The notes: generated by a model from the letters alone, not told the origin. A stretch of DNA of 64,000 nt from Blastocladiella emersonii ATCC 22665 (GCA_025594325.1 JANHCV010000015.1:372001-436000); one strand, 5' to 3'; positions 1 to 64,000 are shown, numbered from the stretch's first letter. Program-made: numbers and translations.

Positions 1-6
1 GCCCAA

Positions 7-639
7 GTGGCAGACCCCGAATTTGCCGCTCCGCACCAATATGAGCGCATACTTGGGCGATTGCTCCGCGCCGAATGCGCGGCGCGCACTGCTAGTGTGC
101 GAGGCGAATCACTCATTCGGCCGGGCCACCCAATCACGTCGGAGCTGCTCAATTACCTCGTGCTAGCCGCCCACGTCGATATCCAGCGACGCGGCCTGGA
201 AACCAGCGGCGAGGCGTGGATCGAACACGTTGCAGGGTTGACAGCGGCCGCAAGCAAAGACCGCTGAGGTGCTGCGTCCTCGCATCCGTTAATCTTGCTT
301 CTGCAAATTGCCACGTTCCTCGGGTTCATCGGCGATCACGACCTGCTCGAGCAGCTCGTCACGAGCCTTACAACTCGCTTGCAAAGATTTTACCCCTGGG
401 CGTACCGAGGTCTCGATTTACTTCTCCTGAACTGCGAGTGGGAAACCGAAACCATGCACGCCCTGTTCGCGTGGGCTCGCCCACGCACCTCAGATAAGTG
501 CCCCACGCCTGGTCTCGTTCCGTACCTTGCGATGCGCGCCGTGTTTCAATGGGACCTGGAGTCAGTGTCTCGATTCGAGCGGGAGCCCTTTGGTTTCGAC
601 GTCCGCGCCATCATCAACCACGACGACGCCGACGAATGA
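7..639 (+). pseudogene. 5'-truncated orphan ORF interrupted by an in-frame TGA (265-267); possible distant relative of the 33-38 kb family
   Basis: ORFs 7..267 and 295..639 are in the same frame, separated by one TGA. PLILLLQIATFLGFIGDHDLL aligns with PVGLAVILCLFLTMAGDADLL of the 33357 gene (9/21 identical by eye). Lower GC than backbone genes. Confidence 0.4.
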
Positions 640-867
640 AAGTTGGAAGCCGCCGCAATGACGTCGCGTTTCCAATCCTCCACGCCTGTGAATCGTGTCC
701 TCGCGCGCCTCCCCGCCTTGTCGACGTGCAAGCGCTTGTTGCGTATCTCAACCGAGCGGCTGATGTTTTGCACGCTCGATTGATTGAGCGCCTCTGCACA
801 GTTTTGTTGTCCATTACATGCAAAGTCCGTTTACGTCCTAGTTTCACACCCACCTTTCAACCCACCT

Positions 868-3800
868 TCATTCTGAGACCAACGACGCGCGCCGCTGCGC
901 CTGCTCCATCTCCCGATGCTGCGCAGCCCGCAACGTCGCCATCCACGCGTCGTTCTCGTACCCCGCCTCGCAAGCAGCCGCACACTTGCGCTCCATGACG
1001 CGCACCAGCTCACGCGTCCCCTCCTCCTCAATCGCCGCGTCGAGGAGCGCGACCAGCTCCGCGTCCGGCAACGTGTGGATCGCGAACGCGTCGCCAGCGT
1101 ACCCCGCGAGCCCCGCGGCCGCGACGGCCGGGTGATGCCGCGCGGCGGCGGCGGCGGCCGAGTTGAGGCGCGACGGGAGCGCGTGGTACGCGACGCCGGT
1201 CGTGCCGGAGGGCAGGAGGGCGATGCCCGCGCCGCCCGTCGCGGCGGCGGCGGCTGCGGGCGAGCGCAGCGGGTTTTCGGCGGCGGGGACGCCGAGGAGC
1301 TGGTCCCACGAGATGACGTCGAGGAGCGACGCCATGGACCGCTGCTGGTCGCGCAACCTGCCGGCGTTCTCGCGCTGGACGACCTCGACGTTGAGGGCGA
1401 CGAGCTGCGCGTCGAACTGCTCCGCGGGCATCGCGGTCAGGCGGAGCGCCGTGGGGGATGCGGACCCGGGGAACCGCTGTTTCGGTGCGCGCTGCCGCGC
1501 GTAGTGGAACAGCCACTGCGCGTCCTTGATGCGCGCGGCCAGCGCCGCGTGCTTGTTGGCCCACGCGTACCACAGCGGGGTGCGGCCGAGGGCGTCGGCG
1601 GCGCAGGGGGATGCGCCGGCGTGGAGCAGCGCCTCGACGATGGGCGCGTCGCCGTAGCTCGCGGCGAGGTGCAGCGCCGCGCGGCCCGTCTCGGGGTCGA
1701 CGACCGCGTCGACGTCCGCGCCCGCCTGGATCGCGGTCACGACGACGTGTAGGTCCGAGCCGTGCACCGCGTAGTACAGCTGGTGCGCGAGGTCCGCGGA
1801 GCCCGGGGAGAGGGAGCGGGTGGCGGCGGGCGCGTACGCGAGCTCGAGGTATTTCGCGGATATGTACTCGCGCTTCGAGGCGCGGTCGGACGTGGGGCCG
1901 GGCTTTTGACGCGCCGAGTTGCATAGGTCCGCCTCAAGGAATAGGTTCGCGGCCTTGTTGCCGCGGTCTTGGAGCAGCTACAGTTGGCGCGCGTGTCAGT
2001 ACTGGGCCATGGATAGCGAAGCAGCAAGGCGTACCTGAGCAACAGTCCAGTGCCACCGCGGCAGCTTAGCAAGTCGGATCCGCGGGTTGTGCGTGGTGCC
2101 GCGCGCCGTAGGCGTGTCAGCGAGCGACTGGTGCACGGCGGCGCAGTCGCGGCACAGGTAAGACCCGAAGAAGACCGAGACCATGGTCGCGTCTACACTC
2201 CCGCCAAGTCAAGTCAGTCCACCGGCGCGGAAGGTTGAGAGCGAGACGAAACGTACTCGGCGCGTCGCAGTCGACACACGCGCCGCTTGACCCGGCCGCG
2301 AGATCGGGCACGAGATGATGCGTGACGACGACCTCAGAGCTCGCGCCGGGGCCAACGCTGATCCCGGCGTGTGCGATCCCGCCGCCGCTGCTCGTGTTCG
2401 CTGCGCCGCCCGCCGACGCCGCCGCGCGGAGACTCAGCTTGACGACGTCCCCGAGTCCGCGCCTCGCGTACGCGATCGTCGTCGCCAACGGCTTTTCATT
2501 CGGCGCGAGCGCGCGCGCCTGGTCGCCGAGATGCTCGACGAGCGTGTACCCTGCGGGGTCGCCGTGGACCTTGAGTTTCGGGAGCGCGGACGCGATGACG
2601 TCGGCGGCGGTGGTGGCGAGGGTGGCCGAGACGCAGGTGAAGACCTGCGTTGTGGCGGCCGTGTGCAGGCACGAGAAGACGCGCAGGACGCCCGAGGTGA
2701 CGCGCTTGCGTAAAGAGAAGCGCACGTTCTTGTAGATGTGCTCGACGATCAGCCAGAAGGGGAGCTCGGTGTCTTGCAGGACGCGCTCGTCTACACTTGG
2801 TGGTTAGCGTGGGCTTGAAGGAGGAGAGGTGAAAGCGTACCCTTGTCGACGGCCATGTAGAGCTCATACTCATCCGCCGGCGCCGGAACCGCGGCAGCGG
2901 CCGCGTGCGACGACTCGCCGCCGAGCTTGCCGAGGACGAGCGCGCACACGTCCTTGGCCGTGTGGTGCGCGAGGGTATGGATCCCTTTGCTCCCGACCAT
3001 CGGATGCTCAGGGAGCAGCACCCGCAGCGCGCACACGGGCACGCCGTTCGTTTCCGTCACCCCGATCAACCCGTCGAGGGCGCCGCTTCCCGGCGCCTCG
3101 GGCGACGACGGTGGGATCGTGATGGTACCGGGGAGCGGCGACGAGGAGGCGGGCGCGGGGTTCGCGCTGCGCGACTTGACGAGCCGCTTGAAGTGGCTCG
3201 CGACGCTGAGGCGCGGTGAGGAGGTGGCAGGTGGTGGTGGGGAGACGGGCTGGAGTGGCGGCGAGAGCGGCGGTAGGGCGTGCAGGGGCACGGGCGCGGC
3301 GATGGTGGCGGGCGGCGGGATGATGATGCGGCCGACGGCGGGGATCGGGGTGAGCGGCGAGGTCGGGGCGGCGCCGCCGTGGTGGTCAATAGACGGCGAC
3401 GAGGACAGCCCGAGCGCGGACGTGTCCGAGGCGGCCGAGCGGGACAGCGGGAGCGAGGACGCCTCGCCCGGTTCGACCTGTTCCATGACGGGCAGAAGCA
3501 GGTCGAGCGCACGCTCGACGACGGCCTCGTGCACGTCCGCGCCGACCGCGATACAGTCGTCAATCTCGCCGACCGCCGCGTCGAGCGCCGCGAGCCGTGC
3601 CGCCATCTCGCCGGCCTCGACGACGAGCTGCTCGCGGAGCTGGAGCACGGCTTTCCGCGAAATCGGCTCGATACCGACCTTCTTCCCCACGTCGCGGATC
3701 TCGTGCATGCTCTCGATGCTGCGGAGGAGCGGCGGGCTGGAGTTGCCGAGGTCCCGGACGAGCAGGGCGCGGGCGCGCGGGCGGATCTCGACGGTCGGGT

Positions 3801-3939
3801 AGTGCGGCGAGTCGGCGGGGGTGCCGTACTTGAGGTCCACCCACCGCAGGCCCGAGTGGCCGTCGCCCGGGTCGCGCCGCGCGTAGCGGATCAGCTGCAC
3901 GCTGAAGTGCGGCTCGTAGGCGTCTTTTCGGTGTGGCAT
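868..3939 (-). CDS. ArfGAP with two Ras-association (RA)-like domains and ankyrin repeats; 4 exons
   Basis: Introns 2840-2791, 2256-2193 and 2034-1978 join the ORFs in frame. Spliced zinc finger CVDC-x16-CRDC, the ArfGAP tail GNKAANLFLE...KREYISAKY, and ankyrins GRAALHLAA and GRTPLWYA. RA-like segments HTAKDVCALVLGKL...EYELY...ERVLQDTELP and TTAADVIASALPKL...YTLVE...RALAPNEKPL. Confidence 0.85.
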
Positions 3940-4173
3940 TGCAGTATTGTGAGGGTGCGGGGGAGAGAGAAAGGGTGCGATCGAGCGCTTCTCCTGGCGA
4001 GCAGTGCGGGCCGGCGGGATGCGTGTGCCTTGGCGAACGTGAGCGTGAGAGACGCGTCGCCGCCGCCGTGTCTCGCGCCGCGCCGTGTCTCGCACCCGGC
4101 ATGTGACGAGCGCCACCGATCCTTCCTCTCCTCGCCTCTTCCCCGCTCCCCTGCCTCAACCCCACACCCCACC

Positions 4174-5199
4174 ATGGAACCGCACGACTCGATGCAACAC
4201 GACGATGAGCTGATGGAGATCGACCCCGCCCCGGCGTCCACCACCACCCGCCCGCCCAAGCGCCTGCCGCACCCGCCGCGGCAACGGCCGCTGTACGAGA
4301 ACTGCAGCGTGTACGCGCCCGACGGGGTCACGCTGCTCTTCCGGTGCGCGCGCAAGAAGGTCAACTGGTACCTGTCGCGCGACCTCGCTCGCCCTCTGGG
4401 GGACACCGACCCACCTTCAATCGCCCTCACCTTCACCCCCGCGGGCTCGGGCCGTGCGGCCGACGCGTGGTACCTCGAGTCCAAGACCCCGCACTGCGTG
4501 ATCTGCGGGACCCCCGACTCGCTCATCACGGTGAGCGTGGTCCCGCACCAGTACCGGCGGCACCTGCCGCTGTGCGTGAAATCGCATAGCAACCTCGACA
4601 CGCTCCCCGTCTGCATCCCGTGCCACGCGGCGTACGACGCGCAGGTGCGCAAAGCGTGCGCGACGCTCGCCGCGCACTACGGGGTCCCGCTCGAGGGCAC
4701 GCCGTGGATCGCCGCATCCCAACAAGTCCGGAGCGCGCGCAAGGCCGCGGGCGCGCTGCTTAACCCGCGCGCCAAGATCCCGGAGCAGGCGTGCGCGGAG
4801 TTGTGGGGCAAGGTGCGCGCGGTGCTGGGCGACGGTGAGATTGCGGAGCACGACCTCCGCGCGCTCGCCGAGTCGAAAGACGTGGTCCGCGGTCCCGGGT
4901 TCGTCGAGCACGGCGAGGCCGTCGTCCGCGCGGTCCTCGCCGAGCGCGCGCGCGCCGTGTTTGCCACCCACGGCGTACCCGACACGCTCGAGATGGGGAC
5001 GGGGCAGAAGCCGCCGTCCGCGAACGGCGCACACGGACCCACGGGGAAGGTAGGTGTGGTGCGGCCCGTCCCGCTGCCGGCCGACCAGGACCCCGTCGTC
5101 GCGTTCGTGGTCATGTGGCGGAAACACTTTCTCGCCGTCGCGCGCCCGCAGTGCATGTCGCTGCACTACGACGTGCACGCGGACGTGTTCAACCACTGA
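4174..5199 (+). CDS. Stand-alone EXD2 C-terminal (HNH-like, Zn-binding) domain protein
   Basis: LYENCSVYAPDG..LFRC..KKVNWYL, CVICG and VVPHQYRRHLP...CIPCH match the EXD2 C-terminal region. No DEDD exonuclease domain is present. Single exon. Confidence 0.8.
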   Translation: MEPHDSMQHDDELMEIDPAPASTTTRPPKRLPHPPRQRPLYENCSVYAPDGVTLLFRCARKKVNWYLSRDLARPLGDTDPPSIALTFTPAGSGRAADAWYLESKTPHCVICGTPDSLITVSVVPHQYRRHLPLCVKSHSNLDTLPVCIPCHAAYDAQVRKACATLAAHYGVPLEGTPWIAASQQVRSARKAAGALLNPRAKIPEQACAELWGKVRAVLGDGEIAEHDLRALAESKDVVRGPGFVEHGEAVVRAVLAERARAVFATHGVPDTLEMGTGQKPPSANGAHGPTGKVGVVRPVPLPADQDPVVAFVVMWRKHFLAVARPQCMSLHYDVHADVFNH

Positions 5200-5378
5200 G
5201 TTGGCGTGTTTTTGGAGGGCAAACGGGTGATGATATATAGAGGTAAGCGACACCGAGCGAGCAAGCGAGAGACACAACGGAGGGAGGCAGACAGATACGG
5301 GACGGGGTGAGATAGTACGATTTCAAAAACAGCGACGCGCGCACGACATGGACGCGTCCGGGGATGCAGGGCGCGCGA

Positions 5379-6101
5379 TTATAGCCTACACGCGGTCCAA
5401 ATCCAGCCGTCAGCGATGCGAATTCTCGGCCACCTGAAACACCCGCCAACGTACAGCCGCGCGTAGCATCGGCCACACCGGCACCCGCGCACGATCTGCT
5501 GCGGCATGGGCGGCGGCGGTGGCGGCGACAGCCGGACGTCGCCCTCGCCCACGTCCTCGCCATCGTAGACGTAGACGGGCACGTCGACATGCGCACGCAC
5601 CCCCGCGGCCCCGAGATCGCGCTTGAACCGGACGCCCGCGATCCCGTACGCGTCGGGCGGGCCGGGCGGCAGCACCGCGGCGACGGCGGCGCGCAGGCAC
5701 GTGTCGAAGCGCACGCCGAACAGGTGCCACGCGACCGACGCGACGAGCACGCCCGTCCACTGCGCGGCGAGCGACAGGACCGCGGGCCATGGTGGGAGTG
5801 CCGGGAGGAAGGAACGGGTGGGTGAGGGCGTACGACGCCGTAGACGCGGCTGCCGCCGGCGATGGCGCGCGCGCGAGTGCGATGGTGGTGGTGGTGCGGG
5901 GACAGCATCGGCGGTGGAGGTGGGAGCCAGCGCGCGTAGGTCGTCGAGGTCGTCGTGCAGGTCCTTGCTGCCCATGCGCCGATGATGATGAGGGTGGTGC
6001 CCTGGATGCCGCGGGGCACTTGGCTCCATCGCGTCGTCGGCGTGGGGTCGATGCATCGTAGCAGAGGTGGGAGACGGCAGTGGTGGTGGTAGCAGATCCA
6101 T
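5379..6101 (-). CDS. Hypothetical protein with one hydrophobic segment and a Cys-containing C-terminus
   Basis: 240-aa ATG ORF with good start context (caccaccATG); no family recognised; the 3' end could be spliced. Confidence 0.45.
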   Translation of the reverse strand: MDLLPPPLPSPTSATMHRPHADDAMEPSAPRHPGHHPHHHRRMGSKDLHDDLDDLRALAPTSTADAVPAPPPPSHSRARHRRRQPRLRRRTPSPTRSFLPALPPWPAVLSLAAQWTGVLVASVAWHLFGVRFDTCLRAAVAAVLPPGPPDAYGIAGVRFKRDLGAAGVRAHVDVPVYVYDGEDVGEGDVRLSPPPPPPMPQQIVRGCRCGRCYARLYVGGCFRWPRIRIADGWIWTACRL

Positions 6102-6725
6102 GGTGGGTGCTGGCTAATATTGTTCACGTTGTTGTTGATGGTAGGGAGAAGGAGACAGAATGGAGGGGAGAGGGGGGTTTCCAAAACCAGGGCCGCGGTC
6201 GCGTCGAGTCCGGCGGAACGGATCCCGTCGCGTTTTTGTATCGGTGTCCGCCGACCTTCCCTCCCCGTTGTTGATGGTCCGCCCGCGTCGCGTTGCGCTG
6301 AGTCAGTCAAGTCAAGCGAGACCCAAACACAACAAGCCCGCCCGCGCTCCCGCAACGCCGGTTCCCACGGCCGACCGACCACGGTCACGATGGGTCCCGC
6401 GTCCCACGACCCGCGGGCCTGACCGACCCATCGGCTCCCAGCGCGCGTTGCGCGCGGCCGTGAGGCACCACGACGCGCACGGCGATCTCGGCGCGGAGCA
6501 CGAGGAGCAGCGGATCGGGAGCGCGGGGACGGAGAGCGGGCAGGCAGGCGTGGTGCGCCTCGATGGCCGGCTGGGAACCGAGCTGAGCCGCCGCGCAAAG
6601 AGGCGCATGGACGCAGCGCACGTGATCCCCTGGTCCGCCAGGTGCCGCGCCTCCTCCGCCGCTTCGCGGGCCCTGCCCTCCCTACCCTTTCGTTAGCTCC
6701 ACTTTGCCCATGTAAACTTGCGCTC

Positions 6726-7284
6726 ATGACGACTTCCAGCAATAATACGCCACCCGCCGGGTTCCGCCTCGGCCTGTACCGCGTGCTCGGGATCGCCGAC
6801 CCGTCCGCCGCGACGCCCGAGTCCCTGCGCGCCGCGTACCGCCGGCTCGCGCTCGAGCACCACCCGGACAAGCAGCAGGTTGGCGGTGAGGGAGGAGGGG
6901 ATGCGGGAGCGTTCGCGGCGATCGCCGACGCGTACCGGATCCTCGGCGACCCGAAGGCACGCGCGGCGTACGATCAGTGGGCCAAGAGTACGCTTATCGG
7001 GGGATTGTATCCGAATGGTGGGCGACCGCTGACGCCCCGCGCGTGTAGCCGAGCGCGCGACCTCCGAGCCGCACTTTGACGTGGACCTCGACGACATGAC
7101 GCCGCACTACGACCCGTCCGACTCGGCGGATGAGGACCCGTGCCCGGTGCGGTGGACGTACCCGTGCCGGTGCGGCGGCGAGATCGTGGTGGACGTGGCG
7201 GACCTCGAGGCGCAGCTCGCCGTGTTCCCGTGCTCCGGGTGCACCATGCGGTGTCGCGTCGTCTACTACGCGCTCGATGAATAG
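6726..7284 (+). CDS. JJJ3: Diphthamide biosynthesis J-protein Dph4/Jjj3 (J domain + CSL zinc finger); 2 exons
   Basis: J domain with HHPDK. Intron 6988-7048 gives the in-frame C-terminus VDLDDM...YPCRCGG...PCSGC (CSL finger). Confidence 0.9.
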
Positions 7285-7322
7285 TGTAACAAGAGTCGGT
7301 ATACAATAGCTAGTGTAGAACA

Positions 7323-9407
7323 TCAAGTGGAGGTGCGCGCGACGACCTGCGCCACGAGCGCCTCAATCGCCTCGCCGCGGGCCTCGACGCGGAACTCGCG
7401 GCGCATGGCGCGGTCGACGACCTCGTTCCGGGCCAACCCCCACTCGCCGCGGTGCGCGAGCGTCTCGAGGATCGGGAGAAAGTGCGACGCGTTGGGCCGA
7501 AGGTGGTACTGCGCCTGCATACGGCGGATCAGGTCCGTCGCCTGGCGCACCGCCACCTTGCTGTCCCGCTCGAGCATGCACGCGGCCACCAGGAGGTGCA
7601 GCGTGAACCCGGTGGGCGCAACGACGGGGACAAACTGGCGCTCGAGCGCGGCAAACACGCCGTGCGCCTTCTCCGCGTCGCGCGTCGTGTGCACGTGGTG
7701 CTGGATCAGCGCGTTGAACGGCCCGATGCTGTTAGCGAACTGCGCGCGCACCGCGTGCGGCGCCCACCGCTGCGCGTGCGGGTGCGCGCACAGGAGGTCG
7801 AACCGCGCCATCGCGCGCCCGGTGTCGCCGGCCGCGAGATCGCCCTTGATCAGCGTCGAGAACGTCACGGCGGTCGGGACCACGCCGGCCGCCTGCATCT
7901 GCGCGAACAGGGAGTCGGCGGTCGCGCGCTGCCGCTGCGCGACGGCCTGCGAGAGGGCGAGGTTGAAGAGCAGCGGGTACGGCGCGATGCCGGCGGCGCG
8001 GAGGTCGCCCAGCACGTCGCACATGGCGGCGAGCGCGCGCGCGTCCGTCGGCCGTTTCGCGAGCACCGAGAACAGCCGCGTGATGGTGCGGAGATCGGGC
8101 AGCTGGCCCAGCGCGTGCTTCATTTCCGCATAAAGCGTCAGCGCGCGGTCGCCGTGGCCCGCGGTGCAGCACGCCGACAGGTACGAGTTGTACAGGAAGT
8201 ACTGGTGCCGCGCGAGTTTCGACGGCGACGCCGCGCTCGCGGCCTCGATGGCGTGCAGGGTGCGGAACGCCGCATCGGCCGAGTCGAGGCGGTGGTGGCC
8301 CGCGAGAAGCTCGAGGTACGCGTGCGTCGCGTCGCCGAGCGGCGTCAGCGACTTGGCGGTCAGCGCGCTGAATACCTGCATCGCCGGCGCCAGCTGCCGC
8401 CCGCGCGCGAGCGAGAGCAGCTCGTTGGACTTGAACTCGAGGTACGGCTTGCGGTCGCGCTCGGCCTGCGCCTGGCTGGCCTCGTGGATGGCGTCGGCCT
8501 CGGCGGCAGGGGCAGGCGCGGCAAACTCAATCGTCTGCTGCTGCTGGACGACGGGCTCGAGCACCTGGGGCACGGGCGACGCGGGCGGCGACGCCTCGAT
8601 CATCGCGTTCGCGTTAGCTTTGGGGTTGGCGAGCTTCTTCCACTCGCGCAGCGCGTCGAGGTCGCCCATGCGCGCGAGGAGGCGCTGCGCGACGAGGTGC
8701 AGGCGCGCGGCGGCCGCCGGGTCCGCGAGCAGGTTGCGGGCCGCGTCGGCCAGGACGGCGAGGACGAGCGCGCGGCGCTGCTCGGGGCTAGCGGGGGATG
8801 ACGCGGCGAGGAGCTGGTGCAGCTTGGCCACCACATCGGCGACGGGATCGGTGCCGGACGCCGAGGCGTCGGCGAGCAGCGTCGCGTGCTCGCGCGCCAG
8901 GAGGCGGAGAAGGGCGACCGTCGACGCGTCGGCGGGCGAGGCGGTGGCGGCGACGAGGTCCTGGTGGTGCGGCTCGAGGCTCGGGACGGCGAGATCGGCC
9001 GACGAGGACGCGGACGTGGGCGTCCACAGCCCCGGCGCGCCAGCCGTAACGACCGACGTGCGCGCGGCGGCCGCGGCCTCGCGGGCGGCGTCGAGGACGG
9101 ACGACGATCCGGGCGCGCGGTTGAACCCAGTCCCCTGCAACGGCGCGGTGGTGGCGTTGGCGGCCGCGAACCGCGCGCGCGCCTGAAGGATGCGCAGCCG
9201 CACGGCGTCGGCGTGGTCGGCATGGTGGTGGTGGTCGTCGCCCTTGAGCAGCGCCGACTGCAGCACCGTCGAGTTGTTGGACTGCGACACCGAGAAGAGC
9301 TGGCGGCCGCCCTGCTGCGCGGTGCTCGCGGTCGTCGGCGCGCGACCCGCCTGCGCAAAGGCGTGCCACAGCTTGCCCACGGTCGGGCGCGCGGCGGCAA
9401 AGTGCAT
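7323..9407 (-). CDS. Pentatricopeptide-repeat (PPR) protein, probably mitochondrial
   Basis: PPR-like motifs (YNSYLSAC, PDLRTITRLF, VVPTAVTFSTLIKG, FNALIQH) and an R/A/S-rich acid-free N-terminus. Confidence 0.85.
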   Translation of the reverse strand: MHFAAARPTVGKLWHAFAQAGRAPTTASTAQQGGRQLFSVSQSNNSTVLQSALLKGDDHHHHADHADAVRLRILQARARFAAANATTAPLQGTGFNRAPGSSSVLDAAREAAAAARTSVVTAGAPGLWTPTSASSSADLAVPSLEPHHQDLVAATASPADASTVALLRLLAREHATLLADASASGTDPVADVVAKLHQLLAASSPASPEQRRALVLAVLADAARNLLADPAAAARLHLVAQRLLARMGDLDALREWKKLANPKANANAMIEASPPASPVPQVLEPVVQQQQTIEFAAPAPAAEADAIHEASQAQAERDRKPYLEFKSNELLSLARGRQLAPAMQVFSALTAKSLTPLGDATHAYLELLAGHHRLDSADAAFRTLHAIEAASAASPSKLARHQYFLYNSYLSACCTAGHGDRALTLYAEMKHALGQLPDLRTITRLFSVLAKRPTDARALAAMCDVLGDLRAAGIAPYPLLFNLALSQAVAQRQRATADSLFAQMQAAGVVPTAVTFSTLIKGDLAAGDTGRAMARFDLLCAHPHAQRWAPHAVRAQFANSIGPFNALIQHHVHTTRDAEKAHGVFAALERQFVPVVAPTGFTLHLLVAACMLERDSKVAVRQATDLIRRMQAQYHLRPNASHFLPILETLAHRGEWGLARNEVVDRAMRREFRVEARGEAIEALVAQVVARTST

Positions 9408-10284
9408 GGTGGTGGCGGATCAGGGACGGGGGTGGATCGGGGGGTGCGAGCGCAACGAGTGATGATGGGTTCGCAAAGTCGAGTGCGGGGAGAGAGAGAG
9501 AGAGAGTCGAGGAAGAAGAGTCGAGGGCAGTTGAGGGAGGAGGGGAGAAGAGAAGGCGGGCGGGCGGTCGCCTTATCCGGCCAGCGGACCACAACAAGGG
9601 GGGCTGGCGGCAGGGACTTGCAGGGCCTCCACTGGGCCTCCACCGGCACCCGCCCTCCGTTTCGAACCGAACCGGCGCCGACCTCGTGCCGTCTCCGCGT
9701 TGCCGAGTCATCCTCGTGTGGGCTCGCGTTGCGCCGCGGTCGGGTCCGCTCGGGTCCTGTCCTCCCACTCGCTCGCCCTCGTGCTGACGTGGCACTCACC
9801 GCCGCTGCCGCCGCCTCTGCGCTGCATGGCTTGGCCGCCCCCGCTGACCAAGGACGAGCGCGTCCTGCCGGGTTGCCCCACCTTATCGATGGCCGGTGGC
9901 CGCGCTCACTGTCCCTCAACGCTCAAGCGAGCAGCGTGCTCAGCCAGGGAGACTTGTCTCAGAGGCTCCGTTCAGCGTGGGGGGCGGTCGGACAACGTCA
10001 AGCTTCATCGGATGATGCTTCATCCAGTACGATCGCTGAACGAGGCAGGGGAGAACAGGCCAGGCGACGAGAGGCGCGGTGAGAGACGCGAACAAAAAAA
10101 GTGGAGTCAAAAAATTCAACGCGAAGACTGCGTGTCAACGAAGCAGGTGGGGTCAGGTGAGGAGACCAAACACGACCACACGCGACGCAGCGACCACCCT
10201 CGCGAACTCGTCGCGCTCCCCCTGCATCGGATCGGCTTGATCCCCGCAACGCACGCGCGCGTGCACCGACAAACCACCACCACC

Positions 10285-13200
10285 ATGACGTCGTCACTCG
10301 CCAAGCAGCTGTCGGCGCTGGCCAACCCCGAGTTCACCTTCGGCACGGGCGAGGGCCGGCTCGAGGGCAAGCTGCGCCCTTCTTTCCTGTTCGACCCCAA
10401 GGTCGCCGCCACCTATGACCTCGACACCATGTTCAGCATCGGCAGCAACGGGTTCGCCGAGCTCGTCCAGATCGACAAGCGCTTCCGCCAGTTCGAGCAG
10501 CCGCTCTTCTCGGACGCGGCCAAGGAGACGGACCGCGTCCTGCGCGACGCCGCCTTCAACAAGTCGCTCGACGCCGTCCTGCACTCGGCCCTGCTCGCCC
10601 TGTCGCCGCACTTCCTGCTCAAGCCCGCCGGCAAGGTCCTCGAGTGGCTCATCCGCCGCTTCCGCATCAACGAGTTCAACGTCGAGTCGGTCATTGCCTG
10701 CATCCTGCCCTACTACGAGTCCAAGCAGTTCACGGCCATGCTCACCACCCTCGACCTCTCGGCGTCCCCGAAACTCGCCCGCTGGGCCTTCCTCGCCCGC
10801 GTCGTCGAGACGGCCAAGCCCATGGACCGCCTCTTCTTCCTGCGCCGACTCTTCACCGACCGCTCGCTCGTCGACTTTGTCTGCAGCACGGTCCAGGACC
10901 GCGTCCGCGCCAAGCACCCCTTCTCGACCGCCTTCACCTTCTACACCACCACCCTCGTCTGCTACGTGACCCAGATCAACGAGGTCACTGCCGACACGGC
11001 CACCCTGCTCATGCCCTTCATCCTCCACGGTATCGCGAGCACCAACAAGGTCCGTTTGTTCTCACTCGCGCTCTGATCCTCATACCCCCCGATCGCTGAC
11101 ACCCGTACAACCAACAGGACTGGCGCTTCAGCAACTACCTCGTGCTGTGCCAGCTCGCCGCCCGCACCTCGCTCGCCGCGCGCGTCCTCAACGAGCTCGT
11201 CGCCACCATCGTCAAGCACGCCCAGTCCGAGACGCCCCAGGCTATCCTGACCCTCGTGTGCCTGTCGCAGTCGCAGCCCAACTTCCCGCAGGACTGCGAG
11301 CCCCTGACCCACGTCATGGCCCTGCCCGGCGCCCTCGCCACGCTCGACCTCGCCACCGCAAAGTACCGCTGCGGGCCCTTCCTGCACGCGCTCGTCCGCT
11401 CGCTCGTCGCGTCCCGCAAGTGGGCCGACCTCCACGACCTGCTCACCCACGCCAGCATCCGCATGCCCTCGGACACGATCGTCTTCCTCGTGCGCGCCGT
11501 GCTCGAGGTCTCGGTCGGGTCTTCAGCGGATGCCGAGGCGGCCGCCCCGATCCTGCGCCAGCTCCAGGGCCGGTACAGCGCCGAGCTCGACGCGACCGTC
11601 GCCGCACACGTGGCCGCCGCCGGCGACGACGCGGACCGCCGCACCGCCGTGTTCCGCGTCGTCAAGCAGTGCCTCGGCTCCACGGTCCACGCCCTCATCG
11701 AGGACCTCGGCACCACCCTGTTCCTCGCCCTCCAGCACCCGTCCGACGCCTACTGCCTCGCCGCCGTCCAGCACCTCGCCGCGCAGCTCGCCGACGCCGA
11801 GCTCGACGCCTCCAACGTGCTCGCCGAGGACGCGGCCGTGCTCGCTACCTCGGTCGTCGACGCGTTTGACCGCAAGCACCGCGACATCATCCCCGCCGTC
11901 CTCGCGTCGCCCGCGCTCGTCGCGTTTGTCGGCACGCACGCCGGCCCCGCGCTCGCCCGCGCCGTCGTCGCCCACGCCCTCACGCACCCGTCCGTCGAGG
12001 CCGTGCGCGCCGTCGACTCGCTGCTCCGCGCTGGCACGCTCGACGCCGCCGCCACCCGCGACGCGACGCTGTACCTGCGCCACGTCCAGGCCGCGCACGC
12101 CGACTGGTTCGCCGCCGAGGTGCAGTACGCGCTCGAGCCCGTGACGCCGTCCGTCGCCACCATCGCCGCGCTCCTCGCGCAGCAGGCGTACGCGACGAGC
12201 GGCCTGTCGTGGGTGTCGCCCGCCAACATCGACGCGGTCATGGACCCCGTCCTCGCGCTGATCGCGCCCGCGTCGTCGGCCGACGTCCGCGACCGCGCCC
12301 TGTCGCTCGCCCTCGCCAACAAGCGGCACGGCGCCGCGCAGCGCACCTTCGTCCAGGTGCTCGCCCTGCCCGACGCCATGTTCGCCGCGGCGCTCCCGCG
12401 CGTCGACCGCATGCTCACGGGCGCGACCGCGCTGGCCTACCTGTGCCCCGCGCTCCGCGCGACCACCCCGACGGTCGTCGTGCGCGCGCTCGGGTATATC
12501 CGCAAGTTCATGCACGTCGCGTCGCCCGGGACCGACTTCCAGGTCCTCCTCCCGCACGTCGTGCCGTGCCTCCTCAGCGAGGACTGCGGCGTGCGCGAGG
12601 CCGTGGTCGAGGTGCTCCGCGAGCTTGTGGCCGCGTACGCCGCGGCGCCGTTCATGGCCAAGAAGGCGGGCAAGAAGATCGTCACCGTGTCGCCCATCGG
12701 GTACAGCGGGGCCAAGGATATCGTGTACGTCGAGCCCAAGCTGCTCAAGGAGTTCTTCGAGGCGGCGCTCGCCAAGGACCTCGCGGCGTCGGCCGAGGCC
12801 GTGCAGCACCTCGGGTACCGCCGTCGGTTCGAGGCGGTCCTCACGGCGTTCCTCAGCCACCTGCCGTACCTCGACCTCGGCACCACGTCGGCGTGGTTCA
12901 AGGTGCTCCAGCGCGTCGACTCCAAGCACGTGTTCCTCAACCTGCACATGCACTTCCGCGCGCGGCACGACCAGCTCGTCAACGCCGAGAAGCAGGCCGC
13001 GGGCAAGAAGCCCGCCCCGCAGCTGTACACGGCGGCCGACTCGCCGCTCGTCGACGTGATTGTCCAGTTCATCCACTCGATCACGCCGCTCGTCGCGGCC
13101 AAGGTCATGGTCTCCGAGTCGTTCGAGACGGTCAAGCAGTTCCTCAACGGGTACGCGACGCCCGCCCTGGCGCGCGTCCAGCAGGCCACGCTCACCCGCA

Positions 13201-16145
13201 TCACGCCCAAGCTCTGGGAGTCGCTCTCGCCCGAGCAGCACCACGACGTGCTCTACGTGCTCCTCAACATCGTGTCCAAGTCGCCCATCTCGGACGTCGT
13301 CCTCGAGGCCAAGGCCGTCCTCAAGCGCATCCCCGTCGCCGTCGAGACCCTCGTCGACATGTTCATGTTCCTGATCACGACCAAGGCGGCCGCCGATACC
13401 AACAAGGCCGTGGCGGGTAGTGGTGAGGCGGCCGATACGGGCAACGCGGCCAAGCGTGTCAACACGGGCGAGCCCGCGATGCACCGTCGCCTCGGCAAGC
13501 TCACGTCGCTGCTCGAGCTCGTGTCGTACAAGGAGGTCGAGGACAGCCACCTGCTGGTGGCGCCGCTGTTCACGACGCTCGAGGTGATCAGCAACCACCC
13601 GGCGCAGGGCAAGTTTGACCAGTACGACTACATTGTGCAGCTGATCCTGGCCGACCTGCTGCACGTGTCCAAGGCCGGGCTCGACGAGTCGGCGTTCCGC
13701 ATCAACGTGCTCGTGTCGTGCATCCGGTCCACCGACAACCCGCAGACGCACAACTCGCTGTTCATGGTGCTGTCGTCGCTGGCGCCGCTGTGCTCGGAGA
13801 AGGTGCTGCTCAACGTCATGCCCATCTTCACCTTCATGGGCGCCAAGGTGCTCCGCCAGGACGACGAGTACACGTTCAACGTCGTCGAGACAACCATCGA
13901 GAAGATCATCCCCGCCCTCCTCCTCTCGGCCCAGAACACCAAGACCCTCCTCCAGACCTTCACCGACGCCTACTCGCACATCCCCGGCCACCGCCGCCTC
14001 CGCCTCTACACCACGCTCGTCCGCACCCTCGGCGAAGAGTACCTGTACGCGCTCCTCGCCCTCCTGCTCGCCCAGGAACACGTCAAGATGCTCGAGTTCT
14101 GCCTCCTCCTCTCGGCCGAGTTCGGCGTCGCCGCACAGCTCGGCGCCATGATCCAGCTCACCCGCATGTGCGTCGACGCCGATATCCGGCCCGCGGCCCG
14201 CGGTGACGCTGCCGCTGCGGCCAAGCCCGCCGTCGCGGCGGTCCCGGCCAAGGAAAAGTTCCCCAACCGCCGCAAGAAGTCGCCGCGCGCAGCGGCCCTC
14301 GCTGCCGCGGCCGCGGCGCTCATGGAGGAGGACGACCGCATCATCCCGCTGTCGGCGCTCGACAAGATCCGGCCGCCGGTGCTCATGTTCATTGACGAGA
14401 ACCTGCTGATGCGGTCGTTCATCAACGGGCTCAGCAAGTCGCAGGTCGAGGGCGAGGTCAAGCAGTTCATCGAGGCGCTGCTGATCCTGGTGCAGCACCA
14501 GGCCGACAACAAGCCGGTGCTCCGGCTCGCGTACGGCGTCCTCGACAAGGTGCACCACCTCCTGTCGCTCAACACGTTCCTCGCGGTCGCCGCCGACCTG
14601 TGGAAGCACCCGAACGCGCTGGTCCAGAAGCGCGCCGTGGCCATGTTCAACGACCGCGTCGGCCACCTGTCGGCCGCCACCGTCGCCAAGTACCGCGCCA
14701 CGCTCCTCGCCACGCTCCCCGCGGTCCTCTGGATCTTCTCGCCCGACGCCAAGCTCCACCACGACGCCGAAATGACCCAGCTCGGGCTCATGGCTATCCA
14801 GCAGCTGTGCGTCCACTTTGCCGCGCAGCCCGCCCACACGCAGGCGTTCATGGACTGCATGCCCGTGGTTCTCGCCCAGGTCACGAACGGGTCGGCGCCC
14901 GCCGTCACGGCGTCGGCGCTCGTGTGCCTGTCGCACATGGTCGCGCAGATGAAGCAGCGCACCGTCAAGCACCTCAACGCGTGGATGCCCGCGCTGCTCG
15001 ACTTTTTCGCCCAGAAACAGCAGCACGTGCTCAACCGCCTGTCGGCGCTGGCGTGCCTCGAGCAGTGCGTCCGCCACCTCCACGCGTTCCTGTCGCCGTA
15101 CCTCGGCCGCATCTACGCGTCCGTGTTCGCCATGCGCGCCGCCAAGGTCGCCGTCGTCAACCCGCAGGTCGAGCTCCTCCACGCCAAGCTCGACGAGGTC
15201 GCCGCGCTCATCGCGGCCCACGTCGCGCCGCGCCACGTCCTGCCCGCCCTGTACACGGCCGTCGACGCGCTCCCCGCGACGGGCGCGGCGCCCGAGACCG
15301 AGCCCCTCGTCCAGTTCGCGACGCATGTCGTCGCGGCGCTCCCCAAGGACGGCGTCAAGGCGTTCAGCGGCGATATCTTCCACCGCGTGTTCCTGGCGCT
15401 CCTGGACCACGCGCCGTACTCGGCCTCGGTACTCCCCGCCGTCGTCGCCCTCGTCATGAAGCTCAACGAGGACCTGTTCCGCCCGCTGTTCGCGCACCTG
15501 CTCCGGTGGGTCCGCGAGAAGCCCGCGCCCCGCCGCGCCGCCTTCTTCCACGTCCTCGAGGCCATGTTCGACGCCATCAAGAACCTGCTCGTCGGGTACG
15601 CGGCGCTCGCGTTCGAGGACGCCATCGCGACCATCGCGGCCGCCGTCGACGCGCCCGACGCCAAGGGGACGATCGACGCGGCGACCCACGCGATCGGCGC
15701 CCTGCACAAGTGCGCCCTGTACGATACCGTGGCGGCCGTTGCCGGGCAGCTCGAGCCCCTTGCCGCGTCGCTCGTGTCGGCCCTCCGCGTCCCCGCCCTC
15801 GCCCCCGCCGCGTCCGCCGCGCTCGTCCAGATCGCCGTCACCGTCAACGGCGACGAGGCGTGGAAGGTGCTCCACTCCGCGGTCCTCGGCGCCACGCGCG
15901 TCGATCTCACCGACGAGTTTGGCGTCGACGACGAGACGGCGCTCGCGTGGCGCAAGGCCGCGATCGCGACCGTCGGCCAGCTGTTCGAGACCATCGGCGA
16001 GGGGTACCTCACGCTCCTCCCCGAGACGATCCCCGCCGTCGCCGAGTGCCTCGAGGACGAGGCGTGCGAGAAGGTCACGGCCGCCGCGGTGCGCCAGATC
16101 GAGGGCGTGCTGGGCGAGCCGCTCGCGAAGTATCTGCAGAAGTAA
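10285..16145 (+). CDS. UTP10: U3 snoRNP/SSU processome HEAT protein Utp10 (HEATR1); 2 exons
   Basis: N-terminus MTSSLAKQL...PSFLFDPKVAA...KVLEWLIRRF; intron 11050-11117; C-terminal BP28CT-like KLNEDLFRPLF and LLPETIPAVAECLED. Confidence 0.95.
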
Positions 16146-16183
16146 GGAGGTGTGTGTTGTGTGCGAAGTTACTATAGTTTGTA

Positions 16184-17461
16184 TCAGTCCGTCACCTCGT
16201 CGTCCTCAACCTCGTCCATTGTCACCACCTGCCGCGCCGCAGTCGCCGCCGCCGCTCGGGTCGACGACGACCGGAACAACTTGGACGCGGTCGTCGCGGC
16301 CGCCGCGTCCTCCTTGGCGCGCTCCTCGCGGACCAGCGTGTCGCGGAGCTGCGCGACCGTGTCGCGGCGGTGCACGGGCGCGTCGATGTTGGCGTTCCAC
16401 AGCCGCACCCACTGCCGGTGCCGGTCCATGAGCTGGTCGCGCCGCCCCGTCGTCGGCAGCCCGTGCTCGTCCAGCAGCGCGCGCAGCTGCGCGTCCTTGT
16501 ACACCGAGTAGAAGCCGCGCGGTAGGCGTTTCGTCGGGATGCCCGACGAGTCGGTGTAGGCGGAAGGGGTGGAGGAGGGGGAGGCGGGGGCGGGGGAGGG
16601 TTTCGGGCGTTTGGCGGGCCGCGCGGGTGCCGCCGCGCGCGATTCTTGCAAGTCGATGCACGCGCCGACGTGCGCGTCTCTCGACACGCCCGCCGGGTAC
16701 CGCTCGTGGCACACGAAGCACGTGTCGTCGTCGTCATCCTCGCCGTCGTCGCCGTTGCCGGCCGGCGTGTCGCGGACGATCACAATGTCTGGGTCATCGT
16801 CCTCGTCGGCTGGCGCCGGGTTCGGCCGCGCGCGTTTCCGCGGACCCGGCGTCGGCGGCGGCAGGCTGTCGCTGCTGCTGGTGCTGCTCTCGGAGCCCGA
16901 GTCGTCGGGGATGGCGGCGTACGAGGCGGCGGCGCGGCGGGGGCGGGTAGCGCGGGAGGCGGACGGCGGGGTGGATACCGCGGCAGCGGCAGCGGATCGG
17001 GTCGAGGACGATGGCGTGGATCGAGATCCAGCGGCGGCGGCAGCGGGTGCAGGTGCGTTCGCGGCCTTGAGCAGGCCCGGGCGCGCAAGGCGGAACGACT
17101 CGACAATGTCGTCGAGCACGCGGTGCGGGACGAGGTCGCGTTCCTTGATGTCCCTCCTACACGTCCCGAAGTCAGCACAACGACGTCGATCCAGTCCCCT
17201 CTAGCGAACGCACCGGCAGCTCGGACACGACGTATCGGTACTCGTGATCCGCTCGCGGATGCAGCGCGAGCAGAACGTGTGCCAGCATCCCACGACCATG
17301 AGCGGCGTCTTGTACAGCTCGTAGCACATGCTGCACCGCAGGTGCGTGTCGAGGTCGCCCGCGTGCTTGTGCGCCGCCGGCCAGTCGGACGGGTCGTCGA
17401 GCGCGTCCAGCGTCGACTGGAATGCCGCCGCCGAGGCTGCAACGAGTTGCGTGTGATCCAT
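16184..17461 (-). CDS. RAD18: Post-replication repair E3 ligase Rad18 (RING, UBZ, SAP); 2 exons
   Basis: RING CSMC...CWHTFCSRC...CPSC; intron 17213-17157; UBZ CFVC...HVGAC; SAP LRALLDEHGLPTTG...RHRQWVRLWNANID. Confidence 0.92.
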
Positions 17462-17887
17462 GGGTGCCGTTTGAGGAGGAGAGGGAGGGGAAGGGAGGGG
17501 CGACGGTGAGGTGAGCGGGGTGATCGCGATTTGTGAACTTGTCGAGTCACTCTTTCGCGCACACGTCGTCGCTCCGCGTGTTGACAGTACCCCTGGTGTT
17601 GACCCTCGCGAGGGATGACCACCGTGGATCACATCGATCTCTTCCCATCACGCTTGAATATTACGTCCGAGAGGGCCCAAAGAAGCCTTTGGTGACACGC
17701 GCCATCGCCGCGTCCTACTCGCTCAGCGTGAGGAGCGCCGTGGCCGCGTGCAGGGCGGCGGGCCCTCGCCAGCGACCGCAGTCGCGAAATGCCCGCAGGA
17801 ACGGCTTCCAGTTCCGGTCGATGGTGCTTATGGACGATAAGTGCGGTCAGCGCGTTCAAATCAGCTATATTACGAGACGAAGACGGG

Positions 17888-19441
17888 TCAAGGCGCCCGC
17901 AACTTGCGCGGATCAGGCTTGTCGGGATTGCGGGCGTGGAACTTGTCAATGAGCGCCGAGTGCTGGCCGACGAGCTCGTCGTATCGTTTCGGCACTATAG
18001 CGCTGCCTGGCGCCATGAACAAATACCTGGGAACGCCGTCTAACGCAGCAAAGACGGCGCGAATCACGTTGCCGTTCTCGTCCCAGACGGGCTGGTTAGG
18101 CTTCCAGACATTGGCTGGTGAGCTGTCCGCGGTGCTGGCCACGGTGATCGTGTCGTCAGCCATGGACGCCTTACGCTTGCGCGACGGCTGCAGCTGCTCT
18201 GGCCCTGCAGCGTCTGGCTTCAACTGAGTAAGGGTGGGCTGCTGCTGCTCGGCCACCGCCGCGGCCGTCTTGGCCTGAATGAGGCGGTCCAGCTGCGCAA
18301 GTCTGGCCTCCTCCGACTCGAGAGTGCGCAAGATAAGCTTGCCGACCAGCGGGGTAGTCTTGGCAAGCGAAGCAAGGAAGGCAGGTAACTTTTTTAGGAG
18401 CTCACTTTGAAGCTCCCGGAGCTCTGCTGAAGTAACATTAGGGTAAGTTCGGGCCGCAGCAAGGTCCGCGGTAAGCCACTCGTTGAGAGATTTGAGCTCT
18501 GCGGCCTTGTCGTCGGCAGCGGTGAGACGGGATGCAACCGAATCGAGTTGCCGCGCAAGTGCATCGCGATCATTGCAAGACTGGTCAAGCTGTGTCGTGA
18601 GATCCGCAAGACGGGTCTCGTTTGATTTGACGTGTTGTCCAAGGTTGAGATTGCTGGCACGCGACTCGGCAAGCTGCGCCTGGAGGTCGGCAATGGTGGC
18701 ATGGGCGGCCGAAAGCTGAGCGTTGACGGCGGCCGAAAGCTGAGCATCGCTGTTCATAAGGGCGGCGTCGAGCGCCTTCGCGAACTCTGCAAGCTTCGCG
18801 TCGAGTTCGCTGGATTTGGTGTTGGCGGTCAAGAGCTTCTGCGCCGTTTCCACGAGCTGCTGTGCGAGCCTTTCTCGGTCCGCGCGTGCAGCTGCGAGAT
18901 CCGATGTAAGCTTGGCGTTGTCCGACTCGGCGGCAGCGCAGCGGGCGGTGACCGCGCTGTTTTCGTCGTGAAGCTGCTTGACTGCAGCCTTGGTCGTTTC
19001 GAGCTCCGAAGTCAGCTGAGCGTCGCGAGACTCGAGTTCCACCGCCTTGGATTCCGCAACAGTCGCACGCGCGTTGGCCGATTCGAGCTGCTCCTCCAAG
19101 TCGATGCGAGTACAACCAAGCAAGACCATGGCCTTCGCGAGCTCCGATGAGAGTTGTTTGTTGCGAGCATCGGCTGCTTCCAGAAGGTCGTTGGACAACG
19201 CAAGTGCATCGGCGACCTCGTCCCGCTCCGTCCGAGCCGCGACAACCCGCTGCTCGGCCAGAACACGCAGGTTTTCCGATTCGGCGAGTCGTTGGGTGAG
19301 CTTATTGGCCACGACGATGGCCTCGTTCCGCTCGCGCACTGCCTTGTCGTGCAACGCTCGCAAGGCAGCGATTTCGCTGGACGGAGGCGCCGACGGCAGC
19401 GCGGGAGCAAGTTGCTGCCAGTTGCCGGGAGTAATATTCAT
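17888..19441 (-). CDS. Coiled-coil protein with NLS and degenerate C-terminal chromodomain (family copy A, intact)
   Basis: 517-aa intronless ORF with long heptad-rich region and RKRKA. C-terminus RYLF...ALIDKFHARNPDKPDPRK aligns with the chromodomain of copy C. Confidence 0.8.
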   Translation of the reverse strand: MNITPGNWQQLAPALPSAPPSSEIAALRALHDKAVRERNEAIVVANKLTQRLAESENLRVLAEQRVVAARTERDEVADALALSNDLLEAADARNKQLSSELAKAMVLLGCTRIDLEEQLESANARATVAESKAVELESRDAQLTSELETTKAAVKQLHDENSAVTARCAAAESDNAKLTSDLAAARADRERLAQQLVETAQKLLTANTKSSELDAKLAEFAKALDAALMNSDAQLSAAVNAQLSAAHATIADLQAQLAESRASNLNLGQHVKSNETRLADLTTQLDQSCNDRDALARQLDSVASRLTAADDKAAELKSLNEWLTADLAAARTYPNVTSAELRELQSELLKKLPAFLASLAKTTPLVGKLILRTLESEEARLAQLDRLIQAKTAAAVAEQQQPTLTQLKPDAAGPEQLQPSRKRKASMADDTITVASTADSSPANVWKPNQPVWDENGNVIRAVFAALDGVPRYLFMAPGSAIVPKRYDELVGQHSALIDKFHARNPDKPDPRKLRAP

Positions 19442-19544
19442 TCGCTTCGTTGTTTGACTGTTCGCGCAGGGGGAGCGAGAGATCTTGGATGGTGACTTGG
19501 AAGGGGGGGAGCCGAAACCGTCCGTGCGAAAGCCCCTTCCTGAC

Positions 19545-19564
19545 CACGTGCGTGGCGCTGCGCG
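19545..19564 (-). promoter_or_regulatory. Composite motif (CGCGCAGCGCCACGCACGTG) about 105 bp upstream of copy A
   Basis: Variant of the recurring CGCG(T/C)TGCGCCAC(n)CACGTG motif; followed by (G)GTCAGGAAGGGGC, as in copy B. Confidence 0.6.
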
Positions 19565-20070
19565 ATCAGTTTGCGCATCTCATCTCGCACCTGCCCGAGC
19601 GCTCGTGCTCCATGTCCCTCTTACACGCTTGATTAGCATTTAATTCAATGTTTTACTTGGTTACCGTGCCCGGCTCACGGATCTGTATCCAACCAAAGCG
19701 TCAACGGGCAAGCGCCATCAGCAACCACGGCGTTCCTGCCCTTTTTGTCACGCGTAACGCCTGGTCTCTCTCCGTCAATGTTGTATGGATCCGCGTCTCG
19801 GCACTTCCACCTGCTCGTAACCATGATCCTCCAGGACATGATCCCAGATGTGCTTGAAGGACTGAAGTTATTTTCTCTCGTCGCAAAGCCTGATGGGCTG
19901 TCAAATCGCAAGCACCAAGTCTGAATCAACATCAATTAAAGGACGCCTACAGCTGAGACATGATTGAGCCTTACTCACTCCGATAGTTCGCGCCGCGGAG
20001 CAAGCTGCCAGGAGGAAAGAGTTTTAACAGATTTATTTGGTGAAGCGTTCAACGCGAGCAGCGGGAGCGG

Positions 20071-20908
20071 TCAAGCACCCTGCTTCTTACGCAGGTCGTG
20101 CTGATGCGGATTGTGAGCGTGAAGCTTGTGGAGAAGCGCACAGTGCTCGCCGGTGAGCTCCTTGGATGATCTTGACTCTTTCTTGCAGGTGCGCTTCTTG
20201 AACCTTCTCCTGAAAATGCCGTCCGAGGGACGGTGCGCGCAATAACCCATGATGCCTTGGTTGTCTCAAACCTACTAGTCGTGTTTGAGTTTCGAGCGGT
20301 GAGTGGGAACGTGCTTATCCTCGTCCATAGGCGCCTTGCGTTTGCGGGACGGCTGCTGTGCTGGCGCCGCATCCAAGGCGGCCTGGATGGGACCGCTTGA
20401 TTGCGCAAATATTGCCGCGTCTGGCTCGACAGCGTGCGAAGTACACGTTTCAAAAGGCGCCGGCTGATCGAGATTGGTGACTTGCACGGCCGAAGTGGCC
20501 GTCTCCGCTCCACGCATCGCCTCCGACTCAGTAAGCCTGACGCGGAGCTTCAAGATGCCCTTCCAAGTCGACGCGAGTAGAATCAAACAGGACCATGGCC
20601 TTGGCGAGCTCCGATGAAAGTTGCTTGTTGCGGGTGTCGGCTGCTTCCAGAAGGTCGTTTGACAACGCAAGCGCGTCGGCGACCTCGTCGCGCTCCGTAC
20701 GAGCCGCAACAACCCGCTGCTCTGCCAAAACACGCAACTTTTCCGATTCAGAAAGCCGTTGGGTAAGGTTGGCGGCCGCTGCGATGGCCTCGTTTCGCTC
20801 GCGCACTGCCTTTTCGTGCGAGGCTTTCAAAGCAGCGAATTCGGCGGCTGACGGCGCCGACTGCAGAGCGGGAACGCGTTGCATGTAGTTTTCGGGATCC
20901 AGATTCAT
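20071..20908 (-). pseudogene. Coiled-coil/chromodomain family copy B, internally deleted and frameshifted
   Basis: N-terminus near-identical to copy A (LRVLAEQRVVAARTERDEVADALALSNDLLEAAD), then a stop at 20528. PSRKRKA lies in a second frame and ELTGEHCALLHKLHAHNPHQHDLRK (chromodomain tail) in a third frame ending at 20071. Confidence 0.8.
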
Positions 20909-21005
20909 TTGCTTCGTTGTATGACCATCGAGGAGGAGCGGAAAAAGCCAGGGGAGAGCGGTCAAAAACGTCGCGGCGATCGGGTCGAACGCCCCTTCCT
21001 GACCG

Positions 21006-21025
21006 CACGTGTGTGGCGCAACGCG
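21006..21025 (-). promoter_or_regulatory. Composite motif (CGCGTTGCGCCACACACGTG) about 100 bp upstream of copy B
   Basis: Direct sequence match to the motif found in the 33-38 kb array. Confidence 0.65.
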
Positions 21026-21283
21026 ACCATTGCTCATTCCAGCTGTGATAGAATGGACGTTATCTCCTCGTTCGAGAACCTCCTTCTGTGCGATCCAATC
21101 GCATGTGCTCTAGCGATACTACTCGAGTAAGCGGGTCTCAAACTGCTACCCATCAAGCCTGCACGATGCCCACGGATTGATGGCAAATGGGCAAAGTAAC
21201 CCAAGACGTTCCAAGCCAGCTGGAGCAATAAAAAGCCAAGCGGATCTATAGAAAAAGCGACGAGAAGTTCAAAAAGCTACCAA

Positions 21284-23147
21284 TCAATGCCCAAGCTTCT
21301 GCTTCCTGCGCGGCATCGGCTGGCGCAGGTCGAGCTTGTCCGGGTTGTTGGCGTGGAACTCTGCAAGCAGCTCCTCGAGGTGCTTGAGCTTGTAGAAGTA
21401 TTCCCACGTCGTCTCGCCTCCGACCCACTCGACAAGATACTTGACGGTTCGGGCGGCGCGCTTCACGTCCAAGATCGCCTCGACCTCGTACTCGGGATCA
21501 TCGTCCGTCTGGTCGCCGTCTGCAGCGGAGGCGGCCGCAGTGTCGTCGTCTTCGACCGCCTTGCGCTTGCGAGTCGTAGACGCTACAGCTGCAGCGGTGG
21601 CGGCCTCCATGAGACGGTCCAGTCGCGCAACCGTGGCCTCGTCCGACTCGATAGCGCGAGAAATCAGCGAGTCGAGCAGCGGGGCGGACTCGGTGAAGGA
21701 AGCGCGTAGCGCGGCCGACTGGTCCTTGAGCAAAGCGTGCTGCTCGCGCTCCAGGGAAAGCTCGGTGCGCAGGCGGTCGCGCTCAACCACCACGGCCGCG
21801 ACGCCCTGCTCCAGCTCGGTGAAGCGGCGCTCGCGATCAGCGAGTCGAACAGCGAAATCGGCCTGCTCCGCAGCACGCGACACGTCCAGGTTGGCCAGCT
21901 TGGTGTTGAGTGCCATGACCTCAGCATTCGTGACGGCGAGAAGCTCCGTCGTCCCAGCGTGGTCTGCACGCGACTGCGCGAGCGCCGACTCGCGCTCCTC
22001 GAGGTCCGCCTCGGCGCGAACACGGCCGGCCTCGGCGAGCCTGCACCGATCCTTAGCCTCCAGGCAGCTCGTGCGCGACTCGAGAAGCTGCGCCGAGAGC
22101 TGCTTGCTGTCGGCCTTGGCCGCATCGAGTAGAGCCGACTCCTCGACGCGCTGGGCGCGGGCCGCGTCAAGGTCCGCAGCAAGCCGCTCATTGGTACGAC
22201 TCGAGGTCCGTGGCGTTGGTTTGGGCAGCAGCAAGTGACGTTGCGGCCGACTCGAGTTGCTGCGCGAGCGCGAGATTGCTGGCCCGCGACGCGTCGAGCT
22301 GCGCCTGGAGCTCGGCCATGGCGGCATTCGCAGCGGAGAGCGAAGCGCCGTCGTCGATGCGGGCCGCGCGCACGGCGGTGAGGTCCGACGTAAGTTGAGC
22401 GTTGTCGGACTCAGCGGACGAGCAGCGGGCAGCGAGTGCGTCGCGATCATCGAGAAGCTGCTGCAGCGCGACGTTGACCGTGTCGAGCTCCGTCGCGAGC
22501 TGCGCATTGCGAGCTTCGAGTTCCGCGATCTTGAGGTCGGCAGCAGCAGCACGCGATTTGGCCGACTCGACGTGCTCCTCGAGATCAAGGCGAGTGAGAT
22601 CGAGCAGAGCCCGAGAGCCGGCGAGCTCCAGCGAAAGTTGCTTCCTGTGGGCCAGGGCTTCGTCCAGAAGCTCGTTGATGGAAGCGAGCGCGTCGGCGAC
22701 TTCATCCCGTTCCGTACGAGCGGAAGCGACCCGTCCCTCGGCCATAACGCGCAGGTTCTCCGACTCGGTGAGCCGCTGGGTAAGCTCGCTGGCCGCTGCA
22801 AGAGCGTCGTTCCGCTCGTGCGCCGCACCTTTCTCCGCCGCCTTCAGCTCAGCGACCCTGGCCGAAGGGTTGGAATGCTCGAAATGAGGAGAAGGATACG
22901 GTGCGAGGTCCTCATGGCCATGGTCGGGAAGGGCAACCGGATCCGCGCGAGGCGGGGCCACATGAAGCGCCAAGTTGGCAGGAACGTGCGGGCGCGTAAT
23001 GCTCAGGGTCGTTGCGGGAAGAGAAGGAGGCGACGGCGGTAGCGAACGCTCAAGCTCGGCGACTACAGGGCCGGGGCCGTGCGGCGCACAAGGCGCAGGA
23101 GCGGGTACAGCAGCGCGCTGGGGGTGGATACCGTGAGCTGGATTCAT
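21284..23147 (-). pseudogene. Coiled-coil + chromodomain family copy C, split by a single-base frameshift near 22195 (pseudogene or assembly error)
   Basis: ORF 22188..23147 holds the family N-terminus. The overlapping frame continues TNERLAADL... to RKRKA and YEVEAILDVKR...YLVEWVGGETTWE...ELLAEFHANNPDK. Confidence 0.75.
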
Positions 23148-23419
23148 TCGATTCGCTGGGAGGATTTGCCACGCGGGAGCGAGAGTGTAAGCGGCGAGGC
23201 GGCGCCCATATCTGCACTCGGCCAGCAGCGGCGGCTACCCCTGACGCCCAGCTCCCCGACGCCCACCATCCGCGGTGTTTGAGGTTCCGCCTCACGCGAG
23301 GTTCGCGTGATGGCCACGTTGATCTGGTACCTTCCTTCATCGACGTCATCCTCGCAACGACCACTGTGCCTCCAACCGCGAGCGCATCGAACGTGGACTG
23401 TTTGGAATCAATCAACTGC

Positions 23420-24875
23420 CTACACTCTAGCCCCCGGCGACACCGCCCGCACACGTCCCGCGGCCCCCGGGCCGCTACTGACATGCGGCCCGACCGCCGC
23501 CTCCTCGTGCAGCGTGAGCACGACGGTCACAGCGCGCTCAACGTGCGGGAGCACCTGCGCGAGCGCCGCCATGGTCGCGTCGCGCGTCTCGGCCCACTGC
23601 TTGCGCGCGCCGCCCGCGGGGATCGTGGCCGGCGGCGGCGCCGTCCACTTAATCGCGCGGGACACGAGCGAGGACGCGAGCTCGCGCGCCTTGGTCTGGA
23701 TCCGCGCCTGGGCTTCGGCGGAGAGCGAGGCTGACGACGGGCTGAGTGGGGTACGCGGCGAGGTGCTGGCGTCGGATCGGCTCGTGGGCGAGCGGGTAGG
23801 CGAGCGCGTTGAGGGCGCGGACGCGGGTCGCCGAAGCGAGGGTGGCGGGCAGGCGGGCCGCCGCAGCGGTGAAGGGCCGGCGGGATGCCCGATAATCGGG
23901 CCGGGCGAGCGGCCGCGCGGGAGGAGCGGCTGGCCTGGCTTCGGCGCGGGCGTACTTGGCCGACTCTTGGGCGCTGCAGGCTTGGCCACAGGCTGCGGTG
24001 TGAAGACACGCATCTGGCGGTGGTCCGCCGGCGCCGGCGACGCCGCGCGCGACTGCTCCGTCGGCGACCGCGACGGCGACGGCGAGCGGGACCGCCACGA
24101 CACCAGCTCGCGCTCCTCGGTCATGCGGTCGATGCGGCGGTGCATGTGCAGCACGCTGAGCCGGTGGTGGTGCGCGATCGGACCCGTCGGGTCGCCCTTG
24201 GTCAGCGGCGGCCGCGTCATGGATGCGCGGTGGAAGGCGAGGTACACCCGGTGCATGAAGAAGTAGACAGCGCATGTTACGGCCGTTACGACGCGGTTGG
24301 GCGGGCCGGTCAGCGTCGCGAGCGCGGCGAGGCGGAGCGCGCGAAGGTGCTCGGTCAGGATCGCGAGCGTGTAGGGGTGCGTCGTCATGCTCGCATGGCG
24401 AAGCGTTCTGGAGGGATGAAATTCTTGAATGTGCAGAAACAACGAGTTCTACCCGAAGCGTGTGGTGAGCGAACCGGTATTGGCGGGACCGCGGAACGAG
24501 TACCGTGACAGTGTACAGCTGGTCGTCCTGCTGGATCAACTCGAGTACGTCGCTGGTATCAAGGATCGTCTTCTCGGGCACGGTTTTCAAATTCTGCTTC
24601 TCGATCTTTGGCTCGTCAAAGGCGACTTTCACGACCAGCGGCCCCGCTCGCGGCACTTCCTTGAGCGGACGGGTTTCAACTAGGACAAGTCGCTCCGTGA
24701 CAGCGGCGACTTCACGGTCGTATGGATCATCGTTTGAGGTAGCCTGTTCGTGCGAGATGCCGCTCGCTTCGAGTTCATGCTCCTCATTCCCCTGCGAATC
24801 GTCAAACTCGTCATCGTCGTAGCATGCTTGATCGCCGAACCCCGGTTGTTCACGTTCAAGTTCAGTCGCCTCCAT
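23420..24875 (-). CDS. Hypothetical protein (acidic N-terminal exon, Pro/Ser/Arg-rich C-terminal exon); putative intron 24503-24449
   Basis: aaaactaccATG start. A phase-0 GT..AG intron of 55 nt joins ORFs 23649..24980 and 23420..24442 in frame. Alternatively a shorter gene starts at MTTHPY (about 24388). Confidence 0.45.
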
Positions 24876-25161
24876 GGTAGTTTTAGCACGATTAAAAGCG
24901 GAGAGCGCAAGCGATCGAAGAGCCGCGAGACGGCCGTCCGCCGCGCGAGGTGTGAGACGCGTTTTGATATCACGTGTCATGTTCGACGTGGCGACGGCGG
25001 GTGTGGCGCAGGCCCTGTGCGAGACGCGCGCGCGAGGGGCAGGGACTGCTCGGCGGTACCCTCCCTCTAGTTGCCAGCGCTCGCTCTCTCCACAAACTAC
25101 TTAAGGCAATGAATTGCGCGCCCAGACTCGCTGCAACGGATCGACCACACCCTCTACTTGA

Positions 25162-27989
25162 ATGGGAAACAACATCACACGCGAATACGATGTCGACTCG
25201 AAACGCATCGTCGCCACGGGCGGACCCGGCTACTGCTGGCGCGTCTACAACGCCACCAAGAAGGTTCTCCGTCGCTTGCCTCTCGGGATCACGTCCTCCC
25301 TCCCCCGCTCACGCAACGGCGTCCTTGGTAGACGACGGGCCGCGCCGTGTCCGTGTTCCTGATCGAGAAGCGGCACCTGTGGGACGGCAACCTGCGTAGC
25401 AAGCTCGGCAGCGAGAAGCCGGACGCGCTGATCGCCCTGCTGCGGCACGACGTGACGGTGCTGTGCCGCCTGCGCCACCCGTGCCTGCTCGAGGTCGTCG
25501 AGCCGCTGTCCGAGTCGGCCACCACGCTCGCCTTTGTCACCGAGCCACTCATGGGGAACCTCGGCAATGTGCTCGGCAACTATACCAACTTTGACAATGC
25601 CCTCGACAAGTCGGTCGAGCGGTACGAGCTGGACGAGCTCGAGGTGCGTGCGTTTGGGACTTGCTGGCGCGTGCGACTGCGAGCTGACCCGGTCTTTGCG
25701 AGCGTAGATCCAAAAGGGCGTGCTGCAGCTGACGAAGGGCCTGCGCTTCTGCCACGACGACGCCAAGCTCGTGCACGCCAACCTGGTCCCCGAGTCCATC
25801 TACGTCAACGCCAAGGGCGACTGGAAGCTCGCTGGGTACGCGTTCCTTACCCACACGACACGCGATCCCTGCTGACACATCTCCCGTGCAGGTTCCAGTA
25901 CTCGCTGTGGAAGCAGTACTCGTCGACGCACACCGCCGAGTTCCCGGAGCACAACATGCCGTCGAACGTGCTGTCGCTGCCGAACCTCGACTTCTCGTCG
26001 CCCGAGTACGTGCTGATGCACTCGCTGCTGCCCGAGAGCGACGTGTTTGCGCTCGGCTGCCTCATCTACGCGCTGTACCACCAGGGCAAGTCGCCCATCG
26101 CGTCCAACTCGAACCTGCTCACCTACAAGGCCGCGCTCAACCACCTGCCCTCCTTCAGCACGGGCCGGGCCTCGGTCGAGTGCATCGTCGGCGACCTGCT
26201 GCGCCGCGACCCGAGCACGCGCCCGAAACTCGCCGATCTCGCGCAGCACCCCGTGTTCCAGACACCTCTCCTCGCCGCGGTGCGCTTCATCGAGGACCTG
26301 CCGACGCACTCGGACATCGAGAAGGCGCAGTTCTTCAAGAAGCTCGCCGCGACGCTGGCCCAGTTCCCGCCGCGCATAGTGCAGCGGAAACTCCTGCCCG
26401 CGCTGCTGGGCGAGCTCAAGACGCCGTCGCTCGTCCCGTTCGCGCTCCCGTGCGTGACGGCGGCCGCGGCAACGACGCCGCCGCGCGAGTTTGTCCAGAC
26501 CATCCTGCCCGCGATCCGCCCGCTGTTCACGGTCACGGCGCCGCCGCTCATCCCGCTCGCGCTGCTGCAGCACGTCGCGACGCTGTTCGACCACCTGGCG
26601 CCGAGCGGCGCGTTCGGCCGCGAGGTCGGCCCGCTGTTCGCGACGGCGCTCCAGATGGCCGACCACCCGAACGTCCAGGCGGCGGCGCTCGCGCAGCTCG
26701 CGCTCGTGGTGCCTACGGGCGGAACGGCGGCATCGGGTGCGAATACCAGCACGCGTTCGTCCGCGGCACCGATGCCGGTCCTGCGCCACTTCGAGTCGGG
26801 CCAGATCCGCTCCGCGATCCTGCCGCGCATCGCATCGTTCCTCGGCCCGCCCGCGGGCGCCGCGCCGGGCGTCCCGCCGGCGAATCCGCATCTGATCGGG
26901 CCCGCGCTGAAGGCGCTGCACGCCGCGCTGCCGGCCATGGACCGCGACCTGGTCATGAACTCGCTGCTCCCGACCCTACGCGTCGCCGCGGCGCAGCTCC
27001 CGTCGACGCCCGAGGGCAGCGAGCACGTCCGCCGGCTCACCGCCATCTACCGCGACCTGACGACGCCGGGCGAGGCGGGCAGCGTGACGCTGCCGCACGA
27101 CGTGGTCGCGACGGCGATCGTGCCCGCGCTCCTGCGGCTCGCGTTCGCGCCGTCGATCTGCCGCGTCGCCGACTTTGCGGGCGTCCTGGCCGAGGTCCGC
27201 GGCATGCTCGCGGCGGTCGAGGCGGCGCAGGTCGGCAGGCTCAAGCAGGTCGAGGCTATGGCGAGGTCGACGAGCGATGTGCTCGGGCCTTCCGCTGCGG
27301 GTGCGGCGTCGGGTGGGAGTATCGCGGGTGTGCCACCACTCGGCTCCGTGGCCTCGCGCCCGTCGACGGGCGGCGACCAGCCGTTCGCCCCTGGGCCGAA
27401 CGGGTTCGCCGCTGCCCCGCGCCCGTCGTCCACGCCCGGCAGCAGCCAGCCGTTCGCGCCAGGCCCGAACGGGTTCATGCCGCCGCCGATCCGGCCCACG
27501 CCGCTCGCGGGCGTCGCGAGCGCGACGACGGCCGCGGCGGCGAGTAATCTCGCGGAGCAAAACCTCGCCCAGCTGCAGCTCAACAGCAACGGAGCTGCAC
27601 CGGCTGCGGTGGTCTCTTCGCCCGCGGCCCGTGCGCCGAACCCGTTTGTCGCTAGACCCACGGGTCCCCCGCTCGCGTCCCTCGGCGGGACCGGCCCAGC
27701 CGCAGCGCCGCTCTCGCTCGGCGGCCGCGACACTTCGAACCGGTCGTCGGGCGCGGGCGGGTGGGGCGACGCGTTTGCCGGGTTCGCGACCGGCGGTGGC
27801 GGTGGTCCGCGGGCAGCGAGTACCGGTGCGTCCGGATGGCAGCCTATCGCAGCATCGTCCCCGTCCTCGGCCGCATCGCTCGCGTCGCTCGGCCGGAGCA
27901 GCGGCGGGGCGGCGACAACGACGGCAGGGAACGGCGGGTCCCGCGGCGTGTCGCAGGCGGATCTCCTGCGCATGTTTGATCCCATGTAA
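25162..27989 (+). CDS. SCY1: SCY1-like pseudokinase (SCYL2/Scy1 type); 4 exons
   Basis: LRHDVTVLCRLRHPCLLEVVEPL, LVHANLVPESIYVNAKGDWKLAGF, PNLDFSSPEY, followed by HEAT repeats. Introns begin at 25264, 25644 and about 25836. Confidence 0.9.
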
Positions 27990-28193
27990 TGAATGAGTCG
28001 CCGCAGAGGCCTTTTTGTTTGTCTCGTTCTCGAGAGAGGCCGCGAGACGCGTCGCGATATCAGCTGAGGTCAGCGCCGCTCACTTCCCTCCCTCCACGCC
28101 TCGGCTTGCGCGCGTCGCACCGCCCCCTTCCTTTCTCCCCAACCGACTGCCTTGAGCGCAGCACCCACAGACTCCCTGCAACGCACCAACACC

Positions 28194-29538
28194 ATGATGG
28201 AAGCTCCGCGCCCCGACGCGCCCGCAGTGCCGGCCTCCGCCACCGCCGCTGGCGCGCCCGACCTGATCCCGGCGTCGACGCCCGGCGAGCTGGCCGGCGG
28301 GTTCCGGATCCCGGAGCGGCGCATCATCACGCCCGACGACCTCGCGCACTTCCACGCCTCGCCCATGTACACGGACCTCGTCGCCTTCATCGAGACGTGC
28401 AGCGACGCGGTGCGCAACCGGAAGGTGTCGGACGATGTGCTTGTGCGACCCGTACGGTTTTGCGGACTGTCTGTTGCAAGGGCGATGTCTGACGGTTTTG
28501 GGGGTCTAGGTGATCACGGACCTCGTGCGCGTGCTCAATGACATTGACGCGCTCGTCGACGCGACGCCCGCCGAGGCCGAGCCCAAGTCGCGGTTCGGGA
28601 ACCCCGCGTTCCGGCTCTTCTACGACCGCGTGCAGCAGGTCCGTTCGCTCTGTTCGCTCTTGGTCGCAACACCGTTGCTGACGTTGTGGGGTGAACGTAG
28701 CAACTCCCGTCGATCCTCGAGGACGTGGTGCGGCCGAGCGAAGCGGTGCCCGAGGTCGCGCGGTACCTCGAAAAGTCGTTTGGCGACCGCAAGCGCATCG
28801 ACTACGGCACCGGGCACGAGGCCAACTTCATGGCGTTCCTGTACGTGTCTGCCTCTCCCCCCACTCCCAGCGACGCGATACTGACATTCCCCGTAATCTA
28901 GTCTCGCGCTGCACAAGCTCGGCCTGGTGACCGACGACGACAAGCCGGCTTTGATCCTGCGCGTGTTCGTGCGGTACATTGACCTGATGCGCAAGGTGCA
29001 GTTCACGTACTGGCTGGAGCCCGCGGGGTCGCACGGCGTGTGGGGGCTTGACGACTACCACTCGCTCCCGTTCCTATTCGGCGCGAGCCAGCTGGCCGAC
29101 CACAAGCACCTGCGGCCGAAATCGATCCACAACGCCGAGATCGTCGAGGCCTTCGCGGCCGACTACATGTACCTCGGGTGCATCCAGTTCATCAACAGCG
29201 TCAAGACGGCGTCGCTGCGCTGGCACTCGCCCATGCTCGACGACATCTCGGGTGTCAAGTCGTGGGCCAAGGTCGAGTCCGGCATGCGCAAAATGTACCG
29301 CGCCGAGGTTCTGGGTAAGCTGCCCATCATGCAGCACTTTCTGTTCGGGTCGATCCTCGCCTTTGACAACGTCTCGGGCCGCGTCGTCCGCGACGAGGAC
29401 CTCGAGGCCGACGACGGACACCTCCACGTCTACGCCATGGGGCAGCAGTTCCCCGTCTGCTGCGGCATGCGGTTGCCGTCCGCCATCGCGGCGCGCGAGC
29501 GCGAGGGGAAGCCGCGCGCGGGGCTGCCGTTCGACTAA
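28194..29538 (+). CDS. RRD2: PP2A phosphatase activator PTPA (Rrd2/Ypa2-like); multi-exon
   Basis: RFGNPAFR, RIDYGTGHEANF, YWLEPAGSHGVWGLDDYH and KLPIMQHFLFGS. The C-terminal CCGMRLPSAIAA is the Rrd2-type tail. Confidence 0.9.
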
Positions 29539-29594
29539 ACTTTTTCATCGAGTCGCACACACACACTATAAACAGTTTTGATATTCGTCAACCG

Positions 29595-30753
29595 TCACTC
29601 GTCCTCGGCCCACCACCACTGCAACACCCCATCCGCGCCGCCCGTGACCGCCGCGAGCCTGCTCGGATGCGCCGTGACACTGAGGACGGGTCCTCGGTGT
29701 CCCGCGAGCTGCTGCACCTCGAACGCGTCCACGAGGTCCCAGACGCGCGCGGCGCCGTCCTCGGAGCCGCTCAGCACCAGCGCGTCGCGGTGGTCCAGCG
29801 TGCACGCCATGCGGTACTGCGTCGCGACGTGCCCCGTGTAGTCGTTGAGCAGCTCGCCCGTCGTCGCGTCGATTAGCCGCAGGTGCCCGTCGAGCGAGCC
29901 GACTAGCGTGCATTGTTGGTCACCGGAGAAGCGTGCGCAGGTTACGGGGGCTACGGGGAGCGAGGGCGTGAGTGAGGAGTGAGGGCTGAGGCACACGAGC
30001 GCGTGTACCTGCGATCGTGTCCACGGTCGTCGTCCCGAACCGGAGGTCGTACGTGCGGACGCGGCCATCGACAGAGCTAGATTGTCACTGCGGTCAGCAC
30101 TCGCTCGTCCTTACCACCGCGAAGAACGACAACGTACCCGGTCAGAATCCAGTGCTCGCAGATACTCACGGTCGTGACGCTGTCCTTGGCCTCGCCGAGG
30201 ACCTGGATCGGCGCGCGGTTGTTGGACTTGAGGTCCCACAGCCGCACCGTGGCGTCGTACGACCCGCTCGCGAGGACCGTCGCCGTGTCGTTGAAGGCGA
30301 CCGTGTTGACGCGCTACACGCGGGCGGTCGCGGGGTCAGTCTCACACGTCGGACACGAGCATCGAGGTAGGCGGACCTGCGTGTGCCCCGCCATCTTGCG
30401 CAGGAGCGTCGCGCTCGGCACGTCCCACACGAAGACCGACTTGTCGCCGCCGCACGACGCGAACATGGAGCTATCCTTGGCGCTACACCCCACTCCGTCA
30501 GCCCCATCCGCGCTCACGACGCAGTCCGACGTACAACAGCAACATACATGTCGACGTCCAGGATCTCCCACCCGTGCCCGAGAAACGACTTGACGAGGCG
30601 GCGGTCGCCGGCGTTCCACAGCCGCAGCGTCTTGTCGGCGCCGCCCGTCAGCACGTAGCCGCCCGTCGCGTCGAACTGCGCCGCGTTTATGGGTCCCGCG
30701 TGTGCCTTGGGGACCGGTTCACAGTTTGCGTAGGGTTGTTGCGTGTGCTTCAT
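29595..30753 (-). CDS. WDR83: WD40-repeat protein WDR83/MORG1; multi-exon
   Basis: AHAGPINAAQFDATGGYVLTGGADKTLRLWN...GHGWEILDV, SCGGDKSVFVWDV, ASGSYDATVRLWD, LVGSLDGHLRLID, YTGH and SGSEDG. Confidence 0.85.
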
Positions 30754-30791
30754 GGAATGTACGCTCTCTCTCTTTCTTGAACGACGCGAAG

Positions 30792-31347
30792 ATGAAGTCT
30801 CATGAACCCCACCCCACCGCCGCGACGGGACTCGGTGCAGGCGCACCCTTGCTCGCCGTGGTCTCGGGCGCGTGCGCCGCGCTCGCCGCCGCGTCGACCA
30901 AGCTGCTCGTGCACCCGGCGCTGCAGTCGCTGCTCGGTCCGTGCTGCTGTCGCCCTCGGCCCCTCTCCCTCGCCCAGCCCTCACCTTCGCGCGATGTAGG
31001 CCGCTCCGAAGACGACCTCCTGCTCCGCGCCGCATGCCTACTCGCCGTGGCGGGGACCAACGGCGCCATGTGGTACACGTTCTCGCGGGCGCTGGCGCGC
31101 GCGCGGACCACGGTGCAGGTGACCACGCTCAACACGTTCACCAACATGCTATGCACGGTACGAAGACGGCGGCGGGATCGGGGAGGGGATGGGCTAACGC
31201 GAGTGCGGTGTGTAGGCGCTGCTGGGCACGTTCGCGTTTGGCGAGTCGCTGCCCGCGCGGTTCTGGGCGGGGCTCTTGCTCGTGTGCGCGGGCACGCTGC
31301 TCCTCAACCGGCCCGCCGCGGCGGAGGCGAAGGGTAAGGCCGAGTGA
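30792..31347 (+). CDS. TMEM42-like small DMT/EamA-family membrane protein; 2 exons
   Basis: SGACAALAA, NGAMWYTFSRAL...TTLNTFTNMLCT; intron 31158-31215; ALLGTFAFGESL...WAGLLLVCAGTLL. Confidence 0.8.
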
Positions 31348-31374
31348 TGAGAAAACTGTATATACTCTCGTCCG

Positions 31375-32137
31375 TTACGGCGACCCGGCCTCGGCAAACG
31401 CCTTGGCGACCGAGTGGATCTCCTTGTTTTCGTAGATGCGCGCGGCCTCGGCGTGCGGGTTGTGCAGCAGGCCGACCATGGCCTTGGCCACGGTGCCGAC
31501 GGGGATCGACACGCCCGTCGGGGAGAAGAACTTGATGGCTGGGAGCATGGCTACGAGAGAGGATGCGTGTGAGTGAGGTCGGACGCAGCGGTGCACGAGT
31601 CGAGCAGAGCGTACCGAACGCGACGGTCTCGCCGAACCGGGACCCTGGCCGGTCGCCCTCGAGCTCGAGCAGCGCGGGCCGCATGATGGTGAGCTTGTCG
31701 AACTTGAGGTCGGTGAGCTCCTTCTCGATCTGGCCCTTGGTCTTCGGGTAGAGGAACGGCGAGTTGATGTTCGTCCCCTGCGCGGAGACGTAGAAGAAGT
31801 GCAGCGGCTTGTCGCCGGCCTCCTCCTTGATGAGCTTGGCCGCGTTGACGACGTAGTCGTGGTCGATGCGCCGGAACGCCTCGGCGCCACCGGCCTCGGC
31901 GCGCGTCGTGCCGAGCGAGCAGAAGGCCGCGTCGTGGCCCTGGAACGCCGCGCGGTACTCGTCGAGCTTCTCAAAGTCGACCACCTGCTGCACCAGCTTC
32001 TCCTTGTTGGGCCCGTCGTACGCAATCTCGCGGCGCCCGATCGTCGTCACCTTGGCGATCCGCGGGTCCGCCATCACCTCGCGCAGAACGCACTTGCCCA
32101 CGGCGCCCGTGTGCCCGAGAAGAACGCAAGATGCCAT
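31375..32137 (-). CDS. NAD(P)-binding oxidoreductase-like protein, HTATIP2/TIP30/Fmp52 family; 2 exons
   Basis: LLGHTGAVG, AFCSLGTTRA, FRRIDHDYV, YPKTKGQIE, IMRPALL; intron 31614-31551. Confidence 0.9.
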
Positions 32138-32416
32138 GGTTGGTTGTTGGGTGTGTTACGTTGCAGATTCGGTGGGTTGTTGCTGAGGGACGGAGAAGGA
32201 GGGAGGGGAGAGCGGCCGCTTTTGAAGGTTCGCCACCCCCTCGCCGCTGACAGCCCTCGATCAGCGCGTCGGCTCCGACGGACCCGCGGCTGACGCTAAA
32301 GCGTCACGTGCACCCTCGACGCGTGAAAGGGAAGGGCGAGGCGGCAGTTCCCTTGGCGATAGCCTACTCCAGCAGCTGTTCTCGAGTCTACATGCCAGGC
32401 GCGTCGGGGCATATCG

Positions 32417-32809
32417 ATGCAGGCTGTGGGAGTGCGTGCGGAGGCCGCATTCGAGCTGGGTTGGCAGGAACGGGGGCCCACGCGGAACGCCATTGTCGCT
32501 GACAAGGCATGCTTGGCCACGGACAGACGGTATCACAAGGTTGTTCTTGCCATCTTCAATCACTTTGACGCTTCTTTCCACGAGGCGACCAAATGGGAGC
32601 AGCTCGGCGAGCTTCGCCGCTACGTCCTGGGCATGTTCTGTAACTTTGGCCGTCCCAAGGGCTGGGTCCTCGCAGGGTACCGCAGGGCGCGACTGTACGG
32701 CGGGAGCGAGTGTAGCGATTCGAGCGACTGCGAGTGTCACGAGTGTGATGGCGACGATGATGAAGACGGGTATGGCTTTGATGACGATGACGATGACGAT
32801 TGGGACTGA
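32417..32809 (+). pseudogene. 5'-truncated remnant of the tandem orphan family (copy 0)
   Basis: From about 32510, YHKVVLAIFNHFDASFHEATKWEQLGELRRYV...ARLYGG aligns with the C-termini of copies 1-3. The N-terminal part is absent. Confidence 0.8.
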
Positions 32810-32953
32810 GGCGACGATGGTTTGGACTCGATGGACGAGTAACGATCATAAAGGTTTGTGATGCAGCTGTTTGATAGGATGAATTCGCGCCCGGCGTGCA
32901 GATGTTTCTCATCAGCTCAACTCATTTCTCACCTTGAGCGAGTGACTGCGGTG

Positions 32954-32972
32954 CGCGTTGCGCCACCACGTG
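32954..32972 (+). promoter_or_regulatory. Composite motif CGCGTTGCGCCACCACGTG
   Basis: Exact 19-mer, also at 36746 and 38035; contains the E-box CACGTG. Confidence 0.65.
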
Positions 32973-33356
32973 AGGGTCGAGTGCCACCATCGATCCTTCT
33001 TTAGAGCAAGCGAGCGCAGAGTAACGGCAACCGTCCGCCGTTTCTGACTGTGACCCAGACCCGGCAGCGTTTGATCGACGCGTCAGCACTGGCAGCTGGT
33101 TGGGAAATAGAGCAGCAGGTGTTAGCCCTTGCATACGCCTGCCTTCGTTCATCAATATTCCTACGACGCGGTATGGTAGCAAGTGCCAGCCGAGGGTCCA
33201 ACACATGCCGCTGCGAGACGCGTCGCGAGACCCGTCGTGAGACAATTTGATCAAGCGCGCCCACGTGGTCCACGTTCCCAAGCCTTTGCGCTCAAAACGC
33301 GGCGGAGCCCTCGCCGCTCGTCCGCTCTCCCCAACGAGCGACACACACATACTGCA

Positions 33357-34865
33357 ATGAAACAAAAACGCCGTAACCGCAGCAACAAGAAGTCGAGCAA
33401 CGCCGAGTCGCCGCAGTTTGGCCTCGGCGCCCTGCTCCACACGCTGGCCGGCCCGAAGCTCCTGCAGCTCGCCAAACCGCGCCGCGCTGTCGCCGCTGCG
33501 TCCGGAGCCTTGCGCGATGCTGCGCGCGACGACTCCGTCGTCGTGACTTGGACCACGCGCACCGTGCTTGCCCATCCTGCTCCTAGCTGGGCACAGGACT
33601 CGGGCGGTTTCTTGCATGATCTGGTGTCGAGCCCCACGGGCCGCCGCAACACGACGCTTCGCATGGCCGACATGTTCAACTCGATCCTCGAGTCTTATCA
33701 TCAGCTCGATCCCGACGACTGGGCTCCTCCGATTGTGCAGCACGGTCTCTCGCGCGTTTACCTTACCTGCATTGCGCAGCGTGTCGCAGGCGCCCTCGTT
33801 CTCCCGGTCTCGACCAAGAACCTGTCCGAGCAGCTCTCAAAGTCAATCGGCGGCGACCTCACCGACCTGCTTTCCGCCATGCGTCTGGGCTCAAATGCCA
33901 AGAAGACAAAGAAAAAGAGCGCTCAGCCCCGCCCGCTCTCGCAGTCGCCCGTCGGACTTGCCGTGATTCTGTGTCTCTTCCTGACCATGGCCGGCGACGC
34001 GGACCTGCTCGGTCACTTTCTCGGCGAGCTTCTCGAACATGCTCCTGGCCTGCTCTCCACGCCCGTCGAGCCGCACGTGTGGAACTCGATCGACGATAAC
34101 GTGTTCGACCCACAGGAAATGCTTCGGTACCCGGACCCGCTCAAACCTGAGGGCGCGATGTCGTGGGAGCCCAAGGTTAACCTCACCCGGCCAATCAAGC
34201 CAACGCTCCTCGAGGTGCTTGCCGGCAACGCGATCGCGGCGTTCAACGACGGCGTGCGCGCTCTCGTCGCCCAGCCGCGGTTCGGCATGGACGGGCGCCG
34301 CTTCGTCGAGGACTTTCTCAACTCGCGCGGGCCCCGGCACTTCCAGCACGCGCGCATTCGCACTCAACCCGTGACGGCGGCCGGCGTCAAGGCGATCCAC
34401 GACTGGCTTGTCGCGCATGGGTGGCGCGACTCGGACCCTCGCACGCAATACGACGGGTCGACGTGCCAGTGGTTCACCGACGGACCGTACCACGAGGTAG
34501 TGCTTGCCGTGTTCGAGCACTTTGACGTTCCCTTCCACAAGGCGACCAAGTGGGAGCAACTCGGCGAGGTCCGCCACACGGTCAAGGACATGTTCCGCGA
34601 CTTCGGCATGCCCAAACCCGCGCTTCTCGAAAAGAATCGCAAGGCGCGGCTGTACGGTGGCCGCGAGCGCAGCGACTTGACCGACCGCGAGTGGGCCGCC
34701 CGCTGGGGCTTGTACGACGACGATGGTATCGACGACGATGACGACGACGACGGCTTCTATGATGATGACGACGACGAGTACGACTCGGACGACGATGATT
34801 CCGAGGAGTACGACTTGGACGAGGTCGACTCGGACGATGCGGACTCGGACTGGGAGGACGAGTAA
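33357..34865 (+). CDS. Orphan tandem family copy 1 (intact; possible F-box-like N-terminus; Asp-rich tail)
   Basis: ctgcaATG start and intronless ORF; colinear with copy 2 along its whole length; D-rich C-terminus. Confidence 0.8.
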   Translation: MKQKRRNRSNKKSSNAESPQFGLGALLHTLAGPKLLQLAKPRRAVAAASGALRDAARDDSVVVTWTTRTVLAHPAPSWAQDSGGFLHDLVSSPTGRRNTTLRMADMFNSILESYHQLDPDDWAPPIVQHGLSRVYLTCIAQRVAGALVLPVSTKNLSEQLSKSIGGDLTDLLSAMRLGSNAKKTKKKSAQPRPLSQSPVGLAVILCLFLTMAGDADLLGHFLGELLEHAPGLLSTPVEPHVWNSIDDNVFDPQEMLRYPDPLKPEGAMSWEPKVNLTRPIKPTLLEVLAGNAIAAFNDGVRALVAQPRFGMDGRRFVEDFLNSRGPRHFQHARIRTQPVTAAGVKAIHDWLVAHGWRDSDPRTQYDGSTCQWFTDGPYHEVVLAVFEHFDVPFHKATKWEQLGEVRHTVKDMFRDFGMPKPALLEKNRKARLYGGRERSDLTDREWAARWGLYDDDGIDDDDDDDGFYDDDDDEYDSDDDDSEEYDLDEVDSDDADSDWEDE

Positions 34866-35012
34866 CGATCTTGCTACGCTCCGAATGTCCGCGCCTGTTT
34901 CGTGAGTTTAGTTCGTCGTTTCTATAATAAAGAGTGGCCCCGCGCGACGCGAGGTTGTTCCACAATAACTCAAAAACTTGTCGAATCCGGGCGCCTGCCT
35001 GACGTTGAGGGA

Positions 35013-35031
35013 CGCGCTGCGCCACCACGTG
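35013..35031 (+). promoter_or_regulatory. Composite motif CGCGCTGCGCCACCACGTG
   Basis: One mismatch to the 19-mer at 32954, 36746 and 38035. Confidence 0.65.
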
Positions 35032-35282
35032 GCCTGGTCAGGATCAGCGGGCCCGAAGGACTGTCACGAATCCGCTTCAATCACAGGTTTCTCTCAATTT
35101 GACAGGACGATCTGTGAGAAACTACGACTGACACAGCGCGCAACACCGCAGCTTGCGGCCCACGCGGTGCACTGACGCACGTGCCACGCGTTGATCCGCG
35201 TTCGTGCATTTCTTGCCCCGGGCGCCACCGCTCTCGTCCTCTCTCTCCCTAACGCTCCAAACGAGACACACCACACACTGCA

Positions 35283-36629
35283 ATGAATCAAAAGCTTTGC
35301 AACCGCAACGCTGACAAGTCGAACGAGTCGACGCAGGATGGCCTCGGCGCGCTGCTTGACGCCTTGGTCGGCCCGAAGATCCTGCAGCTCGTCAAGCCGC
35401 GCCGCGCCGTTGCCGCTACGTCTTCTGCCTTACGTGACGCCACGCGCGACGAGTCTGTCATCGTGACTTGGACCACGCGTACGGTTCTCGCGCACCCCTC
35501 CTCTGGCGACCGCAGCGGCAAGTTGAACACTTTGGTGTCGAGTCCCATGGGCTGCTGCAACACGACGCTCCGCATGGCCGCAATGTTCCAGTCGATCATC
35601 GAGTCTTACATTCAGCTCGATCCAGAGGACTGGGCGCCTCCGATTGTCCACCACGGTCTCTCGCGCGCGTACCTCACTTGCATTGCCCAGCGCGTGGCTG
35701 GCGCGCTCGTCCTTCCCGTCACCACGGCGGGCCTCTCCGAGCAGCTCTCGCAGTCCCTTGGCCGTGACTTCTCCAACCTGTTTGCCGATCTGCGCATTGG
35801 TGCCAAGCTCGAGCTTGCGGAGGCCGCTGATCCCCGCTCTCTCTCAAAGTCTCCAGTCGCACTCGCCGTCGTCCTGTGTCTCTTTCTGACCGTGGTCAGC
35901 GACGTGGGCCTGCTCCGGCACTTTCTCGGCGAGCTTCACGCACGCGCCCCGGATCTCCTTTCCACGCCCGTTGAGCCGCACGTGTGGAACTCGATTGGTA
36001 GCAACCTCGGCTCAAACTTCTATGTGCTCGAGTACCCCGACCCGCAGAAACCCGGCAGCCAGTACGTGCGGCCGTGGGAGCCCAAATTCGACCTGACGCG
36101 GCCGATTCGGCCAACGCTCGTCGAGGTGACTGCCGCCATGGCGCTGGTTTCCTTCAACCACGGCGTGTTTGGCCTGGTCACGGAGCCGCGGTTCGGAATG
36201 GACGGGCATCGCCTCGTCCAAGATTTCCTCAACTCGCGCGGACCGCGACACTTTCAGCACGCGCGGGTCCGCACCCAGGTCGTGACAGCGGCGGGCGTCA
36301 AGTCCATCCACAAGTGGCTGCTCGCGCGCGGATGGCGCGATTCGGATGAGCTGACGCAGGGCGACGGGTCGACGTGCCAGTGGTTTATGAACAGCTACCA
36401 GCACGACGTCGTGCTAGCCGTCTTCGAGCACTTTGACGCTCCTTTCCACAAGGCGACCAAGTGGGAGTCCATCGGCGAGGTGCGCCAGTACGTCAAGGAG
36501 ATGTTCCGCGACTACGGCCTCCCAAACCGCCAGCTCCTTGACAAGTTCCGCAAAGCGCGGCTGTACGGCGGCCGCGAGCGCTCGGATTTCAACGACCGCG
36601 AGTGGATGAGCTACGCGTACGGTTACTAA
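35283..36629 (+). CDS. Orphan tandem family copy 2 (intact, no acidic tail)
   Basis: 448-aa intronless ORF sharing TWTTRTVLAHP, STPVEPHVWNSI, DFLNSRGPRHFQHAR and FHKATKWE with copy 1. Confidence 0.8.
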   Translation: MNQKLCNRNADKSNESTQDGLGALLDALVGPKILQLVKPRRAVAATSSALRDATRDESVIVTWTTRTVLAHPSSGDRSGKLNTLVSSPMGCCNTTLRMAAMFQSIIESYIQLDPEDWAPPIVHHGLSRAYLTCIAQRVAGALVLPVTTAGLSEQLSQSLGRDFSNLFADLRIGAKLELAEAADPRSLSKSPVALAVVLCLFLTVVSDVGLLRHFLGELHARAPDLLSTPVEPHVWNSIGSNLGSNFYVLEYPDPQKPGSQYVRPWEPKFDLTRPIRPTLVEVTAAMALVSFNHGVFGLVTEPRFGMDGHRLVQDFLNSRGPRHFQHARVRTQVVTAAGVKSIHKWLLARGWRDSDELTQGDGSTCQWFMNSYQHDVVLAVFEHFDAPFHKATKWESIGEVRQYVKEMFRDYGLPNRQLLDKFRKARLYGGRERSDFNDREWMSYAYGY

Positions 36630-36745
36630 GCGGTGTTGCCCAGAACACGAATGGGACAGAATCGAGTTGTGATGCAGCTTTATCAATAACATGGCTTCGC
36701 GGCCGAGTGTTTCTTTCACGAGACCCCAAGCACTCGCGCCGCGGA

Positions 36746-36764
36746 CGCGTTGCGCCACCACGTG
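36746..36764 (+). promoter_or_regulatory. Composite motif (A)CGCGTTGCGCCACCACGTG
   Basis: Exact 19-mer; with the preceding A it forms ACGCGT (MCB-like). Confidence 0.65.
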
Positions 36765-37047
36765 GTCTGATCAGGGCCACGGACGGCGAAGCGGAGCCGC
36801 TGAATTCTCGCGAAGCCGCTCCGCTTCAGGCTTCGCTCAAACTGACATGCGAGTACTGGTGGATTCACGAAGGTCTCGCGACTGACCGACAGACAGCGTG
36901 CGACGCGGGGCACTTCTGCACGTGCCTCGCAGTCGCGAGGCTTTGAGCTGGGCTTGGAGCGGGGCTTCGAGTCAACTTCGTGCCGCCATCGTGCTCGCTT
37001 TCTCCCCGACCAAATTGGTACGAGCGCCAAGCACCACACTCGTTGCA

Positions 37048-37891
37048 ATGAAACAGAAGCGTCGTAACCGGTGCAACAGCGAGGAGTCGGACAAATCGAC
37101 GCAGCTCGGCCAGGGCTCCCTGCTTCATACTTTTGTCGGCCGGATGGTCCTCCAGCTTGTCACGCCGCGCCGCACCATTGCCGCTGCGTCTGCCGCCTTG
37201 CGCGACGTTGCGCGTGACGACTCGGCCATCGTGACTTGGACTACGCATGCGGTTCTTGCCCATCCTGCTCGCCGCTGGTACCACCGTGGGCAAAAACCTC
37301 GGCTCCAAGTACCTGCTCGAGTACCACGACCCGCTGGAGCCCAACAACGTGCGCGCGACGCTGCAGGCGTCCAAAGTTGACCTGCGCGGCCGATTCGCCC
37401 AACGCTGCTTGAGGTGCTCGCCGCCATGGCAATCATCTCCTTCAACCACCGCGTTCTCGAGCTTGTCTCGGAACCGCGGTTCGGCATGAATGGGCGCCGC
37501 TCCGTCCAAGACTTTCTCAACTCTCGCGGCCGCCGCGAACTGCGCAACATGAACATCCGCAGCCAACCGGTGACGGCGGCCGGCGTCAAGTACATCCATG
37601 ACTGGCTTCTCGCGCGCGGTTGGCGCGATGAGGATCCGTTCACGCAGGGGGACGGGATGACGTGCCAGTGCTTTCTTGCTCAGCGATTACGACGTGCTTC
37701 TTGCCGTCTTCGAGCACTTTGACGTCTCGTTCCACAAGGCGACCAAGTGGGAGTACGTTGGCGAGATTCGCCAGCACGTCAAGGAAAGGTTTCGCGACGA
37801 CGGAATTCCGGACGAATGGCTCCTCGACAAGTTCTACGAGGCGCGGCTATATGGCGGATACGAGAACTCGGATTACACTGACTATGAGTAG
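37048..37891 (+). pseudogene. Orphan tandem family copy 3, with an internal deletion and several frameshifts
   Basis: MKQKRRNR...TWTTHAVLAHP jumps directly to the NLGSKYLLEYHDP region. Homology then continues in three further frames (37247, 37414 and 37676 ORFs). Confidence 0.85.
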
Positions 37892-38034
37892 CTGACCGGT
37901 GCCTTTGGCCTCTAGGAGGTGTTGCACAAGCGTACGAATGGGACGGAATCGATGTGCCGCAGTTTTATTAATAACATGGCTTCGCGGCCGAGTGCCTGTT
38001 TCACGATGGCTCAAGGATCTTTGAGCGCTGAAGA

Positions 38035-38053
38035 CGCGTTGCGCCACCACGTG
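38035..38053 (+). promoter_or_regulatory. Composite motif, orphan copy with no family gene downstream
   Basis: Exact 19-mer preceded by the same non-coding block as 36650-36745; similarity to the other units ends just after it. Confidence 0.6.
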
Positions 38054-38079
38054 AGCATCAAACCACCATAACATATATT

Positions 38080-39058
38080 CTACCCCGACGCCTCGATCCG
38101 GCCGACCAGCGGCGCCCATCTCAACTCTTGCGTCTCCTCCTCCTCGCCAGCTCTCGCATACCTCCTCACCGCCGCCATCCGCTTCATACACAAATCTACG
38201 ATCGACACCATTCCGTGCTCCTCGGCCTCGACGATCCACGCCCACCCAGCCGTCCGCCACCACGCCTGGACCGGACTATCCTTGACCATGGCCTCGATCG
38301 CCGCCGCAGGCATACGGACGGGCAGTCCCGACGCCCGCCACCACTCAAGCACGCTTGTGTGGCCGTTGCTGCTCGCGAGCTCGACAGCCATGGCCGAGTA
38401 CTTGACGCCGCGGCGCGCCGCGAACAGCCACCAGTCGAGGACGCGCGCGTGTCCGTTGGCCGAGGCGAGGACCATGGCGTCGGCGGGACACTCGACGGCG
38501 GCGTTGTTATGGGCGGATCGCCACCAGTCGAGGACAGCGACGTGGCCGGCGCAGCTCGCGGCGACCAGCGGTTTCGGGCCCGCTGCTGCGACTGCATCGG
38601 GCCGCGCTTGGAGCCAGATGTCGAGCACCTCGACGCGTCCTGCTCCGCTCGCGAGTTCGAGTGCGCGGACCACGGCTTCGTTTGACAACCCTCCCGCGCC
38701 GACCGTCTTGCACCACCACGCGAGCACGTCCGCGCGTCCGTGGAGACTCGCCGTCTCGGGACACGCGTCGTGCGGGCCGAAATCTGCGGGCCAGGTACGG
38801 TGCAGCATGATCAGGCGGTCAACGCGGCCCGCGGCCGCGGATTCGGCGATGGTGCAGCCGGGGAAGACGGCGAATGCTGCGCGCTGGACCCGTGTCAGGT
38901 GCGGGGCGACGGCGAGGTACTGGCGCAGCTCGTGGGCGAGCTTGGTACGCGCGGGGGTCCGGTCGAGAGCGACGAGCGACGCGTAGGCGCGCGACGCGCG
39001 GTCGATGCACGCGACGAGAATGAGCTCGATGAGTTCGATGGGGAGGTGGGAGATTCAT
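38080..39058 (-). CDS. F-box-like + ankyrin-like repeat protein with an apparent frameshift right after the ATG
   Basis: HLPIELIELILVAC (F-box-like) is in frame with repeated ASxxGxxxVLxWW units, but the ATG at 39058 is in another frame. Confidence 0.65.
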
Positions 39059-39505
39059 CGTGTTGTCGTTTGGATAGTGGTGCGAAGAAGCGGGCCTACC
39101 ACGTATTTGAACTTCCCGCTCTTGTCGATGGCCGGCACCCGTGTCCGATGACTCTCGCGGGTGCGGTAAGGCAGGGACCCAACCGATGGCGGCGGATAAT
39201 GGATCGCGGTGGGGGTGGGCGACTCGTGGTCGGGGCTTGGCGGTCCGCGGCGGCTTGCTCGCGGACCTCGATTCAGTGGATACGCCGCGGTGTTGCTACC
39301 AGCTGGAGCACGCTCATGGATCAGACCGTTCATCACAACTCGACGCGTTTCATCACTCGTCAATCGATCCACTCACACGCTGATTCATGCCTCGCGCGCC
39401 CGCTTGGGCTCGGCAAACGGGCTCAGGTCGAGCTCGGGCGCAACCTCGAGCCGCTGGCGCGCGGGGACCAGGACATTGCGGCCGATGCGCGACTTGCACA
39501 CCCAG

Positions 39506-40447
39506 CTACGCGTCGCGTCGCCGCCACGCGTCAGTCTCCACCTCGTCCATCGACCTCACACCCGCGTACCTCTTGACCTTGACGATCCCGCGCCGCTTCT
39601 TCTCGCTGGCCCGCTGCGGCCGCGCTCCGAGCAGCGCGCGGTACGCCTTGCCCAGGACCTCAGTCCACTCGACACCCATCTCGCGCTGCCGCTCGCGGTC
39701 CCGCCCGTGCTCCGCCTGCTCGACCGTGACCTTCCGCTGCCGATGCACGCGCACGCGGTACTGGAACTGCGACATGCGCCACTGCTGCGCACCCCCATCA
39801 ACCGCGCACGTACCTCCTGGGTACTTGGCGGCGAGGCGCGACGGCGTGCGTTCGACGGCGACGTGGATCGACGCCGCGTCGTCGTTGTCACCCGAAGCCG
39901 GGTACTCGGCGCGCACGAGAACACAATGCGACGTTGATTCGGGCGTCAGCGGGCGCGCGGTCGGCGGCGGCGGCGGTGTGGAGGGCGGCGGGAGCGCGGA
40001 TTCGGCTGCGATGATGGATTTCTACCCCCACGCGCGCGATCAGACACACGCGCTTGGACGCGAACCACGCTCCCAAAAACGTACCACAGCCATCATCCGC
40101 GCGCCGCGGCCCGCCTCAGACGCGAGCCAGCGGCACACGGCCGCGTTACTTGACGCCGCTGTCCCATCGCCGCCGCCGCCCGCGGCTGCAGGCGCGTCGT
40201 CGGCGACGCTCACGACGACGTGCACGATGCGCGGCGCGTCGGGCGCGGTGAGCGGGGTCACGACAAACAGGTCGTTGGTCGGCAGACGCAGGCTGTGCGT
40301 CGCGAGCGTCAGGGGCGCGGCGGCGATCGAGGCGATGGCGGTTGTCGTCGCGGTGGGTTTGGGGCGGTGCACGACGACGGCGGCCGTGGTGGTGCGTCGC
40401 GGTGCGAGGGCGGTCGTGGTCGTCGTTGATGGCATGGTTGATGGCAT
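39506..40447 (-). CDS. Hypothetical protein; 2 exons
   Basis: A phase-0 intron (gtacgt...gtag, about 40082-40020) joins ORFs 40040..40447 and 39506..39916 in frame; no family recognised. Confidence 0.5.
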
Positions 40448-40679
40448 GAGGCGAGGGAGGGGAGAGCTAAAGATAGCCCGAGACGCTGGTTAGCGCTCCG
40501 CCACCCGAGCTACGCTTGCAGCTTGCAGGGCGGCGGGTAAAGATGCGGTTGAGACAACACGTTTCGGGTGAATCGAAGCGCTCGCTGTTCTCGCGACGGG
40601 CCTTGTCGCCCTCATCGCTCGCCGATCCTCGCTCTCTCTCCCAACAACCGACCGCCTTTGCAACGTAGCACACACAAGA

Positions 40680-41584
40680 ATGATGACCAACCGCCACGGC
40701 CAGCTGACCGCCGAGTCGGTCCTGTTCTCGTCGTCCTCCTCGTCCTCGTCCTCGTCCAAGGCGGCCAAGACGTACGGCCGCAAGGACAAGAACCTGGCCA
40801 AGACGGCGCACCTGCGCATCTTCCCGGCGTGCAACCTGACCAACGACATTTTCTGGCGCTATTACGCCGTGCTGGCCGCCAACTGTACGATCCTCACGCA
40901 CCGCCTTCACTGCGCGCCTCCTCTGACCCGCCCACCGCGTGTGTAGCCGACTTCACGCTGACGACGCAGGTCGCGCCGACCGACGTCTACGAGTCGGCGT
41001 CGGCCCTCGAGTCGTTCCGCGACCACGCGCTGACGTCGTTCGACGCGGGCTCGGGCACCGGCTTCTTTGTCGTCGAGACGCGCAAGCCGCTGCGCGCCGC
41101 CGACACGGAAGCGGATCCGGCACACCACCACGACTCCACCTCCACGGGCCGCATCATCTCGACCGACGCAGCCCGCGTACTCGGCACGTCGCGCCTGCCG
41201 TTCCTCGGGTACATCTCGCTGCTGCGCGTGCGCGTGGTGCCGACGGACCTGAGCTTCGAGGACGCCGAGTCGGACGTGGCCAAGCTCGAGTTCGGGTTCC
41301 GGCCCGAGCTGGTCGCGGGTGGGCTCGCGGTCGAGGCGCTGCAGCACGTGCTGCTCGACGCCGTGTACGCCAAAAAAGAGGTGCGCAAGGTCGTGGTGGC
41401 GGTGCACCCGGCGAACGCGGCGGCGGCGGGCGTGCTCGAGGGGGTCGGGTTCAAGCACGAGAAGAGTGTCGAGGGGCTCGAGCGGTTCGGGTTCGGGAGC
41501 AACGAGGCCCGCGAGCTGTTCCGCAAGCTCAACCCGATCGACCCGCTCAACCCGGGCGCGGGCGGGATGATGCTGCGCGGCTAG
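40680..41584 (+). CDS. GNAT acetyltransferase, RimJ/RimL-like; 2 exons
   Basis: FLGYISL...EFGFRPE...GGLAVEAL...VVAVHPANAAAAGVLEGVGF follows the Acetyltransf_3 motif A/B pattern. A gtacga...gtag intron joins it to ORF 40680. Confidence 0.7.
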
Positions 41585-41654
41585 ACACCTCGTAGAGATG
41601 GGATCAAATGTGTGTGTGTATAATCAAAATCAATAGCGTGGGTACTTGAAGAAT

Positions 41655-43058
41655 CTACTCCTCGTGCTTGGCGAGCATCTGGCTGCGCAGGCGCGAGTCG
41701 ATGGCGTCCATGAACTCGGCCGTGGTGGCGAACTTGTCGAGGCCCGCAGCGAGGGCGAGGTCCTTGGTCATGATGCCGTCGACGTCGACCGTGTCGATGC
41801 ACGCCTTCTCGAGGGTGGCGCAGAAGTCCGCGAGCGCCGGGTTCCCGTCGAGGGCGGCGCGGTGGGCGAGGCCGCGGGTCCAGGCGAAGATGGACGCGAT
41901 CGGGTTGGTCGACGTGGCCATGCCCTTCTGGTGCTGGCGGTAGTGGCGGGTGACGGTGCCGTGGGCGGCCTCGGCCTCGATGGTCTTGCCGTCGGGGGCG
42001 ACCAGGACCGAGGTCATGAGGCCAAGCGACCCGTAACCCTGGGCGAGCACGTCCGACTGCACGTCGCCGTCGTAGTTCTTGCACGCCCACACGAACCCGC
42101 CCTCGGACTTGATGGCCTGCGCGACCATGTCGTCGATCAGGCGGTGCTCATACCAGATCTTCTTGGCCTCGAACTGCGCCTGGTACTGCTTCTCGTAGAT
42201 GTCGGCGAAAATGTCCTTGAACCGGCCGTCGTACTTCTTGAGGATCGTGTTCTTGGTCGACAGGTACAGGGGCTCGCCGCGCTTGAGGGCGAGCTGGAAG
42301 CACGCGTGCGCGAAGGCCTCGATGGACGCGTCGATGTTGTACATGGACAGGGCGACGCCGGGGCCCTCGAACGTGTACACCTTGCGCGTCACGGGGGCAC
42401 CGCCGTTGGCGGGCGTGAAGACGAGCTCGAGGGTACCGGGCTCCTCGACGACCATGTCGGTGGCGCGGTACTGGTCGCCGAACGCGTGGCGGCCGATGAC
42501 GATGGGCTTGGTCCAGCCGGGGATCAGGCGCGGGATGCGCTCGAGCAGGATGGGCTCGCGGAACACGGTGCCGTTGAGGATGTTGCGGATGGTGCCGTTG
42601 GGCGACTTGTACATTTCCTTGAGCCCGAACTCCTGCACACGCGCCTCGTCGGGCGTGATGGTCGCGCACTTGATGCCGACGTTGTACTGCTTGATGGCGT
42701 TGGCGGCGTCGACCGTGACCTGGTCGTTGGTCGCGTCGCGGTGCTCCATGCCCAGGTCGTAGTACTTGATGGGCACGTCCACGTACGGCAGGATCAGCCG
42801 CTCGCGGATCCACTTCCAGATGATGCGCGTCATCTCGTCGCCGTCCAGCTCGACGACCGGGTTCGCCACCTTAATCTTGGGGATCGTGGTCGTGGTCGCG
42901 GCGGAGGCCACAGCGGCGGTGGCGGTGGTGGTCGACACTACGGAACGCGCGCGAAGAGGGACAGGGTCAGCAAGATGTTCGCTTGATAGTCCACACGAGG
43001 CGGCGGGCGACACTCACTCGACCGGCGCAGGCCGTGCATCAGGGAGCGGGCGAGCATG
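41655..43058 (-). CDS. IDP1: NADP-dependent isocitrate dehydrogenase, mitochondrial; 2 exons
   Basis: [50 protein letters not shown]. Intron 43017-42938 adds the presequence [14 protein letters not shown]. Confidence 0.97.
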
Positions 43059-44502
43059 GTGTGGTGTATGACTGTTGCGTTCAGTTCAGTAGCGGTGCAT
43101 GAGCGGGTGAGGTGAGCGCAGAGGGGGAGAGCGGGAACGCGTCGCGGGTGGGCCCGACCACATCAACACGTTGGAGCGACCGGCTGACCAACTCGCCCGC
43201 CCATGACTCGCCCGCCTCGCCGACCGCCGCGTACGCGACCGACCGACGCGGAGACATACGGAACGCCGCGAGCGACGCCACGATAACGCGAATTCGCTCA
43301 CGCCCGCGGATTCGCCATTGGCTCGCCCGTCGCCGAGGCGCGGCTTATCTGGCGCACAGATAATCGCTGGGGCGAGTCATCGTCGTCGCCGGCGGCAGCC
43401 ACGCGCGAGGCGCAGCGCGTGGTGCGCGAGTCACCATCGCCGAGGAGGGGAGGGACGAGAGAAAGGGCGGAGCTGCCGCGTCCTCGCTCTCTCGCGCTCC
43501 GCGCCGCGGTGCAGGATGTGCATGGATGATCGACCACGCGCAACCGGCAAGGGCGAGCACGGCGCGCACATCCCCCACGCCTGGGGAGCGATGCGCAGGG
43601 CGACAGCGCGAAGGCGAGGGCGAGGGCGAGGCAAGTGGGCGCGCGCGCGGACAACCGCAGGGATGGGATCGAGGAGAACGAGGAAGCGAAGCGAGTGGAT
43701 CGACGTACTGATGGAGAGGTGATACACGCGGTGAGGGCGAAGGAGGAAGGGAGAGAGGAAGCGATGCACCTCTCGCTCTTGAACCCTCCGACGGCGACGT
43801 TGACGCTGACGGTGGCGGCGGCGTTCGCCACACACGCGCTCTTTGGCCGTCGACGCGGTTCGCTCGCTAAGGCTGCGTCCCACCCGTTCTGCCCGCCCAG
43901 TGTGGCACAGGGGGCTGGGCCAGAGGTTGGGGGTGATGTCGCCGGTCGCCCGCCGTGGGGCCGCTCGCTTTTCATCGCCCTGCTCGTGCGCTCATCCGCC
44001 CGCTCGGGCCGCTCGGAACACCGCCGGATGCGGGTGCAAAGGTCAGCTGCCCGCGCCGCCCCGCCTCCGCCGGCATCACCGTGCCGGACATGACGCGCGC
44101 CGTGCCGGATCTCGACGCGTTGGTGATGGCGGAGCGGCGGCGGCTTCCGACGCCAAGGGCATCACGGCGAGGATCACGCGCGCCGAGGGCGTCGGTGGCC
44201 TTGCATGAACCCGCCGCGGAGACGAATTCACACGGTGCGGCGGCGCGGCGCGGGGGACCTGCCGCGCGCACGCCGGCTGCTGCAAGGGACGACGCGGCGT
44301 GCATGTCGCGCAGGACACCGGGCGTGAAGCGAAAGCGTGTGGCGCCGATCGTGGCACGTGAGCGATTCCAATGACAGCCCCGCAGCGTGACCCGCAGTTG
44401 TCTCTCGCTTTTCTTGCTCCACCCACCTCCAACCTTGCCCCTCTCGAATCACGGCCGATCCACCGCCCATCGCGCCCGCGCGACTCCATGCAATCGACCA
44501 CC

Positions 44503-45303
44503 ATGCTTGCCCTCTCCATGCATTCTGCCGCGGCATCGCGCGCCGCGGCCCGCCGCCACTTCTCGGCCTCGCCCGCCGCCCTCGGGTTCAACATGGACAA
44601 CTTCTGGACCGGCATCACCAAGACGCGCCCGCGGAAGCCCGCTGGTGACGCCGCCGGCAACAACCGCGGCAACGGCGACGACGTCATGGACAAGATCTCG
44701 GAGATGGCGTCCACGTCCGGCACCGCCGCCGACGGCGGGAAGCCCATGGGCCGCTCGTTTGCGCGCCGCCGCCAGTCCGGCTTCACGCCGCGCGACGGGT
44801 CCGCTGCTCCCTCCCCCGCCGACGGCAGCGCCGCGCCCGCGGGCGACCGTGCGCCGCGCCGCGACCAGGGGCAGCGGTTCGAGCCGCGCGCGCCGCGCAC
44901 GCCCAAGTTCGGCAGCTCCCCCTCCACCTCGATGGGCGCCGGCCGGTTCATCTTCGAGACGTACCAGCCGCCGACGCTGTCCGCTATCCGCGCCGCGCAG
45001 AACCCGTGGACGCGCGACCTCGCGCGGCTGCCGACCGCGCAGCACGGCGAGGTGCTGACGGAGGAGAAGGTCAAGGCGATCCGCGAGGCGATCGGCGGCG
45101 ACTACAAGCCGTACGTCGTGGCGCTGCCCGAGGCCGCGGCCCAGACGCTGTCCGCTGAGCAGCGGCACGTCGCCGAGCAGGCGCTCCGCGTCCTCAACGC
45201 CAATGCGTCGTACAAGGTCGCGGACAAGGTGCAGGTTATCGGCACGATCGTCGAGGGGATGACCGGCGGGGAGGTCAAGCGCGCGGATATCGCGGCGGCG
45301 TAA
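44503..45303 (+). CDS. Hypothetical protein with mitochondrial presequence
   Basis: accaccATG start; MLALSMHSAAASRAAARRHFSAS; backbone-like codon bias; no family recognised. Confidence 0.7.
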   Translation: MLALSMHSAAASRAAARRHFSASPAALGFNMDNFWTGITKTRPRKPAGDAAGNNRGNGDDVMDKISEMASTSGTAADGGKPMGRSFARRRQSGFTPRDGSAAPSPADGSAAPAGDRAPRRDQGQRFEPRAPRTPKFGSSPSTSMGAGRFIFETYQPPTLSAIRAAQNPWTRDLARLPTAQHGEVLTEEKVKAIREAIGGDYKPYVVALPEAAAQTLSAEQRHVAEQALRVLNANASYKVADKVQVIGTIVEGMTGGEVKRADIAAA

Positions 45304-45359
45304 GGCTAAGTTTTGTATCTTCATCTTCTTCCAGTACCTTAACAATAATAAACCCCTCT

Positions 45360-46166
45360 CTACTCTGCACCACCCCTCCGGATCACGCAGTAGTGGTTGT
45401 CGCGGTCATACCCGGACCGCACCACCTCGCCGCCCGCCTCCGCGACATTCGCCTCGAGCTCGCCCTGCACGAACAGGTGGTAGTACCGCTTGTACACGAC
45501 GTCGACGCGCCCGTCCGCGCGCGCCACCGCCGGCGCGTCCCCCTTGGCCTCGGGTTTCCGCACGGTCGGCATGTGCCACGGCACGTACACGTCCTGCGCA
45601 GGGAACGTCCGCTTCCCGCCCTGCTGCTCCATGGCCCACACGTAGACCAGCGCCTCGCCGCCTGGGCGGAGTAGGCGGAGGACTTCCCGGATCGCGGCGA
45701 TGCGGCGCGACGGCGAGGACAGGTGGTGGATCACGGCGATTGAGATGCAAAAGTCCTACACCACAGTCGGGTCTCAGCGCGACGTTCACGACAACCACGG
45801 CGAGACAGAACGTACAAACCGGGCGCTCGGACACGGCACATCGAGCGCATCCCCGACCACCGCGTCAAACCCGCGCTCGCGGCAGATCCCCACGAGCTGG
45901 TCGCTGCGATCAACCCCCAGCGTCCACACGGCCTTGTTGACACCGAGGTACTTGCCGTTGCCGCACCCGACGTCGCACCCGACACTGCCGGGCCGCTGCT
46001 CGCGCAGGAACGCCTCGACCACGGGCCACGGCTTGTACCGCGTCGCCGAGAAGTGGATTGCAATGTCGTTGTACACGCGGTGCACCGACTCTTGCTCCAG
46101 CGCCGCGTGCGCCGCGTCGTCGGACGGGGCGGGGAGCGCGATGGGTTGCGGCGGGAGAGAGGTCAT
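45360..46166 (-). CDS. TRM9: tRNA wobble-uridine carboxymethyl methyltransferase Trm9; 2 exons
   Basis: VHRVYNDIAIHFSATRYKPWP, DVGCGNGKY; intron 45815-45756; DFCISIAVIHH, QDVYVPW and RYYHLF. Confidence 0.93.
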
Positions 46167-46281
46167 TCAGATACGTGGTGAGACGACGTCGTCGAGAACG
46201 AAGCGTGGTGGTAGCTGCTCTGCTTTCCTCGACTCGGCTCGGCCACGGAGCACACTCCACTCTCTGCAACGCATCGACACC

Positions 46282-48266
46282 ATGGATATCGACGCGCTGT
46301 TCAAGGTGAGACGCGCGATGCAGCAACCGCTGAGACGGATCGCCTAACCACGGGAACGTGTAGGCGCCGGCGCCCAAGCGCAAGGCCGACATGTTCGCGA
46401 GCCTGCCGCCCGCCAAGGCGCGCAAGACGGGCGAGCACGAGGCCACGGTCGAGGACGTGCCCGAGGAGCACGACGAGGACGGTGTCGGCGACGCGCCCGC
46501 GCCCGAGACCGGCGCCGCCGACGCCGTCCCGGACGACGAGGACGACCCGCGCTTCTTCGGCGACGGCCTGTCGGCCGAGGACCGTCGGATCCTAGACCTC
46601 GTCGACACCGCCGAGTCTGTCGACGTCGCCGAACTCGACCTGCCCGCACTCAAAAAAGTCGTGTCGCGGTTCGAAAAGGCGTACAAGACGAACCTGTCGC
46701 TGCGCAGCAAGTACCCGTCGGACCCGTCGCGGTTCCTCGATTCCGAAGTCGAGCTGGACGCCGAGGCGCGCGCGCTCGCGATCCTCGCCACGGCCCCGCA
46801 CCTGTACCGCGACGCGGTCGCGCTCAACGTGCCCGACGCGCTCGTCCGCCTCCTGACGCACGAGAACCCGGATATTGGGATGGCCGCCGTCGAGGTGGCC
46901 ACCGAGCTGCTCGACGACGACGTCATCAACCCCGAGGACGACGACGTCGGGCTCGACACGTTGCGCGGGATCCGCGAGTTTGTGGCGGATCTCCTCGAGC
47001 GCGACTTTTTGCCGATTGTCGAGGCCGCGTTCCGCCGCGAGCCCGAGCTGCACGCCGCCGTCGAGGGTGGGGGTGAGGAGGCGGAGGCGGAGCGCGACGA
47101 GGCGCTGTACAAGTACCTAGCGCTGCTCGACAACCTGCTGGGTGTCGACGAGACCATGGCGGGCGTCGTCGTCGCGCAGACCAAGTTCCTCGACCTGATC
47201 CTCGCGCAGCTCCGGCCCGCTGATCCCAAATCCGCCGCCGCCTTCTCGCCGCTCCGCGCGTACGCCGCCGAACTCCTGGCCGTGCTCGTGCAAAACGGCG
47301 GCCGCGCGGCGCGCACCGCGGTCGTCGCGGGCGGCGGGCTCGACTTGCTGCTGACGGTGCTGTCCGGGTTCCGGAAACGCGACCCGGACTCGGCCGAGAC
47401 CGCCGAGTTCATGGAGAACGCCTTCGACGCCGTGTGCTTGTGCCTGTCGGAGCCCGAGGCACAGCAAGCGTTCCGCGACGCCGAGGGCGGCGAGCTCATG
47501 GTCCTGCTGATCAAGAAGCGCCAGCGCGCGCGGATCCGCGCGGTGCGGGTGCTCAACTACGCGACGCAGCTGACCACGGGTGGGGAGGATGAGGCGGTCA
47601 AGACGGCCGTCCACCTCGTCGCCGACGCCGGCGTCCTCGGGTGCGTGTTCCCGCTGTTCATGCAGCAGGACCACCGCAAGATGGCCAAGGCGTACAAGAC
47701 CGAGTTCAGCGCGGTGTCGGACGACGAGCATCTCGCGTGTACCCTCGCCAACCTCGTGCGCGCCGTGCACCGCGCGCTCGCGAAGGGCGGGGACGAGGCG
47801 TGGACCGCCAAGGTCGCGGACGTGCACGCGCGCCTCCTGCGCAAGTTTGCCGAGGACGGGCACGCCAAGGTCATCCAGGTCGTCAAGCAGTTTGCCAAGT
47901 ACCACGAGAAGCTCGCCGCGTACGACGCGACCCGGCGCGAGGAGGAGGACGACGACGAGGAACTCGTACGCTGATGCGGGCGCCGCAACTTCAGACGCAG
48001 CTGACACCCGCGCGCATGTGTAGGACGCGGACCGCCGGTATCTCGACCGGCTCGACCGCGGCCTATCGACGCTGTCACAGCTGGCGATCCTGCTCGGGTT
48101 CCTGGTGCGCGACGACGACGAGTGCCGCGAGCTGGTCCCGATGCTCCTGCAGGCCGTCGACCTGACGCCCGCGCACGTCGCGGCCGTGCTCAAGGACTAC
48201 CTCGCGTACGCCGACCCGGGCGTCGTGGCCGAGTTCAAGGGGCTCGTCGACCAGTTCGAAAACTAA
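46282..48266 (+). CDS. CTNNBL1: Beta-catenin-like protein 1 (spliceosome-associated CTNNBL1); 3 exons
   Basis: MDIDALFK, LRSKYPSDPSRFLDSEVEL, LLTHENPDI, YAAELLAVLVQ, KRDP...EFMENAFD; last exon RLDRLDAAYRRCQLAIL. Confidence 0.92.
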
Positions 48267-48281
48267 GCTAGCTCAAATACA

Positions 48282-49164
48282 TTACTCTTCTGCACTCGTC
48301 GCGTTGGTGTGCACGCGCAGGACATCGTCGAGCGCCTCGAGCTGGTCGACCATCTTCTCGAGCGCGGCCTCGGCGTCGGGCGTCGCCACAGGCACCTTAT
48401 AGTCGTCGAGCGGCACGTACGCCGAGTCGATAGCCGCGACCGCGTGGCCGCGCGCGCGCAGCGCCGCCGCCGTCGTGTACATGCCGTTGAACGGCGTCGT
48501 GACCACCCACTCCGCCTCCCCCTCGCCGACCTCGACATCCTCGGCGCCCGCCTCAAGCGCGTCCTCGAACACGGCGTCAAACTCGCCGCCCGCGACCGTG
48601 ATCAGGCCCTTGCGCGAGAACATGTACCCGACGCTGCTCAGGTTGCCGTCGGCTTTCGTGAACACCTTGCGCACGTCCTGGAACGCCCGGTTCCCGTTGT
48701 CCGTCAGCGACTCGACCACGAACGCGAACCCGTGCGCTGTCCCCTCGTACAGCGCCGACGTGAGGGTAACGGCGTCGGGGCCCTGCGCCTTCTTGATCGC
48801 GGACTCGATCGACGCTTTCGGCATGTTCAGCGACCGCGCTTTCTGCAGCAGCGCGGCCAGCGCGGCGTTCGCGGACGGGTCCGATGAGCCCGAGGCTACA
48901 TGAGGGGGTGGGTGAGCGGGTGCGACGGGGGCGGGACGGCGACGGTGGAGGCGTACACTTGACCGCGTTGATAATCTCCCGCCCGAGCCGCGAGAAGACG
49001 AGCGCGCGCCGCGTATCGGCATCGCCCTTCTTGTGCCGGATCTTGGACCACTTGTTGTGGCCCGCGGCGAGGGACGGTGTCGCGTGGATCGCGCGGGCTG
49101 GGGTCGCGATCGCCGCCGCGAGGGCGGGCGGGGCGCGGAGAGCGGCGCGGACGGCAGAGAGCAT
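48282..49164 (-). CDS. TACO1: TACO1/YebC-family mitochondrial translation factor; 2 exons
   Basis: AGHNKWSKIRHKKG, NMPKASIESAIKKA, YEG...VESLTDNGNR, LEALDDVLRVHTN; intron 48956-48896. Confidence 0.95.
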
Positions 49165-49181
49165 GGTGTAGATGGGCTGTG

Positions 49182-49205
49182 TTAGCAGCGGTTCATGGGT
49201 TGCAT
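49182..49205 (-). promoter_or_regulatory. Putative uORF MQPMNRC* ending 17 nt before the TACO1 ATG
   Basis: ATG CAA CCC ATG AAC CGC TGC TAA; counterparts lie in front of three neighbouring genes. Confidence 0.6.
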
Positions 49206-49406
49206 AGAGTCGGGTGGCGCAGTCGCGCGGAGATGGCGGGGTCGAGGGAGAGAGAAGGGGAGGGCGGCGGTGTGGCTCGGCTGCTGTTGGCGCAGCGGAC
49301 GGCCGGCTTGGCCATCAACAACTCTATTCGCTCAGGGACGTGGATCGCCGCAAAATCGGTATATAGACACGCCAGGGCGTGGCGACAACGGCCGAGTCGC
49401 CGATCG

Positions 49407-50161
49407 TCAGGACGACGACGACGAGCCCTTGCTGCTCTCAGGTTCCCGTTCTTCTGCTTCTGCCGCAGCAGCAGGAGCGGTGCTCGCGGACTCGGACTCG
49501 GCCGAAGAAGCGCCGGGCTGCACCTGCTCGGACGGCTTCGCCTGTTGCAGTTGTGCGGGTAACGGTTCAGCCTCGACTTGGTACCAGTACGCTGCCGACT
49601 TCGACGCCTGGCCAAAGACCGGCATGATGCGCAAGTCGGCGGCCCGCGCGGCCTCGTCGTCGAGCGGTCGCCTGGATGGGCCCTTGCCGGACCAAAAGTC
49701 GGCGGACCGCCCGCCATACCGCATGCGCACCGTCGGGCCGCGGGGAGGTCGAGGTTTGCTTTTGCTCGGCTCTACGCGAGTGCGAAAAGGTCAGCCGCTT
49801 CCGATTTGCGGGTCACGGATCGGGCGCGAGGGGTACCCTTGTCCTCGGCGTCAGCGGCGTGCTCCTTAGACTTTGAGCAAGCGCGGTTCCGCTTCGCCGA
49901 GTGTCGTTTTGCCCGGTCAGAGTCGACGGGTTCTGCGACGCTCGCTGCCGACCCGGCGCGACTACTGTCGTCGGCCTGCACGGACTCTGGGCGGTTTCGG
50001 TTCCGTGACTTCTTGAGCTTGGCCGTGACCTCCGAGGGTGGTTCTGGCTCATTTTTGGCCCAGAAGCCCTCGATTCGGGCGGCGGCAGCGCACGGCGTGG
50101 CGTGGAGCGCTCGCGCCAAGCAGCGGGCCGAGAGAGTGCGGGTGGAAACGGCGGCGAGCAT
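49407..50161 (-). CDS. Orphan protein 1 with TACO1-like presequence; 2 exons
   Basis: MLAAVSTRTLSARCLARALHATP. Intron 49836-49772 (gtaccc...gctgac...tag) joins in frame to ORF 49407..49730. Confidence 0.65.
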
Positions 50162-50179
50162 CGTAGATCGGGTCCCGGG

Positions 50180-50200
50180 CTAGCAGTTCATGGGTTGCAT
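50180..50200 (-). promoter_or_regulatory. Putative uORF MQPMNC* ending 18 nt before the orphan 1 ATG
   Basis: ATG CAA CCC ATG AAC TGC TAG. Confidence 0.6.
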
Positions 50201-51533
50201 CAAGTGGCGTGGCACAGTCGAGTGGTGGTGGTGGCTCAGGGAGAGAAGCGAGCGCGCGAAGCGGACCGGCCGCGAGGCCACACGGCTCGCTTGCTCCACG
50301 GCCGATCTCGCCCGCCTCGAACGCCGTCCGATGGGATAGCGGTTCCGCCTGCCTCTGATATTCATCGTATTTTCCGAGCGGAGACTCTGGCTAGGCCATG
50401 GCCCAGACGAGAGCGCTGGGGGGAAGGCGGATCGGCCGTGGCCTTGCGAGGCGCCGCGAGACAAAGTTGTCTCGCGATTACCCCGACCACGTGACGGTAG
50501 TTTGAACGCGTTTCGTGACGCGTTTTGCGTCAGAATGATCTCCTACTCGCCAAGCAATTTGACGGTGCGCGTCGCTTGACGAACAGCAGGCTGATTTCGG
50601 CGAGAGACACAGCCACGAGCCGCACAAACTGAGTGAAGTGGTAGGGTGTCTTTGGCTTGGACGGCGAGCAAGGCATCGTTGAGCCGAGCTTCTTCTGAGT
50701 GATTGTAGATAAACTACCTTGATCAATCCGAGACAGAACCTGCGGCGTTAAGGCTGCTGTTGTCAAAGTGCCATGTGGAGGTCGGCGATGATGGATGCGG
50801 ACGAGAATCTTGGACGAAACCCCGCACGAAGGACAAGCCGGAGCTTGATGTGCGAGTGAGACCACCGCAAACTCTTCCGAAAGCAGCTTTTAAATTTATC
50901 TGACCTAGCCCTGAGAAGAGGCGACTCGTACTTTGGCCGGGTCTGTCGTTAGATCTTGTAGAGGTGTGAGCGGAGCAGGCAGGAGGGCAGGGCATTGTCG
51001 ATTAACGTCCGTCGAAAGAGAATTATATGAGCTCAAGTTATTATCTCGGTAAGAATCCCCAGGGCCTCGCGGTGAGAGCCTTCCTGCTGCGCGACGATGC
51101 TTACGCCGCTGCCCCGTTTTGTGTTCGATTATAGCTGGTTTTTCAGGTCATTTTTTTCTGTCCTGTTATCCCTGAAAGGAAATTCTTTCCCCCGCGCGCG
51201 CGAGTTCGTGGGCGACCGCGGGAGACGCGTCGCGAAAACGCGTGACCGCCCACACGACTTGTTTCCGACTTCTTCGCGCTCGTCAACGACAACGACAGCG
51301 AGTGATCAGGTTGGTGATGGCTCATCCCAGCTGTCCTCAGACTTGACTTTCAAGTCCCGAATATGAGATTCTCAAGTCAGAGCTTTTCACTCAAATCGTT
51401 TATTGCGTACTCTTTCAGGAATCTTCCTCTAAATCCTCTTCAAGCAGCAATGATCAGCATTGACGCAAGCTCTTTCTTTCAAATGATCAGACTCAAGAGA
51501 TATGTATCCATTATTCCTTCTGAACACATTCCT

Positions 51534-52553
51534 TTAATCGACAGGACGCCCATCAGCGTCGAGGTAACGCTTGTACTTGTAGCGGTAATCGCGCTCCCCG
51601 TTCGCCTTGAGAGGCCAGCCGTAGGAGACTGCACCCGAAGGATAGCCGTCGCGACCACCTCCCTGCACATCCTGCATGCCATGCATACCTTGCATACCCT
51701 GCATAGCCGGGAGGAAATAGATGGTTGGCGGTAGACGGCGTTTTGCCTCCTCCTCTTTCTGCACGCGCTTTTTACGATCCGCGTCTTCCTGCTCGCGCCG
51801 CAGGCGGTCCTGCTCCTCCTGCTCGCGCCGGCGGATGCGCTCCTGTTCAAGGCGGAGCTGCGCCTGCTGGCTCTCCCACTCGGCCTTCCGGCGCTTCTCC
51901 TCGGCGGCCTCGCGCTGGATGCGCTCGCGCTCGACCTGCTCGCGCAACTTGAGCTCATGCTCGCGCTTGTCCGCCTCGGCCTTCTCGCGCAGAACGCGCT
52001 CCCGGTCAGCCTTCTCCCGCTCGCGTTTGATCTCCTCGTCGCGCTGCTGGTCGCGAAGGTGCATCTTGTGCATCATGTCGGCCATCTCCTTGTCGCGCCG
52101 GGCGTTTTTGGCATCCTGCTCGTCGAGCGCCTTGCGCAGGACCGCCTTCACGTCCGCGGCCGATGGCGTCGAGGTGGCCGACGGCTTGGAGCCGCCCTGG
52201 GCCTGGTTTTTGAGCAGCTCCTCGTAGAGCTGGCGCATCTTCTTGAGCTCCTCCTCGGCAGCGTCGGCGTGGTACTTGTCGGGCTGAGGGACCAGGTCCT
52301 TGGGACCTTCGAACTGGGGGCCGCAGCTGTCGGGTACCGTTGAATGCGCCGAAAGGGACTTGTCGTACTTGCCGCGATGGAAGGGGTCGCGAAGAATGTT
52401 GTAGGCGTCCGTGAGCTCGCGGAACTGCTGGGCCGCGGCCGGGCTTTTGTTGCGGTCCGGGTGGCACGTCAGGGCCTTGGTGCGGTAGGCGCGCCTGATC
52501 TCCTCCTGCGTCGCGCTGCGCGGGACGCCGAGTAGGTCGTAGTGGTTTGGCAT
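51534..52553 (-). CDS. DnaJ-domain protein with long charged (E/R/K) helical region
   Basis: NHYDLLGV...AYRTKALTCHPDRN...FRELTDAYNILRDP...YD; intronless; E/R/K/Q-rich middle. Confidence 0.88.
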   Translation of the reverse strand: MPNHYDLLGVPRSATQEEIRRAYRTKALTCHPDRNKSPAAAQQFRELTDAYNILRDPFHRGKYDKSLSAHSTVPDSCGPQFEGPKDLVPQPDKYHADAAEEELKKMRQLYEELLKNQAQGGSKPSATSTPSAADVKAVLRKALDEQDAKNARRDKEMADMMHKMHLRDQQRDEEIKREREKADRERVLREKAEADKREHELKLREQVERERIQREAAEEKRRKAEWESQQAQLRLEQERIRRREQEEQDRLRREQEDADRKKRVQKEEEAKRRLPPTIYFLPAMQGMQGMHGMQDVQGGGRDGYPSGAVSYGWPLKANGERDYRYKYKRYLDADGRPVD

Positions 52554-52721
52554 TGCGTAGTCGGTGTCTGCTCGCTGCAAGTGGTTCTGATGATGCTAAA
52601 CGAGAGCTAGGGCGGTCCGCCTTTTATCGACAGACACGGTCAAGCTTCCTTTCTTGACAGGGAAATGAAAATGAGTGGACAAAAGGGTGACAAACAGTCG
52701 ACAAAAACCGTGCTGACCCGA

Positions 52722-52764
52722 GTGGCGCAGCGCGTCAAGGATAAGCCACGTGGTGGCGCGCCAC
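52722..52764 (-). promoter_or_regulatory. Two copies of the composite motif (ACGCGCTGCGCCAC and GCGCCACCACGTG) 170-210 bp upstream of the DnaJ gene
   Basis: Plus-strand gtggcgcagcgcgt (52722-35) and cacgtggtggcgcgccac (52747-64). Confidence 0.6.
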
Positions 52765-53603
52765 GACTTAATGCTCGACTGCCGATCTTTCTCGGGATCG
52801 CATGCAGGTACGACACGTCACATTTTTACAAGGTTTTCATTTAGAGAGATCGAACGAAAGAACCGTTTATAAACCATGAAGGATCCGGCGCAGTCGCTCA
52901 AGCTCAACGACTATGCTGAACCTTGACGTTGACGTTGACCTTGGGCTTGGTCATGCTGTTACGCCGAACTTTGACCTTTTGAACAACGATTGAAGTCGCA
53001 CCCGGGCGATCCCCGGTCTTGGCCACCTTGCCGTGCCGCCGCTCGTAGTGTACGGCCTCTTGAACGTAGGGTTTGCGCAGCAGCTTCTCCGCTACGCAAA
53101 TCGTAGAGTGTTAGTGCAAGCAGTGTTTGGATGTCAGATGTAGCCTGCCGTCGTCGAGACAAGCGTCCAAAGCAAGTGCGACATACAAATCGTCGCGTCG
53201 ATGGAACGCGTTGCGCTTCATGCGTTTGATGGGCTGACCCTTCCCCTTCCTGCCCGAGTTGCTTTTTGCGGGAGTCGCAGGTCGCTTGCCGTGTTCCAAA
53301 TGGTCAGCTCAAGGCTTTCCGCTGACCGAGGGACTCATCGCACCGCGCATCAACCCGGCCCATCGCTCATCTTCCACAGCGCGCACACGTCCCCGTCAAG
53401 AGAAGTCGCGTTCATCTCCGCCCAATGCTGTAACCGTGTCCTCAATCCAAAGCTCGCTGATCGCGTCATCAGTGTTGCACCGCTGAGAACAACAACGATG
53501 AATTGACATGGGCGCCAGCAAGTACTGACCGTGCACCGCGAGAACGAGGTGAAGACGCCAGCGCGATCCACGCTTCACTCGTCCCGCGACCCTGGCCAAG
53601 CAC

Positions 53604-54401
53604 TCAACCACGGCGCTCCGGCCGCTCGCGCGTGGCATCGTCCTTGCGGACGCCGTGCTTGGCATTGCGTTTGGCCTTGATGATGGCCTTGAGCCGATCC
53701 TCGGATGCAGTTTCAAAGCGGAGGTTGTCAAAGTACGCGTCGGCGCGGGACCGCCCAGCGTGAGCGAAAGGCGACTCGTCGGAGTGGTCAGACGCGGCAC
53801 GTTGACGCGCCGGGTGACCGTCCGCGTGTGCCGCTGGCGATCTAGGCATGCCGTTGAGATGGGCTACGCAACGACGAGATCAGTCAGCGGGTGGATAACC
53901 GCCCCATGGCTGCGCAGACGGAGACGCTTGCTGCCCGGCAACCCCGCCGACACGAGCAACCGTACCGGGTTCCTTGAGCGCGTCCAGTAAGAGTCGTACA
54001 ACGAGGTCCTCGTTGGGCTCGGTAGGGCTGGACTGCGCAGTTTCCTCCAGCTTGCTGACTACAACGGATGCGCATCGGGGATGTTCACGAGCGGCTGGAT
54101 TAATACCGCGTGCCACCTTTGCCGAGCATCTCCCAAAGCTGTACGAATAAAGCACGCTTGTACCGTTTGTACCGAAATTCAATCGTGAAATGAGGCTGCT
54201 CACCGCCAAACTCGAAGCAAGCGCGGACGCCTTGGCCCGTTTCCCACCGAGGAAACGGCGGTCCAGATTCTTTTCAAGGGAGGAGGGTGGTTTCTTTGGA
54301 TATGTAGCCTTTGAAACCGTCCGGGTCCCGTGCAGCAGCCGCGCATGGCCGCCGACGGGAGCGCGCAGGTGCGCCACGGCGCGGAGGACGGAGGACAACA
54401 T
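53604..54401 (-). CDS. Orphan protein 2 with TACO1-like presequence; at least 2 exons
   Basis: MLSSVLRAVAHLRAPVGGHARLLHGT. An intron (gtacgg...gctgac...tag, about 53966-53862) joins in frame to ORF 53604..53849. Confidence 0.6.
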
Positions 54402-54416
54402 AACGTGATTCTCTGA

Positions 54417-54437
54417 CTAGCTCTTCATGAGTTGCAT
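54417..54437 (-). promoter_or_regulatory. Putative uORF MQLMKS* ending 15 nt before the orphan 2 ATG
   Basis: ATG CAA CTC ATG AAG AGC TAG. Confidence 0.6.
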
Positions 54438-54565
54438 CAAGTGTCCCAACAAAGACATGCGTACGGGACAGCAGCGGAGGAGAAGCTTGTCGCGGGAGCG
54501 GCGACGCGTCTCAGCTCCAGCGCGAGGCGCTCGTCTCGGTTCACCCGGTGACAGCAGGGCCTGCT

Positions 54566-54578
54566 GTGGCGCAACGCG
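54566..54578 (-). promoter_or_regulatory. Half composite motif CGCGTTGCGCCAC about 165 bp upstream of orphan 2
   Basis: Exact 13-mer shared with 21013, 32954, 36746 and 38035. Confidence 0.55.
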
Positions 54579-54825
54579 GACGCCGACAGCTCCAAGCGGC
54601 AGCTCTGCGGGCATCGGTCACTGTGAAGCAGAGCGAGTCGGACATGATGAGTACCGTAGAGAGACCTCGCTATCGTCGTGCAAAAGTCGGAGAGGATCGC
54701 AGCATGTAGATAGACTACCAGCTCTGACACTTTCCAGTCTCGCGCCAACCGCAGGTCGTCCGACGCCGCTTCGGCCTGTCCGCGCCCTCGCAAGTGAAGC
54801 TCTTTTGCCGACGATACATCCTGCT

Positions 54826-55487
54826 TCATTGAGAAACGCGTATATTGCCAGGCGTAACGAAAATCGTCGCCACACCCTGCAAGCGAGAGCGACACCCGCG
54901 CGTGATGGCGAGGGAGATGAAGTCTACCCGCCGTGATTCTTGGCTAAACAATGACGCAAACCGATGCAATGAGTGGTGGCTCACTTCTACACGTCTGGTA
55001 CGCGACAAGCACGTACCGTCATGGTACATCTGCATCAAGCGGGCAACGTCCTTGTCGCCTAGCTTTCTGACGCTACTGCAACTACCCGGCTCGGACCGCT
55101 CCCAGAAATCTTCCAGTCGCGACTTGGTAGCAGGCTCGGCTTCCGTAGGAGCCGGGATCTCGCCCGCTACACGCAAGGAATCGCATCGTGGCGCGTGAGT
55201 GGGCGACAGTGTGGTTCTAGCGCTGGTGGCGTGGAGGCGAACGCACACTTGATCTTGGCGCTGATCATCCCAATCAGATCATTCAAGTCGGCGCCAGAGT
55301 CGTCCAACGACTTGACCCGCGGGTCGGCTGGTTGAGAAGGCGCGCGAGACTTCGTGTCGACGACAGACGGGTCGTTCTCTCCAAGGCCGCGTAGCGCGTT
55401 CGACACCGCGGGTCTGGTCGCGTGCAGGTGGCGGGCCGATTTGAGGGCGGGCGCGCGGATGGTGACACGGAGAGTCGAGGACAGCAT
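54826..55487 (-). CDS. Orphan protein 3 with TACO1-like presequence; spliced, 3' end uncertain
   Basis: MLSSTLRVTIRAPALKSARHLHAT. A gtgcgt...gtag intron joins to the GEIPAP...RLEDFWERSEP frame; a further gtacgt donor follows YHD. Confidence 0.55.
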
Positions 55488-55505
55488 AATAGGGCTCTCT
55501 GACAG

Positions 55506-55523
55506 TCAATTCATGAGTTGCAT
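55506..55523 (-). promoter_or_regulatory. Putative uORF MQLMN* ending 18 nt before the orphan 3 ATG
   Basis: ATG CAA CTC ATG AAT TGA. Confidence 0.6.
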
Positions 55524-55876
55524 CAAGTTGTATCGTCCGAAGTGGGGACGTTGCATCGATCGAGGGAGAGGGCGACGCGACCGCGACCTGCCGCGCGACT
55601 GACCCGGCTGAGCTGGCCTCTCAGCGCCAAGTTTGAGTGTGCGAGGAAACGCGCGACCTGAAGCAATCCAGGGATAGAGGCCGGAAACGGTGGCGAGACG
55701 TCGGCGGGTGCACCGACCAGCGCGTCGGCCGCGGCCTCATCGGCCCGGTCGTCGTCGGCCTTGCTCCTCACCGACCTCACCCGCTTCGCACACAACAACC
55801 ATGGACAGCGACATCAAGAACCAACCAAGAACTTTTATGTATTGAGACACTCCCAAACCCATCCGCACCTCCCCGC

Positions 55877-58800
55877 TCACGCCTCGGACGGGCTGCACTC
55901 GCACTCGTTCTTGGCCATCTGGCACGCGACGCACATGGCGAGGACGGACCGCTGCGCGCGGACGACGGCGAACTCGGACCGGTCGCCGCGGAGGTTGACC
56001 ATGGACTCGGTGCGCCGGAGCCGCTTGGCGCCCGTCTGGAGGAGCGCCGCGTCGACGCCGTGCCGGGACAGCGGCGGGTTGATGCGGCCGCGGGACGCGG
56101 GGCCATCGCTGCCGGGCGGCGTGGCGGAGGCAGGGCGGAGGAGCGACTGGCCGACCATCGGCTCATCGGCGCCGTTGCCCTCGACATGACCCGACGCGGA
56201 GCCCGCGGTGCTGTTGCGCCGGCGCAGGCTGGCGGGACCGAGGAGGTTGGGCTCGGACTGCAGGATAGCGGCGGAGGCGCGGCGCGAGAGCGAGGACCCG
56301 CCCGCGAGCTTCTTGAGCGCGGCCTCGCGCTCGCGGTCGCGCTGCTTCTTCTCGGCGTCCTTGCGCGCCGCGTTCTCGCGGACCGCCTCGGCGAAATACG
56401 TGAGGAACAGGTCGAAGATCTTGAACATGTCCTCGGGGAACCGCGCCACGACCGTGGCGAACTTGTCGGTGGTCTCGGGATCCTCCCCGAAATACCGCGC
56501 GACGGCGATCCACTCGGTCCACATCCACTCGCTGGCCTCGCGGGCGGACGCGAGCAGGGACTCGGCGCGGTCGAGGAGCGCCGAGAACCGGTCGCGGAAC
56601 TCGGGCGCGGTCGTGCTCGCCGTCAGGATCTTGTTGTTGCGCGCGCCCGACAGGCGTTTCCCGTACTCGGCGAGCGACGCCTGGATCTCGGGCGTCACCT
56701 TGTTCTTGAGCTGCGCGATCGCCGGGAAGTCGGCGGGGAGGTGCAGGATCTCGGGCATCCCGACCGACAGCATGTCGACCAGGTAGTGCAGCAGCGTCCA
56801 CTTGCCGTCGGCCGACTTCACGTCGCGCAGTTTCGGGAGCGCGTCGAGCTTGAACCCAGCGGCGCCGCGCTTGCCCGCCGCCGCGGCGGCACCGGGCAGG
56901 GACCCCGTCGCGCCGTGGCCGCGGCCGTACTCGTAGTTGGCGAGGTTGCCGAGCGACAGAATCGAGCGGAGCAGCAGCTTGAGCCCGCGGTGGGTGCGGA
57001 GCTGCTCGCACAACCTACCAATCTCGCGGAACTCGCGGTCGAGGTTGCGCAGGTCGGGCTCGGTCGACTCGAGCATGGCCCACGCGTTCATGTAGTACTG
57101 GAGCCCGTCGATCTGGAGCAGCCGCCACATGAACCGCTCGGGGCGGGCGAGCGTGTGGACGCGGTCGGCGGGGACCTTGCGGAGCAGCTTGGTGTCGGTC
57201 TCGTCGGGGACCGCCGTGGCGCCGAGCTGGGCCACCGTCTCCGGGTCCAGCACCCCCGTGTCGAGCCGCATCAGCGCGTCCGGGATGTGGTCGAGCTTGG
57301 ACTCGCCGCGCCCGAATTTCGCCGTCAGCGCAATGTCGACGTTGTTGACGCGCTTCGTCTCGAGGACGTACTTGATCTCGGGCTTGCCGCCCGCACCCGC
57401 CGCACCGCTGCCGACCTTGGCCTTACCGCCCGCCGCGCCGCGCCGCCCGTCGTCCGTGACGCAGAACAGGTCCTCGAACCGCTGCAGGTCGAACGCGAGC
57501 TTCCCTCCCCCACTCGCGCTCGCCCCATCCTCTGCCGCCGCAACCGACTCCGCCGACCCACCACCATTCACGGACGCCTCGGACGCCGACGCGGACCCGC
57601 GCGCGAGAATGATCGGCGTCATATCGTCGTCCTCGTCGTCGCCCGCGTGCCACACGGTCGCGTCGAGCGGGATCTTGGACGTGGCCGGGATCTCGTTCCA
57701 GTGCAGCTTCACGCGGAGGCGCGGTTTCGGCGGGCCTGCGGGCGCGACTGGCGCGGCGGGTGGTGGTGGCGCGAACCCGCCGGCGCCGCGGGCGCCTCCG
57801 AACGGCGGGGGAGGCGGGGGTGGCGGAGGAGGCATCCCGGGCATGCCGGGTGGCGGAGGCGGTGGAGGCGGGGGTGGCGGGCCGCCGCCGAAGCTCATGG
57901 GCGGGGGAGGTGGTGGAGGAGGCGGAGGCGGGCCGCCGCCGAAGGTCATGGGCGGCGGCGGAGGAGGAGGTGGCGGAGGTGGTGCGCCGCCGCTGCCAAA
58001 CACCATCGGCGGGGGCGGCGGAGGCGGCGGGGGTGGTGGTGCGCCGCCGAACGACATGACGGGCGGAGGAGGTGGTGGCGGAGGTGGCGGAGCGCCGCCC
58101 GCGCCGGGGAACTGCATCACGGGTGGCGGAGGAGGCGGAGGTGGTGGAGGCGGGCCGCCCGCGGTATCGGGGAACACCATCGGCGGCGGCGGGGGCGGAG
58201 GAGGTGGTGGTGGTGGAGGACCCGCGGCGACGGGCGACTTGGGCCGCACTGACGAGGTCGGCGCCGCGGCGTTCCTGCTCCGCTCGAGCGTGGCGATGAG
58301 CTTGGCGAGCTCGTCAGCGACGTCGGGCGAGACCGCTTTCTCCTTCTCCTCCTCGCACCGCTGCTGCGTCGCGACGGGCGCAGCCGCCGCAGGTGCCGCG
58401 GCATTGACAACCATCGCCTCGCTCGCGCGGCGCGACGCCTCGATGGCCTCGAGCGCCGAGTTGGTGGACTGGAGCAGCTCAGCGATCTCGGGCGACGTGA
58501 GCGAGGTCTTCCCGACGGCCTCGGTGACGAGTTTCGCGGACGCCGAGGGCGACGGACTCCGGACCCGCGCAGCCGACGACGCGCCGGACCGCGTGGTCGG
58601 CTGGCCGAGGGACTCCTGGAGCGCGACGTCGAGCTCGGCCATGAACGAGAGCGGGTCGTCGAGGGCGGCGCGCGTATCGAGGGCGGGGAGGAGCGGCGCG
58701 CCACTACTCGCGACCGAAGCGCGCGACGCGCGCGATGCGGCAACGGGACTCGCCGGCCGCGACGACGACGACCGGTCGAGCGCGGCCTGCGCGGCAATGT

Positions 58801-61225
58801 GCGTGCGCACCGCGACCTGCTGGATCAGCGTGTCGTCGGCCTCGACCGCGTGCACGAGCGCCGCGACCTCGCTCTCGACGGTATCGGACCGCGAGCGGTC
58901 GGCGGACGACGCAGCCACGCCTCCCCGCGCGGGCGACGAGGCGGTGGACGGCGCGAGACGCTGCACCTGCAGTGGTAGCGGGGGCGAGGACGCGGACGCG
59001 CGGCGCGCCGCGGCCGCAGCAACGCGCGTGGACGTGGTCGGCGAGAGCGGCGGCGGGACCGCGGCGGCCTCCTCGACCACCACGGGCGCGGCAACGGGCG
59101 ACTTGGCGCGTTTCCGCATCTCGTCAAACTTGACGCGCCCCATCTGGCGGAGCTCACGCGAGATCTCGGTGAAGATGACGGACCGCGACAGGTCGGCGAG
59201 GAGCATTTCGGTCGCGCGGTGCATGTCGTTGTTGGCGCGCTGGAGGGCGAACCGGGCAATGACGCGCGTGTACGCCTGAGCCTCGAGGGCGGCGACGAGG
59301 TGCTCGTTCGGGCGGACGTAGTGGAACTCGGACAGCTTCGCGAGCCACCGGGTGTGCGATTTCTCGAGGAGCGTCGCGTACGAGAGGCCGACGGGCGCGG
59401 GGGCGACGGCGAGCGAGGCCGGGGAGATGGGCGACGTCGACGAAGCTGCTGCGCCGAAGGGGGCGGTGGCGAGGACCACGTCCATGCAGAAGGCGTCGGT
59501 GAACTGCATGTGCGGCGACAGTTCCATGTCTTGCCGATGAATCCGGTGGATGCCGGCGTCGATGAAGCCCGTGTTGAAGGTGAAGTGCAGCAGCGTCTGG
59601 TTCTGCATGGCGTCCTGCGACTCGACGCGGTAGAAGACGCGGATACAGACGTCGCTGTTGACGACGACATCCGACTCGAGCCCCGTCAAGTTGAAGACCA
59701 CCTGGTACTCGTCGCTGACCATGTCGGCTCCGTCGGCCGAAAAGTAGACGAGCTTGCCCTGCGCGTACACCTCGAGGCCGGGCGAGATGGTCGGGACGAG
59801 GATCGAGCCGCGGTGGCCCGCCGCGTGGCGCGCACCCCCAGGACCGGGACCCGAGACCACCTTGTTGATGATGGCCGGGTTGACCTGCGGCAGCGCCGTG
59901 ACGACGATGCGGTTGATGACGAGCGGGGCGGTCTGGGCGACGCGGCCGTCGAGGGCGATCACGTCGTGGAAGTACTGGACGTATCGCCTGTGCGTGGGCG
60001 TGACCCAGTTGGCGTCGTTGGGGGAGCGGCGGGCGAGGAACAGCTCGAACCCGTCGGCGGCCGTCTTCATGATCCCGGCGTACTCGAGGAAACACGCAAC
60101 GGCGATCCCCGTGCGCGCCTTGCCGTTGTTGCAGTGGACGACGGCGACGTTGCGCGGGTCCATGGACAGCCACGAGGACAGGGCGCGGGCGACGTTGAAG
60201 AGGGCCTTGATGGAGATGGTGCCGAGGTCGCAGTGGATGACCTGCTGCTGGAAGTGGGCCACGTCGTAGTTGACGTTGTCGCACAGGTTGAAGATGAGGT
60301 ACCGGGCGCGGTACCGCAGGTCGAGGAACTTGGCGAGGTCGGCCAGGTTGTTGCGGTTCGACTGCTTCTCGGACCGCGTCTTCCACGGCAGGCCGCACAC
60401 GACGAGCCGGTTGGTGATGCGCGTCACGTCGAGCTCGGTCATGATGCGCAGAAACTCGTTGTCGTCGAGCGGCGGCATCACGGGCTCGGGCCCTTCGTCG
60501 GCGTCGGGGTCTTCCGCGGCGCTGTCGCCGTCCGAGCCCCCAAATCCGCCAGCCGACTCGAGCTGCTCCTGCCACATGGTGAGCGCGTTGTTGGACGCCA
60601 TCTGCTCCATCTCGGTGCGCCGGCGGAAGATGAGCGAGGCGCGGTGGGTGAGGCGCGACTCGGTGGCGACGCGGGCGCGCGACTCGGCGAGGTAGGCGCC
60701 GTAGTCGTAGAAGAGGTCGCGCTGCAGCTCGCACTGCGGCGGCAGCGACGCGAGGATGGTGGAGTTGGACCCAAACGAGCGCGCGGACCGGATCGAGCCC
60801 GAGTCGGGGAACAGGTCGGGCGACGCGGCACCGCCCGTCGCATCGCGTCCCCATTCCCGGCTACTGCCGAGCGGCGAGTTGCGGCCCGAGGGCAGCGAGG
60901 ACGCGGACCCGAGCGGCGTGGTGGTGCTGGGCGACATGATGGACGACAGCGGGCGCGCGACGGCGGCGAGCGCGGTGCGCGATGCGCGGCGCAGCAGGCC
61001 GTGCGACGGCGAGCTCGGCGGCGAGTCGGTCGACGAGTGGGTGCCGGGCCGAGATCGCAGCGACGCGGAGGCCCCGCTGCCGAGGAGGCCGGGCGGGCCA
61101 TCTTTCGGCGGTAATGGTGGTGGTGGTGCGCCGGACTGCGGCGAGGGCTGAGCATCGCGCGGCGAGTTGACGGGGGTCGTCGATCCGCGGCCGAACAGCG
61201 CGCCGATGCCGGGGAAGCTCGGCAT
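55877..61225 (-). CDS. Formin with N-terminal PTEN/tensin phosphatase-C2 module, UBA-like domain, FH1, FH2 and WH2-like tail
   Basis: LDVTRITNRLVVCGLP, HCNNGKARTG, PTHRRYVQYF, the C2 segment FTFNTGFI, polyproline FH1, KLHWNEI, ILSLGNLAN and GFKLDALPKLRDVKSADGKWTLLHYL. Intronless; ATG taken at MPSFPG. Confidence 0.93.
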   Translation of the reverse strand: MPSFPGIGALFGRGSTTPVNSPRDAQPSPQSGAPPPPLPPKDGPPGLLGSGASASLRSRPGTHSSTDSPPSSPSHGLLRRASRTALAAVARPLSSIMSPSTTTPLGSASSLPSGRNSPLGSSREWGRDATGGAASPDLFPDSGSIRSARSFGSNSTILASLPPQCELQRDLFYDYGAYLAESRARVATESRLTHRASLIFRRRTEMEQMASNNALTMWQEQLESAGGFGGSDGDSAAEDPDADEGPEPVMPPLDDNEFLRIMTELDVTRITNRLVVCGLPWKTRSEKQSNRNNLADLAKFLDLRYRARYLIFNLCDNVNYDVAHFQQQVIHCDLGTISIKALFNVARALSSWLSMDPRNVAVVHCNNGKARTGIAVACFLEYAGIMKTAADGFELFLARRSPNDANWVTPTHRRYVQYFHDVIALDGRVAQTAPLVINRIVVTALPQVNPAIINKVVSGPGPGGARHAAGHRGSILVPTISPGLEVYAQGKLVYFSADGADMVSDEYQVVFNLTGLESDVVVNSDVCIRVFYRVESQDAMQNQTLLHFTFNTGFIDAGIHRIHRQDMELSPHMQFTDAFCMDVVLATAPFGAAASSTSPISPASLAVAPAPVGLSYATLLEKSHTRWLAKLSEFHYVRPNEHLVAALEAQAYTRVIARFALQRANNDMHRATEMLLADLSRSVIFTEISRELRQMGRVKFDEMRKRAKSPVAAPVVVEEAAAVPPPLSPTTSTRVAAAAARRASASSPPLPLQVQRLAPSTASSPARGGVAASSADRSRSDTVESEVAALVHAVEADDTLIQQVAVRTHIAAQAALDRSSSSRPASPVAASRASRASVASSGAPLLPALDTRAALDDPLSFMAELDVALQESLGQPTTRSGASSAARVRSPSPSASAKLVTEAVGKTSLTSPEIAELLQSTNSALEAIEASRRASEAMVVNAAAPAAAAPVATQQRCEEEKEKAVSPDVADELAKLIATLERSRNAAAPTSSVRPKSPVAAGPPPPPPPPPPPPPMVFPDTAGGPPPPPPPPPPPVMQFPGAGGAPPPPPPPPPPVMSFGGAPPPPPPPPPPPMVFGSGGAPPPPPPPPPPPMTFGGGPPPPPPPPPPPMSFGGGPPPPPPPPPPPGMPGMPPPPPPPPPPFGGARGAGGFAPPPPAAPVAPAGPPKPRLRVKLHWNEIPATSKIPLDATVWHAGDDEDDDMTPIILARGSASASEASVNGGGSAESVAAAEDGASASGGGKLAFDLQRFEDLFCVTDDGRRGAAGGKAKVGSGAAGAGGKPEIKYVLETKRVNNVDIALTAKFGRGESKLDHIPDALMRLDTGVLDPETVAQLGATAVPDETDTKLLRKVPADRVHTLARPERFMWRLLQIDGLQYYMNAWAMLESTEPDLRNLDREFREIGRLCEQLRTHRGLKLLLRSILSLGNLANYEYGRGHGATGSLPGAAAAAGKRGAAGFKLDALPKLRDVKSADGKWTLLHYLVDMLSVGMPEILHLPADFPAIAQLKNKVTPEIQASLAEYGKRLSGARNNKILTASTTAPEFRDRFSALLDRAESLLASAREASEWMWTEWIAVARYFGEDPETTDKFATVVARFPEDMFKIFDLFLTYFAEAVRENAARKDAEKKQRDREREAALKKLAGGSSLSRRASAAILQSEPNLLGPASLRRRNSTAGSASGHVEGNGADEPMVGQSLLRPASATPPGSDGPASRGRINPPLSRHGVDAALLQTGAKRLRRTESMVNLRGDRSEFAVVRAQRSVLAMCVACQMAKNECECSPSEA
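57803..58219 (-). repeat. FH1 modular repeat: eight polyproline tracts with short spacers, mostly of the M-x-F-G-G type
   Basis: GGC/GGT/GGA-rich plus strand; translation P10-13-(V)MxF(G/P)..GG(A) repeated. Confidence 0.9.
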
Positions 61226-62506
61226 GGTCGCTGTGGAGGTGGAGGTGGTGGAAGCAGAGCAGCCGGGCCTAGAAGTCGGGGTGGAGTGGGTGGCGCAGGA
61301 TGCATGAGCCACCATGCAGAACGCGGCAGCAGCAACGGAACGCACCTCGCGGGGCGGCGTCCGCGGCAGCCGTCGACGGTAACGAGGCGAGCAGCGCCGT
61401 AGCGGGAGCAGTCGACGAGATCTCAGTGCGGGTGGGGCCGGCGCAGAGCGGATCGTGCGGGCGTGGTGCGTGTGGGAGCGGGTGAGACCGCGGCAGAGGT
61501 CACCGAATTCGGTCGGTCGTGGCGGGCAGGGCGGGCGGCACAGCAGCCGGCGGGGGGTCGATGCGTTGCAGGTAGTCGTGGGTGCGCAGCGCGGCGGGTT
61601 TCAGATGATACGCGCGCGATCGGCAGCGTGCGGTTCCATGGGGAGGAGAGGGAGCGGGAGCAGAGCGGAGCAGAGAGCGGAGCGTCGGCCGTGGAAGCGG
61701 CGCGGTGACGTCGCAGCAGCCGACGCGTGGCTCCAGAGTCGAAACCCGTCACCTGACCGCGGTTTCAAGCCGTTTTGGCCGCTGTCTCCCCCTTGCTGCA
61801 GCGAGCGCCACACGCACGCAGCGCTGCCGCCACCGCCGCTGCTGAACGCCCTCGCTCTCCCCCCCTGCTTCGCCACCCTCGCTCGCTCGCCCCGCCGTGC
61901 GACTAGACCAGCCCGAATTTTCGGTATGCCGCGTCTCGCGCTGCCGCCCATGCATCTGCTTCCATGCCCTCCTCCTTGCCCTATCGGATCGGTCCCGCGG
62001 TCGGCGGTCGGCGGTGGCCGCGCCAGCGCCACGCCGTGACATGACATCGCACGCGCGGCCATGGGAACTCTGCGTCGCCCCAGGGGCTGCCCTGCCCCGG
62101 TGCGAGACACCGTGTCTACGCCCCCGCAACACTCGGACGCCCGCCGCACCTTGTCTGTGCCCGCCCAGGCCGCCCGTTGACCTGGGTGGGACCCCGCCCC
62201 TCGGATCTCCGTCGGCTCTTGGCGCTCTGGTCCGCCTTTGGTTGGGCCTGCGTGTTGATGAAGTAGCGCCCTCCTCCTCGTCGCCCCCTCGCTCTCCTTC
62301 CTACCCTCACAACCGCGCAGTGATACCCCCGCCGTGGCCGACCCGCGACGACCAGGTCCGCACACCCACGTCGCGCCGATCCCGCTCCATCGCCATCGCT
62401 CGCTCGCCCGCCCGAGTCCCCCACGCTGACCAACCCGACCCGACCCGTCTAGGCCCCATCCCCTTTGACGACGTGATTGCCTGAGTGATCGACTACCACC
62501 TCCGTC

Positions 62507-63649
62507 ATGGCCAGCAAACGCACGACCCGCGTCTTCTCGGCCGCCGAGGTCGCCAAGCACGCGACCGAGTCCGACTGCTGGATCACGCGCCGCGGCAACG
62601 TCTACGACGTGACCGCCTTCATCGGCGACCACCCGGGCGGGCCCGAGCTCATCACCGAGTACGCCGGCAAGGACATTGACGCCGTCATGCACGACGCCGA
62701 CATCCACGACCACTCGGACGGCGCCTACGACATTCTCGACGACTACCTCATCGGCCGCCTCGAGTCGGCCTCCTCGGGCGACGGCGAGGACAGCGGCGCC
62801 GACGTGTCCGACGACATCCCGTCAGCCAAGCGGTCCGCGCAGTCCTCGGGGTTCGTGGACCCCGTCTCGGCGCTCGACGAGCAGCTCACCGAGGAGCTGG
62901 CCTCGGCCAAGAAGCCGCTGCTCGACCTGTCCAAGCCGCTGCTGTGGCAGATGCTCACGTCCACCTTCTCCAAGGACTACTACATGACCCAGGTCCACAT
63001 TGCGCGCCACCTGCCCGAGCCCGCCACCATCTTCGCCAACCCGGTCCTCGAGATCTTCACGCGCACGCCGTGGTACCTGGTCCCGCTGTGCTGGCTGCCC
63101 GTCGTCGCGTACCTCGCCTACGACGCGCACGTCTTCGGCGGCATGACCTTCCCCTCGCTCGCGGCGCACTACGCGTTCGGGCTCGGCATGTGGACTTTCT
63201 TCGAGTACACGTTCCACCGGTTCCTGTTCCACATTGACGCGCTGCTGCCCGACCACCCGTACGCGCTGACGGTGCACTTCCTGGTCCACGGCATCCACCA
63301 CTACCTGCCCATGGACCGCATGCGCCTGGTCCTGCCGCCCATCTTCTTTGCCCTGATCGTGCAGCCACCGTGGTGGGCGTTCCGCGCCGTCTTCGACCAC
63401 ACGACGTGCGCCGCCATGTTCTCGGGTGGGATCACGGGCTACATTATCTACGACCTCACCCACTACTACCTGCACCACGCCCGCGTCCGCACCGCCCACA
63501 TGCGCGAGATGAAAAAGTACCACCTCGCCCACCACTACAAGAACTACGACTCGGGATACGGCATCACGTCCAAGATCTGGGACTACGTCTTTGCCACGGT
63601 CCTCGACTACACCACCGCCAACGGCAAGCCCGTCGCCAAGACGGCCTAG
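62507..63649 (+). CDS. SCS7: Sphingolipid fatty-acid 2-hydroxylase with cytochrome b5 domain
   Basis: b5 HPGG motif; FFEYTFHRFLFH, HGIHH, YDLTHYYLHH and YHLAHHYKNY. Confidence 0.96.
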   Translation: MASKRTTRVFSAAEVAKHATESDCWITRRGNVYDVTAFIGDHPGGPELITEYAGKDIDAVMHDADIHDHSDGAYDILDDYLIGRLESASSGDGEDSGADVSDDIPSAKRSAQSSGFVDPVSALDEQLTEELASAKKPLLDLSKPLLWQMLTSTFSKDYYMTQVHIARHLPEPATIFANPVLEIFTRTPWYLVPLCWLPVVAYLAYDAHVFGGMTFPSLAAHYAFGLGMWTFFEYTFHRFLFHIDALLPDHPYALTVHFLVHGIHHYLPMDRMRLVLPPIFFALIVQPPWWAFRAVFDHTTCAAMFSGGITGYIIYDLTHYYLHHARVRTAHMREMKKYHLAHHYKNYDSGYGITSKIWDYVFATVLDYTTANGKPVAKTA

Positions 63650-63878
63650 TTTTGTTGTCAATTCTATTGTGCACAGTTGCAATTGCTCTCCCTCTACCAT
63701 ACACTTTTTTTACGAATACATGTAGACTGTTGTGTCACCTGACGCCTCGATGAGCCTCGCGTCAACGTTTGCTGCTGCAGGCACTGCGCTCCTCGCTCTC
63801 TCTTCTCTCGCTCCTCACGGCGGCCCGAATCCGCCCCTCTTCACACCCCGCAACGTAACGAACGGACGCCTGCCCACC

Positions 63879-64000
63879 ATGTCGCGCCACCGCAACATCC
63901 GCAACATGACGGCGGACGGTGAGTGTCTCCTCCCCTCTCACTCATGCAATCCAGATGAACGCTCACGCTCGAGCTCGACCTTGCAGACTACGAGGACTTC
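63879..64000 (+). CDS. HBS1: Start of an Hbs1-like translational GTPase gene (truncated by window end)
   Basis: MSRHRNIRNMTAD, then a gtgagt...cag intron, then DYEDF; resembles the Hbs1 N-terminus. Only about 18 codons are visible. Confidence 0.6.
   Translation, partial: MSRHRNIRNMTADGECLLPSHSCNPDERSRSSSTLQTTRT

Follow-up and report, generated by a model that had tools for sequence, protein, structure and literature searches.

Shared start-proximal box and related presequence-coding 5' ends at TACO1 and neighbouring putative genes of Blastocladiella emersonii

We describe here four neighbouring minus-strand 5' ends in the water fungus Blastocladiella emersonii ATCC 22665 that have in common a short upstream block and a presequence-type N-terminus, in a 64-kb window (the whole stretch of DNA that was analysed). 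One belongs to the TACO1/YebC gene H9P43_009656 (48282–49164; exon 1 48957–49164, intron 48896–48956, exon 2 48282–48895), whose 273-aa product has the YebC N- and C-terminal domains and an N-terminal extension, residues 1–34, that ends in RAIHAT; the TACO1 family has a mitochondrial role. The others front a 229-aa gene model, g2 (49407–50161; exon 1 49837–50161, intron 49772–49836, exon 2 49407–49771), a tentative 231-aa model, g3 (53604–54401; intron 53864–53965), with the presequence MLSSVLRAVAHLRAPVGGHARLLHGT, and a tentative 136-aa model, g4 (54924–55487; introns 55167–55246 and 54944–55016), with a presequence ending in ARHLHAT. A fifth leader and presequence related to these four, overlooked in the original prediction, lies on the opposite strand from 44482–44505 onward. 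It belongs to an annotated gene for a 266-aa protein, P0122 (44482–45303 on the plus strand including the leader, a single exon from the ATG at 44503 to 45303), which adjoins a methyltransferase gene and is assigned because of this synteny with Allomyces as the B. emersonii orthologue of a conserved Blastocladiomycota family (AMAG_04555 / P0122), referred to here as family X. The P0122 leader reads GACTCCATGCAATCGACCACC-ATG, and its presequence ends in ARRHFSAS, followed by DNFW. No Pfam, NCBIfam, or PDB match was found for family X.

The motif predicted upstream of TACO1 and three same-strand neighbours is confirmed: ATGCAACYCATGAA occurs in four exact copies in the 64 kb, all on the minus strand (49192–49205, 50187–50200, 54424–54437, and 55510–55523), with 0.00 expected from shuffles in an exact-pattern scan. 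Each copy lies 36–41 nt upstream of the ATG of a minus-strand ORF, and the four fall within 6.4 kb with none elsewhere in the window. Degenerate copies in the window show no excess (three more at an edit distance of two or less, with 3.0 expected), and the look-alikes at the Iso_dh and PPR genes, at edit distances of at least three, are at background level. The block that has been kept exceeds the motif first noted, extending to ACT(C/T)(T/G)ATGCAACYCATGAA, and every base of ATG CAA CYC ATG AA, together with three to five upstream bases, is fixed across the four copies. The full blocks are GACTCTATGCAACCCATGAA at TACO1 (49192–49211), which combines a generic GACTC-NN-TGCAAC box with a local CCATGAA variant, ACTTGATGCAACCCATGAA at g2 (50187–50205), and ACTTGATGCAACTCATGAA at both g3 (54424–54442) and g4 (55510–55528); g4 has a further ATGCAAC at 55550–55556. 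No conserved RNA structure was predicted in the leaders. We also considered the block as a dispersed repeat or transposon end and rejected this, the source runs containing no other match of at least 18 nt to the TACO1 or g3 blocks.

TGCAAC occurs frequently before other genes of the window, which had been missed. On the sense strand, [CT]GCAAC lies between positions −60 and +30 of 9 of the 20 annotated starts outside the focal genes, against 1.2 expected (p = 7e-7), and the antisense control finds it at 2 of 20; TGCAAC with common flanks stands 12–30 nt before the starts of unrelated genes (kinase, PTPA, GNAT, CTNNBL, and a Rossmann-type ORF). A matrix built from seven unrelated sites returns the TACO1 site (GACTC-TA-TGCAAC) as its top non-training match, scoring 19.8 against a null maximum of 16.0, and in Allomyces the box is found 12–15 nt before the ArsA/Get3 ATG at three loci. 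Strand-specific recurrence at a narrow distance before unrelated starts is the behavior expected of a core-promoter or start-proximal signal. We propose that the 14–19-nt block would represent the local version of a start-proximal element that occurs strand-specifically across the genome, 10–45 nt before start codons and with a consensus of roughly GACTC-NN-(T/C)GCAAC-SCATSRAC. Most likely this element is a putative part of the core promoter or the extreme 5' end of the mRNA, with the block having a probable promoter role, and in one gene GACTC follows a TATA box at a distance of about 30 nt; the box may instead be part of the 5'UTR and not coincide with the start site. It appears to be general in B. 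emersonii and is present in Allomyces too, and we found no description of GACTC-NN-(T/C)GCAAC or of B. emersonii start sites in the literature searched.

The original prediction placed a conserved upstream open reading frame (uORF) at the core of the module, and the short frames themselves are present as claimed: MQPMNRC* at TACO1 (49182–49205, out of frame with TACO1), MQPMNC* at g2 (50180–50200), MQLMKS* at g3 (54417–54437), and MQLMN* at g4 (55506–55523), which stop 17, 18, 15, and 18 nt before the main ATGs, with spacings from upstream ATG (uATG) to ATG of 41, 39, 36, and 36 nt, respectively. Three different stop codons are indeed used, but their independence was overstated; there are two independent stops and not three, because at TACO1, g2, and g3 the TAA and TAG are parts of one homologous GCTA(A/G). 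The conservation, however, is at the level of nucleotides and not of peptides, and its core is the generic (T/C)GCAAC box. A regulatory uORF would be expected to keep its peptide, or just its start and stop, while synonymous positions change freely, but the sole variable position in the shared block swaps Pro and Leu and the silent positions are invariant, and both uORF lengths and downstream codons vary among the four copies. Neither context nor spacing favors initiation or re-initiation: the −3 position is T or C at the uATGs and A or G at the main ATGs, and the start context enriched in the genome is ACCATG, with none of the uATGs preceded by ACC. In scanning and re-initiation, 15–18 nt is too short for efficient re-initiation, and a uORF with this spacer would therefore simply inhibit. 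The resemblance to the uORF control of GCN4/CPC1 and CPA1 is that short uORFs occur within the final 40 nt upstream of the main ATG. The peptides here are not conserved, which separates them from the arginine attenuator peptide type of CPA1, and each leader has one uORF with a short spacer, which separates it from the re-initiation ladder of the GCN4 type; further differences from both are the poor uATG context and the fact that the letters conserved are those of a generic box.

We consider it unlikely, then, that the block is transcribed with its uATGs opening a short uORF that adjusts how TACO1 and its neighbours are translated and so places mitochondrial proteins under a common post-transcriptional control, even though several observations point that way. 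The uATG is retained in all four copies and in the P0122 leader, the A that creates it being kept in five of five family members as against one of six other start-proximal boxes, and a stop precedes the main ATG in four of four, by the two independent solutions GCTA(A/G) and TGA. The ATGCAA box is in frame at P0122 (44488) and at a gene at 4192, where it could be the true start and so place the box inside the mRNA, and two other genes have TATA boxes 75–85 nt upstream of the ATG, a distance that points to leaders of about 45 nt, into which the block would fit. Beyond the varying peptide, the poor uATG context, and the occurrence of the core at unrelated genes, this reading has to contend with stops arising by chance within 7–8 codons in about a quarter of lineages (an estimate from base composition), and with an Allomyces TACO1 leader that has no uATG in 100 nt. 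We favor the uATGs as probable by-products of the box, reflecting a chance A before TGCAAC and CATGAA as a variant of the common CATCGA; if transcribed, they would give only weak, constitutive dampening. The supposed mini-gene in the shared front end is mostly a start-region signal that precedes many unrelated genes.

The common N-terminus predicted for the four proteins, ML...AR.[IL]H[AG]T, is found in each of them and nowhere else in six frames. AR.[IL]H[AG]T has four matches in 127,996 six-frame positions, precisely at the four N-termini and encoded with synonymous differences, and the shorter [IL]H[AG]T has seven in 128,000 positions, four of them here. The two-step (MPP plus Oct1/MIP) 'R-10' presequences have the form R-x-(F/L/I)-x-x-(T/S/G), and six of six presequence-type N-termini (TACO1, g2, g3, g4, and family X of both genera) fit R-x-[FIL]-x-x-[STG], a match at the level of sequence features; all six are rich in Arg, Ala, Leu, and Ser, with no acidic residue in the first 30–47 positions. 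The basic, acid-free N-terminus and the MPP/Oct1-type cleavage motif expected of a presequence are present, with a specificity that is limited in this GC-rich genome, 49 of 237 ATG-ORFs (21%) passing the charge criteria and 8 of 237 also having the motif. The shared N-terminal tag is likely to be a mitochondrial address, and the four proteins are predicted to be imported.

The gene model at 49407–50161 had been regarded as an orphan, and this fails. Its product aligns with the Allomyces family X protein P0123 (SW 118 against 45 ± 8, z = 9.5), collinearly through the predicted splice junction, and with P0122 (SW 87 against 44 ± 8; 0/1000). The N-terminal half of family X, consisting of the presequence, the GFW motif, and a basic region ending in EP.K..RPPR, is collinear in g2, and the N-termini of the four Allomyces orthologues read MLAAA.TRAPRRLLHAT..GGFW. 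The g2 intron is GT-AG with a branch-point-like CTGAC. The family X profile scores only 5.6 bits on g2, and the C-terminal domain of the family (FETYQP..NPW..LNANASY..EGMT.G.VKRAD; profile positions 140–238) is unmatched anywhere in 49.3–55.7 kb, which rules out the three models as decayed full copies of X as far as this domain is concerned. They are also ruled out as decayed copies of TACO1, there being no YebC remnant in any frame of g2, g3, or g4 with a profile of 120 homologues. A match of g2 exon 2 to P0121 is spurious, P0121 being a repeat protein in which ten weak repeats add up. We regard g2, which is not called in the NCBI annotation, as an intron-containing X paralogue.

The orphan status of g3 and g4 stands: no relatives were found, the coding signal is weak, and both are unannotated. 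The g3 product has no match at E ≤ 10 among 5.8 billion proteins, the protein-atlas matches of g4 are below the reliability level, and the AlphaFold models of the orphans (pLDDT 47 and 54) are too poor for a fold search. Over the first 60 residues only the presequences of g3 and g4 are like family X (z = 3.6 and 2.0, respectively), with the addition in g4 of an FW motif within LEDFWERSEP, which resembles g2 and family X; a similarity between the exon 1 ends of TACO1 and g4 is not significant. We suggest that at g3 and g4 a cassette lies ahead of relative-less, putatively coding sequence, and regard as somewhat unlikely the alternative that these two, and possibly g2, are non-coding; on this view an X-family 5' end was partly duplicated, the copies are decaying, the box that survives in them drives transcripts that are non-coding or spurious, and the long ORFs are by-products of 60–67% GC. 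That none of the three is called by the ab initio annotation agrees with this alternative, as do the lack of g3 matches, the poor models, and the C-terminal half of g2, which has only the spurious repeat match among 1.84 billion representatives; codon-usage scores are −0.45 to 0.11 against 0.36–0.55 for real neighbouring genes, and ORFs of more than 100 aa are abundant in every frame of the window. It is less easily reconciled with the proposed frame having the top GC3 and codon score in six of six proposed exons, with a presequence peptide retained across synonymous changes, or with a homology between g2 and Allomyces X that spans the intron, and the perfect retention of a 19-nt block between flanks that have become randomised speaks for continuing selection on the loci.

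The relatedness of the four 5' ends beyond chance, in both leader and presequence, is supported. The flanking alignment claimed between TACO1 and the gene at 50161 is real, extending over about 130 nt at 73% identity (z = 14), and the leader score of this pair is 61, against a maximum of 42 among 99 leader pairs outside the four-gene comparisons. The scores for g2-g3, g2-g4, and g3-g4 are 39, 34, and 45, respectively, and because unrelated box-bearing leaders reach 42, these similarities argue only weakly for common descent. Local duplication is the most economical account of the related 5' ends, and we infer both it and its direction. Serial duplication of a TACO1 front end had been proposed, and of this the related 5' ends and the local duplication hold up but TACO1 as the source does not. 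The cassette is not TACO1-type but the reverse: the presequence is ancestral to family X, occurring in the four Allomyces orthologues, and is absent from Allomyces TACO1, so that TACO1 is more likely a recipient than the source. The first 60 residues of B. emersonii TACO1 compare with Allomyces X at z = 4.1, and those of Allomyces TACO1 at z = 0; the presequences of the two TACO1 proteins are unrelated (121/1000), and their mature parts are 54% identical. The Allomyces TACO1 leader lacks the cassette, and its neighbourhood contains no motif and no orphan-like ORFs. A leader shared by donor and recipient, with an outgroup donor that has it and an outgroup recipient that does not, is the pattern expected of capture and is seen here with one outgroup genus.

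Given the fast evolution of presequences and the common occurrence of R-x-[FIL]-x-x-[STG], the presequences may have converged to some extent. A purely convergent origin, in which independent genes for mitochondrial proteins share a regulon-specific box variant, YCATGAA, and a lineage-typical MPP/Oct1 cleavage motif, seems to us very unlikely. Unrelated, unlinked genes do have common 14–20-nt sub-variants of the box, the cleavage motif fits all six presequences, and the PPR gene has the loosely similar TGCGAACCCATCA; against this, the four block copies are clustered on one strand, the TACO1-g2 similarity clearly exceeds the background set by promoter grammar, [IL]H[AG]T is infrequent, and the variant is absent from the other genes of the window that are likely to be mitochondrial (Iso_dh, PPR, and P0122). 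The best explanation overall, to which we assign a probability of roughly 55%, is that a generic-box variant and an X-family cassette are found at the four 5' ends, with TACO1 as a recipient. The four 5' ends would descend from one cassette of the old family X, and because of this descent would share the box variant, the short leader, and the R-x-(I/L)-H-(A/G)-T presequence; B. emersonii TACO1, directly downstream of g2, appears to have swapped its ancestral 5' end for a cassette copy. It is distinctly unlikely that the whole of a more elaborate scenario applies, in which a promoter-leader-presequence cassette was copied in tandem, replaced the TACO1 5' end, and seeded g3 and g4 as new lineage-restricted mitochondria-targeted proteins, with the ATG-bearing box as a shared weak uORF brake; this, if true, would be a natural case of the modular birth of organelle proteins.

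The arrangement has counterparts in plants, where presequences arose from duplicated targeting signals, rps11-1 from atp2, sdh3 from hsp70, and rps10 from hsp22 (Kadowaki et al. 1996, as described in PMC2631504). In both settings the targeting peptide and upstream non-coding DNA of one gene front an unrelated mature protein, here an X-family leader and presequence ahead of the mature domain of TACO1. In plants the duplications came after organelle-to-nucleus gene transfer, whereas TACO1, the apparent recipient, has long been nuclear and was already equipped with a presequence; unlike in the plant cases, too, the donor is immediately upstream in tandem and import is predicted. The finding is a modest fresh example of presequence and promoter copying; if true, the gain is likewise modest, a fungal gene that swapped its mitochondrial targeting front end with that of a neighbour, and perhaps a copied front end as the origin of small new mitochondrial proteins. 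In this emerging model fungus, the public ab initio annotation misses at least one real gene, g2. Inr-type motifs are also present in protists with short leaders. The oomycete INR/FPR are an example of core-promoter or initiator elements that are specific to a lineage and situated near the start codon (PMC3599244), and like them the box is short, strand-specific, and positioned within a narrow range of distances upstream of many unrelated starts. In B. emersonii, the (T/C)GCAAC box could serve as a guide in locating start codons and promoters. Its sub-variants include TGCAACGCATCGAC, common to CTNNBL and a site at 61570, and TGCAACGTARCACAC, common to GNAT and the ORF at 32137.

TACO1 and three neighbouring genes share a 5' module, all features of which lie on the minus strand of contig JANHCV010000015.1 of Blastocladiella emersonii ATCC 22665 (GCA_025594325.1, JANHCV000000000; 34.3 Mb, 10,031 starts). 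TACO1 (H9P43_009656, P0001; 273 aa, one intron, ATG at 49164) is annotated and our own gene model matches it exactly; the three others, referred to here as g2, g3, and g4 (minus strand; ATGs at 50161, 54401, and 55487), are absent from the public annotation. That B. emersonii annotation is an ab initio product of funannotate; RNA-seq or transcriptome evidence goes unmentioned in the text of the accompanying paper (PMC9730499). From sequence, the module is best read as a real shared 5' cassette that combines a variant of a generic start-proximal box with a presequence of the family X type (a Blastocladiomycota protein family; AMAG_04555 in Allomyces), locally duplicated and captured by TACO1.

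The core motif of the module, ATGCAACYCATGAA, is present in four copies in the 64-kb window against none expected, as the original prediction held, and degenerate copies show no excess in the window. The full conserved block, ACT(C/T)(T/G)ATGCAACYCATGAA, is longer than the motif first described. No other contig in the source DNA runs matches the TACO1 or g3 block at 18 nt or more, and one contig there has the left half, CCACTTGATGCAAC, only, with a different right half. DNA likeness is restricted to the leaders, and the alignment of flanking DNA claimed earlier is borne out for TACO1 and g2, which match over ~130 nt (z 14); g3 and g4 match over ~52 nt (z 11-13), and no pair among the four genes shows significant likeness in coding DNA. 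Leaders of unrelated box-bearing genes align with scores of up to 42, because of a common promoter grammar, and the TACO1-g2 score of 61 is clearly above this, that of g3-g4 (45) is marginal, and those of g2-g3 and g2-g4 fall within the background range. Since the leader scores are mostly near background, common descent of g3 and g4 would rest on a rare peptide motif, an identical 19-mer, and one-strand clustering within 6.4 kb. The peptide motif, AR.[IL]H[AG]T, occurs only at the four focal N-termini among 127,996 six-frame positions, with codons that differ synonymously between copies, and presequence likeness exceeds composition in five of the six pairs (0-11/500 shuffles; g2-g3, 44/500). 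The mature parts show no likeness beyond composition in the shuffle comparison, in agreement with the earlier description of four proteins that open alike and then diverge.

The block contains an upstream ATG that opens a mini-uORF, which had been proposed as a translational unit ending in three different stop codons. Re-reading of the leaders confirms the uORFs and their spacings, and three stop codons are indeed used, but TAA and TAG in three of the copies share a homologous GCTA(A/G), so that there are only two independent stop solutions. To judge from their pattern of variation, the conserved letters of the block behave as a nucleic-acid site rather than a coding unit: no silent position varies, the single variable base produces a Pro/Leu change, conservation begins 3-5 nt before the uATG, and position -3 is a pyrimidine at both uATGs and a purine at all four main ATGs, that of TACO1 having the consensus context CACC-ATG. 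A 15-18 nt spacer is poor for re-initiation by scanning, and the uORF, if translated, would therefore be mainly inhibitory. The block may be transcribed, with the uORF inside the mRNA, in favor of which ATGCAA is in frame and stop-free in two other genes, and TATA boxes in two genes point to leaders of ~45 nt; in one of the two, GACTC falls where transcription would be expected to begin. Fold prediction found no common RNA fold in the leaders of the focal genes, and we regard the uORF in the shared leader as probably incidental.

The core of the block is not peculiar to the four genes but is a generic, strand-specific element near start codons. TGCAAC-like words are seen 14-45 nt before many ATGs in the leaders of annotated neighbors, and the TGCAAC occurrences in the window, all of which were listed, give the consensus GACTC-NN-TGCAAC-(G/C)CAT(C/G)(G/A)AC, also written GACTC-NN-(T/C)GCAAC-SCATSRAC, at 10-45 nt from the start codons of unrelated genes. 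Consensus matches lie directly upstream of unrelated genes, namely, on the plus strand, the gene at 4193 (box at 4186-4198), a kinase opening MGNNIT at 25132 (25125-25137), PTPA at 28177 (28170-28182), a GNAT gene at 40659 (40657-40664), and CTNNBL at 46265 (46258-46270), and, on the minus strand, a Rossmann-type ORF at 32165 (32165-32160). With a matrix built from seven unrelated sites, no focal-gene site among them, the TACO1 site GACTC-TA-TGCAAC-CCATGAAC is the top non-training match at 19.8, compared to no more than 16.0 in any of ten simulated windows. At annotated non-focal starts from three loci, which take in 9.6 kb outside the window, [CT]GCAAC is found on the sense strand between -60 and +30 at 9 of 20 starts, where 1.2 are expected (binomial p 7e-7), and at 2 of 20 in the antisense control. 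CT-rich tracts and ACCATG are likewise enriched at starts, and the focal leaders carry both. In three Allomyces loci (L004-L006) the ArsA/Get3 ATG is preceded by the box at a distance of 12-15 nt. A literature search found no description of a (T/C)GCAAC motif; the box may serve the Blastocladiomycota as an initiator or as a leader element, and it is a more promising lead than the shared cassette.

Family X is represented in the window by P0122 (44503-45303, plus strand; annotated, 266 aa, no Pfam match). Its orthologues were identified in three species of Allomyces (E 1e-26 to 1e-33), and in Allomyces and B. emersonii alike the gene is tail-to-tail with the same methyltransferase gene (Methyltransf_11/23). 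The P0122 leader is GACTCCATGCAATCGACCACC-ATG and its presequence ends ARRHFSAS, then DNFW; the Allomyces proteins begin MLAAA.TRAPRRLLHAT..GGFWAAL. The product of g2 (49407-50161, minus strand; 229 aa, one predicted intron at 49772-49836) is collinear with P0122 (SW 87 vs 44±8, 0/1000 shuffles) and is better matched by Allomyces X over residues 1-124 (SW 118 vs 45±8, z 9.5), in an alignment that crosses the predicted GT-AG intron and sets DK|EPSKSKPRPPRG against RREPTKFVQRPPRQ. We conclude from these sequence comparisons that g2 is a real, unannotated family X paralogue, and it very probably encodes a protein; its C-terminal half differs from family X. Members of the family (235-266 aa) combine a presequence and a GFW motif with a middle part that is basic and disordered and a C-terminal domain that is conserved; they have no match in Pfam, NCBIfam, or PDB, and atlas results suggest wider fungal relatives (score 0.94).

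For g3 and g4, modelled with introns at 53864-53965 (g3) and at 55167-55246 and 54944-55016 (g4), the odds of protein coding are roughly even. Their codon scores are below those of neighboring genes, they are unannotated, and their structure models are poor; no relatives were found, only atlas leads. On the other side, in each of the six proposed exons GC3 is highest in the proposed frame, and the presequence is preserved at the peptide level. LEDFWERSEP in g4 resembles RIEGFWAKNEP and SADFWSGKGP in g2, and GGFWAAL in family X, with a marginal overall g2-g4 peptide score (26/500 shuffles). Nearby, a lower-GC island (58-61%; 50300-51500 and 52600-53550) surrounds a J-protein gene and is devoid of annotated genes; it includes a possible two-exon small basic ORF (52907-53299, minus strand; no Pfam match). 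The short ACGCGT-rich words found at 51217-51249 are also present on several other contigs.

The original prediction derived the module from serial duplication of the TACO1 leader and presequence. A shared cassette survives this analysis, but TACO1 is probably not its source, since Allomyces X has the presequence and Allomyces TACO1 shows no resemblance to it over the first 60 residues (z 0), compared to z 4.1, 3.6, and 2.0 for B. emersonii TACO1, g3, and g4. The B. emersonii and Allomyces TACO1 presequences are unrelated (121/1000) and the mature proteins are 54% identical. The Allomyces TACO1 leader contains neither the motif nor any uATG, and its neighborhood has no orphan-like ORFs. The cassette thus appears to belong to family X, not to TACO1: box variant and presequence would have formed one unit, spread by local duplication, with TACO1 acquiring a copy. 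Copied presequences are an already-known kind of event (PMC2631504), of which this would be a fresh example.

Short uORFs beside (T/C)GCAAC boxes may be a frequent feature of the B. emersonii genome. Iso_dh has its own mini-uORF, ATGCACCGCTACTGA, 43 nt before its ATG (43086-43100, minus strand), and the leader of a zf-MYND gene at a further locus, L007, has ATGAAACGCTGA (~16200-16230, minus strand). The annotated start of a 341-aa gene (4174, plus strand) is upstream of a GACTCGATGCAAC box, and its true start may be the in-frame ATG at 4192 or 4213; within 4174-4215, ATGAGCTGATGG makes a Met-Ser-stop that overlaps the 4213 ATG. Two small L007 genes with signal-peptide-like starts (16720-16797 and 20715-20800, plus strand) carry a TATAAA at 75-85 nt from the ATG; in one of them GACTC follows the TATA box by ~30 nt, where a start site would be expected. 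A perfect TGCAACGCATCGAC box (61565-61570, minus strand) precedes the start annotated for a formin gene (61225) by 345 nt; the gene may begin with a long leader or with an upstream exon that is missing from the annotation.
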